Positions 1-64,000 of a stretch of DNA of 64,000 nucleotides are shown here, piece after piece. The notes under the pieces are model-generated. The model did not search any database. It was not told where the DNA came from and saw only the letters and a list, made by a program, of their open reading frames with translations. The DNA is from Escherichia phage vB-EcoP-XT73. Numbering within the stretch: the first letter of the stretch is position 1; each line of letters opens with the position of its first letter. The stretch is from sequence record OR757436.1. The stretch is one strand, 5' to 3'. The translations under genes and the position numbers were made by a program.

Positions 1-732
1 TTAGGGTATGATGGTTCTGGGTTAGAGTTGCGTATGCTGGTACATTATCTAGTAAAAGAGTGCCTTGATATGATGGAGGAGGCTAAACTAGAAAATGACA
101 AAGTTAAATATCTAAGAGCTGAGAAAGGCTTAGAAGCTGCCTATACATACAGAGATGTACTGCTGTCTGGTGATATTCATTCCCACAATCAGAAACTCGC
201 TGGGCTTCCAACTCGTGACAATGCAAAAACCTTCATCTATGGATTCCTGTATGGAGCAGGAGCAGCTAAAATTGGGGAAATAGTTGGAGGGGGTGCTCAA
301 GAAGGTGAAATTCTTAGAGAGCGATTCTTAGCGGAATGTCCTTGTATTCCTATCGTACTGGAGAGAGTTCAGGCCCGAGCGGAATCAGGCACTTTGGAAG
401 GTGTGGATGGTCGTAAGTTAACTATGAGACGAGATGCTACTGGTAAGGTTATGGTGCATAAAGCACTGAATACTCTACTTCAGAGTGCAGGTGCCATTGT
501 CATGAAGTACTCTATTCTGTTTACAAACAAATGGGTAGAGCAGCAGAATATTAGAGGAAACAAAGTGATCGATTATCATGATGAAGCACAGTGGTCTGTC
601 AACCGTAACGACGTTGATAAAATGAAGAAGATAGCTGAGACTTGTGTTAAGAAGGCAGGTGAATATCTAAACATGCACTGTGAACTAGCTTCTGATTGTA
701 AAATCGGATTGAATTGGATGCAAACTCACTAA
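1..732 (+). CDS. DNA polymerase, family A (C-terminal part; 5' end lies outside the window)
   Basis: Frame open from nt 1. Pol I motifs A (YDGSGLELR), B (RDNAKTFIYGFLYG) and C (DYHDE) in Pol I order, and a C-terminal His. Confidence 0.85.
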   Translation, partial: LGYDGSGLELRMLVHYLVKECLDMMEEAKLENDKVKYLRAEKGLEAAYTYRDVLLSGDIHSHNQKLAGLPTRDNAKTFIYGFLYGAGAAKIGEIVGGGAQEGEILRERFLAECPCIPIVLERVQARAESGTLEGVDGRKLTMRRDATGKVMVHKALNTLLQSAGAIVMKYSILFTNKWVEQQNIRGNKVIDYHDEAQWSVNRNDVDKMKKIAETCVKKAGEYLNMHCELASDCKIGLNWMQTH

Positions 733-801
733 ATTCAGAACTGAAAGATTGGAATACAAATGAACTAGTCTTATTGATTAGTTCATAACAAGGAGATTGA
801 A

Positions 802-939
802 GTGGAAGAGATGCCATCGGATTGGTGTTATCGTCAGAGCGCCATCTGTAATGAACAAGGACGTCCTGATGAAGCTGAGTTTTATTTAGAACTCGCTGAA
901 CTATGGAAAGAGAGAGAGGAAAAGAATGACTGCAACTGA
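802..939 (+). CDS. hypothetical small protein (45 aa)
   Basis: AAGGAG 6 nt upstream of GTG start; ORF too short for the supplied track. Confidence 0.25.
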   Translation: MEEMPSDWCYRQSAICNEQGRPDEAEFYLELAELWKEREEKNDCN

Positions 940-1102
940 ATTGAAAGAAACCATGTCCACTGAAGAAGGTAAAGCTTTCTTCCTAACTCAAGTACACTCT
1001 ATGGGTAAAGATGCCCTTCGCCAAGCAGTCGTTGAGCTTACTGGTGTAGTGATTGACTTGAGTATTGAAAATGAAACACTTGAAGCTAAAGTAAAAAGTT
1101 AA
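926..1102 (+). CDS. hypothetical small protein (58 aa)
   Basis: ATG with AGAGG upstream; ends just before a hairpin. Confidence 0.3.
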   Translation: MTATELKETMSTEEGKAFFLTQVHSMGKDALRQAVVELTGVVIDLSIENETLEAKVKS

Positions 1103-1109
1103 ATAAGAA

Positions 1110-1130
1110 GCTGCCTTAGGGCGGCTTTTC
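1110..1130 (+). terminator. putative intrinsic terminator
   Basis: GCTGCC-TTAG-GGCGGC hairpin followed by TTTTCTT. Confidence 0.35.
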
Positions 1131-1148
1131 TTGTCTAAAGGATTTGAC

Positions 1149-1541
1149 ATGAATATTGGTTTAGATTACGATGATACTTACACCTCAGATAAGAAGCTGT
1201 GGCGCTCTGTGGTGGCATTAATGCAAGCCAAAGGTTATGATGTGCGTTTTGTAACTTATCGCTTTGCAGAGCCTAATGGATATGATAATCACGACATTAA
1301 GATTGATGCAGAGTGTTTGCAGATTCCTATCATCTTTTGCAATGGTGTTCAGAAAGATAACGTATGTCGCCAGTTAGGTTTCTTTGTAGATATCTGGATT
1401 GACAACTTCCCTGTTGGAATCCCTAAGAAGGACCACCTAGATGGGATGCTGAAGGGCGTAAGACCTAATGACCTTAGGGCAGCACCTCCTGTAGAAATAG
1501 CCGCTCCTGTGTACTCTGAAGAGCCTCTGGTGATTCGATGA
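1149..1541 (+). CDS. HAD-like phosphatase / possible deoxyribonucleotidase
   Basis: N-terminal DxDxT motif (LDYDDT); AAGGA 6 nt before ATG 1149 (track start 1131 is TTG). Confidence 0.4.
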   Translation: MNIGLDYDDTYTSDKKLWRSVVALMQAKGYDVRFVTYRFAEPNGYDNHDIKIDAECLQIPIIFCNGVQKDNVCRQLGFFVDIWIDNFPVGIPKKDHLDGMLKGVRPNDLRAAPPVEIAAPVYSEEPLVIR

Positions 1542-1705
1542 AAAAGTATAGTGTATGGTTTAACGAGGTAGAAGAAGGTTTTGATGAAGTTGGTGGATGG
1601 GTTAATATCCTAAACACTGATGATATAGAAGAGGCCGAGAAGTGCGCCCTAAACTATAACTCTGGATATTATGAAAGAAATTGGGAATACGAGGAAGAAG
1701 TATGA
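1538..1705 (+). CDS. hypothetical small protein (55 aa)
   Basis: ATGA overlap with the upstream stop; acidic product. Confidence 0.3.
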   Translation: MKKYSVWFNEVEEGFDEVGGWVNILNTDDIEEAEKCALNYNSGYYERNWEYEEEV

Positions 1706-1923
1706 TTTGGATTCACACTTATAGAATTGGAAAGAAAGGGCTTACTACTGTTCACACATCTGAAGACAGTGCTAAAGCATCTCAGGCTGTACTGAAAGGA
1801 AAGATCACACCTTATGTAGTCGCTGAAGAAAAGAAAAGTCCTCCGGTTCTAGAATATCTAGGAACAGGTAAGGCTTACACAGCACTGGATGTTATTAACA
1901 ACAAACAAGGAGATGTGGTGTAA
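1702..1923 (+). CDS. hypothetical protein
   Basis: ATG 1702 overlaps the upstream stop; track ORF 1681..1923. Confidence 0.4.
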   Translation: MIWIHTYRIGKKGLTTVHTSEDSAKASQAVLKGKITPYVVAEEKKSPPVLEYLGTGKAYTALDVINNKQGDVV

Positions 1924-1924
1924 A

Positions 1925-2140
1925 ATGGAATACATTGATAAATACTCAAGTGAAGATTCAAAAGACGCTGAAGTTTTGTTCGTACTGAAAACAGACTGTT
2001 TAGAACATGGACAGCTTATCAACTTTATTGAATTGGCAAAACTTAAAGAAGAAATTGATCAACTATACAGTGATGAGCAATCCAGATTACTTTCCTTGTC
2101 CCTGCTAGGTGACTTAACCTGTGATGGTTGCATGATATGA
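1925..2140 (+). CDS. hypothetical protein
   Basis: ATG 1925 with AGGAG 13 nt upstream; track ORF 1889..2140. Confidence 0.4.
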   Translation: MEYIDKYSSEDSKDAEVLFVLKTDCLEHGQLINFIELAKLKEEIDQLYSDEQSRLLSLSLLGDLTCDGCMI

Positions 2141-2610
2141 TAGAAGATCTTCTGGATGAGTTCTTTGTTTGTGATTTATCATCTGGGAAAGTGTTCTGGA
2201 GAATTCACAACGGAACAAAATGCAGGCGGGGTGACGAGGCAGGAACTTCAAAAAAGGATGGAAGAGTGCTTATTCGATTGAAAGGAAGAGCCATTTACAG
2301 ATACCACATCATTTGGTATTTTGCTAATGGTGTTTTACCTAAAGATCAAATAGATCACATTGATCGAAACCCTTCCAACGATTCCATAGGCAACCTTAGA
2401 GAAGTTAACAACGAGAATAATTCTTGGAACAAGGGTTTGAACTCTAACAACACATCAGGAGCTAAGGGCGTATACCTCAATTCAAGAGGGAAGTACATAG
2501 CCAACATACATATTAGAGGTAAAACTAAATACCTAGGAACTTTCTCAACCCTAGAGGAAGCCGTCTCTGTTAGAAACAGAGCGGAGGAAGATCATAAATT
2601 AACTATCTAA
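2128..2610 (+). CDS. HNH homing endonuclease with AP2-like DNA-binding domain
   Basis: HIDRNPSNDSIGNLRE HNH core; C-terminal GVY..GKY...I.GK..YLGTF..EEA AP2-like segment. Confidence 0.75.
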   Translation: MHDMIEDLLDEFFVCDLSSGKVFWRIHNGTKCRRGDEAGTSKKDGRVLIRLKGRAIYRYHIIWYFANGVLPKDQIDHIDRNPSNDSIGNLREVNNENNSWNKGLNSNNTSGAKGVYLNSRGKYIANIHIRGKTKYLGTFSTLEEAVSVRNRAEEDHKLTI

Positions 2611-2619
2611 GAGGTCTTT

Positions 2620-3258
2620 ATGGCTGAAGTTTATTTTGCAGGAGATGGTCACTTAGGCCATCGAAACATCTGTAGTTTTCGTAAGCAATTTAAAAACATC
2701 GAAGAACATGACAAAGCAATTCTGGCTGCTTTTGACCACGTAACCAAACGTGATAAAGTTTTCTTTACCGGTGATTGGGTGTTTGAAAAGTATGCCCTTG
2801 ACATCATCGCTGAAGTTAGAGGAGAGAAGCATCTGGTCTTAGGAAATCATGACAGATTAGAACTTCTCCCTGATATGATGAAAGTCTTCCGTAGAATCTC
2901 TGGTGACTTTAAATATAAAGAGTTTTGGGTAACTCATATTCCTATTCACTCTGATGAAATGAGAGGAAAGTATAATATCTATGCTCATACTCATAATTCT
3001 ACTATCAGAGATTGGAGATACTTTTGTACTTCTATGGAACAGATTGATTACAGAGCTGTGTCTCTGCAAGAAATTCGTAAAGAGTTCGCTGCAAGAAAAA
3101 GCATTTTAGAAACTACATTATTTCCAGTGGGAGATAAAAGTAGAGAGCAATTGGATGAAATCCGAAAGAAGATTCAATTAGAATCTCAAGCAGAATCTAA
3201 CTTACTTTTTCAGAGAACAGTAGAACAAACTAGTTTTAAAGGTCTTTTAGAATGGTAG
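2620..3258 (+). CDS. calcineurin-like metallophosphoesterase
   Basis: Motifs GDGHLGH, GDW and GNHD in the canonical order; AAGAGG RBS. Confidence 0.75.
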   Translation: MAEVYFAGDGHLGHRNICSFRKQFKNIEEHDKAILAAFDHVTKRDKVFFTGDWVFEKYALDIIAEVRGEKHLVLGNHDRLELLPDMMKVFRRISGDFKYKEFWVTHIPIHSDEMRGKYNIYAHTHNSTIRDWRYFCTSMEQIDYRAVSLQEIRKEFAARKSILETTLFPVGDKSREQLDEIRKKIQLESQAESNLLFQRTVEQTSFKGLLEW

Positions 3259-3591
3259 AAGTTATTGTTTTAAGTTAAGTTTTCTTTTGATTTTAATAGA
3301 GAATCAAAGTCCTAGGAGTCCTCAACCTAAATCAAGGATTTCCTCAATTCTCTATTTTTATCTCGCAGGTGTCTCCTGCCCTTCGGTACTTGCAAGGGTT
3401 ACGATGATTGCCCAATATACAAGCCTGCAATAGCTTTACTAGCTATACAATATATACATTACTAGTGTGTTATATCTACTACCAAAGATACTTATATTAT
3501 ATAGTACCCTTATCGGTATAAGCGTAATGTATACTATACATAACCGCTCAAAGAGAGCAACAATCTTTCAAATTAAATAAGGAAATTAATA

Positions 3592-4338
3592 ATGAGCATG
3601 ATCCCAACTATCGCAACTTCTTCTCGTAAATCCAACTACGATATTATCCCTGATGGTGAATATGAAGCACGTATCGTTCGTGTAGTAGGTTTGGGTGTTC
3701 ACAATCGTGATCCTTGGGTTGACCCGAAGACCAAAGCAGTAACTCCTAAGAATCCAGCTTTCCGTATGGATTTGGCTTTCGAGCTGATTGGTGTTGATGC
3801 TACTGGTAAAGATTCCGATGGTAAGGCATTAGAACCACGTCCTGCTTGCCAGTTCAAGAGTTATGATGTAAACCCACGAGCTAAGAACTCTGGTATTCTT
3901 GATCTCTGCAAGATGATTGACCCAAGCATTCAAGCACTGAAAGGTGATCTGTCTTGGTTTAAGGATGTGTTGTTAGGTCAGCCTGTTAACATTCTGGTTA
4001 ACTCCTACACTAACAAAGCTGGTGAAGTTAAAAACTCCATCAAGACCATTTCTCCAATCCCAACCAAATATCGTGCAGCAGTTGGTGAAGCTCGCAGTCC
4101 TCTGGTATTCTTCGAACCGTATGCGGAAACCGATGAGAACGTAGCATCCTATCAACTGATGTTCCCGTTCCAGCGCAACCTGCTTACTCAAGCTAATGAC
4201 GCTAAGAACATGCCTCTGGCTGGTCGTGAAATTACTCGTGCTTCTGAAACAGAGCAGAAAGAAGCTACTCCTTCAATCCCTACGATTGATAAAGAGCCTG
4301 CTTCTACTTATGAAGATGACAACGACAGCCCATTCTGA
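3592..4338 (+). CDS. putative single-stranded DNA-binding protein (T7 gp2.5-like)
   Basis: Acidic C-terminal tail ending in Phe (EDDNDSPF); strong RBS; sits in the replication block and is followed by a strong terminator. Confidence 0.5.
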   Translation: MSMIPTIATSSRKSNYDIIPDGEYEARIVRVVGLGVHNRDPWVDPKTKAVTPKNPAFRMDLAFELIGVDATGKDSDGKALEPRPACQFKSYDVNPRAKNSGILDLCKMIDPSIQALKGDLSWFKDVLLGQPVNILVNSYTNKAGEVKNSIKTISPIPTKYRAAVGEARSPLVFFEPYAETDENVASYQLMFPFQRNLLTQANDAKNMPLAGREITRASETEQKEATPSIPTIDKEPASTYEDDNDSPF

Positions 4339-4359
4339 TAACTCTCCTTGTTATAGCTT

Positions 4360-4383
4360 AGCCACCTTCGGGTGGCTTTTTTC
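4360..4383 (+). terminator. intrinsic terminator
   Basis: AGCCACC-TTCG-GGTGGCT then TTTTTT. Confidence 0.7.
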
Positions 4384-4395
4384 GTTGGAGTCAAT

Positions 4396-4746
4396 ATGCA
4401 AAGCACTTTAAGTGATAATCTAGGATTTGTTATCTTCTCTGCTCTGGTGTTCTTTGGTGGTATGAAGTTTAATGAGTACAGAACAGACAGTAACAATCTG
4501 GATAAAGAAAAGCATCAACAAGAGTTAGAGATTGAAAGAAGTAAGGCAGCTGATGAAGTTGCTCAGAGAGTTCTTACCGGTTTATCCAACTGGAAGAAGA
4601 ACACGGAAACCGTTTATAAAGAGATGCATTATGAGAAAACTAAACCAGTTTTTTATAATGTCTGCGCTAGTGATGACTACATCCGCATGTTCAACGAGCG
4701 ACAGCAGCAGGCAATCGATGCCCTTACCAACAAACCTAAAAGCTGA
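4396..4746 (+). CDS. putative i-spanin (Rz-like)
   Basis: N-terminal transmembrane segment followed by a charged coiled-coil-type region; a lipoprotein ORF is embedded in another frame. Confidence 0.5.
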   Translation: MQSTLSDNLGFVIFSALVFFGGMKFNEYRTDSNNLDKEKHQQELEIERSKAADEVAQRVLTGLSNWKKNTETVYKEMHYEKTKPVFYNVCASDDYIRMFNERQQQAIDALTNKPKS

Positions 4747-4890
4747 ATGTAGGGTTGACCTGCCTCTTTTAGAGAGTGCTCAAGGAAAGGCACTAGCCAC
4801 TACGTTGGAGTGGTATCAGGACCAGTACACAGAATGTGCTGCTAATCACAATGGATTGTTAGAAGCTCTGAAAGAGCGTGGAGTAGAGTG

Positions 4891-4891
<1 letters not shown>
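4631..4891 (+). CDS. putative o-spanin (Rz1-like lipoprotein)
   Basis: Starts inside the Rz-like gene in another frame; signal peptide ending in lipobox-like TSAC; Pro-rich mature part. Confidence 0.5.
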
Positions 4892-6264
<1,373 letters not shown>

Positions 6265-6265
6265 T

Positions 6266-7087
6266 ATGGAAGACGTTAAGCTCCCTGAAGTAGCTATAGT
6301 GGATGCTGACGTTCTTCGATATGAAGTGGGTGCTCTTACTCAGGAGCATCCCTTTCTTGACACAGGACGTGTTCCAGTTGATTACAATTTCATGATTGAA
6401 CGACTTCAGTACAAGATAGATACTATCATTGCTCGCTCAGGTTGCAGTAAGGTTGTGTTCTACTTCAGCGAAGGTGGTAACTTCCGTTTTGATGTTGCTA
6501 AGCAGCAAGACTACAAAGCAAATAGACCTCCCGGAGAAAGACCTTTTCACTGGCAAAATGTTGGTGATTACATTAAAGGTAAATATGAATACATAGATGT
6601 ATTTGGGAGAGAGGCTGATGATGCACTAGCTGAAAGGCAACGTAGGGATAAGAACACTATCATCTGTACTAGAGACAAGGATTTGTTGATAACTCCCGGA
6701 TGGCACTACCGTTGGGCTTGTGGAGAAAGACAGAAAGAAGTTCCTCCTCACTATGTATCTGATTTAGTTTCGTGGCAAAACTTCTTCTATCAGATGTTGA
6801 TTGGAGACGGTACAGATAATATCCCCGGATGTGGAGAACGTAAAGAAGTTATGTGGGGAGGTAAGCTCCAGCTTCGACGTCAAGGAATAGGGAAGAAAGC
6901 AGCAGCTAAGTTGTTGGCTGGTGTTACAGACAAGTGGACCATGTATCATATAGTACGAATGGAATATTATAAGAAGTTCGATACTGAAGATGAAGAGAAG
7001 ATGCTTGAGAATGCTCGGCTGCTCTTTGTTGGTCAGACTCCGGAAGACCTATTTGATTGGTCGTGGCTCGAAAAAACTTGGGAATAA
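6266..7087 (+). CDS. 5'-3' exonuclease / flap endonuclease (FEN family)
   Basis: Acidic active-site clusters (VDADVL, YKANR, GREADDALA, TRDKDLL) and H3TH-like GDGTDNIPG...GIGKKAAAKLL. Confidence 0.8.
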   Translation: MEDVKLPEVAIVDADVLRYEVGALTQEHPFLDTGRVPVDYNFMIERLQYKIDTIIARSGCSKVVFYFSEGGNFRFDVAKQQDYKANRPPGERPFHWQNVGDYIKGKYEYIDVFGREADDALAERQRRDKNTIICTRDKDLLITPGWHYRWACGERQKEVPPHYVSDLVSWQNFFYQMLIGDGTDNIPGCGERKEVMWGGKLQLRRQGIGKKAAAKLLAGVTDKWTMYHIVRMEYYKKFDTEDEEKMLENARLLFVGQTPEDLFDWSWLEKTWE

Positions 7088-7097
7088 GGATATTATA

Positions 7098-7277
7098 ATG
7101 GGTAAATTTGACTATCGTTCATATGATGAAAACTCCTCCAATCGCGAATCTCGAAAAGAGCAGCGTATTAAATATAGTCATGAATTAGGCAATCGCTATA
7201 TTAAAGAAAAGCGTGAAAAAGTATCACATCGAGTAGATAAACGTGTATGGGAAGAAGCTGATTATGGCGAAGTCTGA
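7098..7277 (+). CDS. hypothetical small basic protein
   Basis: ATG 7098 with AAGGA upstream (track start 6990 is far upstream). Confidence 0.3.
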   Translation: MGKFDYRSYDENSSNRESRKEQRIKYSHELGNRYIKEKREKVSHRVDKRVWEEADYGEV

Positions 7278-7665
7278 GAAGACTAGATGCTCTGGAATGT
7301 GGACTGAAGCTCGTTACAATTCTTTCATCAAGTCAGGGATTCGTTCTCTGACTAGAAAGTGGAAGCCCATGTTCGATGCACTAGCAGACGCCAAGACAGA
7401 GCAGAAGATTAATCCAAAAACAGGCAGACTGGCAATGCACTTTAAGTGTGCCATGTGTGGTTCTGATCACCCTGTAAAGGATATGGCTATAGATCATATA
7501 AATCCTATCGTTCCTCTTGACCATGAAGCAACTTGGGATGAAATTATCTCTCGTGCTCTGTGTGAGAAAGAAGGTTTTCAGGTTCTGTGTAAAGACCCTT
7601 GTCATAAACTAAAAACTAAGATGGAAAATGATGCAAGAAAACAATTCAAAAAAGGAAATGAGTGA
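7264..7665 (+). CDS. HNH endonuclease
   Basis: CAMCGSDHPV...DHINP...H..K Cys/His HNH pattern. Confidence 0.6.
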   Translation: MAKSEKTRCSGMWTEARYNSFIKSGIRSLTRKWKPMFDALADAKTEQKINPKTGRLAMHFKCAMCGSDHPVKDMAIDHINPIVPLDHEATWDEIISRALCEKEGFQVLCKDPCHKLKTKMENDARKQFKKGNE

Positions 7666-7885
7666 TGATCAAAAATCTACGCAACAAGTGCTTCGCTTTC
7701 GCTATCGCAATTGGAGAGGCGAGATTGCTGACCGGTCCGTTATTCCACTCCGAACCTCCGTTGCTAGCTCCCGTTTTCATAACGGTGGCAAACCTTGTTG
7801 GATTATGACAGCGATAGATGTAGAGAAAGATGAGATTCGAGAGTTCAAACTCTCTGACATTATTCAGTACTACGATTTAATCTAG
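7658..7885 (+). CDS. hypothetical protein
   Basis: ATG 7658 with AAAGGAA upstream; overlaps the HNH stop. Confidence 0.35.
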   Translation: MSDDQKSTQQVLRFRYRNWRGEIADRSVIPLRTSVASSRFHNGGKPCWIMTAIDVEKDEIREFKLSDIIQYYDLI

Positions 7886-7893
7886 GAACTGAC

Positions 7894-8055
7894 ATGATCA
7901 CACAAGCAGATAAAAATAAACTCTTCGACTTAATCCACGATCTATTAGAAGCTCAGAGCTTTATTGACAATGCCGAGACTTGGGAGATGGAAGCAGCTGG
8001 AAAAGCTTTTGATGAAAGCGAAGAGAAACTTACTAATTTTATAAACACAATCTAG
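7894..8055 (+). CDS. hypothetical small acidic protein (53 aa)
   Basis: AGGA 6 nt before ATG; not in the ORF track because under 60 aa. Confidence 0.3.
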   Translation: MITQADKNKLFDLIHDLLEAQSFIDNAETWEMEAAGKAFDESEEKLTNFINTI

Positions 8056-8303
8056 GAGGGTATATGAATGAAGAAGTTGTTATCCTTGGCAGTAAATCAG
8101 ATTGGTTCTATGGAGGCATCTCAGGATGCTTTGAAGATGAACATCCAGATTTCTGAAGAGAATTGGGATGTATGAGGATGAATTTGATGGATTTTGAAAA
8201 GATAAAACAGAGCAAAATTGATATGATGAAAAAATTCAAAGCGGCTTATGATAAAGCTGTTAAAGAAGGAACTATCACTTACAAGAAAATCTAGAAATAA
8301 ATA

Positions 8304-8338
8304 AAGCCCCTTCCTTTCGGTTGGGGCTTTTCTTTTAT
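8304..8338. terminator. bidirectional intrinsic terminator between convergent gene blocks
   Basis: AGCCCC...GGGGCT hairpin with T-runs on both strands, where + and - strand genes converge. Confidence 0.5.
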
Positions 8339-11300
8339 CACTCCTTAGGTCGAACTCTTACACGGAGTCTCGATTGACGCTTACTGCGTTCAAGCTTCTC
8401 TGACAATGAGCCACGTTTAATCTTCGGCTTCCCTTCGTCATTAAACTTCTCCAAGAACTGCAAGTACTCAGTACGATTCGTTGTCTTGTAAGAAGGAATC
8501 TTAACATCAGGGTTCTCTTCAATCACACGTCTCATCTTCGCTACATCATCCCTGCCAAGCAACTTACTCTTAGCCTGTTCAGCTGTAGAACCAAAGATCT
8601 TCTCCAGTGCTCTGGATTTGTTACCACCTGCGGAAGAAGCACCAAGTTTAGCAATAGCAGAATAATCATCAGCACTAAACCAAGCTACCGGATTATCGCC
8701 ATACTTCTTCTTGTTTTCAGCAGCAGTCTGCAATGCACGTACAAAGCGACGGTTGTTACCAGCCTTATCTGCACCATGAACCCTGTCTAAAACTTCAGCC
8801 ACACTAGCTAACTCATCCAAGCTCTTCCCACTCAAGAAAGCTTTCTCTACTTTATCAGCAAAGACTTCTTCCTGCTGCTTAATACTTTCCAAGATATCAG
8901 AATTTGCTTGAGATTTTTCATCGTCAGGCAGAGCAGAACGAATCTTCTCCATCTCCATCTCTTCCTCTTGCAGTTTCTTAATATCAGAGTCAACCTTCTG
9001 AGCTTCCTCAATAGCCTTCCTAGTATCCGAATCCAAATTATCAATCTTACCTTCAGTATCTCCAGTAACCTTAACAATCTCTTTCTCGATAGGAGTCATT
9101 GATTCGTACTTCTTAGCAAACTTCTCAACATCAGCCTCGATACGAGAACGAGCATTCTGATGTTCAGTTGGAGTCATAGGCTTCTCAAGAAGTGCATAAC
9201 GGTTATCCATGTAGGAACCAGCAAACGCTTCAGCATCCTCTCTAGATATGCCCTTATCTTCCATAGTACGCACCAGACGGCGATGAATGTCATCACGTTG
9301 ACGTTGTACTGCCATAAGGTCATTCTCACGCTCTTGGGCCGCTTTAAGCTCTTCACTGCGCTTAACTCTCTTGTCCACATCAAACTTACGGTTCATCTCT
9401 TCCGCTTGCTCATACATCTTGTTCCACTTGGCCTGACGAGCATCTTCCTCTGCATCAGTTAAACGACGCTGACGATCAAGGTAATCTGACTCGGCGTTGT
9501 GGATACGTTCAATGTAACTACGGAACTTCTCTGGAGGAACTGGAGAGTTCTTGTCATGGTGAGCAGCCAACTGTTTCAATGTACGAGATTCCTGAGCCTC
9601 ACGAACAGGTTTAGGTAAACCTTCCATCATCTTCTCAATCTCACTCTTCTGAGCTGCAATAGCCTCTAGAGTTTTACGTTCATTCTCAACAGCAGCCTTA
9701 GCATCTGAACGAGCCTGAGCTTTGTTTTTCAGAGTGGCAAGACGTTCTTCACGAGCCTGTAAATGCTTAGCAGCAGCTTCATACTGAGAGTTCTTGTTAG
9801 CTTTGTTGAAGGCATTCACTTCTCTGTTATAGGTGTTAATAAACCCATCCCAAACATCCTTCATCTGACCAACTTCCAAAGCCTCTTCTCTACCAGCCTT
9901 CTCTGAAGATTTAAACTTCCCATCTACATAATCATTCATCAGCTTACGCATAGCATCTTTCTGAGCAGGACGTAAAGGTTCTGAATCAATCAAAGTGTCA
10001 ATCTCAGACTGAAGCTCTTTCTTCTGGTCAACCAGTTTAGGAGCATCTTTCTTATCAAAAGCTTTGTTCTCTTCTAGAGCTTGTTGATACAGTCTATCAA
10101 ACTCATCCTCACGCTGCTTCTGATACAATCTTTCAGCACGACGTTTCAGACTATCCAAGTTAGTAACGTTCCCACCTAAACCTTTCTCTTCAGCACGTAA
10201 TGCCTTAGTAGCAATATCTTCTGGCAGACCACGTTCCTTAACCCATTCAGCAAAATTAGTTCGTACAGTGTTGTTCTTAGCAGTAGCAATACCTTGCTGA
10301 GAAGACAACTGGTTACGAGCCATTTCTTCATGACGTTCAGTGTTGATAGCATTATCTTCCTGACGAATACGACGCATCAATTCCTTAGGATCACCTTTAT
10401 AAGCCAAGAAGTTTTCAGCAGTAGCTTTAGCCTTAGCAGCCTTAGAGTACAGAGAACGAGCAAAGCGTTCTGCACGATCTTTAGTAGCCTGACGAGCAGC
10501 ACTAGACATAGCAGCTAAACGTTCTACACCACTTGCCGGTTTAACGTCCTGTACAGCTTCCTTAGGAGCTTTAGGAGCACGGGCAGGTAATGGCTCAGCT
10601 TTGACTGTTGGTTCCTCTACGGTTGGTTCTGGAGCCTGTGCGGCCTCTTCTTGAGCACGTTGCTGTTCCATTGCACGACGTTCCTCTAAAGGGTTACGAG
10701 CAGGGAGAGGTTCAGCCTGTGGAGCTTGTTCGACCGGAGCTTCTTGAGCCTGTGCTGCCTCTTCTTCAGCGCGACGCTGTTCAGCCTGACGGATAGCACG
10801 TCTTTGCGCAACTAAATCACGAGCTGTAAGAGGGGTTTCTTGAGGAGCAGAAGAAGAAAGATTTTCTTCCGTCACAGTACTAGAAGAAGGCTCCCGAACC
10901 GGTTCGGTTTCTACGTCATTTTGCGTCTTAAATTTAATGTCACCAACAACTGGTTCTTCTTCCATTTTAGCACGAGCTTCATCAGCAGTAGACTTAGCAC
11001 GAGCAACTTCCAAATCACCACGAGCCAGAGAGCGGATAGCTTCACTGTTAGATTCTTGTTGCTTAACACGTTGAGAGCGAGCACGCTGAGAAGAGAAGCG
11101 ATTCAGAGCATACTTAGCAGCACCGAGTGTGTTCATAACCAGACTAGGAGAAGAAGCCTCACGGAATCCATCATCAGTCAGGGACGTCCAACCACGGTCT
11201 TGGTTGCTCATGAACTTAGCTGTATTATTCAGAGTGTAAGCATCTTGAATAGGATTAAAACCTTCAGGCATACCTTTCAGTTTCTTCAACCCACCAATAG

Positions 11301-12756
11301 CTTTCTTCATCTCTGGAGAAACATTATCAGCCATCTTCTGTAGTTCAGCAGCTTTCTCTACAAAGTTATTAAAGTCTTCACCATCACGAGCTTTGAATCG
11401 ATTTGCTTCATTGTAGAAAGTCTTGTAAGCATCAATGAAATCACGGTCAGCTTGTGTACGGTTCTTAATGTCAATCGGACTACCAGTAAAATCACCAGAA
11501 GCTCGGAGAGAAACTAACTCACGATCAAGATTATCCAGAACATCTGTAAGAGCTTTAGTGTTATCCTTTGTGTAATCAGCCATTGCATCTTTCATAGCAA
11601 CAGCTTGCTTCTGGTTGTGCTCGTTATCAGCGAATGCTTTACCACGAACTTTAGAAGGAGAAGCCAAAGGATTGAGGCCAGGAATGTTAGAATGTTCTTT
11701 CTGAACAGAAGCAGCTTTCTCGGCACGAGCTTGGTCTGTATTAAGGATGCGCTGAGCAGCAGGAGAGTCTACAGCAACAGCATCTGTGATACGGAATCCG
11801 TTCTCATCCAGAAGGTTAAGGGCAGAAGCGGCGTTAGCAGTTTCAGCTTTAGAGTATGCTTCTTTCAGCTCATCAATGTTCTTAGCACTACGAATTAATT
11901 CATCATCAGCAGCAATGTCAGTCTTTGCATACTCTGGAGTATTCTTAAAGACAGCAGAATCTGGACGACTAATCAAACCATGGACACCACCAACTGCACC
12001 ACCGAATGCAGCACCCATAGCGCCTTCTTCAATAGCACCTTCTAAGACATTAGAAAAGGTTGTGTCATCACCATGTTTGTTCTGAGCTTCAGCAGCACCT
12101 ACAAGAGCACCACCTTTAGCACCAGCCACTGCGTTACTAGCAACGTTCTGACCAATACGACCAAGTGTAGACTCAGCTGTACCAACAGCACCCGGAAGGA
12201 TTCTCTGAGCTGCATAGTTAGCACCACCAACTAGAGCGGCATCCAGAACAGACTTATCTTCTCCCTCTTCAGGAGTTTGGTCTGCATATGCACGACCTGT
12301 CTCACGACCTGCAATGATAGCAGCGGCAGCTAATGGGTTAGCAACAGTCAAACCAATATCACCAACAACGCCAGCATATTGCCCAGCAGTTTTACCAATC
12401 CCATCCTCAATCTTATCCATACGATCTTTCAGAAGGTTCTGAGAGTTCTCTTGGATACGCTTACCATAACTAGTTTGTGCTCCAGCTAGATTCTCACCAA
12501 TCTCAACTAAACCACCAATACCTTTAGCAGCACTAGCTGCAATGTTTGCACCACCAGATTGAAGAGCATTTGACACACCTTGAGCAAACTCACCTATAGC
12601 ACCACGTTCTTCTTGTTGTGGTTGTGCTACTGGTTGTTCCTCAGGAATAGAGCCACCTGCTGCCTTATATTGTTCTCTCATTTGAGCTTGACGCTCCGGA
12701 GAGGCATTCAGATACGCAGGAGCTTTGGAAGCTTCTTCCCACGGTTTAATGTTAGC
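8338..12756 (-). CDS. large virion protein (tape-measure-like or internal/ejection protein), 1472 aa
   Basis: AAGGAG then ATG at 12756 (MANIKPWEE); Gly/Ala-rich hydrophobic N-terminal segments then long charged helical regions. Confidence 0.55.
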   Translation of the reverse strand, partial: ANIKPWEEASKAPAYLNASPERQAQMREQYKAAGGSIPEEQPVAQPQQEERGAIGEFAQGVSNALQSGGANIAASAAKGIGGLVEIGENLAGAQTSYGKRIQENSQNLLKDRMDKIEDGIGKTAGQYAGVVGDIGLTVANPLAAAAIIAGRETGRAYADQTPEEGEDKSVLDAALVGGANYAAQRILPGAVGTAESTLGRIGQNVASNAVAGAKGGALVGAAEAQNKHGDDTTFSNVLEGAIEEGAMGAAFGGAVGGVHGLISRPDSAVFKNTPEYAKTDIAADDELIRSAKNIDELKEAYSKAETANAASALNLLDENGFRITDAVAVDSPAAQRILNTDQARAEKAASVQKEHSNIPGLNPLASPSKVRGKAFADNEHNQKQAVAMKDAMADYTKDNTKALTDVLDNLDRELVSLRASGDFTGSPIDIKNRTQADRDFIDAYKTFYNEANRFKARDGEDFNNFVEKAAELQKMADNVSPEMKKAIGGLKKLKGMPEGFNPIQDAYTLNNTAKFMSNQDRGWTSLTDDGFREASSPSLVMNTLGAAKYALNRFSSQRARSQRVKQQESNSEAIRSLARGDLEVARAKSTADEARAKMEEEPVVGDIKFKTQNDVETEPVREPSSSTVTEENLSSSAPQETPLTARDLVAQRRAIRQAEQRRAEEEAAQAQEAPVEQAPQAEPLPARNPLEERRAMEQQRAQEEAAQAPEPTVEEPTVKAEPLPARAPKAPKEAVQDVKPASGVERLAAMSSAARQATKDRAERFARSLYSKAAKAKATAENFLAYKGDPKELMRRIRQEDNAINTERHEEMARNQLSSQQGIATAKNNTVRTNFAEWVKERGLPEDIATKALRAEEKGLGGNVTNLDSLKRRAERLYQKQREDEFDRLYQQALEENKAFDKKDAPKLVDQKKELQSEIDTLIDSEPLRPAQKDAMRKLMNDYVDGKFKSSEKAGREEALEVGQMKDVWDGFINTYNREVNAFNKANKNSQYEAAAKHLQAREERLATLKNKAQARSDAKAAVENERKTLEAIAAQKSEIEKMMEGLPKPVREAQESRTLKQLAAHHDKNSPVPPEKFRSYIERIHNAESDYLDRQRRLTDAEEDARQAKWNKMYEQAEEMNRKFDVDKRVKRSEELKAAQERENDLMAVQRQRDDIHRRLVRTMEDKGISREDAEAFAGSYMDNRYALLEKPMTPTEHQNARSRIEADVEKFAKKYESMTPIEKEIVKVTGDTEGKIDNLDSDTRKAIEEAQKVDSDIKKLQEEEMEMEKIRSALPDDEKSQANSDILESIKQQEEVFADKVEKAFLSGKSLDELASVAEVLDRVHGADKAGNNRRFVRALQTAAENKKKYGDNPVAWFSADDYSAIAKLGASSAGGNKSRALEKIFGSTAEQAKSKLLGRDDVAKMRRVIEENPDVKIPSYKTTNRTEYLQFLEKFNDEGKPKIKRGSLSEKLERSKRQSRLRVRVRPKE

Positions 12757-12826
12757 CATAACGTCTCCTTTTATAAATAAAAATGTCCTACCCCCTATAT
12801 ACATTATAGAAGGCAGGACTTAGGTC

Positions 12827-14482
12827 TTATTGAGCGAACCAGCTGGTGTCTTCAACAGCTGATAAAGCACCGTTTAGTTTAGGATTGGTTGCTGCACCAC
12901 CAACTGCCTCTTCTGCCTGTTCAGAGAAAACACCGAGTGGGTCATAGAAACCACCAGAAGGAATTGCACGGTTAACCAATGCAGTAGCCCTCTTCTTATC
13001 CATACCTGAACCAATGTACGCTTCGATAGTAGCTCTCTTAGCATCAGCAACACCTTTCATTGCAGATGTATGACCAACATTAGCCTGCTTACGGGCATAA
13101 GAAAGAGCAGAGTCAGTAGGACGCCATCCTGACTTAAGAGCAAACTTGTTGCCAACACGAATGAAGATTGATGGGTCTTCTGCGAAGTGTCCCAAGTCTT
13201 CTTCGGTAAGGGAACGAGTAGCACCGATTTCAGCCCTTGCGGAGTTCATGATAGCCTGCATGTAAGCAGAACGAGCTGTCTGGTAGTCTTTATCTTTAAC
13301 TGCTTTGTCAGCCAAATCCAAGTCTTTGTTGGACTGGTTAAACAGACCACCTTTCTCTGCCCACTGCTTAGCAACTGTACCTTCAGCTGTGTTCTGAGCA
13401 AGACGAACTTCTTTCGGGTTAAAGTTAAAACTCTGAGCAACTTGTTCAGCACGTTCAGCCTTAACTTTATCACGATAACCAATCAACTCTTTCTGACGTT
13501 CAAAGTTCATGTCAGTTCTCTTTTCAGCAGCACGACGAGTTTCCTCAGCACGTTCACGCATAGACTGCTCTTGAATCTGTTGACGTCTATCCCATTCAGC
13601 ATTCTGACGTTCTTCACGAGCAGCATACAGAGCTTCCTGTTGAAGAGGGTCTTTAGCTTTCATCTTCAGAAGAGAAGGATCACCCTGAGCTATAGCAGCT
13701 GCAATTGAGTCTTGAGAGAAACCTTGTTCAATCAGAGCATCACGGTTAGCTTCCAGTTGCTTTTTAGTCTCATCTTGATTAGCCATCCCCTGACCAATCT
13801 GGAATGCTTCGATAGGAGATTTACCTGACATGATAGAAAGACCTACACCCATTAAACCTGTATAGAAACTAGAGTTCTGATAGAAAGGTTCTTTCTGTAA
13901 CTTCTTCCAAGCTTCTGAAGGATCTTTAGCTTTTGCAACTTGCAAGATATCATTGTTAACACGCTCTTGATCTTTAGTACGAGTAGCAGCAGCCATTCCG
14001 TCACCGGTGTCTTGTCCTTGAGCAAGAGTATTAACAACACCTTGTGCTTGTTCAACCTGAGAAGGAGTAAACTCCATAGGACCAGTTTCTAGTGGCTTGG
14101 CAGGAGGTGTCACCGGAAGAGGGTCACTAGGCATAAGTCCAGCATCCTGCAAACCTTGATCAGTAGATAAATTAGGATTAGCTGCTACAGGGGCTGGTGC
14201 TCCAATGTCAATACCCTGAAGACTTGTTGGGGTTCCTTGATTCTGTTGTTCCATAAGACGTTGCTGGAATCCCGGATTCACCATAGCATTCTGATCTTCT
14301 TCTGCCTGAGAGACAAGACCTGCGAGAGATGAAGGTACAGCAGGACGCTGGTACATAGAAACATCCGCTGTCTGAGTAGGTCTAGCCATATAAGGAGAGG
14401 CCGAAGCCGCTCCCGGATTAACACCATAGAAAGTATTTCTCGGGTCACGACTTCTGACCTGAGCGTAAGTTGTCTGTTGCAT
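12827..14482 (-). CDS. virion structural protein (unknown function)
   Basis: Strong RBS; Pro/Gln-rich N-terminus, charged helical centre. Confidence 0.5.
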   Translation of the reverse strand: MQQTTYAQVRSRDPRNTFYGVNPGAASASPYMARPTQTADVSMYQRPAVPSSLAGLVSQAEEDQNAMVNPGFQQRLMEQQNQGTPTSLQGIDIGAPAPVAANPNLSTDQGLQDAGLMPSDPLPVTPPAKPLETGPMEFTPSQVEQAQGVVNTLAQGQDTGDGMAAATRTKDQERVNNDILQVAKAKDPSEAWKKLQKEPFYQNSSFYTGLMGVGLSIMSGKSPIEAFQIGQGMANQDETKKQLEANRDALIEQGFSQDSIAAAIAQGDPSLLKMKAKDPLQQEALYAAREERQNAEWDRRQQIQEQSMRERAEETRRAAEKRTDMNFERQKELIGYRDKVKAERAEQVAQSFNFNPKEVRLAQNTAEGTVAKQWAEKGGLFNQSNKDLDLADKAVKDKDYQTARSAYMQAIMNSARAEIGATRSLTEEDLGHFAEDPSIFIRVGNKFALKSGWRPTDSALSYARKQANVGHTSAMKGVADAKRATIEAYIGSGMDKKRATALVNRAIPSGGFYDPLGVFSEQAEEAVGGAATNPKLNGALSAVEDTSWFAQ

Positions 14483-14495
14483 ATTTATCTCCTAA

Positions 14496-15464
14496 TTAAG
14501 AACTAGCCATCCCGCCAATCACCCCTCCAGCCAAGGCACCCCAAGGACCAAAAGAAGAGCCAGCTGCTGCACCACTCATAGCTCCACCAAGGAAACCACC
14601 TTTGCCACCAGATGTTTTAGTAGTTGTAGTTTGTCCGAGAGCACCGTTAAGTACACCTGCTGCACCTAGTTGGTTGTTAATGTCCTGCCATCCCCAGTTA
14701 GCTGCGTTCTGAGCATTCTGGTAGGCATTATCATATTCATTCTGTTGTTGCTGTTGTTGCTGCAACCCTGCATTCCATTGATTCATCATTTGCTGTTGAG
14801 ACAAATTAGCACCTTGCTGGCCTAAGTTAGAAAGATTAGAACCGATAGTAGAAAGACCTGAGAGAGCAGCTGCCTGATTCTGCCTATTACCAGAGAGGAT
14901 GCTTTCAGCTTGACTAATAGCTGAGTTATAGGCGCTATTGGTAATATCTGTTGCTTGTCCTTGCATCTGATTCAGAGCATCGCCTTGAGCGAAAGATTTA
15001 GCCATACGAGCACCTGAACCCTGCTGACCAGCATACTGTTGAGCTAACTGAGGCAAAGCATTACGTGCTAGGTTCTGTTGAACTTGTTCGTTATTAGCTG
15101 TAATAGCTGCTTGCACAGCATCGTCATCATACAATTGACCAGCAAGAGCACCAATCTGTTCTCCAGTAACCCCACCTTGTCCAGAAAGGCTCTGGTAGCC
15201 TTTATAGGCATTATCTAGATAACCCAACCCTTGGCCTGCTGCATCCATGTATTGTTGTGAGAGAGTCCCTAGAGCACCAGATTGTGCCAAGTTGTTAAGA
15301 GCTTCTGTCTGGTTGTTATTAAACCCTACATTGTCACGATAAACATAATCCCCTGAACTAGTATTACCAATCTGCTGGTTAAGCTGGTCAATATACTGTT
15401 GAATGTATTCAGGGCGAATCATTTGAGAAGTAGTCTTACTACCCCCGCCTCCGAAAAGTCCCAT
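14496..15464 (-). CDS. Q/N/G-rich low-complexity virion protein
   Basis: Strong RBS; extreme Gln/Asn/Gly/Ala bias with a poly-Q tract. Confidence 0.5.
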   Translation of the reverse strand: MGLFGGGGSKTTSQMIRPEYIQQYIDQLNQQIGNTSSGDYVYRDNVGFNNNQTEALNNLAQSGALGTLSQQYMDAAGQGLGYLDNAYKGYQSLSGQGGVTGEQIGALAGQLYDDDAVQAAITANNEQVQQNLARNALPQLAQQYAGQQGSGARMAKSFAQGDALNQMQGQATDITNSAYNSAISQAESILSGNRQNQAAALSGLSTIGSNLSNLGQQGANLSQQQMMNQWNAGLQQQQQQQNEYDNAYQNAQNAANWGWQDINNQLGAAGVLNGALGQTTTTKTSGGKGGFLGGAMSGAAAGSSFGPWGALAGGVIGGMASS

Positions 15465-15476
15465 ATTAAATCTCCT

Positions 15477-16523
15477 TTAGTTTGCTCCGAATGCCCCTAA
15501 GACCCCACCTAAGATATTATTACCCGTTGTGGATAACCAGTTAGACTGACCTTTCTGTTGAGAAAGATTAGAACCTCCAATCATAGGACCAGCCATTCCA
15601 GATTGCCCACCTGAGTTGTTATAGGAACTCCAAGCATTCTGAGTCTGTTGGTTAGGAGAGAAAACTCCCATACGACCTGCAATACCCAAACCAGTGATAC
15701 CAGCACCTAGGAGCTGTTGTCCAGTATTAATCCCCGGAGCAGCATTCTTAATCGTGTATCCAGCCATAGGACTTACACTATTTAGTACATTAAGCTGATT
15801 GTTAAGCTGATTCCATCCATACTGCTGAGAGCCGATAGCATTCTGCCAATTAATATCAGCCTGAGCTTGGGCTTGTTGCTGTTGCAGATTGCCAGCCATG
15901 AGTTGATTCTGAATGGCCTGTTGAGTTGCCTGAACACCTTGAGCACCTAGGTTGAGGTTCTGTCCAGCTAGACCGGATTGAGCACCAAGTAACCCTCTCT
16001 GGAAGTTCTGGTCTTGTTGCAAAGCACTTACACCCATATTCTTGCCACTGATAGTACGAGACAGGTTTGTATTAGCACCATTCAAAGCAGCCCCTTGAGC
16101 CGCAGCCCTACGGAGAGAACCAGAATCAGAGCCAAGAGAGACATTAGAAGCTGCTTTGCTAGTAGCTTGTGCAAGAGCTGAGTTGTTTAGTCCTTTACTA
16201 AAGTTATTAACACCCTCAGCCGTAACTCCACCACCATTGACAATATTCTGATACTGTTGAGCAAGAGAGTTGAGTTGGTCCAAACCTTGCTGTGTACGAG
16301 GTGTGTACATATCAGCTAATTGCTTTTGAGTTGTAGAAGCTGCTAAGTTATTCAGAGCACCTTGTTGGTTGCCATTAAACCCAGCCAGCTGTTGGGAAAT
16401 AAATCCCTGATCGTTGTTCTGCATATTCTGAGCATTAGCAACAATCTGCTTCAGCAGGGCATCAACCTGAGAGGAAGGAGCCACTGTGGTTTTGCTAGAA
16501 GCTGATTTTCCAAATAAAGACAT
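15477..16523 (-). CDS. Q/N/G-rich low-complexity virion protein (paralog-like)
   Basis: Strong RBS; same composition as its neighbour. Confidence 0.5.
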   Translation of the reverse strand: MSLFGKSASSKTTVAPSSQVDALLKQIVANAQNMQNNDQGFISQQLAGFNGNQQGALNNLAASTTQKQLADMYTPRTQQGLDQLNSLAQQYQNIVNGGGVTAEGVNNFSKGLNNSALAQATSKAASNVSLGSDSGSLRRAAAQGAALNGANTNLSRTISGKNMGVSALQQDQNFQRGLLGAQSGLAGQNLNLGAQGVQATQQAIQNQLMAGNLQQQQAQAQADINWQNAIGSQQYGWNQLNNQLNVLNSVSPMAGYTIKNAAPGINTGQQLLGAGITGLGIAGRMGVFSPNQQTQNAWSSYNNSGGQSGMAGPMIGGSNLSQQKGQSNWLSTTGNNILGGVLGAFGAN

Positions 16524-16542
16524 AAGTCCTCCTTAATGACTA

Positions 16543-17325
16543 TTACTTAACACCAATGCTAGCCAAACGTCTAAGCACTGCTTGTGTTTGTGGACTGTAC
16601 TGAGAACCTGCTGCATGAGGTGTACTCACTCTCTGAACTGTTTGAGAAGTAGGAGGTTTACCAGCAAGCATAGCAGCTACTCCTAATACTGCATTACCAA
16701 AGTTCTGTTGAGGCTTCTGGTCTTCACCTTCCTGTACTTCATCAGAGTAAAACTCTACCGGATTACCACCTAAAGCACCTGTCTTAGAAGCAGAAATCTC
16801 TGCCTGAGTTGGAGCTTGTGCAGCCTTCTCTCTATTTAGATTTTCTGGATTAAACTGGTTGACCGGTTGGACAGCTTGCAAAGCTCCAATAGGGTTAGCA
16901 ATCTGAGAAGCTGCATCACCATAGAAAGGGAGAAAATGTTTGTTGTTCATTGAATCAAGAGCCTGAGGGGTAAACCCTCTTTTACCAGCGAACATCTGCT
17001 TAGCACCACCTATACCTTCTGAATAACCAACCATTGCTTTCTTAACATCACCATTAAAAGCCTTTAAGTTATCTCTAATATAACGAGCACCCATGTCAAT
17101 ATTTTTTGCTGGGTCCAGTCTATCTTCCAGCTTATATCCATAGTCTTTAGCCAACCCTTTACTGATCTGCATTAAACCTACAGGACCAGTTCCAGAGGCC
17201 ACTTTAGGACGTCCACTAGACTCTCTTTGGATTACAGCATGAATCAAAGCAGCTGGTATTCCATACTTCTTTGAAGCCTGTTGAACCATTGGGTCTAGTT
17301 CTTCAATACCCATTTTAATTGCCAT
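16543..17325 (-). CDS. lytic transglycosylase (SLT domain), probably virion-associated
   Basis: IQRESSGRP...GLMQIS motif pair including the catalytic Glu. Confidence 0.7.
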   Translation of the reverse strand: MAIKMGIEELDPMVQQASKKYGIPAALIHAVIQRESSGRPKVASGTGPVGLMQISKGLAKDYGYKLEDRLDPAKNIDMGARYIRDNLKAFNGDVKKAMVGYSEGIGGAKQMFAGKRGFTPQALDSMNNKHFLPFYGDAASQIANPIGALQAVQPVNQFNPENLNREKAAQAPTQAEISASKTGALGGNPVEFYSDEVQEGEDQKPQQNFGNAVLGVAAMLAGKPPTSQTVQRVSTPHAAGSQYSPQTQAVLRRLASIGVK

Positions 17326-17337
17326 AATATCTCCTTG

Positions 17338-18369
17338 TTATAGTCCAGCAAAAACCTTAGCTGCATTCATTACAGGAACTGATAGATTAACTACAGTGTC
17401 AGCTCCTAGGTCGTAATTTTGATCCCACTGAAATAGGTATCTTCCATAGCCAGTTCCTATGCTAGAGCCGCTCATTGTGTGAGATCTCATTTGCTGATAT
17501 CTCCATCCACTACCTTGGCCTTTTATTGCACCTATTCCAGAAGTAAGAGGTATCATAGGATACGACATTCCAGTGTTACCACCACCTGAACCTATAAAAG
17601 TATCTACAGTGAAAGGTGTTCTGTTAGTAGAGAAGACGCACTGAGTGGTGCCCGGAGAGTAGATATTCAAACCCCCGTTATGCTCAGGAACGCCAGCTCC
17701 GTTGCAGAATACGGCAATCCTCACAAAGACGGACCCTCCTTCATTAGTGTTTCCGTTGACATAAGGCCTATTCTGATAGACTCGAACAATCCTGTCATCA
17801 GATGTGTAAGATAAACCAACCCCTCCATCAGACCAATTAGCAAATACAACAGCATTGGTCATATTGAACCCACCAATATTTGGTATCTGAAGGGAGTTGT
17901 TTATGGTCCCCTGCCAAGCCCAAATACATTGACCAACAACCCCACTATCCGATATTGAGAAGTAGTCTGCTGTATTGGAAAAGGTAATTCCATAATTCCT
18001 ATCCGCTCTAGGCCATATTTGGTATACGTTGAACCCACAGTCGAACAGAGGGTTACTACCTGGGTTCTGATTCAGAGTGACTCTAAAAGAGGAGTTGTTT
18101 TCTACGTAGATATCATTCACACAATAAACATCAGGAACTAGGTTAGGAGGGACTTCCCATTGCCAGCATAAAGAACCAGTAGGAACAATAACTATCTGAC
18201 CACTGCCATCCCACCCACTAATAGGGAAAGACCTCCCTGCCCCGTTAAAGTTAAAACTTCCTCTTATACTATTCTTGAACTGAGGGAAAGTACTTCCACT
18301 GTCTATGAAAAGAGGGGCTGGTGTAGCTGGTCCCGGCCCTACCGGTTGTGTCCAAATTCCATATGCCAT
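17338..18369 (-). CDS. structural protein (possible receptor-binding/tail protein)
   Basis: Strong RBS; Gly/Asn/Ser-rich, position within the tail block. Confidence 0.45.
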   Translation of the reverse strand: MAYGIWTQPVGPGPATPAPLFIDSGSTFPQFKNSIRGSFNFNGAGRSFPISGWDGSGQIVIVPTGSLCWQWEVPPNLVPDVYCVNDIYVENNSSFRVTLNQNPGSNPLFDCGFNVYQIWPRADRNYGITFSNTADYFSISDSGVVGQCIWAWQGTINNSLQIPNIGGFNMTNAVVFANWSDGGVGLSYTSDDRIVRVYQNRPYVNGNTNEGGSVFVRIAVFCNGAGVPEHNGGLNIYSPGTTQCVFSTNRTPFTVDTFIGSGGGNTGMSYPMIPLTSGIGAIKGQGSGWRYQQMRSHTMSGSSIGTGYGRYLFQWDQNYDLGADTVVNLSVPVMNAAKVFAGL

Positions 18370-18370
18370 A

Positions 18371-19339
18371 TCACCAACTCCCTATCCTAATTCTCAGAGC
18401 ACCACTTCCATCATAGAAGTCTATCCTGTTTCCATTCATCCATAATTGTGCCCCACCTGTGCCACCCATAACGAAATCACCTCCAACAGTAAACCTCCAG
18501 TTAGTACCTGACATTGTACCAGCAGTTATTTTATCAGCAGACAAACTTTGAATCTGAGCATTGGTGATTGATACGTTGGTAATCTGCCCCCACTCAATAG
18601 TAGCAGTTGCAATTTGAGCAGAGGTGATAACTACGTTAGTGATATCAGCAAACTCCATAACAGCTCTACCGTTCTCAACCCTGAATGGGGTACTTCCTGA
18701 CGTGCCATCAGATACCACAAACTTATCAGCTGTTACTTGGAACTGGCTTATAGTGCCATTGTTTGTTAGCTTTACCCCTGCTGTCTTGCCGTTTACTGTG
18801 GAATTAACACCCCAAGTAGCCTCATACTCGGTGAGCTTCATATATTGAGATGCACTTCCTGTGCCATTAGTGAGATCAGATTGAATAAGAGCTATCTCTT
18901 GTCCTTGGTCGTTAACAATCCCTTCGACAGTTTGGATAGATGCTGTATTTCCTTCTATAGACGTTTTGATACCGGACACAGTTGAATCCAGCTTGACAGG
19001 AGGACTAACAGAATTATCCCAAATGTCATCAGTGGATAGATTACCCATTTGTGTTATGATATCTGCAATGGCAGTCTCAATCTCTGTAGTAACACGGTTC
19101 TCTAGTTCATCGAATTGTAAATTCATAGCATGAAGAGCTTTAATACGAACATCAATCTCCTCATGGATTTCATCTATAGCTTGGAACATTTGATTAGTTG
19201 CAGTACTGATATTCTGGAGTTCATCATATATTGCAACGTTGTTAGTTTCTACACTCTCAGAGGTGTTTAGAAAACCCACACTATAAGGTTGTGTTGTGTT
19301 GTTTCTTCCGGTATTCTTACGAAAGCCACCAGCACCCAT
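18371..19339 (-). CDS. tail fiber-like protein
   Basis: C-terminal short repeats (ITNVVITSAQIATATIEWGQITNVSITNAQIQSL); N-terminal helical region. Confidence 0.5.
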   Translation of the reverse strand: MGAGGFRKNTGRNNTTQPYSVGFLNTSESVETNNVAIYDELQNISTATNQMFQAIDEIHEEIDVRIKALHAMNLQFDELENRVTTEIETAIADIITQMGNLSTDDIWDNSVSPPVKLDSTVSGIKTSIEGNTASIQTVEGIVNDQGQEIALIQSDLTNGTGSASQYMKLTEYEATWGVNSTVNGKTAGVKLTNNGTISQFQVTADKFVVSDGTSGSTPFRVENGRAVMEFADITNVVITSAQIATATIEWGQITNVSITNAQIQSLSADKITAGTMSGTNWRFTVGGDFVMGGTGGAQLWMNGNRIDFYDGSGALRIRIGSW

Positions 19340-19389
19340 ATAACCTCCTTCTTATAAACAAGAAAAGGGAGCACGAAGCTCCCTTAGTA

Positions 19390-22347
19390 TTATCTTCGCC
19401 CGCCAACAGCAAATTCAATAGTTAGGCCATTGATAGCTGCATTACTGTTAACATCATTATCTATAACATTATAGAATAGATACGGATGGTTCAGTCGGAC
19501 ACCTACATGTCTGTCCACACCAATCGTATAAGACTTTTCACTGTGAATATGTCTATCTTCCTGATCAGAATACTGACTACCGCCAGCTTGGAATATATAG
19601 GTACCTGACCCTGTTACTTGTGGACGGAATCGGTTTATGTGCTTCTGATTCCATTCGTTAGTTACATTGTCAAAATCTATACCAGTTCTTTCCAGTTTCA
19701 TCTCTAAAGGCTTCTTGACAACAATATCATTCAACCTATCGAATGAGTAGTCATAAGGACCTACATCCACTTGGTAAAAGCCTTTCATCCAAGAACCTAC
19801 TACAGTGACTCTCTGACGGAAGTTAGTAGAATCCTTTCTCCACACAAGTTCACTGATTGAAGGGTCATCCCAAGTATACTCTTGGAAATCCACCCAAGTA
19901 GGACCTTTCTCTAGAGTTGGAGGATCAACTAAACCGATACAATGAGAGAATGGGATTGTACGGAAAGACCATGTATCAAACTCATAGTTCCATACAGCGG
20001 CTTTAGTACAAGCAAAACTCCCAGCAGGCTCTCCGGGTCCAACATAGAGAATCCACACTTCCTTCTTATCTTGATGTAAGTGAACCTTAGTGGCTAAAGG
20101 GTTTACTAAACAGATTTCGTTGATAAGCATGTTCTTGACCCTGTTGGATGCAATAGATTTCTTAGTTGCACCATTGTGTAGAATAACATCATTCTGAGTA
20201 ACAACAAAGTGACTGCTCTCAACTTCAACCACACACTCAGGAGCTAAGATTCCAGAATCGTTGAAGAGCTTCTTGAACATTAGTGGTTGATATGTGTTGT
20301 TAGTTGGGGATCCGATGTAAGTCTCAAACTCTGTGTAGATAAATAAGTAATCCTTAAGAGGAAGAATCTCAACTAAACTACCGTTTGAGTCAGCTAAATC
20401 TATATACCCAGCATATCCATTTTCCAGAGCCTCAGTCTGACCTACAACGTTTGCCGCTAAGTCTGAAGTCACATATCTATCGTAAGCAAAATCATCCCAT
20501 AAAGTAGGTGCCTTATTCTCATTAGCGTAATTAGACCAGCGAAGGCGAAGAGGATAGTGAGTGGTAACCCCTGATGCATTAGACTCTCGCATATTAAGAG
20601 CAAATAGGCGATTATTAAATGCACGAATCCTTTCGCACTTCCAGTTATATTTTACAACAGATGGGTTTCCGTTAGCATCAACTATCGTCTGCTCCCCCCA
20701 CCCCGGAAGATCTGTGAAGTACTCAGAGGCAAACTCTTTTACTTGAGGGGTTTCGTAGTGAGTGGTGAATACTGCGCAGTTAGAAATAATCGTATTGTAC
20801 CAAGGATATTCCTCAAACGCTTCATAGTCTCTACGAGCTACCTGACTAGCAGTACAGGTTATCTTCACTTTGCCAGTCTTAATAGCAGTTAAGGTAAAGG
20901 AAGGCCCAGTAGTGGAAGTAGAGGATACATATCCCGGCTGATCTACCACCCAATTATAAAGATAGTCTCCTTCAGGGAATGCCGTTGCAGTTATTACTAA
21001 TTCATCTCCAACATCAATTTCAGTATCCACAATGTCAAGAGTTAAAGTTTCAAGTTGAGCTGACCTTGACATAACTGCATTTAAAGAATAGGCTTCGACT
21101 CCATCAACCATAGAATAGTCATAAAAAGGGTTGCCCTCTGACATAGCCGAAGTGTCGATACCTGAATCCGTAGAACTCGGTTCTTCAGGAGGAGCTGATG
21201 CAGCAGCAAAAAGGGTTCTACTTGACAGCTCAACTCTAACACTACAGGTAGCTGTCCTCTCACCTTCTTCCGTAGTTGCTGTTATAACTGTGAACCCAGC
21301 TGTGAGTCCAGAGATAGTACCTTGAAGACCTGTTCCAGAAACAGTAGCAATATTTGGATTAGAGGAGGTCCAAGTTATTTTCTGATTTGCAGCATTTGAT
21401 GGGATTAAACTAGCATACAAGACATATGACGCCCCACGGTTAATTTGTAAATCTGTTTGACTCAAAGATATACTGTCAATTTGATTAATAACACTAACAG
21501 AACATTCTGAGGTCTTAGACCCATTGCTTGCAGTTATTAGTGCATTACCTACTCCTTGAGCGGATAAAACTGCTGTAGTAGTATCACCGTTAGGAGCTAC
21601 AGAAATAATGGCTGGGTTAGAAGAAGTCCATGTTAGAGGGGTCTTACTGGATGTTGCTGTAAGTGTGGTTGTTCCGCCTTTACGGAGTTGGACAGAGTCC
21701 CGGTTAAGGAAGATACCAGAATCAGAATCAACAACCCTTACGGAGATGCTGGCAGTCACAGAATCATCTTCATTAGAGACAGTGACAGTAAAGCTGCCCT
21801 CATTAGATAAGACACTCAATGTAGCTTTCTTACTATCATCAGGATCAACTAGTATTGAACCATAAGAAGGATTACTAACCTCCCACACAAGAGATGGTGT
21901 AGTAACACCCTCCGGAAGAAGAGATACCTCAAGAGTCTTGCTTTCATTAAAATTCATAATGACAGACGTTTCTTTAGGGATGATCTCCGTTAGTACAGGA
22001 TTTATCTTAACATAAGACACAGCTTTTTTGGTGACTGTAGCCACTCTTAGACTAACATCAATCATAGATTCGTTGTTCAGTCTAAAAATACTCTTATCTG
22101 TACCTACCAGCAAGAAGCTATTGTTAGCGCTAAAGTAGTCAAAAGGCATTGAAGCGAATGATAATGGTTTTATTTCTTTATCACTCTCAACGTAAGAAAG
22201 AGGGGCAGAGCCCCCCGTTTTAAACACACGCTGTTCTACAAACCGAGCATTGATTGCATTAGTGAATGCATTAGGAGCCAGATCTGTAGGAGATTGGTCG
22301 GCAATAACACCAACCGCACCCAAAGATTTTATTGGGTAGAGAGCCAT
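19390..22347 (-). CDS. large structural protein with tandem Ig-like (Big_2-type) domains
   Basis: Several Ig-like repeats (e.g. LTATSSKTPLTWTSSNPAIISVAPNG, ASLIPSNAANQKITWTSSNPNIATVSG). Confidence 0.55.
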   Translation of the reverse strand: MALYPIKSLGAVGVIADQSPTDLAPNAFTNAINARFVEQRVFKTGGSAPLSYVESDKEIKPLSFASMPFDYFSANNSFLLVGTDKSIFRLNNESMIDVSLRVATVTKKAVSYVKINPVLTEIIPKETSVIMNFNESKTLEVSLLPEGVTTPSLVWEVSNPSYGSILVDPDDSKKATLSVLSNEGSFTVTVSNEDDSVTASISVRVVDSDSGIFLNRDSVQLRKGGTTTLTATSSKTPLTWTSSNPAIISVAPNGDTTTAVLSAQGVGNALITASNGSKTSECSVSVINQIDSISLSQTDLQINRGASYVLYASLIPSNAANQKITWTSSNPNIATVSGTGLQGTISGLTAGFTVITATTEEGERTATCSVRVELSSRTLFAAASAPPEEPSSTDSGIDTSAMSEGNPFYDYSMVDGVEAYSLNAVMSRSAQLETLTLDIVDTEIDVGDELVITATAFPEGDYLYNWVVDQPGYVSSTSTTGPSFTLTAIKTGKVKITCTASQVARRDYEAFEEYPWYNTIISNCAVFTTHYETPQVKEFASEYFTDLPGWGEQTIVDANGNPSVVKYNWKCERIRAFNNRLFALNMRESNASGVTTHYPLRLRWSNYANENKAPTLWDDFAYDRYVTSDLAANVVGQTEALENGYAGYIDLADSNGSLVEILPLKDYLFIYTEFETYIGSPTNNTYQPLMFKKLFNDSGILAPECVVEVESSHFVVTQNDVILHNGATKKSIASNRVKNMLINEICLVNPLATKVHLHQDKKEVWILYVGPGEPAGSFACTKAAVWNYEFDTWSFRTIPFSHCIGLVDPPTLEKGPTWVDFQEYTWDDPSISELVWRKDSTNFRQRVTVVGSWMKGFYQVDVGPYDYSFDRLNDIVVKKPLEMKLERTGIDFDNVTNEWNQKHINRFRPQVTGSGTYIFQAGGSQYSDQEDRHIHSEKSYTIGVDRHVGVRLNHPYLFYNVIDNDVNSNAAINGLTIEFAVGGRR

Positions 22348-22356
22348 ACTTCCTCC

Positions 22357-23160
22357 TTAACTAATACGTCTCCAGATATATGCTGCACGGAAAGGTGGTA
22401 GCGTATTTATAGGTTGACGAGATACGTCATCATAGCCAAATGTTGCATTGCCAGTGATAGAGTGGGTGTGGGTATCAGAACTTGTTACAGCAGAATATCC
22501 ACTACCTGGACTGTACCAGTTAGGTGAGCTATTATGACCACTTGCATCTCCACGTCCAAATGATGTAGTGTGTGAGTGTGTATAGTTAGAAAGAGAAAAA
22601 CTTGAACCAGAGATTGTAGTCAATGGCAGGTTCTCTGTCTTAACTGTGTTGTAAACACGACCACCTGTAGCACCAGCAGTAAACTCCACACGCTGAGCAT
22701 TAGGGACTGTCCCATCAGGGTTCACAACCCCAGCACCCATGATAACACCAGTAACTGCTGTCCAGATACCAAACCCTAAAGATGTAGAATCTCCAGGGTT
22801 AATATCTTCCTCAGTGATGTAATAAGACCCAACCCTGTAAATCTTATTCTGCATCCAGTTGAGCATAAAAGATTCCATTTGAGCTTTGGTGGTAAAGTCG
22901 CTATTACCAGTACCTGCTGTACCGTTCTTAATCATCAGACCACCAACATCCATATAGTCACCAGCAAAAGAGATCTTGTCAGAGATGGCGGCTAGTGTAT
23001 CAGAATCTACTGTCATAGGCTCAGTTAAGTTGGGGAATGTGTTCTGTAATACTTGCTTAACTAGGCGCAGCTGGGCTGCACCTTCATAGATATAATCTCT
23101 ATCACGAGGATAGAGAGGGTTTAAGTCGGTAACTACTACCGCATTAGTTTCAATAGCCAA
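22357..23160 (-). CDS. tail fiber protein with phage tail-collar-type C-terminus
   Basis: TTG start 7 nt after GGAGG; C-terminal THSHT..GRGDASGH....LPPFRAAYIWRRIS resembles the tail-collar domain ending. Confidence 0.55.
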   Translation of the reverse strand: MAIETNAVVVTDLNPLYPRDRDYIYEGAAQLRLVKQVLQNTFPNLTEPMTVDSDTLAAISDKISFAGDYMDVGGLMIKNGTAGTGNSDFTTKAQMESFMLNWMQNKIYRVGSYYITEEDINPGDSTSLGFGIWTAVTGVIMGAGVVNPDGTVPNAQRVEFTAGATGGRVYNTVKTENLPLTTISGSSFSLSNYTHSHTTSFGRGDASGHNSSPNWYSPGSGYSAVTSSDTHTHSITGNATFGYDDVSRQPINTLPPFRAAYIWRRIS

Positions 23161-23172
23161 GAGGCACCTCCA

Positions 23173-23664
23173 TTAATATTTACCTTCGGTATAAAGATCA
23201 GCTTCTGCAACCCTTCTGTTATGAAGACCCTGACTTCTCTGCTTCACTCCCTTGACCGTTATCTTATCCCAACGAAGAAATTCAGAATATACATCCCCTT
23301 TAACATCTCCATTGATAACCTTCCTTAACTTAGATGTGCTCAAAGCCCCACTACCAACATTAAAGTTGAAAGAGGTGAGTGCATCAAACTCATGAACTAG
23401 CAAAGGAACCTTTATGTTCTTCTGAGTAGCACGAACAGAGTCTTGTGTGTCTCTATCTAGCAGAGCTAGACAATCCTCTATAGAATACGTTAATCCTTGT
23501 CTAACCGGATAACCATTCATATCGCGCGTAGCCCCTACACATATCGTCCAGATACCTGCGGAATCTTTATAAGCCTTAGTTCTCATACCCTCATGCTTCA
23601 TGATAAATTCAATTCCAGCTGGGCTTAAGTTTAATTGTACAGGTGGCAATGCGGCGTTATCCAT
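23173..23664 (-). CDS. T4-type lysozyme (GH24 muramidase)
   Basis: EG...KAYKD..G.WTI.VG catalytic region typical of phage lysozymes; strong RBS. Confidence 0.8.
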   Translation of the reverse strand: MDNAALPPVQLNLSPAGIEFIMKHEGMRTKAYKDSAGIWTICVGATRDMNGYPVRQGLTYSIEDCLALLDRDTQDSVRATQKNIKVPLLVHEFDALTSFNFNVGSGALSTSKLRKVINGDVKGDVYSEFLRWDKITVKGVKQRSQGLHNRRVAEADLYTEGKY

Positions 23665-23693
23665 TTCTAACCTCCTTTTGTAGTCCCTTTAGA

Positions 23694-23912
23694 TTAAGGT
23701 AATATCTTTCTCAGAGCGTTAGATTCAGCATCAGGACAAATAACAACTAAGTTATTTTGAATTATTCTCTGCTTACATTGAGAACTAAGTTTCTCTACTG
23801 GAGCAGGGATATTTACTAATGGGTGAACTGCACCTACAGGAACTGCGGTCGACACCACAACACCTGCACCTAAACACACCAAACCATATGCAGCTTGTTT
23901 CATCATTTTCAT
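23694..23912 (-). CDS. small membrane protein, candidate holin
   Basis: GGAGA RBS; one hydrophobic segment then a hydrophilic C-terminus; immediately upstream of the lysozyme gene. Confidence 0.4.
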   Translation of the reverse strand: MKMMKQAAYGLVCLGAGVVVSTAVPVGAVHPLVNIPAPVEKLSSQCKQRIIQNNLVVICPDAESNALRKILP

Positions 23913-24027
23913 TTAAGTGTCTCCTATATATTAACCTCTTGAGATATATTAGTTTCATTACCCATCAAGAAAAGGTACTGCTAAAAATTCTTGATGGGCT
24001 GTTCTTATCACATATAGAGTATCAAGA

Positions 24028-27000
24028 TCATATCAATCCATAGATGATGTTGTGAAGAACACACCCCCCAACTGCGCCACCTATGTTGAAATTAATTTCA
24101 GCCTTACTGGACCCTGGAGGAACTGAATCAATAACAGCATAGAAACTGAACGAGTTGTTACTAGGTATGTAATATCCAATAGACTCAGAAACTGCATTAC
24201 CTGCTGAATCTAGAAACCTAATAGATGCTAGTGTAGTGGTTGTATTCTTAGCCCAAAAACCAAACTGAAAGTATCTTCCGGGATGACACTCACTCACTGA
24301 TTGGGTGAAGTTTGCCGAGCTAGTCGTATCTGGGACACCAAAAGAGAATGATGTGTTAAACATAGGAGACGAACTCGGAACATCATTGGGTTGAGAAACT
24401 GACACTACCCCTGATCCTGTTTGACTAAATGTCCAGTTAGATGTATTTAAGAATTGCCCGGAACCATTACTAAGACTATTAATGTAAGGGCTTACAATAG
24501 ATCCAAGATCCCACCTACTTAAGACAAAACCAGCTCTAGGGTAACATCCGTTAGACACAACTCTCTTACTATCACCGCCGATGAGTTGGCGAGTAGGGAA
24601 ACCAGTGGCTAGAGTATTGTTGCCATACAGAGGTAGAGAGCAGTTTGTCAGAGAAACAAAACCATCCCCATTACTTACTATAGGGACAGAACTAAAACCT
24701 ACAGGGACCAAAATTGTCGAATCTTTTATGCTCAATCTCGAACTACCATTAACAGAAAAAGAAACAAAAGACTGATCCGGTTGATACTCAATGTTCCCAT
24801 TAGAAAAAACAACTGTGGCGTTGTCTGTCATTATAATGGTTGGGTCAAAATATCCAGACTTTTTCCCAGCAGGAAGTGAACACGTATCAAAGATGAATTG
24901 TCCATTCTCAAAAGTAAAAGGTCCTCCGTTATCCACGCACCAGCAGTGATTGAACTTTATAACTTCTCCAGAGTTCGCTCTTGATTTAAAAACAACCGTG
25001 TCCGTAAAGCTTCTACTTATTGCACATTTGTCAAAAAGGATCCTATATGAATTATCAAGGAATTCAAGACCAGCTGTTGAGATAAAACCACAATTTTCTA
25101 TCCGAACTTCCGACACCTCCCCACTATCAGTCCCTCCAATTACAACCTTTCTGGCACCTAGACCAACAAAGGACACTCCTGATATCTTAGCTGTTGAAGA
25201 AATCGAATCTCTAAGCCCATAATCTGTGTTTGAATTTATAATCTTCAAGAAATATTGACCTGTTGCTCCAGCCCCTTCCTGAAGCTTACAATTATTATAG
25301 CCTATCAAGGCTCCTTTAGAAACGTCAATAGCTATCTCAGATAATACGGATCCAGAAGTTGGAACTATACAATCGTAACCAGAGGAGTTCACTTTGTTGA
25401 TATAAACAGCAATATCCCCGCTGCCAGTGTAGCCTGCATCAAACACAGAAGCTTCTCCAGAGAATAGCAACCTCTTCCATTTTACAGAAACTCCACTGAA
25501 AACCACCACCCCATCAGCTGTTTCTGAATTGTCTATTGCTACAAACACACCCCCTCCCATATTAGCCCCTTCGACATAAGATCTTACAAAGACTTTGTCG
25601 CCTACAGAAGCTCCCTCTAAGGTCTGAAGTTGTTCAATAGAGGGGAGATCTCCAATAAGATTAAACCCTGTAGGCAGGCCTAGTTCTTGAGAGACCACAT
25701 TAGATACCTGACCTAATGCCACTGCTTCGTCACTCTCAACGGCGTTTGGTATACGTATAGGTTGAGAAAAAGTTACCTTATTTGTCATCGAAGTAATATC
25801 TGAGTTAGCCCCACTCTTAGCCGCAACCAGTGCGAGCCTTGCCGTGTCCGGAGAAGAGGCTCCTGTACCACCTTTCGAAATAGGAACAATATTTTCTACA
25901 GAAACATCACCTAATCCTAAATTAGATCTAGCAATAGTAGTATTAATTGCTCCTGTACCACCTTTCGAAATAGGAACAATATTTTCTACAGAAACATCAC
26001 CTAATCCTAAATTAGATCTAGCAATAGTAGTATTAATTGCTCCTGTACCACCTTTCGAAATAGGAACAATATTTTCTACAGAAACATCACCTAATCCTAA
26101 ATTAGATCTAGCAATAGTAGTATTAATTGCTCCTGTACCACCTTTCGAAATAGGAACAATATTTTCTACAGAAACATCACCTAATCCTAAATTAGATCTA
26201 GACCCCTCTGCCGTGGAAGAACCCGTACCTCCTTGGAGCAGAGAGAGAGGTGTGGTTAGGCCTGAGAGGGAGGTAATATCTGAGTTAGAGCCACTCTTAG
26301 CTGCACCGGTAATCTGCTCAACAGTATAGTCTCCGGCCTGCGGTGATACAACACCTGTCCGTGAGTTAAAACTGGAAACCACCTGTAAAGAAACTTCTCC
26401 TGTTTGAGCAACACCCCCATTAAGAGATACTGACCGAACAGAGGGGATTAGATTAGCAATGTCAACCATTGAGGTTCTATACAGCCCACCAGAGTCCTTA
26501 TCTACGAAAAAACCATAATCATCCGACACAGGAATACCAACAGGAGTTTCCCCAATGTCTGAAATTGTACCATCTGTTCCGTCACGACCCGGCTTCCCTT
26601 CTGGAATACCAAAAGAGAATACACCAGTTGTATTGTCATAGGAACCCGTTGCCAAACTACCTGGGGGTAGTAGCGTCGTCTGTACCGTCATATTAGAAAT
26701 AATATCAAGCTGTTCTAGGACTTGCTGCGTTGCTTCTCTTGAAAGATCTGTAGCTGCATTTGTATTGTCAATAGCCTGTCCCGTAGACTGAATAAGACCT
26801 AGAAGAGTCTGATTCTGTGCTTCAAAGTCTTCTTTAAGTTGCTTAATGTCAGACTCTAGCAGGAACCCTTGAGCGTATAGACGTTCTACCTCAGCAAGAA
26901 TCTCATCTACTGAAGAATATTTAGTCTGGGATAACAGCGCCCAATATTTAGCATCAGCTGCATACTCAGCCGCTGATTTATAAGCACCAATTGATCCTTC

Positions 27001-27063
27001 TGTAGCACCAAATTGGCCTACATTATTCACCGCTGTAGGTGCTGAATTGTTGTAACTGATCAT
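24028..27063 (-). CDS. tailspike / tail fiber with collagen-like motif, 30-aa tandem repeats and beta-helix-like C-terminal domain (possible depolymerase)
   Basis: EGKPGRDGTDG; four copies of SNLGLGDVSVENIVPISKGGTGAINTTIAR; C-terminal half has Asn/Cys-rich repeats suggestive of a parallel beta-helix. Confidence 0.7.
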   Translation of the reverse strand: MISYNNSAPTAVNNVGQFGATEGSIGAYKSAAEYAADAKYWALLSQTKYSSVDEILAEVERLYAQGFLLESDIKQLKEDFEAQNQTLLGLIQSTGQAIDNTNAATDLSREATQQVLEQLDIISNMTVQTTLLPPGSLATGSYDNTTGVFSFGIPEGKPGRDGTDGTISDIGETPVGIPVSDDYGFFVDKDSGGLYRTSMVDIANLIPSVRSVSLNGGVAQTGEVSLQVVSSFNSRTGVVSPQAGDYTVEQITGAAKSGSNSDITSLSGLTTPLSLLQGGTGSSTAEGSRSNLGLGDVSVENIVPISKGGTGAINTTIARSNLGLGDVSVENIVPISKGGTGAINTTIARSNLGLGDVSVENIVPISKGGTGAINTTIARSNLGLGDVSVENIVPISKGGTGASSPDTARLALVAAKSGANSDITSMTNKVTFSQPIRIPNAVESDEAVALGQVSNVVSQELGLPTGFNLIGDLPSIEQLQTLEGASVGDKVFVRSYVEGANMGGGVFVAIDNSETADGVVVFSGVSVKWKRLLFSGEASVFDAGYTGSGDIAVYINKVNSSGYDCIVPTSGSVLSEIAIDVSKGALIGYNNCKLQEGAGATGQYFLKIINSNTDYGLRDSISSTAKISGVSFVGLGARKVVIGGTDSGEVSEVRIENCGFISTAGLEFLDNSYRILFDKCAISRSFTDTVVFKSRANSGEVIKFNHCWCVDNGGPFTFENGQFIFDTCSLPAGKKSGYFDPTIIMTDNATVVFSNGNIEYQPDQSFVSFSVNGSSRLSIKDSTILVPVGFSSVPIVSNGDGFVSLTNCSLPLYGNNTLATGFPTRQLIGGDSKRVVSNGCYPRAGFVLSRWDLGSIVSPYINSLSNGSGQFLNTSNWTFSQTGSGVVSVSQPNDVPSSSPMFNTSFSFGVPDTTSSANFTQSVSECHPGRYFQFGFWAKNTTTTLASIRFLDSAGNAVSESIGYYIPSNNSFSFYAVIDSVPPGSSKAEINFNIGGAVGGCVLHNIIYGLI
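25861..26201. repeat. perfect 90-bp tandem repeat, about 3.8 copies, inside the tailspike gene
   Basis: Unit TCCTGTACCACC...TATTAATTGC repeats identically at 25861, 25951, 26041 and partially at 26131. Confidence 0.9.
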
Positions 27064-27072
27064 ATTATCTCC

Positions 27073-27825
27073 TTATACACGAGAAGTACGAATACCATAA
27101 ATATCAGGCAAGCTGCTCTGAAGCCGAGTCATGTTATTCGGAATTGCGATAGGTGAACCTGAGTACTCTTGTTTCTTATTCTGCTCTACCATTTCATCAA
27201 GGATAGCTTTTCCTAATGCTGACCATTTCTGAACTCCGTTGTCATCTTGAACAAACAAGCAAGCATGACGTAGAGTAAAGTACAGAAGAAGTTCTGGTGC
27301 GATAGTAAGAATAGCACTAGTGTCTGTGTCTTCATGGAATTCCGGTGGGTCTGCATAATAACTAAGAATTACTGAGTTTTCTGCTGGAATCAAAGGACTT
27401 CCATCATCAGGGTAATACGGAGTGTCTGCTTCGATGCTAGGATAGAAAATGAAACGACTACCGAAACGAGCAAAGTTAACAGGTTGATTGTTCCAATGAG
27501 ATGGGTTAATTGTTCCATGCTGTCTACGATAGCTAATCTCTTCAGGAGATGTTACTTGGAAGATTGTACCATCTTTGGCTCTCATCATCCATTGAGCTTC
27601 TAAGTAATCAGGAGGAATGTAAGCTACTCCATCTTTAATATCTAAATACACTTCTTTTTCCAGAGGAGGGATACGTAAATTACGATAAATCTCTTTCTCT
27701 GCAAAGTTAATAAAGTTTGGAATTTGATTAACAAATTCGTCATCGTCCCTATCTGCCCAGAGGGCCACGGCCTTCTTTAGCCACCCATAGGTATTGATGG
27801 GGTATTGAACATCTGGCATTGCCAT
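27073..27825 (-). CDS. structural protein (possible head-tail adaptor)
   Basis: Strong RBS; lies between the capsid and tail genes. Confidence 0.45.
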   Translation of the reverse strand: MAMPDVQYPINTYGWLKKAVALWADRDDDEFVNQIPNFINFAEKEIYRNLRIPPLEKEVYLDIKDGVAYIPPDYLEAQWMMRAKDGTIFQVTSPEEISYRRQHGTINPSHWNNQPVNFARFGSRFIFYPSIEADTPYYPDDGSPLIPAENSVILSYYADPPEFHEDTDTSAILTIAPELLLYFTLRHACLFVQDDNGVQKWSALGKAILDEMVEQNKKQEYSGSPIAIPNNMTRLQSSLPDIYGIRTSRV

Positions 27826-27892
27826 AGGTTGTCCTCCTTGTTATATGTAGACAAAGAATATACATTACACACTAGCTTGTATAGGTCTTAAA

Positions 27893-27921
27893 ACGAAAAA
27901 ACCCCGCCCGAAGGCAGGGTC
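27893..27921 (-). terminator. intrinsic terminator downstream of the capsid region
   Basis: On the - strand: ACCCTGCC-TTCG-GGCGGGGT then TTTTTTCGTTTT. Confidence 0.55.
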
Positions 27922-27926
27922 TAATT

Positions 27927-28468
27927 TTAAGCAGCAGGTGTTACACCTGTGAATTCACAAGTGGCTGTTACAAGAGGTTTAGTCTCGTGTGTAGCTGTAA
28001 CAGAGACTGCACCCGTAGCAGTATCAGCAAGAGTCAAAAGACCAGCTGCACTAACAGTGCCCGCTTCCGGAGGAGTTACCTCAAAAGTATAGTCACTTCC
28101 GGTAGAGTTTGTTGCTGTAAACATAGTAGAGAATGCGGTTGTTGATCCACCCACCTTCCCTGAAATCGGACCTCGGCTAACAAGGGTAGGTTCAGGGTCA
28201 GCAATAGCTGAGATCGTAGATGTACCGGATTTACCACCTTTAGTAGCTTTCACTGTAATCGGGGTTTCTTGCGACGCACTCGGTGCAGTATACAGTCCAG
28301 AAACAGAAATAGCCCCACCACCCTCAACGGACCAAACAAATCCAGTTGTTGATGTGGAGCTATCACTCATTTGTGCTGTAGCTGTAAACTGCTGAGTAGC
28401 CCCCGTCGGAAGGCTTGCAACCGACGAAGGACTAACAGTTATGGTATCTACTGTTACGCCGCCACTGC
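27927..28468 (-). CDS. Ig-like (Big_2) domain ORF in the -1 frame of the capsid gene; likely a C-terminal capsid extension rather than an independent gene
   Basis: Frame is open from inside the capsid gene; the Ig-like sequence (TVDTITVSPSSVASLPTGATQQFTATAQ...) begins upstream of the annotated ATG; no SD before ATG 28370. Confidence 0.5.
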
Positions 28469-29515
28469 CTTTCCCGCAGCAGTGAACAGAACACCGGAAG
28501 CATACGGGTTGCGGTGACGCAGACCAACTTCCATCTCAATCATCCATTTTTCGTAAGAACCATCTTTAGCCAGTTCAGTACGTTTCGGAGCACGCAGAAC
28601 CATCTGAGTCCAGTCAGCGCTACGGAAGAAGTAAACTGCATCGGTAGGCATCCAACGGTTAACGATGATTTTGTAGCTCTGGCCCAGCGGGTCAGTGATG
28701 CTGTTAACTTCGTAAATGAACTGCTTGGTGTTTTCAAAGATACGCTTACGTGAACCCTGAGTATTTTCTTGCAGACCAGCGAAGATCTTAGCATGAGCCG
28801 GGTTAATCATGATGATATCTGCTTCAGAACCAGCGGTGTACAGTTGCAGAGTCATATCAAAGATATCTGCTTCATCAAAGCCGATGTTAGTAGCCGGGTT
28901 AGAAGCGTTCTGTGCAACTTTAACAGTGATTGCACCAGTATCCGGGTCAGCAGGACCATTCTTGGTCTTGTCAACAACGCCGCCAGCCAGACCACCGTGA
29001 GCACACAGGAACTGGAATGCACCAGTCTTACGAGCTGCATGGGTGTCGTTCTTGCCAATCTGATCTGGGTCAGCGGCAGAGTTAGTCAGGTATTGGTCAG
29101 CCAGAACGTCGGTACGAGCCTGACCAGACAGAAGGATTTTCTCGAGGTCACGCTTGATCTCTTTACCTTTCTTCTCCAGCTGGTACATCAGTTCGCGACC
29201 ACGACCGTAGTTAGCGGTGGTGTTAGCAGTGTCAGAAACACGAACAACCTTACGCAGAATCTGAGTAACGTTAGACTTGATAACAGTCGGTTTCATTTCG
29301 CCGTCTTCAGCACGAGAGCCTTCGACGTGTGCGTTATTACCATCAACGCTTGCCAGTGCATCGGTCTGCCAGCTAAAGATAGTCTGGTTGATAGACTCTT
29401 TACCGGTCATGGATACGAACGGGGTATCCTGAGGGGACAGAACAGAAATCCAGTTAGCAAAAGAAAGTTTTTTACCATTCTGGTCATACGATACAAATAA
29501 AGTTGGATTAGCCAT
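28454..29515 (-). CDS. major capsid protein
   Basis: 353 aa directly downstream of the scaffold-like gene; strong RBS; followed by terminator; codon usage typical of a highly expressed gene. Family not confirmed by search. Confidence 0.65.
   Translation of the reverse strand: MANPTLFVSYDQNGKKLSFANWISVLSPQDTPFVSMTGKESINQTIFSWQTDALASVDGNNAHVEGSRAEDGEMKPTVIKSNVTQILRKVVRVSDTANTTANYGRGRELMYQLEKKGKEIKRDLEKILLSGQARTDVLADQYLTNSAADPDQIGKNDTHAARKTGAFQFLCAHGGLAGGVVDKTKNGPADPDTGAITVKVAQNASNPATNIGFDEADIFDMTLQLYTAGSEADIIMINPAHAKIFAGLQENTQGSRKRIFENTKQFIYEVNSITDPLGQSYKIIVNRWMPTDAVYFFRSADWTQMVLRAPKRTELAKDGSYEKWMIEMEVGLRHRNPYASGVLFTAAGKAVAA
28469..28475 (-). other. candidate -1 programmed ribosomal frameshift site (G GGA AAG)
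   Basis: X XXY YYZ heptamer five codons before the capsid stop; the -1 frame continues without stops into the Ig-like domain. Confidence 0.45.
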
Positions 29516-29556
29516 GTTATGTTAGCTCCTATACTATTAAATAATTAATTTGTCGA

Positions 29557-30642
29557 TTAATCTACGAGGAATTTGAATGCGTCTTCGTGACTAACGCGAC
29601 CCTCTGCGAATGCCTTGGCAACCTTAGCGTTGTCTGGCTTATTGGAAGTACGAGACTTTGCAGCATCAGACTTCACAACCTTGCGTGGAGCACCGGGACG
29701 TTTAATCTTAGCCATCACCTGCTGCTTACCTTTATCAAATTGGTATGCTTTATGGAGAGCTAGGAAAATAGACGGACGGTTTTCCTTCAATACTTCTTCT
29801 TCAGTAGCACCTAAGTCAATTGCATATTGCATTAAGTTTTGATATAAGTTTTCATCCCAATTTGGAATCTCACGTTTCAGAATATTAACGCACTCAATAC
29901 TTTTGGCTTGGAAAGCTTCCTGTTCTTTAGCTGCTGCTTCCTGCTTAACACGCATCTGAGCCTGTTCAAGCTGGTTACGACGAGCTGTGTACTTCTCTAG
30001 GAAACGTTTGTTTTCAACATATGCTTGAGGATCTTCTACTGCAAGCTTGTCCCAATCAAATCCGTTGTAATCTTCAATTACTCGGTCTGCTTCTAAAGAC
30101 GCTAATTCTAATACATCCTTCAAACCTACTACACGTTCCTCAAATGCTTCCATGTGACGCTGAAGAGTTGATTCTCGTTCGGTCATGTCAGCACCAGTAA
30201 GATAGCCATTGGAGAGTTCTTCAATAGTCATCTCACGTCCATCAGGAAGGGTGATAACGGTTTCGTAGTCTACATCAAAGACCTCACCATCACCGTCAGC
30301 AGAATCATCTTCATACCCTGCATCGCTTGAGTCTTCCTCTTCTGCTTCAGTGTTTTCATCACCTTCATCAGAGTCATCCCCATCTTCTTCGACTTCGCCT
30401 TCCTCATCATGATCTTCCCAACCATCTTCATCTTCGAACTTAAGCTCATCGCTTTCACCGAGAAGGTCGGTATCAAAGTCGAAATTGTCACCGATATCTT
30501 CCGGGAACTCATCGTCAATGTCCACTTCTGGTTCTTGTTCAGATTCTAATCGACCAAGTTCTTCTTTAAAAGAACCTTTCAGGTCATCCAGTTGGAGGAA
30601 AGATTTAAAATCGTTCGGGTCAATATAATTATCTTGTGGCAT
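29557..30642 (-). CDS. putative scaffolding protein
   Basis: Highly acidic N-terminal half and charged helical C-terminal half; between portal and capsid genes. Confidence 0.5.
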   Translation of the reverse strand: MPQDNYIDPNDFKSFLQLDDLKGSFKEELGRLESEQEPEVDIDDEFPEDIGDNFDFDTDLLGESDELKFEDEDGWEDHDEEGEVEEDGDDSDEGDENTEAEEEDSSDAGYEDDSADGDGEVFDVDYETVITLPDGREMTIEELSNGYLTGADMTERESTLQRHMEAFEERVVGLKDVLELASLEADRVIEDYNGFDWDKLAVEDPQAYVENKRFLEKYTARRNQLEQAQMRVKQEAAAKEQEAFQAKSIECVNILKREIPNWDENLYQNLMQYAIDLGATEEEVLKENRPSIFLALHKAYQFDKGKQQVMAKIKRPGAPRKVVKSDAAKSRTSNKPDNAKVAKAFAEGRVSHEDAFKFLVD

Positions 30643-30878
30643 TATGAAACATCTCCTGCACTATTGATAGCAGCTTTTATGACCTCTTTTAAGCTACCCA
30701 CCATTTTATACTTTTGATAACAATCTTCGCGTTTCTTATTCTCATGAGGTTCAGTTTGAACTATCTCTGTCATGAGTCTTTCTTTCAATGCCTCTAATGC
30801 TGCGTCAAGACTGCCGTTAAGATTGAGAGCCGCCAAAGCGGCGGCGTGCTCTTTATTGAATTGATGCCTAATGTTCAT
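30642..30878 (-). CDS. hypothetical small protein
   Basis: AAGGA RBS; between portal and scaffold genes. Confidence 0.4.
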   Translation of the reverse strand: MNIRHQFNKEHAAALAALNLNGSLDAALEALKERLMTEIVQTEPHENKKREDCYQKYKMVGSLKEVIKAAINSAGDVS

Positions 30879-30887
30879 TCGACGTCC

Positions 30888-33131
30888 TTACTTTTTACTT
30901 CCAAGACGTTTGCCTGGAATCCGTGAATCTTTGAGAGAAGCTTGTTGCTCTTTCTTAGTTACATTTGCTTCTTTCTTCTGGAGTTCCAAAGTTTTATCCT
31001 GAACACGAGATTGCTGAACAATCTTCTCTTGGTCAACCTGATGTTCCATAACCATCTGCAATTCTTTCAGTACAGACTCATACTGACGGACCTGCTGTTG
31101 CATAAGAGCTAACTTGTGCTTAGCTTGTTCCAGAGTTGCATTGTTATCTTCTTTACGGTTTTCCAGAGTCATAGCATCTGCTGCATTTTCTTGCTTGAAC
31201 TGCAACTCTTCCTGACGCAGACTTAATTCATCCGCAGCTTTCTGCTGTTCGAATGTAGTACGTTCACGCTGGTCGAATGCATCAGCAATCATCTTCTGAG
31301 AAGAAGCCTGTACGTTCTCAACCTGTGCTTTAGTCATCTCGAGCTGGAGGATTTCCATCGGAGACGGCTCAGGAGGCTGATACTGTTCCAGAGGCAGTAG
31401 GTATTTGTGAGTGTCTTTAATACCCATCAACTCAAAGATCTGTGCAGTCATGTAACGGTCTTGCTCCAAACCGAAGAGAGGTGCTAACTGTGCATCTGCT
31501 GCAATCAGCTGCTTCAAGCTAATCAGTTTCTGTGCACGTTCTGCTTTTTCATTAGGAGAGATAGCTACAACAACTTGAAGATTGTGACGAGCTGGTAATT
31601 GTTTCGGATTTACCTGAACCATACCACGAGGGGTTTGTACCTCAATAGGAACTTCACCATTTTCTCTGATAAGGCTATAAATACCACGCATCAATTCAAC
31701 CATACCATTGTGAGCAATGTTACGACATACCATACGGAGACGGTTCTGTGCAGCATTCATCATCAAGCCTACGGTTGCATAAGCGTTATCGTTCTTAAAC
31801 ACATCAGGGTTGATACCCATGCCAAGTTTAGTTACACCAGTACGTGTCTCTTTAAGCTCCTCAGACATACCTAGGAGGCCATCAATACCTTGAGGTAGGT
31901 TATGGTATGGGAACAGGTCGATAGCGTCCTGACGTTCCATTTCAACCACTCCACCGGGACGGTTATCAAGCAGAGAGCGACGATCGTATGCACCAACAAG
32001 AGCTTTGTATCGACCATAGTTAGCATTGTTGACGTTATCAATATAACCACGAACTAACGCGGTACGTAAATCCTGAATATCTTTCGTAATGTCATAGACT
32101 GACTGACCATAGAAGGAACCCGGAATCGGATACGGACAGAAGGTTACAAACGGAATGTGAGTTACTTCTTCAGTGTGAAGGATATGCTCACCAGCTTGAA
32201 TAACCTGATAGAGTTTAGATTCTTTATTCTTATCTAGAACACCAGTACGGATGTAGTGCTCATAAACCCAAACCATAGTAGCGATATCTTCAGTATCTGT
32301 GCCAATGTCAGCATCAATGTCCTGACGCCAGTCAGTACGAGACCAAGCAACTGTAGATTGAGTGGTATCCATCGTGTCTGTCCAGTCATTAAATGCTTCA
32401 ATCTCATCTTTAGGGAAGCCCATAGCAACCAGATCTTCTTTAGAACGACGTACACGATGACAGAAATATTGTGCATCTGCAAAAGAGGTAGCATGTTCAT
32501 CAACAAAGATTTGCTCTGAAGGAACATATTCAACTTTCACACGTTTAACAGTTTGTTCATAAGTAACTTTAACATCTACTGTACCGTCTTCATTTTCTTC
32601 AGTGAAGATTTCCAGATTCTTGAGTCCACCAGCTTCTAATCCCTGAACATATGCAGCCAACGCTTCCGGTGGTACACCTTCAGCTTCTTCAGTTTGAGTA
32701 GAAGTGTGCTCATCCCAATAATACTTGATAAAAGAGTTACGAGTAACTAGACATTCTTGTGCAGCAGAGGAGATAATATTGTATCCCGGATTGTCACGCA
32801 GAAGAATTTGGTTAACTAGTTTAGTTGCTACATCAGCAGCATCAGAGTCCTGTTGGTTATCAGCTACAAAAGTAACTGCTTCATCACCAGAACAGAATAC
32901 GTTAATAATATCTTGCAATGTACCGTTAACGGATTCCCAAACAGTACGATCTACCCAACTAGAGCTGCCAGCAGTTACTGGTGCAGGTAAGTTACCATAG
33001 AAATATTCCCAAGCTTCACGAGCATAGCCCTTAACAGCCATGTCAACGTAACCTTGAGCGTAATTAAAACGACGTTGAAGGTCAACACGTAACTCGTCCA
33101 ACACCTCTTCACTATATTTTTGCTTAGCCAT
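30888..33131 (-). CDS. putative portal protein
   Basis: 747 aa between terminase and scaffold genes; strong RBS; C-terminal charged helical tail. Confidence 0.6.
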   Translation of the reverse strand: MAKQKYSEEVLDELRVDLQRRFNYAQGYVDMAVKGYAREAWEYFYGNLPAPVTAGSSSWVDRTVWESVNGTLQDIINVFCSGDEAVTFVADNQQDSDAADVATKLVNQILLRDNPGYNIISSAAQECLVTRNSFIKYYWDEHTSTQTEEAEGVPPEALAAYVQGLEAGGLKNLEIFTEENEDGTVDVKVTYEQTVKRVKVEYVPSEQIFVDEHATSFADAQYFCHRVRRSKEDLVAMGFPKDEIEAFNDWTDTMDTTQSTVAWSRTDWRQDIDADIGTDTEDIATMVWVYEHYIRTGVLDKNKESKLYQVIQAGEHILHTEEVTHIPFVTFCPYPIPGSFYGQSVYDITKDIQDLRTALVRGYIDNVNNANYGRYKALVGAYDRRSLLDNRPGGVVEMERQDAIDLFPYHNLPQGIDGLLGMSEELKETRTGVTKLGMGINPDVFKNDNAYATVGLMMNAAQNRLRMVCRNIAHNGMVELMRGIYSLIRENGEVPIEVQTPRGMVQVNPKQLPARHNLQVVVAISPNEKAERAQKLISLKQLIAADAQLAPLFGLEQDRYMTAQIFELMGIKDTHKYLLPLEQYQPPEPSPMEILQLEMTKAQVENVQASSQKMIADAFDQRERTTFEQQKAADELSLRQEELQFKQENAADAMTLENRKEDNNATLEQAKHKLALMQQQVRQYESVLKELQMVMEHQVDQEKIVQQSRVQDKTLELQKKEANVTKKEQQASLKDSRIPGKRLGSKK

Positions 33132-33157
33132 CTATTCTCTCCCTCGGTTGATAGCTT

Positions 33158-33195
33158 AAATAAAAGAAGGGAGGACAAACCTCCCCTCTTGTTTT
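33158..33195. terminator. hairpin / possible attenuator between terminase and portal genes
   Basis: AGAGGGGAGG-TTTGT-CCTCCCTTCT with U-rich flank on the - strand. Confidence 0.35.
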
Positions 33196-33357
33196 TCTTT
33201 CTAGCTGCACTTAAGGTAGCAAATCACCTGAATTTCTTAACCATAAGACTAAAAGGGAGGTCGTAGCCTACTCTCCCCAACAAGCCGCCAGAATGCTTGT
33301 CCCCTACACTAGAAAGACCAATTTCTGGCCTAAGTCTCTCTAGAAACTCTTAGGATT

Positions 33358-34899
33358 TTAGTAGCTCTGATTCCATCTGCTTACGTTTGCCTCATACAAA
33401 GAAGCGCTTCCGTAGCTAACATCATGCTTAGAGCGACCACGATGTGTAACAGAGCACGCTGAATAGCGCATTGCATCCATTAAGTCATCATGTTCTTTAA
33501 TAATCTTACCAACCTTACGGTGATATCTAGCTTTCTCTTCGAATAGCTTAGCGTTAGCGGCTGTGTTAAAGACTTTAAAGCGTCCACTCATCATTCTTTC
33601 TCGGATATCTGTGATTCCCGGTTCTACAAAGAAGTTCTTTTTACCATCCATTCCAATTTTGTTGTAGAAGGTCTCACTCTGTACGTTAACTCCTGCATTC
33701 TTATAGAATTGAGCAACAGATGAGCCACTACCTTTCTCAGTATTGTCCGCATCATGCGGTAGGATGACAGGAATCCACTGACCACGACCATTAATAGCTG
33801 GAGCATGATACACTGGAGTAAAGCCACCTTCTTTATATGAGTCGTAAACATAGATAGTATCCGTGTTTGCATCGTAAGCTGTCCAAACAGCAGCAGTTGG
33901 GTGATCAATACCAATATCAATTGCACAGACACGTTTCCACGTATCAGGAATTTCGAATGGTTCACATTTAATTGTGTCATCCGATACATCATATATCAAA
34001 CCACTTCCTAACAATGGCATACCTTTTGAACGCATCTCTAACTGCCACGCTGGAATACCTTCAGTCATATCTTTTATATCTTGGTCAGTGATGTGTCCAC
34101 CTAGGTCTGCATGAGCATCCCACCAAGAAGCATTCTGGAAATACAGAGAACCTGTGTTCTCATCTCCTTCACCTTTCATAAATTTATCTACCAGTTCAGT
34201 TAAACCGTTCTCTGGTGTAGCTGTAATTGTAACTAGACCTTTAGTTGTGAGTGTACGTGTGACGCACTGTGCGAATATAGCCATAGACTCGTATGGATCT
34301 TCTTCGTCTAACCAAATGTAGTCAACTGTTGCACCCATCAATGTGTGTTCACCCTGTTGGGTTGAACGGAATTCTAATGTACTTAAACCGTCAAACTCTC
34401 CTCTCTCATTTTGATGTTTGATTTGTACGATTTGAAGTTTGTTACCATCTCGTTCTATCGTATCAATGACGATAGCATCACGAGGAATGACACCTGTCCC
34501 TAATAAATTTGTATCCTTTCCGATAGGTGTACCAAACAATTCCTTTTGCAATACTTTCCTTGTGGAATCCCCTGTAATACCAACTGCCCATGCTAAGATA
34601 GGTCTTTTAAATTTATATCCTGTCCACCAAGTTGGGTAGCGACCTGTGACATGACAAGCAAACTCGTATGCCTCGCTATAAGATTTACCAACACGGTTCG
34701 CTGCACACAAGAATCTAAAGCGATGCTTCAATCCTGCTGCATAAAATTTCTTTTGGAAGTCATACGCCTTGAAAGACAAAATCTTATTATACTTCCTCCA
34801 TTGGTCACGCTCTTTCAACATATTCAATAGTGCTTTCTTTTCGTCTACACTAAGGTTGTTACCAGTTAGAGCTTCATAAATTTGTTTATCTAATGACAT
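33358..34899 (-). CDS. terminase large subunit
   Basis: Walker A-like AANRVGKS, Walker B-like IWLDEED, nuclease-domain acidic motifs (CAIDIGIDH, HDDLMDAMRY). Confidence 0.85.
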   Translation of the reverse strand: MSLDKQIYEALTGNNLSVDEKKALLNMLKERDQWRKYNKILSFKAYDFQKKFYAAGLKHRFRFLCAANRVGKSYSEAYEFACHVTGRYPTWWTGYKFKRPILAWAVGITGDSTRKVLQKELFGTPIGKDTNLLGTGVIPRDAIVIDTIERDGNKLQIVQIKHQNERGEFDGLSTLEFRSTQQGEHTLMGATVDYIWLDEEDPYESMAIFAQCVTRTLTTKGLVTITATPENGLTELVDKFMKGEGDENTGSLYFQNASWWDAHADLGGHITDQDIKDMTEGIPAWQLEMRSKGMPLLGSGLIYDVSDDTIKCEPFEIPDTWKRVCAIDIGIDHPTAAVWTAYDANTDTIYVYDSYKEGGFTPVYHAPAINGRGQWIPVILPHDADNTEKGSGSSVAQFYKNAGVNVQSETFYNKIGMDGKKNFFVEPGITDIRERMMSGRFKVFNTAANAKLFEEKARYHRKVGKIIKEHDDLMDAMRYSACSVTHRGRSKHDVSYGSASLYEANVSRWNQSY

Positions 34900-35060
34900 A
34901 CTTCCTCCAGTTTAAAAATAGAAAAGGGAAAGTCCCTTCGTCAAAGAACCTCCCCTCTCCACTACAAGGGTACACTGCAAAAGAACATCGTGGCAATAAA
35001 ACTATAACAACCCTCAGATTGCTAATCAGATGATCTTCGACAGCTCCCTGTTTCCTTTAA

Positions 35061-35534
35061 TTAACTCTCGTCCGCTTCCTCCCCCTTTTCAGCGTCCTCA
35101 GAGTTGTCTTCTTCTGGAGGCATAACGTCGATACCAAGTGCTCCAGTCAAGAAGTCCTTGATTTGTGCATTCAATGATTCTTCGTTAATTACATTCTCTT
35201 CCTCAATCTTAACTTCAACAGAGGCCGCCTTAGGATATACCAGATCTGCAACTTTTGATGCAGCCTTGAATCTAAGATCAGGTGGAATATTAGGATCTTC
35301 GTAAATTTGAATTAACACTTCATCAGGAGACAAATGACTTGCAGCAACACGGTCCAACATTAATTGTGTCAGTTTACCTCTACTACCTCTGGGTCGTCCG
35401 AATTTATTTCCCTTTTGAAACTTCCCATTGCTTGGGTTCATACCACGGCCTTCAAGTTCTTCCGTTACTCCGGGTAATCTTCCTGTAATCTCAGCTACCT
35501 GTGCAGGCGTGAGTTCTCCGTTTTCTCCAAACAT
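35061..35534 (-). CDS. putative terminase small subunit / DNA-binding protein
   Basis: Located upstream of the large terminase; basic GNKFGRPRGSRG segment and acidic C-terminus. Confidence 0.35.
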   Translation of the reverse strand: MFGENGELTPAQVAEITGRLPGVTEELEGRGMNPSNGKFQKGNKFGRPRGSRGKLTQLMLDRVAASHLSPDEVLIQIYEDPNIPPDLRFKAASKVADLVYPKAASVEVKIEEENVINEESLNAQIKDFLTGALGIDVMPPEEDNSEDAEKGEEADES

Positions 35535-35590
35535 TTTATACTCCTTCTACATTATCAACAACACAAAAAGCCTCCCAAGGGAGGCAAACA

Positions 35591-36223
35591 TTACTTACAA
35601 TCACCAACGGACAGGTTAAACATCTTACCTAAAGTAACTATCTCACCCTCCCACGGAAGTTCTACACCCTTCTCTTCCTCTAAAAGAATAGAGCCGTCGA
35701 CCAAAAATTTTTCGTAGTCTCGCAGTGCGTCGTCTACTAACTCACTCTTGTGAATCCACGTAATTGTTTCTGTACCATCTTCTTCGATTCGAACATCACG
35801 ATGCCATTCATCTTTAGAGGTAATGTAATCATGGAGCATTTCATATTCAGCTTCTTCAATCATCTCAATCATTGCACGAGCATAGTCAGGAAGGTGATCA
35901 TGTTTAGTAGATTCATATTCAACTACTTCCAGAGTAGATGGTTGTGTTTTAGTTTTAGAGTTAGGGCGAGTAGTATGAATCAAATCTAACATGTTTTTGT
36001 TCTCCGTAATATTTGGTTTAAGAATACTTCCACTATACAAATCTTGTACAGCCAGTCCTGAGATGTTTCCCATAGTTTCTAAATGTTGTAAGCTACAACC
36101 AGAGCGACATAGCTGTGAATTATACTCGTTAAGGTCCATCGCTTGGGTGTGGAAAGGAGAGCCAGAAGGGAAACTACCTCCATAAATACCTTCCATGTTA
36201 CGTGCGATTATTTGATTATTCAT
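35591..36223 (-). CDS. hypothetical protein
   Basis: Strong RBS (GGGAGAG); no recognisable motif. Confidence 0.45.
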   Translation of the reverse strand: MNNQIIARNMEGIYGGSFPSGSPFHTQAMDLNEYNSQLCRSGCSLQHLETMGNISGLAVQDLYSGSILKPNITENKNMLDLIHTTRPNSKTKTQPSTLEVVEYESTKHDHLPDYARAMIEMIEEAEYEMLHDYITSKDEWHRDVRIEEDGTETITWIHKSELVDDALRDYEKFLVDGSILLEEEKGVELPWEGEIVTLGKMFNLSVGDCK

Positions 36224-36470
36224 CTGTCTCTCCCTTGCTGTAATCTTTATACGTTTCTACTTTGTAAGTGCAGAATGCTCTAAAGAAGAGCCAACCTAAG
36301 CTACTCACATCAATGGTAATATCGAAATCTGTTTCATCATCTAGGTCAACAAGACGACCTAAGCATGTAGCTTCCATCCCATCTTCAGAGTCACTATTGA
36401 CTACGAAAGCGTATGTCTCCGTTCTGAACCGAGGCACTATCTCTGATAAAAAGTCTAATACTAAATTCAT
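36216..36470 (-). CDS. hypothetical acidic protein
   Basis: GAGGAG RBS; first clearly supported gene of the - strand block. Confidence 0.4.
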   Translation of the reverse strand: MNLVLDFLSEIVPRFRTETYAFVVNSDSEDGMEATCLGRLVDLDDETDFDITIDVSSLGWLFFRAFCTYKVETYKDYSKGETDE

Positions 36471-36495
36471 AACTCTTCTCCTCTGAATAAGAGTA

Positions 36496-36622
36496 TAAAG
36501 GGCTAGTCATATCTAACCCGTAAAGGCCACGTCATCAAAGATGACTACCTCATACTAACAACCCGTGTACTCTGAAGTAAAGGGCATGTCATAAAGGCAC
36601 CCTCATGTTAAGGCCATGTCAT
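36496..36622. repeat. iteron-like direct repeats TAAAGGC(C)AnGTCAT, 4-5 copies
   Basis: Copies at 36496, 36521, 36578, 36608 plus a variant at 36593, in the divergent intergenic region. Confidence 0.6.
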
Positions 36623-36701
36623 TAGTCATACTTGATACATCTTGCTATAGAGAAGCAGATGAATAAACAGAAGACTATTACTAACCAAAAGATTATTTCC
36701 A

Positions 36702-36863
36702 TTAAGACCTATCCACCCACGTACTGAATCTCAACTTACCACATTCCTTACACTTCCATGTTGATAGGTAGAGACCGTGTATTCTTTCATCCCCGTAAGC
36801 TTTACGAAGAAGGTAGTAATTGTGCTTACACTTCATCCGTCTAAATACTTTAATTAGATTCAT
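36702..36863 (-). CDS. hypothetical small zinc-ribbon protein (53 aa)
   Basis: AAGAGAG RBS before ATG 36863; C-x-H...C-x-x-C. Confidence 0.25.
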   Translation of the reverse strand: MNLIKVFRRMKCKHNYYLLRKAYGDERIHGLYLSTWKCKECGKLRFSTWVDRS

Positions 36864-37015
36864 TAAGTTCTCTCTTAAGCTTATATATAACAGTTCAAAA
36901 TTCTGATTTGACCGAGTGGGGCTAGGCCCTCTGCGGCGAATTGTTAAAAAGGGGGAGTCCTCAAATAAAAAATGGTTATTGGCAATGCCTTTACACCTTC
37001 TTCCACGTTCCAACC

Positions 37016-37457
37016 TTTCCCCGTGCCTACTCCCCGTAATTATTTCCCCGTGTATACCATCCTATTCATTACCTACCCGTTTATTTAGTACCCCTTTACT
37101 GAATGGATGAAAGGCTAGCACTGTATAGGCACATTCATAACCAGGATAATAATACCGTATTGTTACCGTTCAGCTCCCCATAGTTTGATTGTAAATAGTT
37201 TCAATAGTGATTGTTATGAGTGCAATAATGATGTATGTATTAATTAAGTGGATAATGGTTGATGTGTGTTATTGTTTCTTTTAATTACTTTCTTTTTCAG
37301 CGTGCATGAGCGTAGCGAATGGTCTTTGATGTTTGAGTTATACAATTATTTAAGTGGTATATTATTACCGCACTATCTGGCAATGTTCCCCCGTGGTCTG
37401 TCCTGCGGTTGTATGTTCCCCGTCCTATAGAGATAGTAGAAATATTTTACCCGTAGG
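37016..37457. promoter_or_regulatory. cluster of TTCCCCGT / ACCCGT motif copies in a non-coding control region
   Basis: At least 7 copies (37016, 37030, 37044, 37074, 37386, 37415, 37447). Confidence 0.4.
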
Positions 37458-37727
37458 ACTTGCTTTCTTTATTAAGAAGTAGTAAATTGTATTCATCGAA
37501 GCGAAGCAGTGATGCAAAGTAGCTAGATGGTAGTAAGCTCCATGAAGGATAATCGTCCTAAGTAGTGGAGAATGTTTAAAGATAAGGACTCTGCGATTGA
37601 CTGGTGAAAGCTGGAACACTATCGAGTCAGTGAAGAGGCCAACTGAGCAATGGCCCTACGTATAAAAGAGAAATACGTGCTATCTTGTGAAACATGAAAC
37701 CAAATACACATCAATGAGGATTCACAA

Positions 37728-38219
37728 ATGGCTAAAGTAATGCAGGTAGTTAATCTGGCAAGCTATGTACTGGTTGCCGCGATCGGTGTTAGTGCACTGG
37801 TAACATCTCTTTCTGATAAGGCTATCGCTAGTCCAGCTCCTGCAACTAATGCCGCTGATGTTTTCGCTAGTTCCATTAATAAAGGTTGGATGATTTGCAA
37901 CGGTGCGGATAGTGACGGCAATACCATCGCGTTAAAGATGAAATTTAGTAACGTAACAAATGAAGGCGTTCTCTTTCAATCTAAGACGTTGGATGGTCAG
38001 CCTAACAGTGATCTGGTACTCAAGCGTGCTGATAATGATGCGGATATGGTGACGTATGGCACTGTACAACGTTACGAAGACGTTAAAGCTGTAACCAACC
38101 TAGTGAGTTATGGTCCGGTCAATGAGTCGATGATTGCTACCACTGTTTACAATAACGCTGATAACGCTGTTTATACTATTCACGTTAATCTGTCAAATTG
38201 TATTAAAGCTAGCAAATGA
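37728..38219 (+). CDS. hypothetical exported or membrane-anchored protein
   Basis: N-terminal hydrophobic signal-like segment; RBS. Confidence 0.5.
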   Translation: MAKVMQVVNLASYVLVAAIGVSALVTSLSDKAIASPAPATNAADVFASSINKGWMICNGADSDGNTIALKMKFSNVTNEGVLFQSKTLDGQPNSDLVLKRADNDADMVTYGTVQRYEDVKAVTNLVSYGPVNESMIATTVYNNADNAVYTIHVNLSNCIKASK

Positions 38220-38323
38220 AAAAATTAATTTGCAATACTAGCTCAACCTTGCTATCTTTAGCTTTCACCGCGATTGCTACGGCAATAGCATATTATGTTC
38301 TTGTTGTTTTGGGAGTGTAGGTT

Positions 38324-38575
38324 ATGGCTATCAAAGAAGTTAAATTGTCTAACGGTTTTTCCTGTTTCGTCGGTCGTTCTGAAATCATGTTTAATACACT
38401 TGATGGTCAGATAACTTTTCCTATCGTCACTTTTTGCAAGATGGAATATCAGCCTCTTAAGGACTGGTTAGCCTTTGCTAATTTCGAAATTAACCGCGAT
38501 GACTTCCGCTCAATCTATATTGACGGTGATTTGACTCTGGCTAACCTGCTTAGTGAAGGATTAATACATGGCTAA
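38324..38575 (+). CDS. hypothetical protein
   Basis: RBS; ATGA-type overlap with the next gene. Confidence 0.4.
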   Translation: MAIKEVKLSNGFSCFVGRSEIMFNTLDGQITFPIVTFCKMEYQPLKDWLAFANFEINRDDFRSIYIDGDLTLANLLSEGLIHG

Positions 38576-38822
38576 AGAGCATAGCTTTACTATCCCGACT
38601 TACAATTACGGTGAGATTGATTTCTCATATACGGATAACTCTGACAAGTGTCTAATCTTGTTTGTTGTCGGTGACAATATTAATGCGATCGACTTCCCTG
38701 CGGTCGCTCTAATCATGGATGGCGTTAAAGCAGGCCATTATCTGGCGCAACGTGGGATTCTTCTGTCGCTGGAAGAAATCGAACTACTTAGAGTAGCACT
38801 ATTTAAAGGTAAAGGCAACTAA
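38568..38822 (+). CDS. hypothetical protein
   Basis: Overlapping start with the upstream gene. Confidence 0.4.
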   Translation: MAKEHSFTIPTYNYGEIDFSYTDNSDKCLILFVVGDNINAIDFPAVALIMDGVKAGHYLAQRGILLSLEEIELLRVALFKGKGN

Positions 38823-39021
38823 TGATCCATGATTATTTTTGGCGGTGCTTGTTCGTTGTTACAGTGGCGTTATTCGTAGCTGATATGCTTTATTCTTACA
38901 TTCTATAGAGTCCGGTTGTGTTATTTCTGTTTTTGTTTGTCGTTGGCTTCATTTCTTTAAATTATTTATTGATTGTTGCCGCTTTCGATATTCTTAAACT
39001 CATTACTAAAGGTTAACTATT

Positions 39022-39387
39022 ATGTGGTTTATTAAATTCGTCGTTAAAACGGTTGTAGGCTTTTTTCTGGTTGTTCTTCTGTTGGGTGTCCTGCTATCAG
39101 CTATGGGTAGCGTTAAGGCTGCAACATTTTCCCCTGCTACGGTTGACGGCTTGCAATGTACCTACCTTGTAGAAAACTATTCGACTGGTAAAAAGTCACC
39201 TAAGGTTATTATTTTACATGTAAATGATTTCGAGCATGTACAATCATACGCTAAGACTATTCAGCTAGTGAATGAAACCACTGGCAAACAAATCACGGTC
39301 GATCACTTGATGCGCTCGTCGTTGACGCTCTTTGACGAGTCTATGAATGAAGTAGAATCCGGTAACGGTCAGTGTGTAAATCCTTAA
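39022..39387 (+). CDS. hypothetical secreted protein
   Basis: Signal peptide (MWFIKFVVKTVVGFFLVVLLLGVLLSAMGSVKA). Confidence 0.5.
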   Translation: MWFIKFVVKTVVGFFLVVLLLGVLLSAMGSVKAATFSPATVDGLQCTYLVENYSTGKKSPKVIILHVNDFEHVQSYAKTIQLVNETTGKQITVDHLMRSSLTLFDESMNEVESGNGQCVNP

Positions 39388-39466
39388 TCCTTGTGGGCCT
39401 GTTCTTTTTGACCATTGTCGGTGCAATGGGCCTTTTCTATGCTGTCATAATGTTAGGAGTTTAAAA

Positions 39467-39790
39467 ATGAAGAAGTTAATCGTTGGCTTGGCTGTTGGTT
39501 TGTCTTTGTTTGCTGGTAGTGCTAGCGCATACATGAAATGCGGAAGCATTGGAGTGGTCACAGCCTCTAATGGTGCTAAAAATCTCACCGCTTTAGGTAA
39601 GACTTGGTCCGCTACTGAGGTTATCACTTTAGAAAATGGCTTAAAGGCTGTAATCTATGATAACCGGAAAGATGGTTCAATTCTTCGGGTTGTTCCTACG
39701 GAAGATGGGAAAACGGTTGCCATTATCTATTATCGAGATGCGGAATCTAATCTTAATGGTAATCCTGTGCTTTCCGGTATGTGCCGATAG
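39467..39790 (+). CDS. hypothetical secreted (periplasmic) protein
   Basis: Sec-type signal peptide MKKLIVGLAVGLSLFAGSASA. Confidence 0.5.
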   Translation: MKKLIVGLAVGLSLFAGSASAYMKCGSIGVVTASNGAKNLTALGKTWSATEVITLENGLKAVIYDNRKDGSILRVVPTEDGKTVAIIYYRDAESNLNGNPVLSGMCR

Positions 39791-39818
39791 TCTATCTGAT
39801 GCTCTAAATCCTTCCTAT

Positions 39819-39840
39819 AAGCCTCCTAGTGAGGCTTTTC
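39819..39840 (+). terminator. putative terminator
   Basis: AAGCCTC-CTAGT-GAGGCTT then TTTCTCATTT. Confidence 0.35.
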
Positions 39841-40127
39841 TCATTTCTAAGGTGATTGTATTCCTTACCCTCCTTTAGCTCATTGTGATGCGTCTGAGAG
39901 CGTCAAATAGTGCTTTACAAGCCTGTTTTAGTATGTTATTCGCGTGCGCGTTCCTTTACCTACTCCTCTACGAAAAAGTTTAAAATAATTTGCTTTGCCC
40001 TATTGCATTACTCACTGGTTGGCGTATACTTCAATTCATCGGGTACGATGAAAAACATACAAGGCAAGAAATTGCCCCGCTCTTTAAAAATCAGGCTAGA
40101 AAGTGAAAAAATACTTGAAAAAAGTAT

Positions 40128-40155
40128 TTGACAACTGGAAAGCCTAACCTATAAT
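40128..40155 (+). promoter_or_regulatory. near-consensus sigma-70-type promoter
   Basis: TTGACA, 16-bp spacer, TATAAT, with A/T-rich upstream flank. Confidence 0.4.
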
Positions 40156-49055: not shown

Positions 49056-49594
49056 TATCGTGAAGGATTCTTACGAGAGTCCTTTGAGATAGGACTTCAG
49101 ATCTCCTATCAAACTAACATTCATGTAACTAGCCCATAAGGGCGTTACCCTTTAATAACCCAGCCCACTAAGGGGGCGGGAGTTTAGTGCTGGATTAGCA
49201 TAACGCTTATTCCCACAAAGGCAACCGATTGTTAGATCTTACATGCAATATTAATTAATAGGATAAGGGAGGATTCGTCCCCTCCCCCTATTTATAAATT
49301 ATCAGGAGGGTGCATTAGCTGATTAGCTGTAGAAGGGAGGCTGATATCTACAGCGTGGCCCAGAGTTAGTGTACTCTCCTGATGAGTAGATACCTCATCA
49401 CGGTAAGCTGTGGAATAATCTTTACAGAAGTTACTTAAAGTAGCCTGTACGGCCCTCAGCAAAGAGTCCGGACGATATCTGAGTGACTTTAAAAACAGAT
49501 GGAGCCAGGTGGAATCCCTGGCAATCAATTACAGGTATAGCTTATGAGGCTAATTAATGCAGAGCCTATGGTAAAGCAGTCGCCCGTGGTCAAA

Positions 49595-49670
49595 TGACCG
49601 TATGCCCATTGGGTGCATCCCTTTGGTGATGGCTAGGGAGTCCGAGCGTAGGTCCGAACCCTACACCTGT
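49595..49670 (+). promoter_or_regulatory. conserved intergenic element (copy c)
   Basis: CCGTATGCCC...GCTAGGGAG...GAACC; lies within a 650-bp non-coding region with several hairpins. Confidence 0.4.
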
Positions 49671-49703
49671 AACCAAATCAAACAATATCTAATTGGAGGA
49701 TGT

Positions 49704-50015
49704 ATGAAAGCTCGAAGAACTATATGGACTCCGATTCAGATTGAAAATCTTCGGAGACTAATCAAAGAGTACTCTGTTCAAGAGGTTGCTCAGATTATGA
49801 ATGTAACGGAGAATGCAGTTAATACAGCTTGCACTAAGTTTGGTATATCAAGAGCTGCAATCCGAGTCAAGTGGTCTAAAGAAGAAGACCAGTTCCTTAT
49901 CCGTAATGCTGGGTTCATGTCTATTCAGAGAATGGCTGACATGCTCGGTAGAAGCTATGCTGCTGTACAGAACAGGGCATGTATGCACCTTAACATTAGC
50001 CTTAAACTTAAATAG
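49704..50015 (+). CDS. DNA-binding protein with two tandem HTH-like repeats
   Basis: GGAGGA RBS; two about 45-aa repeats (W..E..L...I...S.Q..A.IM....AV). Confidence 0.5.
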   Translation: MKARRTIWTPIQIENLRRLIKEYSVQEVAQIMNVTENAVNTACTKFGISRAAIRVKWSKEEDQFLIRNAGFMSIQRMADMLGRSYAAVQNRACMHLNISLKLK

Positions 50016-50023
50016 GAATCAAT

Positions 50024-50278
50024 ATGAAAGTTAACGAGTTAAATAGAACTACCAAGACTGTGAAACTCCATACTCTGAAGAAGGGTGATACATTCCGTTT
50101 AGAGGAGAATGGACCAATCCACATGGTCTGCACTGCGGCATCTACTAATTGGGTGGAAGTTGCACGAGATCGAGTAGTGTGTGTCAGGCTGGAAGATGGT
50201 AATCTGAGTGGTCCGGTCGAGAGGATTCCTGTTATCCCTGTTAAAGTTGAAGCTAACGTTATTAAGGGTTCTAAATGA
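50024..50278 (+). CDS. small protein, paralogous family member
   Basis: MKVNELNRTTKTVKLHTLKKGDTFRLEE pattern. Confidence 0.45.
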   Translation: MKVNELNRTTKTVKLHTLKKGDTFRLEENGPIHMVCTAASTNWVEVARDRVVCVRLEDGNLSGPVERIPVIPVKVEANVIKGSK

Positions 50279-50520
50279 AGATCATCCCAAAGATTAAAGA
50301 TAACACTGTTTCATTGGCTACAATTATTCCCGGAAACCCTTTCGTAGTTCAAAGAGGAACAGCATCCCCTCAGTATTACATCCGTGTCAATAATGTGTCC
50401 AACAAAATCTCTGTCGAAGAAGGTTGGATTACTATAGTCAATCTTCTTACTGGTGTATTAGGTGTTATGAAAAGTGATGCCCCAGTTGAAGTAATTCGTA
50501 TGTCAGTGGTTCAGGAGTAG
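50275..50520 (+). CDS. small protein, paralogous family member
   Basis: ATGA overlap with the upstream gene; same length class. Confidence 0.45.
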   Translation: MKIIPKIKDNTVSLATIIPGNPFVVQRGTASPQYYIRVNNVSNKISVEEGWITIVNLLTGVLGVMKSDAPVEVIRMSVVQE

Positions 50521-50525
50521 TGTAG

Positions 50526-50768
50526 ATGAGCACAATACATATCAAGGTCCATCACAAAGAAGAAAAGAAACTCTTTGTTAAAGATCTATCAATCGCTGAT
50601 ATCTTCACTTTAAAAGAAGATGATAATCAGGTCATCTATTTGATGATGCCTGTGACTGGAGGGTATCGAAGGGCTGTTTGTTTGGGTACAGGTGTACCTC
50701 GTCCTGTTGCTGATACTCTTGAAGTTGGTGAGAAGTTTAGTAAGGCTGAAATCATCTTAACTCCATAG
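50526..50768 (+). CDS. small protein, paralogous family member
   Basis: ...LFVKDLSIADIFTLKED... pattern. Confidence 0.45.
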   Translation: MSTIHIKVHHKEEKKLFVKDLSIADIFTLKEDDNQVIYLMMPVTGGYRRAVCLGTGVPRPVADTLEVGEKFSKAEIILTP

Positions 50769-50909
50769 GAAAACAAATGAGACGTAAAGCATATTCTTAT
50801 GACGATATGATTAACCAGAAAGGCTTCGGTCAACGACAGCCTGACGGTTCAATTATCTGGTTCGTAAACGGGCAGAAAAAGGTAGCTAAATAAGCCTTCT
50901 TCTCTCCTC

Positions 50910-50927
50910 CTTTTAGTACTATGACGC
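50910..50927 (+). promoter_or_regulatory. conserved 18-bp motif CTTTTAGTACTATGACGC (copy 2 of 2)
   Basis: Identical to 43873-43890; followed by an inverted repeat around an EcoRI site. Confidence 0.4.
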
Positions 50928-50998
50928 CTCTCTGTGGGCGGACCAATTTGCGTAGGGAATTCCCTCTACGCAGCCATAATTTTTAAGGAATTTCCCCT

Positions 50999-51232
50999 AT
51001 GTCTAAAGTAAGCGCAATTGATGCAATCCGTCAACCGTTCCAGTTCCAATCCAAATCAACCCAAACCTTCAGCGAGCCTAAGCAAATTCGCTTGGGTGGC
51101 ACAGAGAAGACTGTATTTGATCTGGCTAAAAACAAGAGCGTTACTGTAGTTGATGGTGGCACTCTGGTTAACGTTTCCCATCGTATCCGCACTGGCAAAA
51201 CTGCCAAAGATCGTGCTAAGAAAGGTGAATAA
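50999..51232 (+). CDS. hypothetical protein
   Basis: AAGGAA RBS. Confidence 0.45.
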   Translation: MSKVSAIDAIRQPFQFQSKSTQTFSEPKQIRLGGTEKTVFDLAKNKSVTVVDGGTLVNVSHRIRTGKTAKDRAKKGE

Positions 51233-51474
51233 TGAAAATAGGGCAACCAGCTAAGGATGTTCTAGCGAAGATTAGTGATATCTCTATTGGGGAGGTTTTC
51301 TCAGCAGAGCACTTTTCAAGTTACTACATGAAAATCCCTGACACTAAAGTAGAGGGTTGCATCACCCCCGCCAACGCAGTTAACCTGAACACAGGGCATT
51401 TGTCTGCATTCAAACCTGATTCACAGGTTACTGAAATCAAAGATGCCTACCTTGCCTTTGGTGGGGATAAATAG
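51232..51474 (+). CDS. small protein, paralogous family member
   Basis: ...ISDISIGEVFSAEH... pattern. Confidence 0.45.
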   Translation: MKIGQPAKDVLAKISDISIGEVFSAEHFSSYYMKIPDTKVEGCITPANAVNLNTGHLSAFKPDSQVTEIKDAYLAFGGDK

Positions 51475-51475
51475 T

Positions 51476-51691
51476 ATGATAGAACTTGTGTCTGTCGTTT
51501 ACAGATTACACTATCGTCTAGATAAAGGAAAATCCTATAAATGCAAGAGTAAGACAGGGAATCTGTGCTCTGTAGAGAATAACTCTGGTCAATGGGTGAA
51601 TGTTCCTTGTTGCTGGTTCAGGAAAGATTTGACTAGCAAAGAGATTGACGAAATTCTTAGTGATGATTTTGTAAAATCAGGTGATTTTTAG
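51476..51691 (+). CDS. hypothetical Cys-rich small protein
   Basis: ATG 51476 within track ORF 51443..51691. Confidence 0.35.
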   Translation: MIELVSVVYRLHYRLDKGKSYKCKSKTGNLCSVENNSGQWVNVPCCWFRKDLTSKEIDEILSDDFVKSGDF

Positions 51692-51705
51692 TTGTAGTAA
51701 CGCCT

Positions 51706-51735
51706 ATAGCCTTCCCTCCGGAGGGCTATGTGAGT
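51706..51735 (+). other. conserved hairpin TATAGCC-N12-GGCTATGTGAG (copy 2 of 2)
   Basis: Matches the copy at 45458. Confidence 0.45.
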
Positions 51736-51769
51736 TATTCTGACTCAACCAACCTAATCTTAATATATT

Positions 51770-51825
51770 TCCCGTATGGGGCCGATGCTAGGGCGAGGAA
51801 TAATCCTCAAACATCCGTCGGATAG
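51770..51825 (+). promoter_or_regulatory. conserved intergenic element (copy b)
   Basis: CCCGTATGGGG..GCTAGGGCG..AACATCCG. Confidence 0.4.
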
Positions 51826-51928
51826 ATATTTTAAGAGCAGGTTATCCACAGATATTGGGTAATATCTTTTTGGATTTAAAGCTTGGCTCTTTTCGGAGAG
51901 TCCTTTTTTAAATTCAACGAGAGGAAAT

Positions 51929-52081
51929 ATGTCTAAATTAGATTTAAAACTGCTAGCAGCAGCGGTAGTGATTTGTGCACTAGCACTGGTAACGCAGAGA
52001 ACATCTGGATTTATTCAGTGTTTCTTTTCTGGGCAATCCACTTATCAGTGGGTTATTGACGAGTGTAAACAACAGGAGTAA
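51929..52081 (+). CDS. small membrane protein (50 aa)
   Basis: GAGAGGAA RBS; one hydrophobic segment. Confidence 0.3.
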   Translation: MSKLDLKLLAAAVVICALALVTQRTSGFIQCFFSGQSTYQWVIDECKQQE

Positions 52082-52083
52082 GT

Positions 52084-52446
52084 ATGAATACACGTCCCAT
52101 TAAGGGCAACGTTAATATTGAAACTCTGAACAAGGTTGCATCAAATCTCGGTGGAATGTCCAACGAGGATCTTGAGCAAGAACTTGCTTGGATTGCAAAT
52201 GGTATCAAAGTTGCTAAAGGTAAGATTGCTCGTGAGCAAAGCAACATGAAAGCTCACAAGTATATCATCCGTCGTGCAAATACGTTACCAGAGCGGGTTG
52301 TACATCTTGCCCGTAAAAACTACGAAGATGCAAAGAAAGCTATGGAAGAAGCTACTTTCCAGAAGCACCAATTTATGAACAACTACAGAAACTTCCGAGA
52401 TATTCTTTATATCCGTAAGTCAATTGAGTTGATTAAAAACCAATAG
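52084..52446 (+). CDS. hypothetical protein
   Basis: Track ORF directly preceding the enzyme operon; no recognisable motif. Confidence 0.45.
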   Translation: MNTRPIKGNVNIETLNKVASNLGGMSNEDLEQELAWIANGIKVAKGKIAREQSNMKAHKYIIRRANTLPERVVHLARKNYEDAKKAMEEATFQKHQFMNNYRNFRDILYIRKSIELIKNQ

Positions 52447-52457
52447 AGGTTGGTATA

Positions 52458-53651
52458 ATGTTTCCAGTAACATTAGAAGATACTGAAGGTAATGTTTTAA
52501 CGGTCCACCCTCCTTGTTATGGGTTCCTTCAGCTTCGAAACTATAATGGTGGCGTTGATGAAGATGATTACGAAGATGAATACTTCGACCCTAACATGTA
52601 TGAGGCAACTCATGGGTGGAATATGCACGTTCGAGTGTGGCATGAAGAGGCTAACGTTCGTAGTGCTGATGGGGAAGAGTTCCTGCTAAGCCGAGAGATG
52701 GATATGTGTAAAATCAAGCATATCTGGAACTCCGGAACTCACATGAAGATGTTAGGTTTTAGACGATGGCGTGATGAAAAACCTGTATCCGCAGATTTAG
52801 GTTGGGGTGCAATTGATCACGAAGGCGAGCTTAAAAATAACATTGAGCACTGGAATGATAAAAACCCTGAGTATCAAACCTCACCTCGTGCTGTACTGGA
52901 AGCTATGGAAGCATTTGTGGACAAAGATCGTCCCTCCTGTTTACGCTGGCACGAAAAAGGTTTTATGGGTGTAGCAACTGAGAATGTTCCTGCTGATCGT
53001 TGTCTGTTCTATTTAATGTTAGATCGAACCTTCTATTGTGATGATGAAGAGAGTCAAGTTGAAACCTTCCTTCATAAATGGTTGGTTGAAGGATGGACAA
53101 TTCTTCAGGCTTACGTTTACTCACGAATGGTTAGCACTTACACTAACCTCTTGGGTGAAACGAAAGCTACTCTGGTTGGTAATGATTGGGATGCTTGTAT
53201 CTTCCCAGCGTCGTTGTTTACGGTTGGTATGGCTGATAAATATGCTGAAGCATTTCAAGTGCCTTGGCGTCAACAGTCGTATAGGGATGGGTGTGGTCAC
53301 TTCCGTGATGAAGATTTTAAGTGGATTCGTTATGAGAATGATGAAACAGCAGAATTACGAGTTAATAATTCGATGTTCTTGCCGGTGATGCACCCTGATT
53401 TAGTAGAGAGCGAATCAGAAATCCTGAAATGTGACAACCTTCTGATCAACTTTACTCGTCGCGTGTCTAAAAATGAGAGAACATCTAACAGGTTAATCTA
53501 CGGCATTCGTGCTGAGGCTAAAGATCTGTTCAACATCTACAACATTGTTCAGCGATTTAGTAGTGGGATTCTGGACCAAAGTTCGGAGTATTCAGTGATT
53601 CCATCCTCTGAGTGGGATGGTGTTATGAGCGGATTATTTTTAGGAAAATAA
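52458..53651 (+). CDS. hypothetical protein (397 aa), first gene of the amidoligase-type operon
   Basis: Long ORF; no motif recognised by eye. Confidence 0.5.
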   Translation: MFPVTLEDTEGNVLTVHPPCYGFLQLRNYNGGVDEDDYEDEYFDPNMYEATHGWNMHVRVWHEEANVRSADGEEFLLSREMDMCKIKHIWNSGTHMKMLGFRRWRDEKPVSADLGWGAIDHEGELKNNIEHWNDKNPEYQTSPRAVLEAMEAFVDKDRPSCLRWHEKGFMGVATENVPADRCLFYLMLDRTFYCDDEESQVETFLHKWLVEGWTILQAYVYSRMVSTYTNLLGETKATLVGNDWDACIFPASLFTVGMADKYAEAFQVPWRQQSYRDGCGHFRDEDFKWIRYENDETAELRVNNSMFLPVMHPDLVESESEILKCDNLLINFTRRVSKNERTSNRLIYGIRAEAKDLFNIYNIVQRFSSGILDQSSEYSVIPSSEWDGVMSGLFLGK

Positions 53652-53661
53652 AAGGTTAGTT

Positions 53662-54633
53662 ATGTCAATCTCCACAACGATCGTACCTCTGAATCTTCAA
53701 CAAGATTTAGGGGAACAGAAGTTCTTAGGTCGTGGGTGCTTCGGTATCCACAACTATATGCAAGGCCAGTGTGTAAATGATATTAATGGTGAAGTTATCA
53801 CTGAAGAGGGGCGTTATAGACGCTTCAACCGTGATATCAACTTGCAATTGGAGATGTTGAATTACTGGACTCACTCTTTTCACGGTCATGTTCCATCTGA
53901 AATTGAAAAGAACTTGGTTGAAACAGCAGACATTATGAACTCTATGTCTTGCTATCGTGATGTATTTACAATCACTTCAGCGAATAGTGTAGCTGTCAAC
54001 CTCCGTGAGCATCCAGCAGATCAAATCTTCACAGGACTTATGCTTTTCCGTAGTATTCTGGAAGGGCAGTATCGTGGAATGGATTTCCTAGCAGAAGGAA
54101 TTGAAGACAGGGAAGAGTGGCTGAAGCGTAAACGCATCGGCATCGCTCTAGTGTTAGCTGGGTTGGGTCGTGACTTCTTCGGTGGGTGGTCTCAACGAGG
54201 AAGAGCCAATGGGAGTAGCGAGAGCACCTCTATTGTTATTAATAACAATATGTCAGCAGCAGCATTCCTTCCTTTGGTTGTAGACTCTGATGAATACACG
54301 AAGCAAGTATGGGTTCAAAACCCCTTCGGTGTTGGTGACAATGAGAATGGTTATGTTCGTAACCACAACCAAGATGCCTTACGAAGATTTGCTCGTGCTA
54401 AAGATCAAGACCCGGACGAGTATGAAACAATGTCAGAGTGGTTAAGACTTTGGTCCAACTGTCATGGTCACAAACGTGAAGCAATAGACAATAAGTTGGA
54501 AAACATTACAGTACAAAACTTTACAGCCCGACTAATTCAGCGTACTGGCCTAAGCTCTGGCCTTACTATTGAAGAAGTTGGTAACACAATCTCATCTCTC
54601 TTTTCTGAACTAGTGGAGTATTACAATGACTAA
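53662..54633 (+). CDS. hypothetical protein (323 aa), operon member
   Basis: Track ORF; overlaps the next gene. Confidence 0.5.
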   Translation: MSISTTIVPLNLQQDLGEQKFLGRGCFGIHNYMQGQCVNDINGEVITEEGRYRRFNRDINLQLEMLNYWTHSFHGHVPSEIEKNLVETADIMNSMSCYRDVFTITSANSVAVNLREHPADQIFTGLMLFRSILEGQYRGMDFLAEGIEDREEWLKRKRIGIALVLAGLGRDFFGGWSQRGRANGSSESTSIVINNNMSAAAFLPLVVDSDEYTKQVWVQNPFGVGDNENGYVRNHNQDALRRFARAKDQDPDEYETMSEWLRLWSNCHGHKREAIDNKLENITVQNFTARLIQRTGLSSGLTIEEVGNTISSLFSELVEYYND

Positions 54634-55432
54634 GCGCAAATTCCTTATTGGGAGCGATCCCGAGATGTTCGTTCGTACCAGCAATGGCATCATCACCTCT
54701 GTGGCTGGTCTGTTAGGCTGTTCTAAGGACGATAAGATCACTCTGGCTAAGGATGTTCGTCTTCAAGAGGACAACGTACTGGCTGAGTTTGATATTGACC
54801 CACAGAGCGGCTTTGAAGCGTTTAACGACAACATGCAACGTGGTATCGATCTCACCAACAATGTCCTGAACAAACTGGACATGGAAACAGCTCCGGGTGT
54901 TAGCTCTCACATCTTCACTGAAGAAGAGATGAAGACTTTCAATGAATCAGCGTTCATCTTCGGGTGTACTCCTGATTTCAACGCTTTCACTGGTCAGAAG
55001 AATCCATCCCCGACTTCTCAGAATAAAGGGCTTCGTACTGCCGGTGGTCACGTACATCTCGGCGTAGTTGGTGCTTTGGATATCACTCTGCAAACTCAGA
55101 TGATGCTGGGTGTGCTGTGTGACTACTTCCTGTCCCTCCCAGCAGTTATTATGGATAAAGACACTCGCCGTAAAGAACTGTACGGCAAAGCATCTGCAAT
55201 CCGTTATAAAGACTATGGTATTGAATACCGTTCACTGTCTAATTTCTGGATTAGCGATCGTGAAAACCGTAAGTTTGTTTACGATCAGGTTGACAAGGTT
55301 GTTCAGCAGTGTGATATGTCCACTCTGATGGCATTGCACTCTCGCCTTCCGATTGAGAAGCTTCATGAAATCATTAACGGCAACAACGTTAAAGAAGCGG
55401 ACCAGCAGATCAAACTCCTTCAGGTAGCATAA
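54626..55432 (+). CDS. hypothetical protein, possibly a second ligase-like enzyme
   Basis: Conserved acidic and His motifs (GSDPEMF, GGHVHLG, EYRS) that could fit a COOH-NH2 ligase fold; unverified. Confidence 0.45.
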   Translation: MTKRKFLIGSDPEMFVRTSNGIITSVAGLLGCSKDDKITLAKDVRLQEDNVLAEFDIDPQSGFEAFNDNMQRGIDLTNNVLNKLDMETAPGVSSHIFTEEEMKTFNESAFIFGCTPDFNAFTGQKNPSPTSQNKGLRTAGGHVHLGVVGALDITLQTQMMLGVLCDYFLSLPAVIMDKDTRRKELYGKASAIRYKDYGIEYRSLSNFWISDRENRKFVYDQVDKVVQQCDMSTLMALHSRLPIEKLHEIINGNNVKEADQQIKLLQVA

Positions 55433-55441
55433 GAGGTTATC

Positions 55442-56059
55442 GTGAGCTTAGTAGCTGATTTTTCTCATTACTATAATGGTACATGGATTGCTAAACGAGC
55501 AGGTAATATCAACCTTCCGTGTTTTGTGATTGGTGTTGAGCAGAGCGGTAACTTCCGCAGTGATGACTTCTCTCACGAAGCAGAACAGGCTCTGTACTTT
55601 GTTGTAGAGCAGTGGTACAAGAACGAGCAAGGGAATCTTCGAAACACTGTGATGAACATTCCAGTGTTCGACCCAACCTTGATTCTTGAATCACCTGATG
55701 TTGGTTATCTGTTCCATAACGGTAACACTGTAAGCTGGACTCATATTAACCCTGTTCGTCAGAGAGCAAAGGGTTTGATGGGTAACAAGATTCGAAATGC
55801 TCCGGGTGTTGGTCGTGCTATCTCCGGGGAGATGGTTTACAGTCTGTTCAATCCTGAATTCGAAGGATTGGTCACTCGTTATATTTACATCAACCCTACT
55901 GATGGTAAGGTGCATTATAAAGGTGCACTGGTAGGACAAGTAGATCTGGAAGCGCCTCGTGACTCTTACGGTCAGCAACCGATGCGACTTCTGGAACACT
56001 TTCATCACATTTCTGAAAACCTTAGCAATTACAATATTACGTTGGTGGATTCGTTATGA
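55442..56059 (+). CDS. hypothetical protein (205 aa), operon member
   Basis: Track ORF; overlaps the next gene. Confidence 0.45.
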   Translation: MSLVADFSHYYNGTWIAKRAGNINLPCFVIGVEQSGNFRSDDFSHEAEQALYFVVEQWYKNEQGNLRNTVMNIPVFDPTLILESPDVGYLFHNGNTVSWTHINPVRQRAKGLMGNKIRNAPGVGRAISGEMVYSLFNPEFEGLVTRYIYINPTDGKVHYKGALVGQVDLEAPRDSYGQQPMRLLEHFHHISENLSNYNITLVDSL

Positions 56060-57159
56060 CAACTGTAGCGCAAACTTTTGGATATCGAGAAGGTCGTTTA
56101 ACTGAGGCGCATAGTTCAATTGCACTTCAGTGCGGTGTCGGTATTGAACTTGAACTCGAAGGTTCCGATCATATCGAAGCAGATATGTGGGATTGTACAG
56201 AGGATGGTTCCCTGCGTAATGGTTGTGAAATGGTATGTTCACGACCTTACAACGGACAGGAGTTGTTAGACGCTATCAACAACCTGAGTGAAGCAGTAGC
56301 TGAATCGCACGCCGAGGGGACTTGGCGTTGCTCTACTCACGTTCATATGGATATGAGGGATGCTGATAGTAATATCCTCAAGAAAACCATTCTCGCTTGG
56401 ACCTTCTATGAAAAGATGTTGTTCAAGTGTTCAGGCTACCATCGTTACCGTAGCAACTTCTGCCCTGCTTTCGCAGTGGTACAAGCACAGGTAATGAATG
56501 CCTCTGACGCATTTAACTACGACGATGAAGAGTTCTTCAACCGTCTGGTTCGTTCATGGGATAAATATACATCTCTGAACCTTCTGCCACTTGCCCAATA
56601 CGGTTCGATCGAGTTCCGTATCAGTGAGCCTAAGTGGAAACGTGGTCAACTTCTCAATCTGGTTAACCGCTTCTTGATGTTGAAGAAGCTTGCATTAGAT
56701 AACGCAGAGATGAGCAATGATCAGTTTATTGATCATTTAAATACTGTACGATTTGCCCCAATGCTTCCTTACCTTCCTCTGGATTATAATCTGGACGAAT
56801 CGGATTTGCATTCAGGCTATTGTATGGCCCGTGATGTTTTGTACTGTCGTTCTCATGAAGTAGAACAGTCTGGTCGTATTCGTTTACGTCGAACCAACTC
56901 CAACGGAGAAGTTCTTGTTGACCTACGTCATATCTCAGACTTCTACGGATTCCTTGGATATGTCCGAGGGAACGCTAACAACTTGTACCAAGAGATTCTG
57001 GTTATGCTTCGTACAACTGATCTATCTACTGTACGATCTGCACCAGAGCAACGTATCCGTGCTATTTTTGACTTGCTACGTGAGTCAGGTCACAGTGATA
57101 ACAACATCACAGGGTACATTCCAGATCATCTGGAAAATCAGTTAGAGCAAGCGCTGTAA
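56056..57159 (+). CDS. glutamine-synthetase-like amidoligase (Amidoligase_2-type)
   Basis: GVGIELELEG, EDGSLRNGCEMVCSRP, STHVHMD and SIEFR motifs in the order recalled for phage putative-amidoligase enzymes. Confidence 0.5.
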   Translation: MTTVAQTFGYREGRLTEAHSSIALQCGVGIELELEGSDHIEADMWDCTEDGSLRNGCEMVCSRPYNGQELLDAINNLSEAVAESHAEGTWRCSTHVHMDMRDADSNILKKTILAWTFYEKMLFKCSGYHRYRSNFCPAFAVVQAQVMNASDAFNYDDEEFFNRLVRSWDKYTSLNLLPLAQYGSIEFRISEPKWKRGQLLNLVNRFLMLKKLALDNAEMSNDQFIDHLNTVRFAPMLPYLPLDYNLDESDLHSGYCMARDVLYCRSHEVEQSGRIRLRRTNSNGEVLVDLRHISDFYGFLGYVRGNANNLYQEILVMLRTTDLSTVRSAPEQRIRAIFDLLRESGHSDNNITGYIPDHLENQLEQAL

Positions 57160-57238
57160 TCAATGGGTGCCTCTGACAAAGGGGCACAATTTAAAGGTTA
57201 ATTAGATGAAAGGGTTTACCCTTCAGGTGGATTAGAAA

Positions 57239-64000: not shown

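What the first reader, a model, noticed from the sequence alone, without database searches (positions are those of the whole stretch)
25861..26201. Perfect 90-bp tandem repeats (3.8 copies) inside the tailspike gene
Identical in-frame 30-aa repeats imply very recent expansion or ongoing copy-number variation by slipped recombination, which would change fiber length and possibly host range. It is also a site where assemblies can collapse or expand copies.
Basis: seen in the sequence. Interest (0 to 1): 0.45.

Follow-up and report, generated by a model that had tools for sequence, protein, structure and literature searches.

The report
Amplified shaft module in phage tailspike-fibre
A 90-bp stretch coding for one 30-residue building block of a coliphage tail fibre is repeated almost four times without a single change. 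This lengthens the stalk that carries an O78-sugar-cutting tailspike, and the exact copy number in the deposited genomes cannot be trusted.

Summary
Window 25859-26201 holds 3.8 head-to-tail copies of a 90-bp unit at 100% identity. The array is in frame inside the minus-strand gene 24028-27063 (1011 aa).

The window is Escherichia phage vB-EcoP-XT73, a Kuravirus. The gene is a chimera:
- an N-terminal virion anchor like SU10 gp12;
- a stalk built of modules that each end in GGTG;
- a C-terminal head like CBA120 TSP4, which cleaves O78 O-antigen.

The repeat unit is exactly one 30-aa stalk module (ARSNLGLG..VPISKGGTGA). This module is widespread in phage and pyocin fibres. It occurs zero to three times, as diverged copies, in the other kuravirus fibres surveyed. 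So this is a recent amplification of an ordinary fibre module.

The sister phages carry the same unit. XT32 has 5.8 copies. XT18 has an array broken by a 31-bp partial unit that frameshifts the gene, which is almost certainly a misassembly. Real copy-number variation and assembly error therefore cannot be separated. Only two or more copies are certain.

A change in stalk length is plausible. A change in host range is unsupported: the two sister isolates are both recorded on E. coli O78 (the window's own host record was not seen), and specificity lies in the head.

Verdict: an ordinary kind of feature, a new member of a known kind, of modest interest.

The parts
24028..27063 (-). Gene for the long tail fibre / tailspike protein (1011 aa; WPK42100.1 of Escherichia phage vB-EcoP-XT73)
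   Evidence: ORF listed. Exact protein look-up. PHROG tail and tail-fibre families. PDB matches. The gene lies directly downstream of the SU10-type adaptor gene 27073-27825.
26377..27063 (-). N-terminal virion anchor and proximal fibre part (aa 1-229), homologous to SU10 gp12
   Evidence: phmmer hit to PDB 7z47_D, aa 1-229 against 1-226, E 9.6e-96. The SU10 paper shows that the gp12 N-terminus docks on the adaptor ring (PMC9509320).
26202..26305 (-). 40-aa stalk module just upstream of the array (AAKSGSNSDITSLSGLTTPLSLLQGGTGSSTAEGS)
   Evidence: Protein read-out. The same module occurs in SU10 gp12 aa 468-500 and in many fibres.
25859..26201 (-). The array: 3.8 perfect copies of the 90-bp unit. 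It encodes aa 288-402, which is four 30-aa GGTG modules. Plus-strand unit phases are 25859-25948, 25949-26038, 26039-26128 and 26129-26201 (partial).
   Evidence: TRF result, sequence, repeat family D1, protein coordinates.
25696..25857 (-). Conserved linker (SSPDTARLALVAAKSGANSDITSMTNKVTFSQPIRIPNAVESDEAVALGQV, aa 403-456) that joins the stalk to the exchangeable head
   Evidence: The same linker precedes different heads in other kuraviruses (L006, L011-L015). tblastn hits to O78 phages of other families begin at aa 421-457.
24028..25695 (-). C-terminal tailspike head (aa 457-1011), CBA120 TSP4-like, predicted O78 O-antigen depolymerase
   Evidence: PDB 5w6h_A, E 1.1e-245, aa 449-1011 against 139-697. 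About 63-68% identity to tailspikes of many O78 phages. TSP4 cleaves O78 O-antigen (PMC8825819).
25790..25825 (.). Downstream copy of a 36-nt direct repeat (codes AAKSGANSDITS) that brackets the array
   Evidence: the repeat finder family D3: 89% identical to 26270-26305, spacing 480 nt, in frame.
26270..26305 (.). Upstream copy of the same 36-nt direct repeat (codes AAKSGSNSDITS)
   Evidence: the repeat finder family D3.

Best explanation
The array is a real and recent tandem amplification of one 30-residue stalk module of the long tail fibre of a Kuravirus.

What the protein is:
- It is trimeric by homology. It anchors to the adaptor ring through an SU10-gp12-like N-terminus.
- It continues as a stalk assembled from modules that all end in GGTG and restart with A-R-x-N-L-G.
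- It ends in an O78-specific tailspike head like CBA120 TSP4.

How the array arose (inferred):
- Adjacent modules share sequence, so unequal homologous recombination or replication slippage duplicates or deletes whole modules in frame.
- In the XT lineage, the single module found at this position in relatives such as ES17 became an array of identical copies.
- Continued unequal exchange keeps the copies identical and can change their number in 90-bp steps.

Likely effect (inferred):
- Each copy adds 30 residues per chain to the stalk. By analogy with the R-pyocin fibre shaft (93 A for 70 residues), that is roughly 4 nm.
- This moves the enzyme head further from the tail. Receptor specificity should not change.

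What is shown and what is not:
- Shown: the array, its reading frame, its identity as one module, the variation in module number among kuraviruses, and the different counts in the three sister records.
- Inferred: the recombination mechanism, the length added per module, and the absence of any effect on specificity.
- My estimate that the XT73 versus XT32 difference (4 versus 6 modules) is biological rather than an assembly artefact is about 0.5. Only two or more copies are certain.
For: - Perfect array, in frame.
- The unit equals one module. SU10 gp12 aa 468-546 carries the same 40-aa module plus two diverged 30-aa modules.
- Thirteen kuravirus homologues carry 1-5 GGTG motifs, belonging to three module kinds of 30, about 62-64 and 40 aa, in differing order and number.
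- At the exact position of the array, the IMG/VR contig L006 has no 30-aa module and ES17 has one. By my hand count the ES17 module matches the XT unit at 18 of 24 positions.
- The module is widespread. 199 homologues were found, in phages and prophages of many genera. Among 78 adjacent-module pairs the median identity is 31%, and only 2 pairs reach 90% or more.
- A profile of the module hits the R1 pyocin fibre 6cl5 (E 4e-5) in the C-terminal part of its Shaft domain. It also hits DT57C LtfA, phiM1 gp47 and P7-1 gp92 (PMC6116203).
- The unit-to-unit junction (GGTGA-INTTIA-RSNLG) occurs nowhere in the flanks. At least one junction, and hence at least two copies, must therefore exist in the reads.
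- The sister genomes have the same unit with other counts. Outside the array the gene differs from the window by only 4 SNPs. XT32 and XT18 differ from each other by 0 of 4831 and 3 of 2836 positions in the flanks.
- There is an independent second case. TH34 has 2.6 x 90 bp at 99% with a different unit sequence. Its relative TH42 has another module arrangement, and the junctions lie at the shared GGTGGTACAGGTG.
Against: - No reads are available, so the copy number is unverified.
- XT18's array contains a 31-bp partial unit that splits an essential gene. This shows that assembly failed at this locus in the same sequencing project.
- TH34's array sits 37 bp from a contig end, next to a homopolymer frameshift.
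- The inter-unit linker INTTIA differs from both flanks. The array is therefore not a simple duplication of the present flanking sequence. The ancestor must already have had two modules, or the linker changed before amplification.
- The length per module rests on a remote match to the pyocin shaft. The AlphaFold monomer model was uninformative (pLDDT 48).
Confidence: 0.75

Rival explanations
1. The count is an assembly artefact. All three XT phages carry the same array, and the 3.8, 5.8 and about 4.1 copies reflect how a short-read assembler walked a 90-bp loop in its graph. In that case the locus shows no variation between isolates.
For: - The arrays (343-523 bp of perfect repeat) are probably longer than the sequencing reads. 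The platform is unknown, so this is an assumption.
- XT18's array has a 31-bp partial unit joined by a stray G, which frameshifts the gene. That phage was nevertheless propagated on O78, so its deposited array is almost certainly wrong.
- XT32 and XT18 are otherwise identical over 4831 bp and differ at 3 of 2836 bp.
- TH34's similar array lies at a contig end.
Against: - XT73 and XT32 both give intact reading frames with whole numbers of extra units.
- Perfect 90-bp tandem repeats are expected to expand and contract readily during phage replication (general knowledge of repeat instability).
- Module number demonstrably changes over evolutionary time in this gene, in copies diverged enough to assemble reliably.
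Confidence: 0.5
2. The array is a selected, hypervariable 'contingency' locus. Frequent gain and loss of modules within a phage population tunes the reach of the tailspike to the thickness of the O-antigen or capsule layer. It would thereby affect adsorption or the triggering of nozzle formation.
For: - Different counts in near-identical isolates from one source.
- An independent near-perfect array at the same place in TH34.
- In SU10, binding by the long fibre is proposed to prime short-fibre rotation and nozzle formation, so fibre geometry could matter.
Against: - There are no population data and no phenotype.
- Both sister isolates are recorded on the same host.
- Only 2 of 78 adjacent-module pairs in unrelated fibres are 90% identical or more, so high-identity arrays are rare rather than a general strategy.
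- The count differences may be artefacts.
Confidence: 0.12
3. The repeat acts at the DNA or RNA level (a regulatory, packaging or structured-RNA element), and its coding capacity is incidental.
For: None found. The only weak hint is that the unit is more AT-rich (32% GC) than the gene (42%).
Against: - The unit is exactly 30 codons, is in frame, and coincides with a conserved protein module found in hundreds of fibres.
- No Rfam match lies in or near the array. The three weak matches at 27878-27981 are far below their gathering scores.
- No inverted repeats occur in the gene.
- The plus-strand ORF 25844-26329 is just the antisense of a stop-free repeat.
Confidence: 0.02

Closest known systems
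SU10 gp12, the long tail fibre proximal protein of Kuravirus (PDB 7z47 chain D)
   Same: The N-terminal 229 aa are homologous (E 9.6e-96). The gene sits in the same place, directly after the adaptor gene. The same 40-aa NSDITS module and 30-aa ARSNLGLG..GGTG modules are present.
   Different: SU10 has two diverged 30-aa modules, a Phage_tail_C_2 C-terminus and a separate distal protein gp13. Here there are four identical modules, the head is a tailspike fused to the same chain, and the next gene is the holin.
CBA120 tailspike protein 4 (ORF213, PDB 5w6h), which cleaves O78 O-antigen
   Same: aa 449-1011 align with TSP4 139-697 at E 1e-245 and about 65% identity. The sister phages XT32 and XT18 were isolated on E. 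coli O78.
   Different: The TSP4 N-terminal baseplate-anchor and assembly domains are replaced by the kuravirus anchor and the modular stalk. TSP4 has no such repeat array.
Shaft domain of R1/R2 pyocin fibres (PDB 6cl5, 6cl6), built of interdigitated 'helix-plus-turn' units
   Same: A profile of the GGTG module matches the C-terminal part of the Shaft (R1 E 4e-5; R2 E 0.01-0.015). The authors note that repeating units allow fibre length to be adjusted (PMC6116203).
   Different: The pyocin fibre has a single copy of this stretch, next to an iron-binding HxH site. The similarity is remote and the fold here is not confirmed.
Variable numbers of shaft pseudo-repeats in other viral fibres, for example the adenovirus fibre shaft, and collagen-like repeats in lactococcal and streptococcal phage receptor-binding proteins (own knowledge, not tested here)
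   Same: A modular trimeric stalk whose repeat number sets fibre length and changes by recombination.
   Different: Those repeats belong to other sequence families and are usually diverged. Here the copies are identical at the nucleotide level.

Membership tests
Kuravirus (SU10 gp12-type) long tail fibre | N-terminal domain homologous to SU10 gp12, which docks on the adaptor ring | tested here: met
   7z47_D, aa 1-229 against 1-226, E 9.6e-96. phrog_10305 tail fibre, E 1.7e-85.
Kuravirus (SU10 gp12-type) long tail fibre | Gene lies directly downstream of the SU10-type adaptor gene, within a SU10-type structural module | tested here: met
   SU10_adaptor (27073-27825) and SU10_MCP (28454-29515) Pfam hits. 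Same gene order as in XT32, XT18, ES17 and others.
Kuravirus (SU10 gp12-type) long tail fibre | Two-protein fibre, with proximal gp12 plus a separate distal gp13 | tested here: not met
   The next gene downstream is the holin (23694-23912), followed by the lysin. The receptor-binding head is fused to the same chain, as in ES17, FH3 and WFI101126.
CBA120 TSP4-type O78 tailspike | Catalytic and receptor-binding head homologous to TSP4 | tested here: met
   5w6h_A, E 1.1e-245, covering aa 449-1011.
CBA120 TSP4-type O78 tailspike | O78 O-antigen depolymerase activity | not testable with these tools
   Indirect only. Sister phages XT32 and XT18 were isolated on E. coli O78. The closest homologues are in O78 phages. 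TSP4 cleaves O78.
CBA120 TSP4-type O78 tailspike | TSP4 N-terminal anchor and assembly domains (TSP4-N) | tested here: not met
   The alignment to 5w6h starts at chain residue 139. The N-terminus matches SU10 gp12 instead.
GGTG-type tail-fibre stalk module (pyocin Shaft-like) | Sequence motif [LVI]-x-[VI]-x-x-GGTG-A-x-T-A-x-x-AR-x-NLG | tested here: met
   Position-by-position frequencies from 174 modules. The unit fits the motif. Adjacent modules in homologues are listed.
GGTG-type tail-fibre stalk module (pyocin Shaft-like) | Homology to a structurally solved shaft segment | tested here: met
   The profile of alignment A2 hits 6cl5_A (E 4.3e-5), 8hqz_d (2e-6), 8vbx_R (7.5e-9) and 9zd7 (5.5e-8). 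Of the three structure papers checked, only the pyocin one shows the segment modelled: the DT57C model covers only the LtfA N-terminus and the phiM1 paper does not say. 9zd7 (P7-1 gp92) was not checked.
GGTG-type tail-fibre stalk module (pyocin Shaft-like) | Trimeric, axially stacked fold in which each module adds length | tested here: inconclusive
   The AlphaFold2 monomer model of aa 225-470 has mean pLDDT 48 and shows only a periodic strand pattern.
Variable-number tandem repeat / contingency locus | Identical in-frame tandem units | tested here: met
Variable-number tandem repeat / contingency locus | Copy number differs among close relatives | tested here: inconclusive
   3.8, 5.8 and a broken 4.1 in XT73, XT32 and XT18. 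XT18 is visibly misassembled and no reads are available.
Variable-number tandem repeat / contingency locus | Heterogeneity within a population, and a phenotype linked to copy number | not testable with these tools
   Needs reads, PCR or experiments.

The most novel reading that the evidence does not exclude
The array is a genuinely hypervariable length-tuning locus of a phage receptor-binding fibre. Unequal exchange among identical 90-bp modules would produce, at high frequency within a lysate, virions whose O78 tailspikes sit at different distances from the tail. Selection on O-antigen or capsule thickness, or on the coupling between long-fibre binding and nozzle deployment in kuraviruses, would then pick among them. 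The independent near-perfect array in phage TH34 would be a second instance of the same strategy.
Probability: 0.12. Interest if true: 0.55.

Novelty: new member of a known kind. Interest (0 to 1): 0.3.

Why it matters
Practical: this locus is a trap for assembly and annotation in kuravirus genomes that are being proposed for therapy of avian pathogenic E. coli. One of the three deposited sister genomes has its essential fibre gene split here. The copy number in the other two should be checked before the sequences are used for engineering or taxonomy.

Biological: it is a clean snapshot of how modular fibre stalks grow, by in-frame amplification of one GGTG module. It would also be a convenient natural system for asking whether stalk length matters for tailspike-bearing podoviruses.

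It does not reveal a new kind of system.

Tried and rejected
- AlphaFold2 monomer model of aa 225-470: mean pLDDT 48, so it was not used for fold search.
- Exact search for the unit-to-unit junction in JGI metagenome contigs and in IMG/VR: no hits.
- Exact-protein contig look-up for the window protein: nothing on record.
- The 55-aa 'representative' of the window protein's cluster (P0122) is unrelated sequence and was ignored.
- Literature search for XT18, XT32, XT73 or the host strain: only an ICTV taxonomy list, with no paper giving sequencing methods.
- IMG/VR search for kuravirus fibres gave only five loci, so relatives were fetched one at a time from GenBank phage records.
- Pfam has no family for the module; the only hit, INPP5B_PH, is below its cut-off and spurious.
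- Rfam scan around the gene: nothing credible.
- The Kayvirus tandem-repeat paper turned out to concern a genome-terminus repeat, not a fibre.
- DT57C LtfA and phiM1 gp47 contain the module. The DT57C model covers only the LtfA N-terminus, and the phiM1 paper does not say whether the module region is modelled.
- A DNA-level function and the plus-strand ORF 25844-26329 were considered and rejected.
- The low GC of the unit (32% against 42%, z = -1.9) is not unusual enough to argue for a foreign origin.

Full report
**1. The observation**

Tandem Repeats Finder reports one outstanding array in the window: 25859-26201, period 90, 3.8 copies, 100% matches, no indels, score 686. The next best score in the window is 48. 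The raw sequence confirms it. The array lies in the minus-strand ORF 24028-27063 (1011 aa) and is in frame. It covers aa 288-402 and encodes RSNLGLGDVSVENIVPISKGGTGAINTTIA three times, followed by a truncated fourth copy ending in GGTGA. The description is otherwise correct.

**2. The genome and the gene**

The flanking genes match SU10_MCP and SU10_adaptor. The exact protein is WPK42100.1 of Escherichia phage vB-EcoP-XT73. Its closest genomes are XT32 and XT18, two kuraviruses from chicken-farm sewage isolated on E. coli O78.

The protein is a chimera:
- aa 1-229 match the SU10 long tail fibre proximal protein gp12 (PDB 7z47_D, E 9.6e-96). The N-terminus of gp12 docks on the adaptor ring (PMC9509320).
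- aa 449-1011 match CBA120 tailspike 4 (5w6h, E 1e-245). They are 63-68% identical to tailspikes of many O78 phages from unrelated families. TSP4 cleaves the O78 O-antigen (PMC8825819).

Unlike SU10, this phage has no separate distal fibre protein. The next genes are the holin and the lysin.

**3. What the unit is**

Between anchor and head lies a stalk made of modules that each end in GGTG. In the window these are:
- one 40-aa module (AAKSGSNSDITSLSGLTTPLSLLQGGTG...);
- four 30-aa modules, which form the array;
- a linker (ARLALVAAKSGANSDITSMTNKVTF...) that precedes the head.

SU10 gp12 carries the same 40-aa module and two diverged 30-aa modules at aa 468-546.

I translated the homologous gene from 13 other kuraviruses. 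They carry 1-5 GGTG motifs belonging to three module kinds (30, about 62-64 and 40 aa), and the order and number differ between phages. XT32, with seven motifs, has the most. At the exact position of the array, the IMG/VR contig L006 has no 30-aa module. ES17 has one (RTKLGLGLVSTESIVPITKGGTGA), which by my hand count matches the XT unit at 18 of 24 positions.

The module is widespread. A search with aa 1-458 returned 199 homologues, many from prophages of Enterobacter, Dickeya, Rhizobium and from metagenomes. Their modules have 30-, 40- and 45-aa spacing. Across 78 adjacent-module pairs outside the XT phages the median identity is 31%, and only 2 pairs reach 90% or more. Perfect copies are therefore unusual, while the module itself is ordinary.

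Pfam has no family for the module. A profile of 66 modules hits these solved structures:
- SU10 gp12;
- phiM1 gp47;
- P7-1 gp92;
- DT57C LtfA;
- the R1 pyocin fibre 6cl5 (E 4e-5; R2 E 0.01-0.015).

The pyocin match falls in the C-terminal part of the Shaft domain. That domain is described as three interdigitated chains built of helix-plus-turn units, 93 A long for 70 residues (PMC6116203). The DT57C model covers only the N-terminus of LtfA, and the phiM1 paper does not say whether the module region is modelled. The P7-1 structure was not checked. My AlphaFold monomer model was uninformative (pLDDT 48).

**4. Copy number in relatives**

XT32 carries the same unit 5.8 times, and its gene is 1071 aa, exactly 60 aa longer.

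XT18 has two units, then a 31-bp partial unit joined by an extra G, then 1.8 units. This frameshifts the gene, and the record annotates it as two CDSs. XT18 was propagated on O78, so it needs its tailspike attached to the virion. This array is almost certainly a misassembly.

Outside the array the window differs from both sisters by 3 mismatches in the 4831 bp on one side, only one of them (25600) inside the fibre gene. In the rest of the gene on the other side it differs by 3 more. XT32 and XT18 differ from each other by 0 of 4831 and 3 of 2836 positions.

So three near-identical genomes from one project show three different arrays, and one of them is demonstrably wrong. The unit-to-unit junction (GGTGA-INTTIA-RSNLG) occurs nowhere in the flanks, so at least two copies must be real. 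The exact count cannot be verified without reads. I found no paper describing these phages or their sequencing, and no other public sequence containing the junction.

**5. An independent case**

Escherichia virus TH34 (MT446407.1) has 2.6 x 90 bp at 99% identity at the corresponding place in its gp12 gene. Its unit has a different sequence. Its relative TH42 instead has a 62-aa module followed by two diverged 30-aa modules. The rearrangement junctions coincide with the shared GGTGGTACAGGTG that encodes GGTG.

This supports recombination at module boundaries as the mechanism. It carries the same caveat, however: the TH34 array lies 37 bp from a contig end, next to a homopolymer frameshift.

**6. 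Mechanism**

The best-supported reading has three parts:
- Adjacent modules share sequence. Unequal homologous recombination or slippage duplicates or deletes whole modules in frame.
- In the XT lineage one module was amplified recently, and continued exchange keeps the copies identical.
- Each copy adds 30 residues per chain to the trimeric stalk. By the pyocin analogy this is about 4 nm, so 4 versus 6 modules would differ by about 8 nm. This figure is an inference.

Specificity should be unaffected, because it resides in the TSP4-like head. Both sister isolates are recorded on the same O78 host; the window's own host record was not seen.

A 36-nt direct repeat (89% identical, spacing 480 nt, in frame) brackets the array. 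It could mediate loss of the whole block.

The inter-unit linker INTTIA differs from both flanks. The array is therefore not a simple duplication of today's flanking sequence. The ancestor probably already had two modules that were later homogenised.

**7. Rivals**

- Copy-number differences are assembly artefacts: about even odds.
- The array is a selected hypervariable contingency locus that tunes fibre reach: possible, with no supporting data, about 0.12.
- A DNA- or RNA-level function: rejected. There is no Rfam match and there are no inverted repeats. The unit coincides with a protein module, and the plus-strand ORF 25844-26329 is an antisense by-product.

**8. Verdict**

- Recent expansion: yes.
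- An assembly hazard: yes, and demonstrated in XT18.
- Real copy-number variation: unresolved.
- An effect on host range: unsupported.

The feature is a new member of a known kind, a tandem amplification of a common fibre-stalk module. Interest is modest.

Noticed in passing
window about 27810 (between 27073-27825 and 27927-28370); L002 6816-7328: XT32 and XT18 carry a 499-bp insertion here that the XT18 record annotates as an HNH endonuclease CDS. It overlaps the start of the adaptor gene. The window (XT73) lacks it. This is a presence/absence polymorphism of a likely homing endonuclease among near-identical phages.
   Followed up: partly
L002 5012-5072 (XT18, OR757434.1): A 31-bp partial repeat unit plus a stray G inside the array frameshifts the fibre gene into two annotated CDSs ('tail protein' and 'tail fiber protein'). 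This is most likely a misassembly in the deposited 'complete genome'.
   Followed up: yes
L003 4474-4710 (TH34, MT446407.1) and L020 2830-3300 (TH42, MT446413.1): There is an independent near-perfect 90-bp x 2.6 array in the same gene of another kuravirus. Its relative has a different module arrangement, with junctions at the GGTG-coding GGTGGTACAGGTG. TH34 also has a 1-nt homopolymer frameshift, and the gene runs to within 37 bp of the contig end.
   Followed up: partly
window 25790-25825 and 26270-26305: A 36-nt direct repeat (89% identical, coding AAKSG[A/S]NSDITS) brackets the array at an in-frame spacing of 480 nt. It is a potential substrate for deleting the whole block.
   Followed up: no
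L016 (phage 1-6af), L019 (myPSH2311): The gp12-type fibre gene is split (182 + 1040 aa) or left unannotated in other deposited kuravirus genomes. This suggests that frameshift errors are common in this gene across records.
   Followed up: no
window 25696-25857 (aa 403-456): The linker ARLALVAAKSGxNSDITSMTNKVTF..PDAV..A..L.QL is conserved in front of unrelated heads in different kuraviruses: a TSP4-like head here, a protein annotated as pectate-lyase superfamily in WFI101126, and a head with a precomputed PF03372 hit in P0001. Homology to O78 siphovirus and myovirus tailspikes starts inside it. It looks like the junction used for swapping heads.
   Followed up: partly
window 25844-26329 (+): A 161-aa plus-strand ORF runs through the array. 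It is the antisense of a stop-free repeat and not a gene.
   Followed up: yes
window 47781-47855 (+): A single tRNA-Arg (TCT) gene is present in the phage genome.
   Followed up: no
window 25859-25948: The repeat unit is 32% GC, against 42% for the gene and for the window. That puts it in the lowest 4.6% of 90-bp windows (z = -1.9), which is mildly unusual only.
   Followed up: yes

What the first reader, a model, noticed from the sequence alone, without database searches (positions are those of the whole stretch)
27927..28475. Predicted -1 programmed frameshift fusing an Ig-like domain to the major capsid protein
The ORF after the capsid gene has no Shine-Dalgarno, and its Ig-like (Big_2-type) sequence begins upstream of its annotated ATG, in the -1 frame of the capsid gene. 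The slippery heptamer G GGA AAG (28469-28475, - strand) sits five codons before the capsid stop, and the -1 frame is stop-free from there into the Ig-like ORF. Slippage would give a roughly 529-aa capsid-Ig fusion at sub-stoichiometric level, as known for T7 gene 10A/10B and other Ig-decorated phage structural proteins.
Basis: partly seen in the sequence, partly recalled or inferred. Interest (0 to 1): 0.75.

Follow-up and report, generated by a model that had tools for sequence, protein, structure and literature searches.

The report
Known capsid–Ig frameshift in a Kuravirus
The window is a phiEco32-like (Kuravirus) E. coli phage, and the predicted -1 ribosomal frameshift that adds Ig-like domains to a minority of major capsid proteins is really there, but it was first described for this phage group in 2008.

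Summary
GGGAAAG lies at 28475..28469 (- strand) in the register G_GGA_AAG, with four sense codons between it and the stop of the 353-aa major capsid gene. The -1 frame is open from there for 180 codons, giving a 529-aa, 56.0-kDa fusion.

Pfam places a Big_2 domain at fusion residues 356-428. That is 27 residues upstream of the annotated Met (residue 383). No ATG, GTG or TTG lies in that stretch, and the ATG has no Shine-Dalgarno sequence (rank 50 of 52 ORFs).

Of 47 in-register X_XXY_YYZ heptamers in the window, only this one opens a long -1 ORF (180 codons; the next longest is 30). The heptamer is invariant in all Gordonclarkvirinae loci examined and in Privateervirus at 56% capsid identity. 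Variable columns cluster at third codon positions of the -1 frame.

- GenBank record MN045231 (phage Paul) annotates the joined CDS and cites phiEco32 (PMID 18294652).
- The SU10 (2014), Privateer (2021) and YF01 (2023) papers describe the same site, two of them with mass-spectrometry support.

This phage is an unannotated instance. No canonical stimulatory structure lies 5-9 nt downstream. A hairpin at +45 nt shows weak covariation.

The parts
28454..29515 (-). Major capsid protein gene (0 frame), 353 aa, HK97 fold, SU10_MCP family
   Evidence: ORF. Pfam PF17236 SU10_MCP, E 1.5e-76. It aligns over residues 1-351 with the SU10 major head protein of PDB 7z45, E 2.9e-231.
28469..28475 (-). Slippery heptamer G_GGA_AAG (P site GGA to GGG, A site AAG to AAA)
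   Evidence: It is the only in-register GGGAAAG in the window. It is invariant in all 17 Gordonclarkvirinae entries (window included) and both Privateervirus loci, and in 10 metagenomic contigs.
28454..28456 (-). 0-frame stop TAA of the short capsid form, four sense codons after AAG
27927..28469 (-). -1 frame extension: 180 codons plus stop, translated only after the shift. It includes the annotated 147-aa 'Ig domain containing protein' ORF 27927..28370.
   Evidence: Variable alignment columns by -1 frame codon position are 8/5/20.
28371..28468 (-). Gly-rich linker (GSGG) and the first 27 residues of the Big_2 domain, upstream of the annotated ATG, with no ATG/GTG/TTG in frame
28233..28451 (-). 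Ig-like domain 1 (Big_2, fusion residues 356-428)
   Evidence: above the gathering cutoff. It aligns weakly to the C-terminal region of the phi29 capsid protein, 6qvk residues 343-418, E 1e-3.
27981..28151 (-). Second, divergent Ig-like domain (fusion residues about 456-512), the unit that is multiplied in the longer extensions of relatives
   Evidence: Sub-threshold Big_2 match, E 0.012. The repeated motif 'GKxGGxxxxFxxMFTxxNS...VKATHKTQ' occurs several times in Paul, Bas86 and EP335. The single-sequence AlphaFold model is all-beta but low confidence.
27889..27922 (-). Intrinsic terminator closing the capsid/Ig transcription unit
   Evidence: 10-bp stem, 6 G-C pairs, T-run. No terminator lies between the capsid stop and the Ig ORF. 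The equivalent position carries a terminator annotation in SU10 and Paul.
28400..28430 (-). Conserved hairpin (10 bp, -15.7 kcal/mol) starting 38 nt after the end of the heptamer; possible modulator, function unproven
   Evidence: One pair occurs as GC, UA and AU and another as GC and UG among relatives.
28462..28482 (-). Stem CUGCUGC/GCAGUGG with the heptamer as its loop (-8.3 kcal/mol); proposed for SU10 in the literature
   Evidence: 7/7 pairs in most relatives; SU10 paper. It cannot be folded while the ribosome decodes the site (inference).

Best explanation
The window is a Kuravirus (phiEco32-like, prolate-headed podophage of E. coli). Its major capsid gene is decoded in two ways.

- Most ribosomes read GCG GGA AAG GCA GTG GCG GCG TAA and release the 353-aa, 38.8-kDa capsid protein.
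- A minority slip back one base on G_GGA_AAG: the P-site tRNA-Gly re-pairs with GGG and the A-site tRNA-Lys with AAA.
- Those ribosomes continue in the -1 frame through a GSGG linker, a Big_2 Ig-like domain and a second Ig-like domain. They stop at 27927-27929 and give a 529-aa, 56-kDa capsid-Ig fusion.
- The fusion co-assembles into the HK97-fold shell in sub-stoichiometric amounts and displays the Ig domains on the outside.

Shown here: the site, its register, the open frame, the domain boundary, the absence of an independent start, and conservation. Taken from the literature on close relatives: both protein forms occur in virions. Inferred: the shift efficiency (a few percent, by analogy with the identical heptamer in lambda G/GT, which would mean some tens of copies among the 715 capsid subunits reported for SU10) and the function of the Ig domains (weak adhesion to cell-surface or environmental glycans).
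For: - Heptamer in register, and a 180-codon -1 ORF unique among 47 in-register slippery sites.
- Big_2 spans fusion residues 356-428, while the annotated Met is residue 383. The ORF alone fails the Pfam cutoff.
- There is no start codon in the 99 nt upstream of the ATG, and the ATG has no SD (rank 50 of 52).
- The ATG is not conserved: phiEco32, SU7, ECBP2 and E20-1 have AAA or CTA at that position.
- GGGAAAG and the open -1 frame are conserved in all 17 Gordonclarkvirinae entries (window included) except the SU10 record, and in Privateervirus at 56% capsid identity with a different (I-set) Ig domain.
- Variable columns fall 8/5/20 by -1 frame codon position.
- One terminator lies after the Ig ORF and none before it.
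- Literature and annotation:
  - The Paul CDS is joined 'at GGGAAAG', citing phiEco32 PMID 18294652.
  - YF01 has a joined CDS and a group-wide description.
  - SU10 proteomics found 38.5 and 55.4 kDa forms.
  - Privateer LC-MS/MS detected the longer form.
Against: - There are no protein data for this particular phage.
- No stable structure begins 5-9 nt after the heptamer. The 106-nt downstream fold is not exceptional (z = -1.55).
- The SU10 cryo-EM study saw no Ig density, and the YF01 authors state that study showed no larger band on SDS-PAGE. This is explained at least partly by a 1-nt insertion in the SU10 record that stops the -1 frame after 11 codons. It also shows the extension is dispensable in the laboratory.
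- I could not read the primary phiEco32 paper. That evidence is second-hand, through GenBank and citing papers.
Confidence: 0.9

Rival explanations
1. The Ig-like protein is made only as an independent 147-aa product initiated at ATG 28370 (as annotated in XT18 and NJ01) and binds the capsid non-covalently as a decoration protein. The heptamer would be incidental.
For: GenBank records of the closest relatives annotate it as a separate CDS. The SU10 cryo-EM authors considered a loosely bound minor capsid protein.
Against: - The product would lack the first 27 residues of the Big_2 domain.
- The ATG has no SD.
- The ATG is absent in phiEco32, SU7, ECBP2, SU10 and E20-1.
- The stretch upstream of the ATG evolves as coding sequence in the -1 frame.
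- A 55.4-kDa capsid form was reported by mass spectrometry for SU10.
Confidence: 0.04
2. The arrangement is a decayed in-frame capsid-Ig fusion, or a sequencing or assembly frameshift error. There is no programmed recoding, and the Ig region is untranslated or a pseudogene.
For: The SU10 record shows that 1-nt indels do occur here. In-frame capsid-Ig fusions exist elsewhere: phi29 gp8, and the second capsid paralogue of SeKF_80 and A24.
Against: - The same frame relationship, the same heptamer and a nearby 0-frame stop appear in more than 25 independently sequenced genomes and contigs.
- The Ig region shows third-position-biased variation and modular expansion, so it is under selection.
- The SU10 capsid structure is built from the short form.
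Confidence: 0.03
3. The shifted product arises from transcriptional slippage by RNA polymerase rather than from ribosomal slippage.
For: Both mechanisms would give the same protein. Nothing computed here distinguishes mRNA-level from ribosome-level shifting directly.
Against: From established knowledge, transcriptional slippage needs homopolymer runs of about 7 or more A or T. Here the longest runs are G3 and A3. G_GGA_AAG is a well-characterised ribosomal -1 site, the same heptamer as in lambda G/GT as cited.
Confidence: 0.02

Closest known systems
phiEco32 gp11 / gp11-12 and the same cassette in other Kuravirus-like phages (SU10, Paul, YF01)
   Same: Same capsid family: 92-100% amino-acid identity across the Gordonclarkvirinae loci. 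Same heptamer GGGAAAG 3-4 codons before the stop, same Gly-rich linker, same first Big_2 domain, and the same gene order: scaffold, capsid, Ig, terminator, adaptor.
   Different: Only the details of the extension differ. The window has two Ig-like domains (180 aa), like NJ01 and XT18. phiEco32 has 178 aa, and Paul and YF01 have 543-545 aa with about six domains. The window genome as a whole is not identical to any record (best 98.2% identity over 73% of 24 kb).
Proteus phage Privateer / Privateervirus capsid frameshift
   Same: SU10_MCP-type capsid (56% identity), the identical heptamer GGGAAAG, a -1 extension made of Ig domains, and the longer form detected in virions by LC-MS/MS.
   Different: In the Privateervirus loci examined (P59, vB_CsaP_009) the heptamer abuts the stop codon (GGGAAAG TAA). 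The first domain there is I-set rather than Big_2.
T7/T3 gene 10A/10B
   Same: A -1 ribosomal frameshift near the 3' end of the major capsid gene of a podophage gives a C-terminally extended minor capsid form, at about 10% as cited.
   Different: The capsid sequence family is different. From my own knowledge, not tested here, the T7 site is G_GUU_UUC, the extension is about 50 aa, and it depends on a distant 3' element.
Lambda G/GT tail assembly chaperone frameshift
   Same: The identical heptamer G_GGA_AAG with -1 slippage at a few percent (about 3.5% as cited). From my own knowledge, it works without a required downstream structure.
   Different: The proteins are tail chaperones, not capsid proteins. 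The shifted product acts in assembly and is not a virion decoration.
phi29 gp8 (prolate-head capsid protein with C-terminal BIG2 domain)
   Same: An HK97-fold capsid protein of a prolate podophage carrying a C-terminal Ig-like domain. Fusion residues 351-426 align to gp8 residues 343-418, E 1e-3.
   Different: In phi29 the domain is in frame and present on every subunit, with no recoding.

Membership tests
-1 programmed ribosomal frameshift cassette | Slippery heptamer X_XXY_YYZ in the 0-frame register | tested here: met
   G_GGA_AAG at 28475..28469, register verified.
-1 programmed ribosomal frameshift cassette | The -1 frame is open from the site and encodes a meaningful polypeptide that cannot be started independently | tested here: met
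   180 codons; the Big_2 domain starts 6 residues after the shift; no ATG/GTG/TTG before 28370; no SD.
-1 programmed ribosomal frameshift cassette | Site and frame relationship conserved among relatives, with coding-type substitution in the -1 frame | tested here: met
   The heptamer is invariant in all 19 entries (window, 16 Gordonclarkvirinae loci, 2 Privateervirus loci) and in 10 metagenome contigs. Variable columns are 8/5/20 by codon position.
-1 programmed ribosomal frameshift cassette | Stimulatory element: a downstream hairpin or pseudoknot 5-9 nt away, or an upstream SD-like sequence | tested here: inconclusive
   Nothing stable lies at 5-9 nt. A weak invariant 6-bp stem lies at +12 and a 10-bp stem at +38 with two covarying pairs. 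The overall fold has z = -1.55. A stimulator is not obligatory for this heptamer (lambda G/GT, own knowledge).
-1 programmed ribosomal frameshift cassette | Both protein products are made | not testable with these tools
   Literature on relatives only: SU10 38.5 and 55.4 kDa, Privateer, and phiEco32 through the GenBank note and citing papers.
Kuravirus-type capsid/capsid-Ig pair (phiEco32 gp11/12) | Capsid protein of the SU10_MCP family, next to the scaffold gene and followed by the Ig ORF, a terminator and the adaptor gene | tested here: met
   PF17236, E 1.5e-76. The matching region is 100% identical to XT18 and 92.6% identical (81% covered) to phiEco32. Gene order matches the annotated relatives.
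Kuravirus-type capsid/capsid-Ig pair (phiEco32 gp11/12) | GGGAAAG 3-4 codons before the capsid stop, followed in the -1 frame by G(S/G)GGVTVD and a Big_2 domain | tested here: met
T7 gene 10A/10B | Homologous capsid gene and the T7-type shift site | not tested
   No T7 sequence was compared here. The resemblance is functional only and comes from the literature cited. The window is not filed as a member.

The most novel reading that the evidence does not exclude
The 10-bp hairpin at 28430..28400, 38 nt past the heptamer, is kept by compensatory changes: a Ser third-position G/A/U is matched to the second base of a variable Pro/Leu/Gln/Glu codon. It could be a long-range modulator that sets the ratio of plain to Ig-bearing capsid subunits. 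That would be an unusually distant stimulator or attenuator for a bacterial -1 frameshift. Alternatively, the pairing may be a by-product of coding constraints.
Probability: 0.12. Interest if true: 0.4.

Novelty: already known. Interest (0 to 1): 0.15.

Why it matters
This matters mainly for annotation. The closest GenBank records (XT18, XT32, NJ01 and many others) still list a truncated 'Ig domain containing protein' instead of a joined capsid CDS, so the minor capsid isoform is missed in proteome predictions for therapeutic E. coli phages.

Biologically, the cassette is a clean example of frameshifting used to set the stoichiometry of a surface-displayed, rapidly diversifying Ig array on a prolate capsid. 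That principle is already published for this phage group.

Tried and rejected
1. The primary phiEco32 paper (PMID 18294652, and a guessed PMC id) is not held. I relied on the GenBank note in phage Paul and on three citing papers.
2. A single-sequence AlphaFold2 model of the 182-residue peptide starting at Gly-Lys of the heptamer had mean pLDDT 41.7. It is all-beta but unusable, so no fold search was run.
3. A metagenome scan with TTCACYGCTGCGGGAAAGG gave 52 hits. Only 10 were Kuravirus-like, and all carried hairpin haplotypes already seen, so the covariation test gained no power.
4. The bare count of GGGAAAG in the window is not above chance (9 against 7.1 expected). Significance comes from register and context, not from the motif count.
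5. The hairpin with the heptamer in its loop, proposed for SU10, does pair in most relatives. I reject it as a stimulator because its 5' arm is inside the ribosome when the site is decoded (inference). Its arms are Ala (GCN) and Gly (GGN) codons, which pair almost automatically.
6. Transcriptional slippage and a sequencing error were considered and rejected (see rival explanations).

Full report
**What the window is.** The region 27900-29560 (- strand) is 100% identical to Escherichia phage vB-EcoP-XT18. It is 92-98% identical to other Kuraviruses, the phiEco32-like prolate podophages of the Gordonclarkvirinae. Over 24 kb no record matches fully; the best is 98.2% identity over 73%. The window is therefore a distinct mosaic member of the genus. 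Gene order on the - strand is portal (30888-33131), a small ORF, scaffold (29557-30642), major capsid (28454-29515), the Ig ORF (27927-28370), a terminator, the adaptor-like 250-aa protein (27073-27825) and the tail fibre.

**Checking the observation.**
- The reverse complement of 28469-28475 is GGGAAAG, and the capsid frame reads GCG GGA AAG GCA GVG... precisely GCG GGA AAG GCA GTG GCG GCG TAA. The heptamer is therefore in the X_XXY_YYZ register, with four sense codons before the stop.
- The -1 frame has a stop 60 nt upstream of the heptamer. It is then open through the heptamer for 180 further codons, to TAA at 27927-27929.
- The fusion is 349 + 180 = 529 aa and 55.98 kDa, against 38.8 kDa for the 353-aa form.
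- Pfam finds SU10_MCP at residues 12-344 (E 1.5e-76) and Big_2 at 356-428 (profile 2-70 of 79, above the gathering cutoff). The annotated Met is residue 383, and the ORF on its own fails the Big_2 cutoff.
- No ATG, GTG or TTG lies in the -1 frame upstream of 28370.
- The ATG has the third-weakest anti-SD complementarity of 52 ORFs: +1.2 kcal/mol against a median of -6.5.

**Is it more than chance?** The motif count alone is not significant: 9 copies against 7.1 expected. Context is. Among 47 in-register X_XXY_YYZ heptamers in 52 putative genes, this is the only GGGAAAG. It is also the only site whose -1 frame runs on for more than 30 codons; it runs for 180, of which 175 lie beyond the 0-frame stop.

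**Conservation.**
- GGGAAAG is invariant and in register in all 17 Gordonclarkvirinae entries (the window plus 16 fetched loci from Kuravirus, Suseptimavirus and Nieuwekanaalvirus), in 10 metagenomic contigs, and in Privateervirus at 56% capsid identity.
- The -1 extension is open everywhere except in the SU10 record. A 1-nt insertion there ends the -1 frame after 11 codons, as the YF01 authors also noted.
- Between the heptamer and the ATG, variable alignment columns fall 8, 5 and 20 at -1 frame codon positions 1, 2 and 3. That is the signature of translation in that frame.
- The ATG at 28370 is not conserved. phiEco32, SU7, ECBP2 and SU10 have AAA there, and E20-1 has CTA.
- Extension length varies from 178 to 545 aa through multiplication of the second Ig-like unit.

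**RNA structure.**
- No stable element starts 5-9 nt after the heptamer.
- An invariant but weak 6-bp stem (UAACAG/CUGUUA, -5.1 kcal/mol) starts at +12 in the window and at +9 in phiEco32.
- A 10-bp hairpin (28430..28400, -15.7 kcal/mol) starts 38 nt after the end of the heptamer.
- On 11 distinct relatives the second hairpin keeps 92% of its cells paired. One pair occurs as GC, UA and AU, and another as GC and UG.
- Only four haplotypes exist even after a metagenome scan, so this evidence is weak.
- The whole 106-nt fold is unremarkable (z = -1.55).
- The stem with the heptamer in its loop, proposed for SU10, pairs in most relatives. It cannot exist while the ribosome sits on the site (inference).
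- Lack of a canonical stimulator does not argue against frameshifting. The same heptamer works in lambda G/GT at about 3.5% (cited) and, from my own knowledge, needs no such structure.

**Mechanism.**
- Shown: an efficient E. coli slippery site in register, an Ig domain that is only complete through the shift, no independent initiation signal, conservation, and one transcription unit closed by a terminator at 27922-27899.
- From the literature on close relatives: both capsid forms occur in virions. SU10 proteomics found 38.5 and 55.4 kDa forms, Privateer LC-MS/MS detected the longer form, and phiEco32 is cited in the GenBank note of phage Paul and in the Privateer paper.
- Inferred: an efficiency of a few percent, which would put tens of Ig-bearing subunits among the 715 capsid proteins of a Tend=4, Tmid=20 head (capsid geometry).
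- Also inferred: external display and an adhesive role for the Ig domains. Their function in this group is explicitly called unclear.

**Counter-evidence.**
- The SU10 cryo-EM study saw no Ig density, and the YF01 authors report that it showed no larger band on SDS-PAGE. The indel in the SU10 genome explains this.
- That result conflicts with the 2014 SU10 mass-spectrometry report, a discrepancy already discussed.
- It also shows the extension is not essential for making infectious particles.

**Comparison with what is known.** This is the phiEco32-type capsid frameshift.
- YF01 has a joined CDS, and its paper describes the event for 'YF01 and other group phages', with isoforms of about 500-550 aa.
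- It works like T7/T3 gene 10A/10B and uses the lambda G/GT heptamer.
- The product resembles phi29 gp8, which carries an in-frame C-terminal BIG2 domain.
- The records closest to the window (XT18, XT32, NJ01) do not annotate the fusion.

**Verdict.** Interest is low. The only open point is whether the +38 hairpin modulates the shift.

Noticed in passing
L010-L012 near 4400-4440 (IMG/VR contigs of 82-90 kb); L013 and L019 (Aeromonas phage LAh_9) near 3400-3430 in L019: These capsid homologues (58-65% identity) end CTG AAG GTA AAG GCG/CCC TAA. A Big_2 or I-set Ig domain follows directly in the open -1 frame, but no X_XXY_YYZ heptamer is in register. The conserved G_GUA_AAG may be a non-canonical shift site (tRNA-Val GUA to GGU as at T7 G_GUU_UUC, from my own knowledge; tRNA-Lys AAG to AAA). 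In L010-L012 a GC-rich hairpin (GCGCCCCUACGGGCG) starts about 5 nt after it. LAh_9 annotates only a truncated 75-aa 'tail protein' there.
   Followed up: partly
L020 (Salmonella phage SeKF_80) 1484-2422 and 2501-4270; L021 (Cronobacter phage A24) 2492-3430 and 3511-4596; L014: These relatives have no frameshift cassette. They carry two tandem capsid paralogues instead: a short one ending at a terminator-like hairpin, and a second one with an in-frame C-terminal extension. Gene duplication seems to replace recoding as the way to make plain and decorated capsid subunits.
   Followed up: partly
L022 (Escherichia phage PJNS034) near 3370-3400; L015 near 4415-4431: Other heptamers occur at the same place in more distant capsid homologues. 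PJNS034 (42% identity) has C_CCA_AAA, followed by I-set Ig domains in the -1 frame. L015 has A_AAA_AAG with only a 42-aa, non-Ig extension.
   Followed up: partly
L023 (SU10, KM044272) about 3420-3430; alignment A1 column 36: The SU10 record has a single-base insertion 28 nt after the heptamer. It terminates the -1 frame after 11 codons and puts the Ig domain in the 0 frame behind two stop codons. A metagenomic contig with the same linker (L063) lacks the insertion.
   Followed up: yes
window 25859-26201 (- strand gene 24028-27063): The 1011-aa tail-fibre gene contains 3.8 perfectly identical 90-nt tandem repeats, encoding ENIVPISKGGTGAINTTIARSNLGLGDVSV. This suggests very recent expansion or ongoing length variation of the fibre shaft.
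   Followed up: no
window 27826-27926 compared with L004 (XT18) 3236-3748 and L025 (Bas86) 4524-5036: XT18 and Bas86 carry an HNH endonuclease gene between the Ig ORF and the adaptor-like gene. The window, phiEco32 and NJ01 lack it, so this is a mobile insertion next to the cassette.
   Followed up: no
window 27927-28469 compared with L001, L025-L031: The extension is a modular array. The first Big_2 domain is conserved, and the second unit (motif GKxGGxxxxFxxMFTxxNS...VKATHKTQ) is present once in the window and up to about five times in Paul and YF01. Some phages add a distinct C-terminal domain ending RTYxVKSGA.
   Followed up: partly
window 47781-47855 (+): A single tRNA-Arg(TCT) gene lies here.
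   Followed up: no

What the first reader, a model, noticed from the sequence alone, without database searches (positions are those of the whole stretch)
36496..37457. Iteron-like repeats and a CCCCGT motif cluster in the divergent control region between the structural and early blocks
Four to five direct copies of TAAAGGC(C)AnGTCAT lie within 130 bp, followed by at least seven copies of TTCCCCGT-like motifs over 440 bp, where the - strand morphogenesis block and the + strand block diverge. This resembles iterons of a replication origin or an array of operator or late-promoter elements, and could be where the phage sigma factor or a late activator acts.
Basis: seen in the sequence. Interest (0 to 1): 0.5.

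Follow-up and report, generated by a model that had tools for sequence, protein, structure and literature searches.

The report
Repeat arrays at a phage genome end-junction
The repeats are real and conserved, but they lie at the joined physical ends (193-bp terminal repeat) of a phiEco32-like coliphage genome, arranged like phage T7's terminal short-repeat arrays; they most likely guide cutting and packaging of the DNA and are not the phage sigma factor's promoters.

Summary
Five 15-bp units (TWAAGGS-N4-YCAY) lie at 36496-36622. CCCGT occurs ten times on the + strand and never on the - strand in 36471-37727 (0.35 expected).

The window is a Kuravirus (phiEco32-like podophage), 97% identical to vB-EcoP-XT18. 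The "divergent control region" is the concatemer junction. Window 36924-37116 maps base for base onto the determined 193-bp direct terminal repeats (DTRs) of phiEco32, YF01 and Paul. Both boundaries read GGCT|AG.

Four CCCGT copies sit in the DTR, three lie 270-330 bp beyond it towards the early genes, and two sit beside the 15-bp array on the terminase-gene arm. All 20 relatives examined keep both motif families. One lineage has switched to yTACCCRT in the DTR array and the early-arm array together.

T7 has the same layout: CCTAAAG in one orientation only, 3 copies in its DTR and 8 + 2 in the flanks.

The known gp36 sigma promoter consensus (tAATGTAtA) is unrelated to both motifs. No strong sigma-70 promoter lies in the region.

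Best reading: recognition elements for concatemer processing and packaging. This is inferred, at about 0.5 confidence. An end-proximal origin or early-region control is not excluded. It is a new member of a known kind, of modest interest.

The parts
36496..36622 (+). Array of five 15-bp direct units, TWAAGGS-N4-YCAY, at 36496-36510, 36521-35, 36578-92, 36592-606 and 36608-22. The last three are head-to-tail with a 14-16 bp period. The array lies between the gene-1 and gene-4 homologues on the terminase-gene arm, 300-430 bp from the DTR boundary.
   Evidence: The units are unique to this site in the window and in two complete relative genomes. All 20 relatives have 5-7 copies.
36517..36566 (+). 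Two CCCGT copies on the terminase-gene arm (36517-21 and 36562-66). The first abuts a 15-bp unit (ACCCGTAAAGG).
   Evidence: They occur at the homologous place in 14 of the 15 close relatives; SDYTW1 has none there.
36702..36863 (-). Small gene (53 aa), homologue of phi32_1, with a CxH...CxxC zinc-ribbon-like pattern. It contains one in-frame CCCCGT at 36791.
   Evidence: phiEco32 gene 1; phrog_7696 at E = 3e-16; a weak zinc-finger PHROG hit.
36884..36912 (-). Conserved sigma-70-like promoter candidate for gene 1 (GTCAAA-17-TATATA), immediately outside the DTR.
   Evidence: near-invariant block. SU10 Table S2 calls the homologous stretch a 'potential sigma-70 promoter'. Prediction only.
36923..36924 (.). 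Inferred terminase cut that creates the early-gene (phiEco32 'right') genome end: GGGGCT|AGGC.
   Evidence: Homology to the phiEco32, YF01 and Paul DTR boundaries. CT|AG is kept in divergent lineages.
36924..37116 (.). Single collapsed copy of the 193-bp direct terminal repeat.
   Evidence: It maps end to end on the annotated or determined DTRs. Six linear records start at window position 37116 and ES17 one base away. The window holds only one copy.
36944..36963 (.). Most conserved core of the DTR, TTAAAAAGGGGGAGTCCTCA. It is retained even where the rest of the DTR cannot be aligned.
   Evidence: (distant relatives match only window 36881-36988). PMC9965538 notes a conserved stretch at DTR positions ~130-170.
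37020..37080 (+). Four CCCGT copies inside the DTR (37020, 37033, 37047, 37076), spaced 13, 14 and 29 bp.
37116..37117 (.). Inferred terminase cut that creates the terminase-gene (phiEco32 'left') genome end: AAAGGCT|AGCA.
37117..37175 (.). Hypervariable spacer immediately outside the DTR.
   Evidence: alignment.
37176..37380 (.). Conserved AT-rich block (25% GC at 37200-37299). It holds two copies of TTAAGTGG (37239-51 and 37345-57) that change together in other lineages, to TWGACTGG or TWGATTGG.
   Evidence: (D10).
37390..37454 (+). Three CCCGT copies on the early-gene arm (37390, 37419, 37450), spaced 29 and 31 bp. Homology among relatives ends just beyond them.
37460..37488 (+). Weak sigma-70-like candidate (TTGCTT-17-TAAATT) ahead of the first early gene (37728-38219).
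   Evidence: Read from the sequence and conserved in relatives with the same early-gene variant. It falls below the thresholds of both scans.
35546..35554 (-). Nearest gp36-type late promoter element (TAATGTAGA), upstream of the gene-6 homologue. It is outside the finding and is listed as a contrast.
   Evidence: The identical element is listed as a late promoter in SU10 Table S2.

Best explanation
The region is the concatemer junction of a Kuravirus (phiEco32-like) phage. Its layout, left to right on the + strand, is:
- the terminase-gene arm;
- a cut site;
- the 193-bp direct terminal repeat (DTR, 36924-37116);
- a second cut site;
- the early-gene arm.

The two repeat families are double-stranded DNA recognition elements of a T7-type junction.

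(a) The invariant 15-bp TWAAGGS-N4-YCAY array lies just inside the genome end that carries the terminase genes. I propose that it acts as a cosB/pac-like anchoring site for the packaging complex (putative small terminase gp6 plus TerL).

(b) The single-orientation CCCGT array is spread over the DTR and both flanks at multiples of about 14-15 bp. I propose that it is read by a lineage-specific factor, or directionally by the packaging or replication machinery, to position the two blunt CT|AG cuts and allow duplication of the DTR.

Shown: the location, the boundaries by homology, the motif statistics, the conservation, the concerted motif change and the T7-like layout. Inferred: that proteins bind these elements, which proteins they are, and the role in packaging.
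For: Identity of the phage and the junction:
- The region is 97% identical to Kuravirus XT18.
- Kuraviruses carry ~193-bp DTRs, determined experimentally for phiEco32 and YF01 and by PhageTerm for Paul (PMC9965538).
- Window 36924-37116 aligns end to end with those DTRs.
- Six linear records begin at window position 37116 and ES17 one base away.
- Both boundaries share GGCT|AG, and CT|AG persists in divergent lineages. SU10 reads indicate blunt ends (PMC4281155).

The arrays:
- CCCGT occurs 10 times on + and 0 on -, against 0.35 expected.
- The positions are conserved in 15 relatives.
- The motif core columns are more conserved than random pentamer sets (68 of 5000 random sets reach the same mean).
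- Bas89 keeps two CCCCGT-type arrays of four copies each (7 CCCCGT, 1 ACCCGT), although most of its DTR cannot be aligned.
- The TH43/TH42/Bas86/MLP3 lineage has yTACCCRT in both the DTR array and the early-arm array. This is a concerted change, as expected for sites read by one co-evolving factor.
- The 15-bp units are unique to this site genome-wide and are present in all relatives.
- Their invariance parallels the 92-94% conservation of gp6, TerL and portal. The neighbouring gp4 and gp5 are only 48-60% conserved.

Comparison and exclusions:
- T7 has the same architecture. CCTAAAG occurs in one orientation only, with 3 copies in the DTR, 8 inside one arm at multiples of 13 bp, and 2 before the other DTR copy.
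- T3/T7 packaging specificity maps to the genome termini (PMC3276506).
- There is no Rfam match and no significant RNA or DNA folding, so the elements probably act as duplex DNA.
Against: - No binding or packaging data exist for these motifs, and the function of the analogous T7 arrays has itself never been established (my knowledge).
- gp6 is called a small terminase only by position (YF01 annotation) and by a sub-threshold DUF5681 hit.
- gp6 and TerL do not change between the CCCCGT and TACCCRT lineages, so they are poor candidates for reading the CCCGT motif.
- The 15-bp array lies 300-430 bp from the cut, further than lambda cosB lies from cosN.
- The region also has origin-like features: an AT-rich trough and a GC-skew minimum.
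- The physical ends of this particular phage were not measured.
Confidence: 0.5

Rival explanations
1. End-proximal replication origin. The direct repeats are iterons, or auxiliary sites, that flank an AT-rich unwinding element at 37200-37300 and are bound by a phage initiator. This would be analogous to the secondary origins next to T7's terminal arrays (phiOL and phiOR).
For: The CCCGT arrays bracket a conserved AT-rich block with 25% GC, and the local cumulative GC-skew minimum lies at about 37100. The repeats are direct and in one orientation. T7 carries the promoters phiOL (405) and phiOR (39229) next to its terminal arrays. Their association with origins is from my own knowledge.
Against: - None of the adjacent proteins (gp1, gp4, gp5, gp6) matches a Rep- or initiator-like family in Pfam, PHROGs or NCBIfam.
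- The units are 5-15 bp long and spaced 13-16 bp apart. They are not the 17-22 bp iterons in helical phase that are typical of origins.
- The GC-skew switch coincides with the switch in gene orientation, so it is not diagnostic.
- Part of the array lies inside a terminal repeat that is duplicated at both ends.
Confidence: 0.2
2. Early-transcription or DNA-entry control. The CCCGT copies and the paired TTAAGTGG elements on the first-entering (early-gene) end are binding sites for a host or phage regulator, or for RNA polymerase. They would govern early promoters or transcription-assisted genome internalisation. The 15-bp array would regulate the gene1-gp4-gp5 transcript.
For: - The early-arm CCCGT cluster lies just upstream of the candidate first early promoter: 37460-88 here, and TTGACA-16-TATAGT in phiEco32 and SU10.
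- Conserved elements resembling extended -10 motifs occur in the AT-rich block.
- A promoter candidate for gene 1 abuts the DTR.
- A near-consensus gp36 element (TAATGAATA, TAATGTATT or AAATGTATA) persists inside the DTR on the late-gene strand.
Against: - No promoter scoring 10 of 12 or better lies in 36400-37727. The consensus early promoters lie 3 kb away, at 40128 and 40581.
- The distance from the CCCGT cluster to the first early promoter varies between relatives, from about 10 to about 110 bp.
- The same motif recurs inside the DTR and on the opposite arm, far from any early promoter.
- The sites are asymmetric direct repeats and not dyad operators.
- The motifs are unrelated to the gp36 consensus.
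Confidence: 0.2
3. The repeats have no present function. They are relics of slippage or duplication, or by-products of base composition at a recombination-prone genome end.
For: The spacer next to the DTR is hypervariable, and the junction shows indels and mosaicism. Copy number of the 15-bp unit varies between 5 and 7.
Against: - Motif cores are kept while the flanks diverge.
- Strand asymmetry is strict, 10 to 0.
- The motif changed in concert in two arrays separated by about 300 bp.
- The arrays are unique within whole genomes.
Confidence: 0.07

Closest known systems
Bacteriophage T7 (and T3) concatemer junction: 160-bp terminal repeat with flanking short-repeat arrays (CCTAAAG)
   Same: Both have a short DTR in a lytic podophage with blunt or near-blunt ends. 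In both, a 5-7 bp motif occurs in one orientation only, inside the DTR and in both flanks, at multiples of about 13-15 bp. In both, early promoters lie beyond the larger flank array and the terminase genes are on the opposite arm (compared).
   Different: The motif sequence differs. The phage family differs (Gordonclarkvirinae against Autographiviridae). Kuraviruses have no phage RNA polymerase, so T7's link between transcription and packaging cannot apply as such. Here there is a second, distinct 15-bp array, and a small gene lies between the DTR and that array. The function of the T7 arrays is itself unproven (my knowledge).
Phage lambda cosB (R3-R2-R1 sites bound by small terminase gpNu1)
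   Same: Both are a set of repeated ~15-16 bp elements located just inside the genome end that carries the terminase genes, between the cut site and the terminase genes.
   Different: Lambda makes a staggered nick at a single cos site, with no terminal repeat. The R sites lie within about 170 bp of cosN and one of them is inverted. Binding has been demonstrated for lambda and not here (my knowledge).
Phage P1 pac site (hexamer repeats flanking the cut) and SPP1 pacL/pacR boxes
   Same: Short repeated motifs lie on both sides of the terminase cleavage position.
   Different: Those phages package by the headful mechanism, with a single initiating cut and methylation control in P1. Here the ends are exact, with two cuts 193 bp apart (my knowledge).
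Iterons of theta-type origins (lambda ori, P1 oriR, plasmid Rep systems)
   Same: Both have direct repeats next to an AT-rich stretch.
   Different: No initiator gene was found here. The units are shorter and their spacing is off the helical phase. Part of the array lies in the terminal repeat.

Membership tests
Kuravirus direct terminal repeat / T7-type concatemer junction | Sequence homologous to determined DTRs, with the same two boundaries | tested here: met
   Window 36924-37116 aligns to positions 1-193 of the phiEco32, YF01 and Paul DTRs. Six linear records start at 37116 and ES17 one base away.
Kuravirus direct terminal repeat / T7-type concatemer junction | The repeat is physically present at both ends of this phage's virion DNA | not testable with these tools
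   No reads or restriction data are available for this isolate. The window holds one collapsed copy.
Kuravirus direct terminal repeat / T7-type concatemer junction | A single-orientation short-repeat array inside and flanking the DTR, as in T7 | tested here: met
   CCCGT occurs 10 times on + and 0 on -, with 4 copies in the DTR, 3 on the early arm and 2-3 on the terminase arm. The T7 layout was verified.
Kuravirus direct terminal repeat / T7-type concatemer junction | The arrays are required for concatemer cutting or packaging | not testable with these tools
   This needs genetics or biochemistry.
cosB/pac-type small-terminase binding array | Repeated elements between the genome end and the terminase genes | tested here: met
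   The 15-bp array at 36496-36622 lies between the cut at 36923|4 and gp6/TerL at 33358-35534.
cosB/pac-type small-terminase binding array | An identified small terminase that binds the elements | tested here: inconclusive
   gp6 is 'putative TerS' by position only. Its DUF5681 hit has E = 0.06, below the cut-off, and it has no sequence match in the PDB. Binding cannot be tested here.
Iteron-type replication origin | An adjacent gene for a Rep- or initiator-family protein | tested here: not met
   gp1, gp4, gp5 and gp6 have no initiator family match in Pfam, PHROGs or NCBIfam.
Iteron-type replication origin | Three or more direct repeats beside an AT-rich unwinding element | tested here: inconclusive
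   The AT-rich trough at 37200-37300 is bracketed by CCCGT copies. The core motif is only 5-8 bp long, and the 15-bp array is 580 bp away.
Iteron-type replication origin | Replication initiates at the site | not testable with these tools
   This needs marker-frequency analysis or 2D gels.
gp36 (phage sigma) middle/late promoters | The single element tAATGTAtA, 6-8 bp upstream of the transcription start | tested here: not met
   Neither repeat family resembles this element. Matches with at most one mismatch lie at 3453, 3525, 12798, 27859 and 35546. The only one in the region is TAATGAATA at 37063-71 (-), which is not part of either array.
Sigma-70 promoter/operator cluster | -35/-10 hexamers close to consensus, with dyad-symmetric operator sites | tested here: not met
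   The scan found 3 weak sites against 6.0 expected. None scores 10 of 12 or better in 36400-37727. The repeats are direct and not dyads.

The most novel reading that the evidence does not exclude
The CCCGT/TACCCRT arrays are read by a small lineage-specific phage protein. Candidates are the zinc-ribbon gp1 encoded inside the junction module, and a virion or early protein that co-varies with the motif. Under this reading, the factor and its sites together form a packaging or end-processing specificity module that has switched between Kuravirus lineages. This would give a tractable system for answering what T7-type terminal short-repeat arrays do, a question that has been open since the T7 sequence was published.
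Probability: 0.2. Interest if true: 0.55.

Novelty: new member of a known kind. Interest (0 to 1): 0.3.

Why it matters
Practical points:
- The analysis gives the correct start and end of this genome and of the many circularly permuted Kuravirus records.
- It marks the 1.25-kb "intergenic control region" as the end junction.
- It flags cis-elements that must be kept intact when engineering or rebooting these therapeutic-candidate coliphages.

Conceptual point: T7-style single-orientation repeat arrays at short terminal repeats recur in an unrelated podophage group. Natural motif-switch variants exist there, and they could be used to test what such arrays do.

Tried and rejected
- My initial guess was an N4/G7C-like phage with hairpin promoters. 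The taxonomy of the best hits is Kuravirus, so I dropped it.
- An IMG/VR search with the gp4 homologue returned only phiEco32 and NJ01 themselves. I took relatives from the phage collection instead.
- Rfam found nothing in the region at gathering threshold or at E <= 1.
- Single-strand folding of the 15-bp array transcript and of the DTR is not better than shuffles (z = -1.06 and +1.12). I therefore rejected structured-RNA and hairpin explanations.
- The terminator-like hairpin at 36500-36519 is not conserved in phiEco32 and was rejected.
- Sequence searches of gp5 and gp6 against the PDB, and of the neighbouring proteins against NCBIfam and Pfam, gave nothing usable.
- The genome-wide protein co-variation screen (window against Bas89 and MLP3) is inconclusive. 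Candidates that track the motif switch are confounded by linkage and mosaic blocks. In addition, phiEco32 gp1 is only about 63% identical to the window's gp1 (aligned by hand) although both phages have the same motif type.
- Savalia 2008 and Pavlova 2012, the primary phiEco32 papers, are not held. I took promoter information from PMC8948821 and from SU10 Table S2.
- A full-text search for CCTAAAG returned only noise. I verified the T7 arrays directly from the T7 sequence instead.

Full report
**1. What the sequence is**

The 1.6 kb around the finding is 97% identical to Escherichia phage vB-EcoP-XT18 and 80-93% identical to many other coliphages classified as Gordonclarkvirinae, genus Kuravirus, the phiEco32-like C3-morphotype podophages.

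The window is in the opposite orientation to the phiEco32 record:
- The - strand genes to the left are the homologues of phi32_4, phi32_5 (labelled 'ABC transporter' by a PHROG), phi32_6, the large terminase and the portal.
- The + strand genes to the right are early genes.

**2.

Five + strand copies of a 15-bp unit lie at 36496, 36521, 36578, 36592 and 36608. The last three are head-to-tail.

Written as T[AT]AAGG[GC]N4[TC]CA[TC], the unit matches nowhere else in the 64-kb window. In the complete genomes of two relatives it matches almost only in the homologous array (Bas89 4 of 5, MLP3 6 of 6), always on one strand.

The core CCCGT occurs 10 times on the + strand and 0 times on the - strand in the 1257-bp gene-poor stretch 36471-37727 (one small gene). 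The expectation is 0.35, giving P of about 6e-12. An unbiased k-mer screen ranks CCCGT, CCCCGT and TCCCCGT first.

**3. The region is the junction of the physical genome ends**

Kuraviruses have linear genomes with direct terminal repeats of about 193 bp. These were determined by restriction mapping and primer walking for phiEco32, by whole-genome nanopore reads for YF01 and by PhageTerm for Paul (PMC9965538). SU10 reads drop off sharply at the ends, which indicates blunt ends (PMC4281155).

- Window 36924-37116 aligns from its first to its last base with those DTRs.
- Six linear records (IMEP8, WFI101126, Paul, CHD5UKE1, YF01, SU10) begin at window position 37116; ES17 begins one base away, and LAMP's left-end match also reaches it.
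- The window holds a single copy, so the assembly is permuted with the repeat collapsed.
- Both boundaries read GGCT|AG (36923|36924 and 37116|37117).
- In relatives the invariant part is CT|AG, including in lineages whose DTR is otherwise hard to align.

The 'divergent control region' is therefore two opposite genome ends that are joined only in concatemers and in the assembly.

**4. Anatomy, left to right on the + strand**

- gp4 start codon at 36470.
- The 15-bp array with two CCCGT copies (36496-36622).
- A 53-aa zinc-ribbon-like gene, the phi32_1 homologue (36702-36863, - strand).
- A conserved promoter-like block, which SU10 Table S2 lists as a potential sigma-70 promoter.
- A cut site.
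- The DTR. It holds an almost invariant core, TTAAAAAGGGGGAGTCCTCA (36944-63), and four CCCGT copies (37020-37080).
- A second cut site.
- A hypervariable spacer (37117-75).
- A conserved AT-rich block (37176-37380; 25% GC) with two TTAAGTGG elements.
- Three CCCGT copies (37390-37454).
- The point where homology among relatives ends and the variable early region begins.

Spacings within the CCCGT arrays are 13, 14, 29, 29 and 31 bp. These are multiples of about 14-15 bp, the same period as the 15-bp array.

**5. Conservation**

All 15 close relatives keep the seven non-coding CCCGT copies of the DTR and early arm, apart from one early-arm copy in Bas92 and Bas94, and none has a copy on the other strand. 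The 35 core columns average 94.7% identity to the window, against 81.0% for the other 502 junction columns. Only 68 of 5000 random sets of seven pentamers do as well.

The divergent relatives are more telling:
- Bas89 can hardly be aligned to the window's DTR, yet it has four CCCCGT-type copies in the DTR and four on the early arm.
- TH43, TH42, Bas86 and MLP3 instead have yTACCC(G/A)T, about four copies in the DTR and three to four on the early arm. In MLP3 there are 9 in 1.3 kb, against 0.36 on average.

The motif has thus changed in concert in two arrays separated by a hypervariable spacer. This is what is expected if one trans-acting reader co-evolves with its sites. The paired TTAAGTGG elements behave in the same way, becoming TWGACTGG or TWGATTGG.

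The 15-bp unit is present in 5-7 copies in all 20 relatives, with an unchanged consensus.

**6. What it is not**

- gp36 promoters. The phage sigma factor gp36 uses the single element tAATGTAtA (PMC8948821). In the window this lies at 3453, 3525, 12798 and 27859, and as TAATGTAGA at 35546, upstream of the gene-6 homologue (SU10 Table S2). Neither repeat family resembles it.
- Sigma-70 promoters. The region has fewer sigma-70-like hits than shuffles (3 against 6.0), and none scores 10 of 12 or better. Consensus early promoters lie at 40128-40155 and 40581-40609.
- Structured RNA or hairpins. There is no Rfam match and no significant RNA or DNA folding.

**7. Comparison with T7, checked on the T7 sequence**

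CCTAAAG occurs 11 times on one strand and never on the other in the first 340 bp of T7. Three copies are in the 160-bp DTR. Eight are just inside the arm that leads to the early promoters, spaced at multiples of 13 bp. Two more precede the other DTR copy.

The distribution matches that of CCCGT here: the DTR plus both flanks, one orientation, a period of about 13-15 bp, with the larger flank array (T7) or a three-copy flank array (here) between the DTR and the early promoters. T3/T7 packaging specificity maps to the genome termini (PMC3276506). The exact role of the T7 arrays has not been established (my knowledge).

**8. Who might read the arrays**

I compared all window ORFs with Bas89 (CCCCGT type) and MLP3 (TACCCRT type).

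- Putative small terminase gp6 is 92% identical in both. TerL is 92% and 94%, and portal is 93% in both. These proteins do not track the CCCGT switch. Their constancy does parallel the invariant 15-bp array, the CT|AG cuts and the DTR core.
- gp4 and gp5, next to the array, are only 48-60% identical.
- Several proteins are close to Bas89 but far from MLP3: gp1 (91% and 52%), a 343-aa virion-block protein at 17338-18369 (91% and 63%), and three small early proteins at 42542-43187.

This is a lead only. Linkage and mosaicism confound it, and phiEco32 gp1 is only about 63% identical to the window's gp1 despite sharing the motif type.

**9. Mechanism proposed**

What is shown: the junction identity, the motif statistics, the conservation, the concerted change and the T7-like layout.

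What is inferred:
- The 15-bp array lies just inside the end that carries the terminase genes. That end is probably packaged first, because the early-gene end should enter the cell first and so be packaged last. The array would then serve as a cosB/pac-like anchoring site for the packaging complex.
- The oriented CCCGT array, spanning the DTR and both flanks, would position the two blunt cuts 193 bp apart and assist duplication of the repeat, or be read by a lineage-specific accessory factor.

Confidence in a packaging or maturation role is about 0.5. Rivals are an end-proximal origin (0.2), early-transcription or DNA-entry control (0.2) and no function (<0.1).

**10. Novelty**

The Kuravirus DTR is published, and SU10's authors noted one internal T-run repeat. 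I found no description of the CCCGT or 15-bp arrays in the papers I could read, but I could not access the two primary phiEco32 papers.

The feature is best filed as a new member of a known kind: T7-type terminal short-repeat arrays in another podophage group. It is of modest interest. It is useful for annotation and engineering, and the natural motif-switch variants offer an experimental handle.

Noticed in passing
window 39790-41531: A 1.7-kb ORF-poor early region holds a perfect consensus sigma-70 promoter (TTGACA-16-TATAAT, 40128-40155) and a second promoter at 40581-40609. It also holds four + strand copies of CGCTCTTTAA (40078, 40188, 40465, 40700), three preceded by CC (CCGCTCTTTAA). 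Rfam finds no match. This may be strongly transcribed non-coding RNA or processing sites. It corresponds to the 'three promoters between CDS120 and 121' of SU10.
   Followed up: partly
window 37063-37071 (- strand), inside the DTR: This element is one mismatch from the gp36 promoter consensus in every close relative, but the mismatch sits at different positions: TAATGAATA here and in phiEco32, TAATGTATT in XT18, SGF2, Paul and TH38, and AAATGTATA in Bas92 and Bas94. It points towards gene 1, gp4 and gp5. It could be a weak or lineage-variable gp36 promoter inside the terminal repeat.
   Followed up: partly
window 37239-37251 and 37345-37357: Two TTAAGTGG elements about 105 bp apart in the conserved AT-rich block change together in other lineages: TWGACTGG in TH43 and MLP3, and TWGATTGG in Bas89. 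This is a second pair of co-evolving sites, or a pair of promoter-like elements.
   Followed up: partly
window 36702-36863 (- strand): A 53-aa zinc-ribbon-like gene (phi32_1 homologue, phrog_7696) sits between the DTR and the 15-bp array. It is unannotated in many relatives' records. In XT18 the annotated CDS is extended to 139 aa and runs into the DTR.
   Followed up: partly
window 17338-18369 (- strand) and 42542-43187 (+ strand): A 343-aa protein in the virion/ejection gene block and three small early proteins are 89-92% identical to Bas89 but only 43-63% identical to MLP3, while their neighbours diverge equally from both. These mosaic blocks happen to track the terminal-motif type.
   Followed up: no
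window 37117-37175: The 60 bp immediately outside the DTR boundary are hypervariable among otherwise 85-95% identical relatives, with indels. This contrasts with the conserved blocks on either side.
   Followed up: no
L018 (TH43) 1544-1792; L017 (MLP3) 1551-1799; SU7 record positions 1-249: By homology of the two CT|AG boundaries, the SU7/TH43/MLP3 lineage should have a DTR of about 249 bp. The published 53-bp estimate for SU7 was already flagged as doubtful.
   Followed up: partly
window 35591-36223, 38324-38575, 39022-39387: The product names carried by relatives' records are PHROG-propagated labels: 'ABC transporter' (210 aa), 'polymerase' (83 aa) and 'terminase' (a 121-aa early protein). 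None has Pfam or NCBIfam support, and they are probably misannotations.
   Followed up: partly
whole window: Outside the junction, CCCGT is still about three times more frequent on the + strand (25 against 9). Bas89 and MLP3 show the mirror-image bias in their own record orientation. I did not determine the cause, which could be codon or strand composition or something functional.
   Followed up: no
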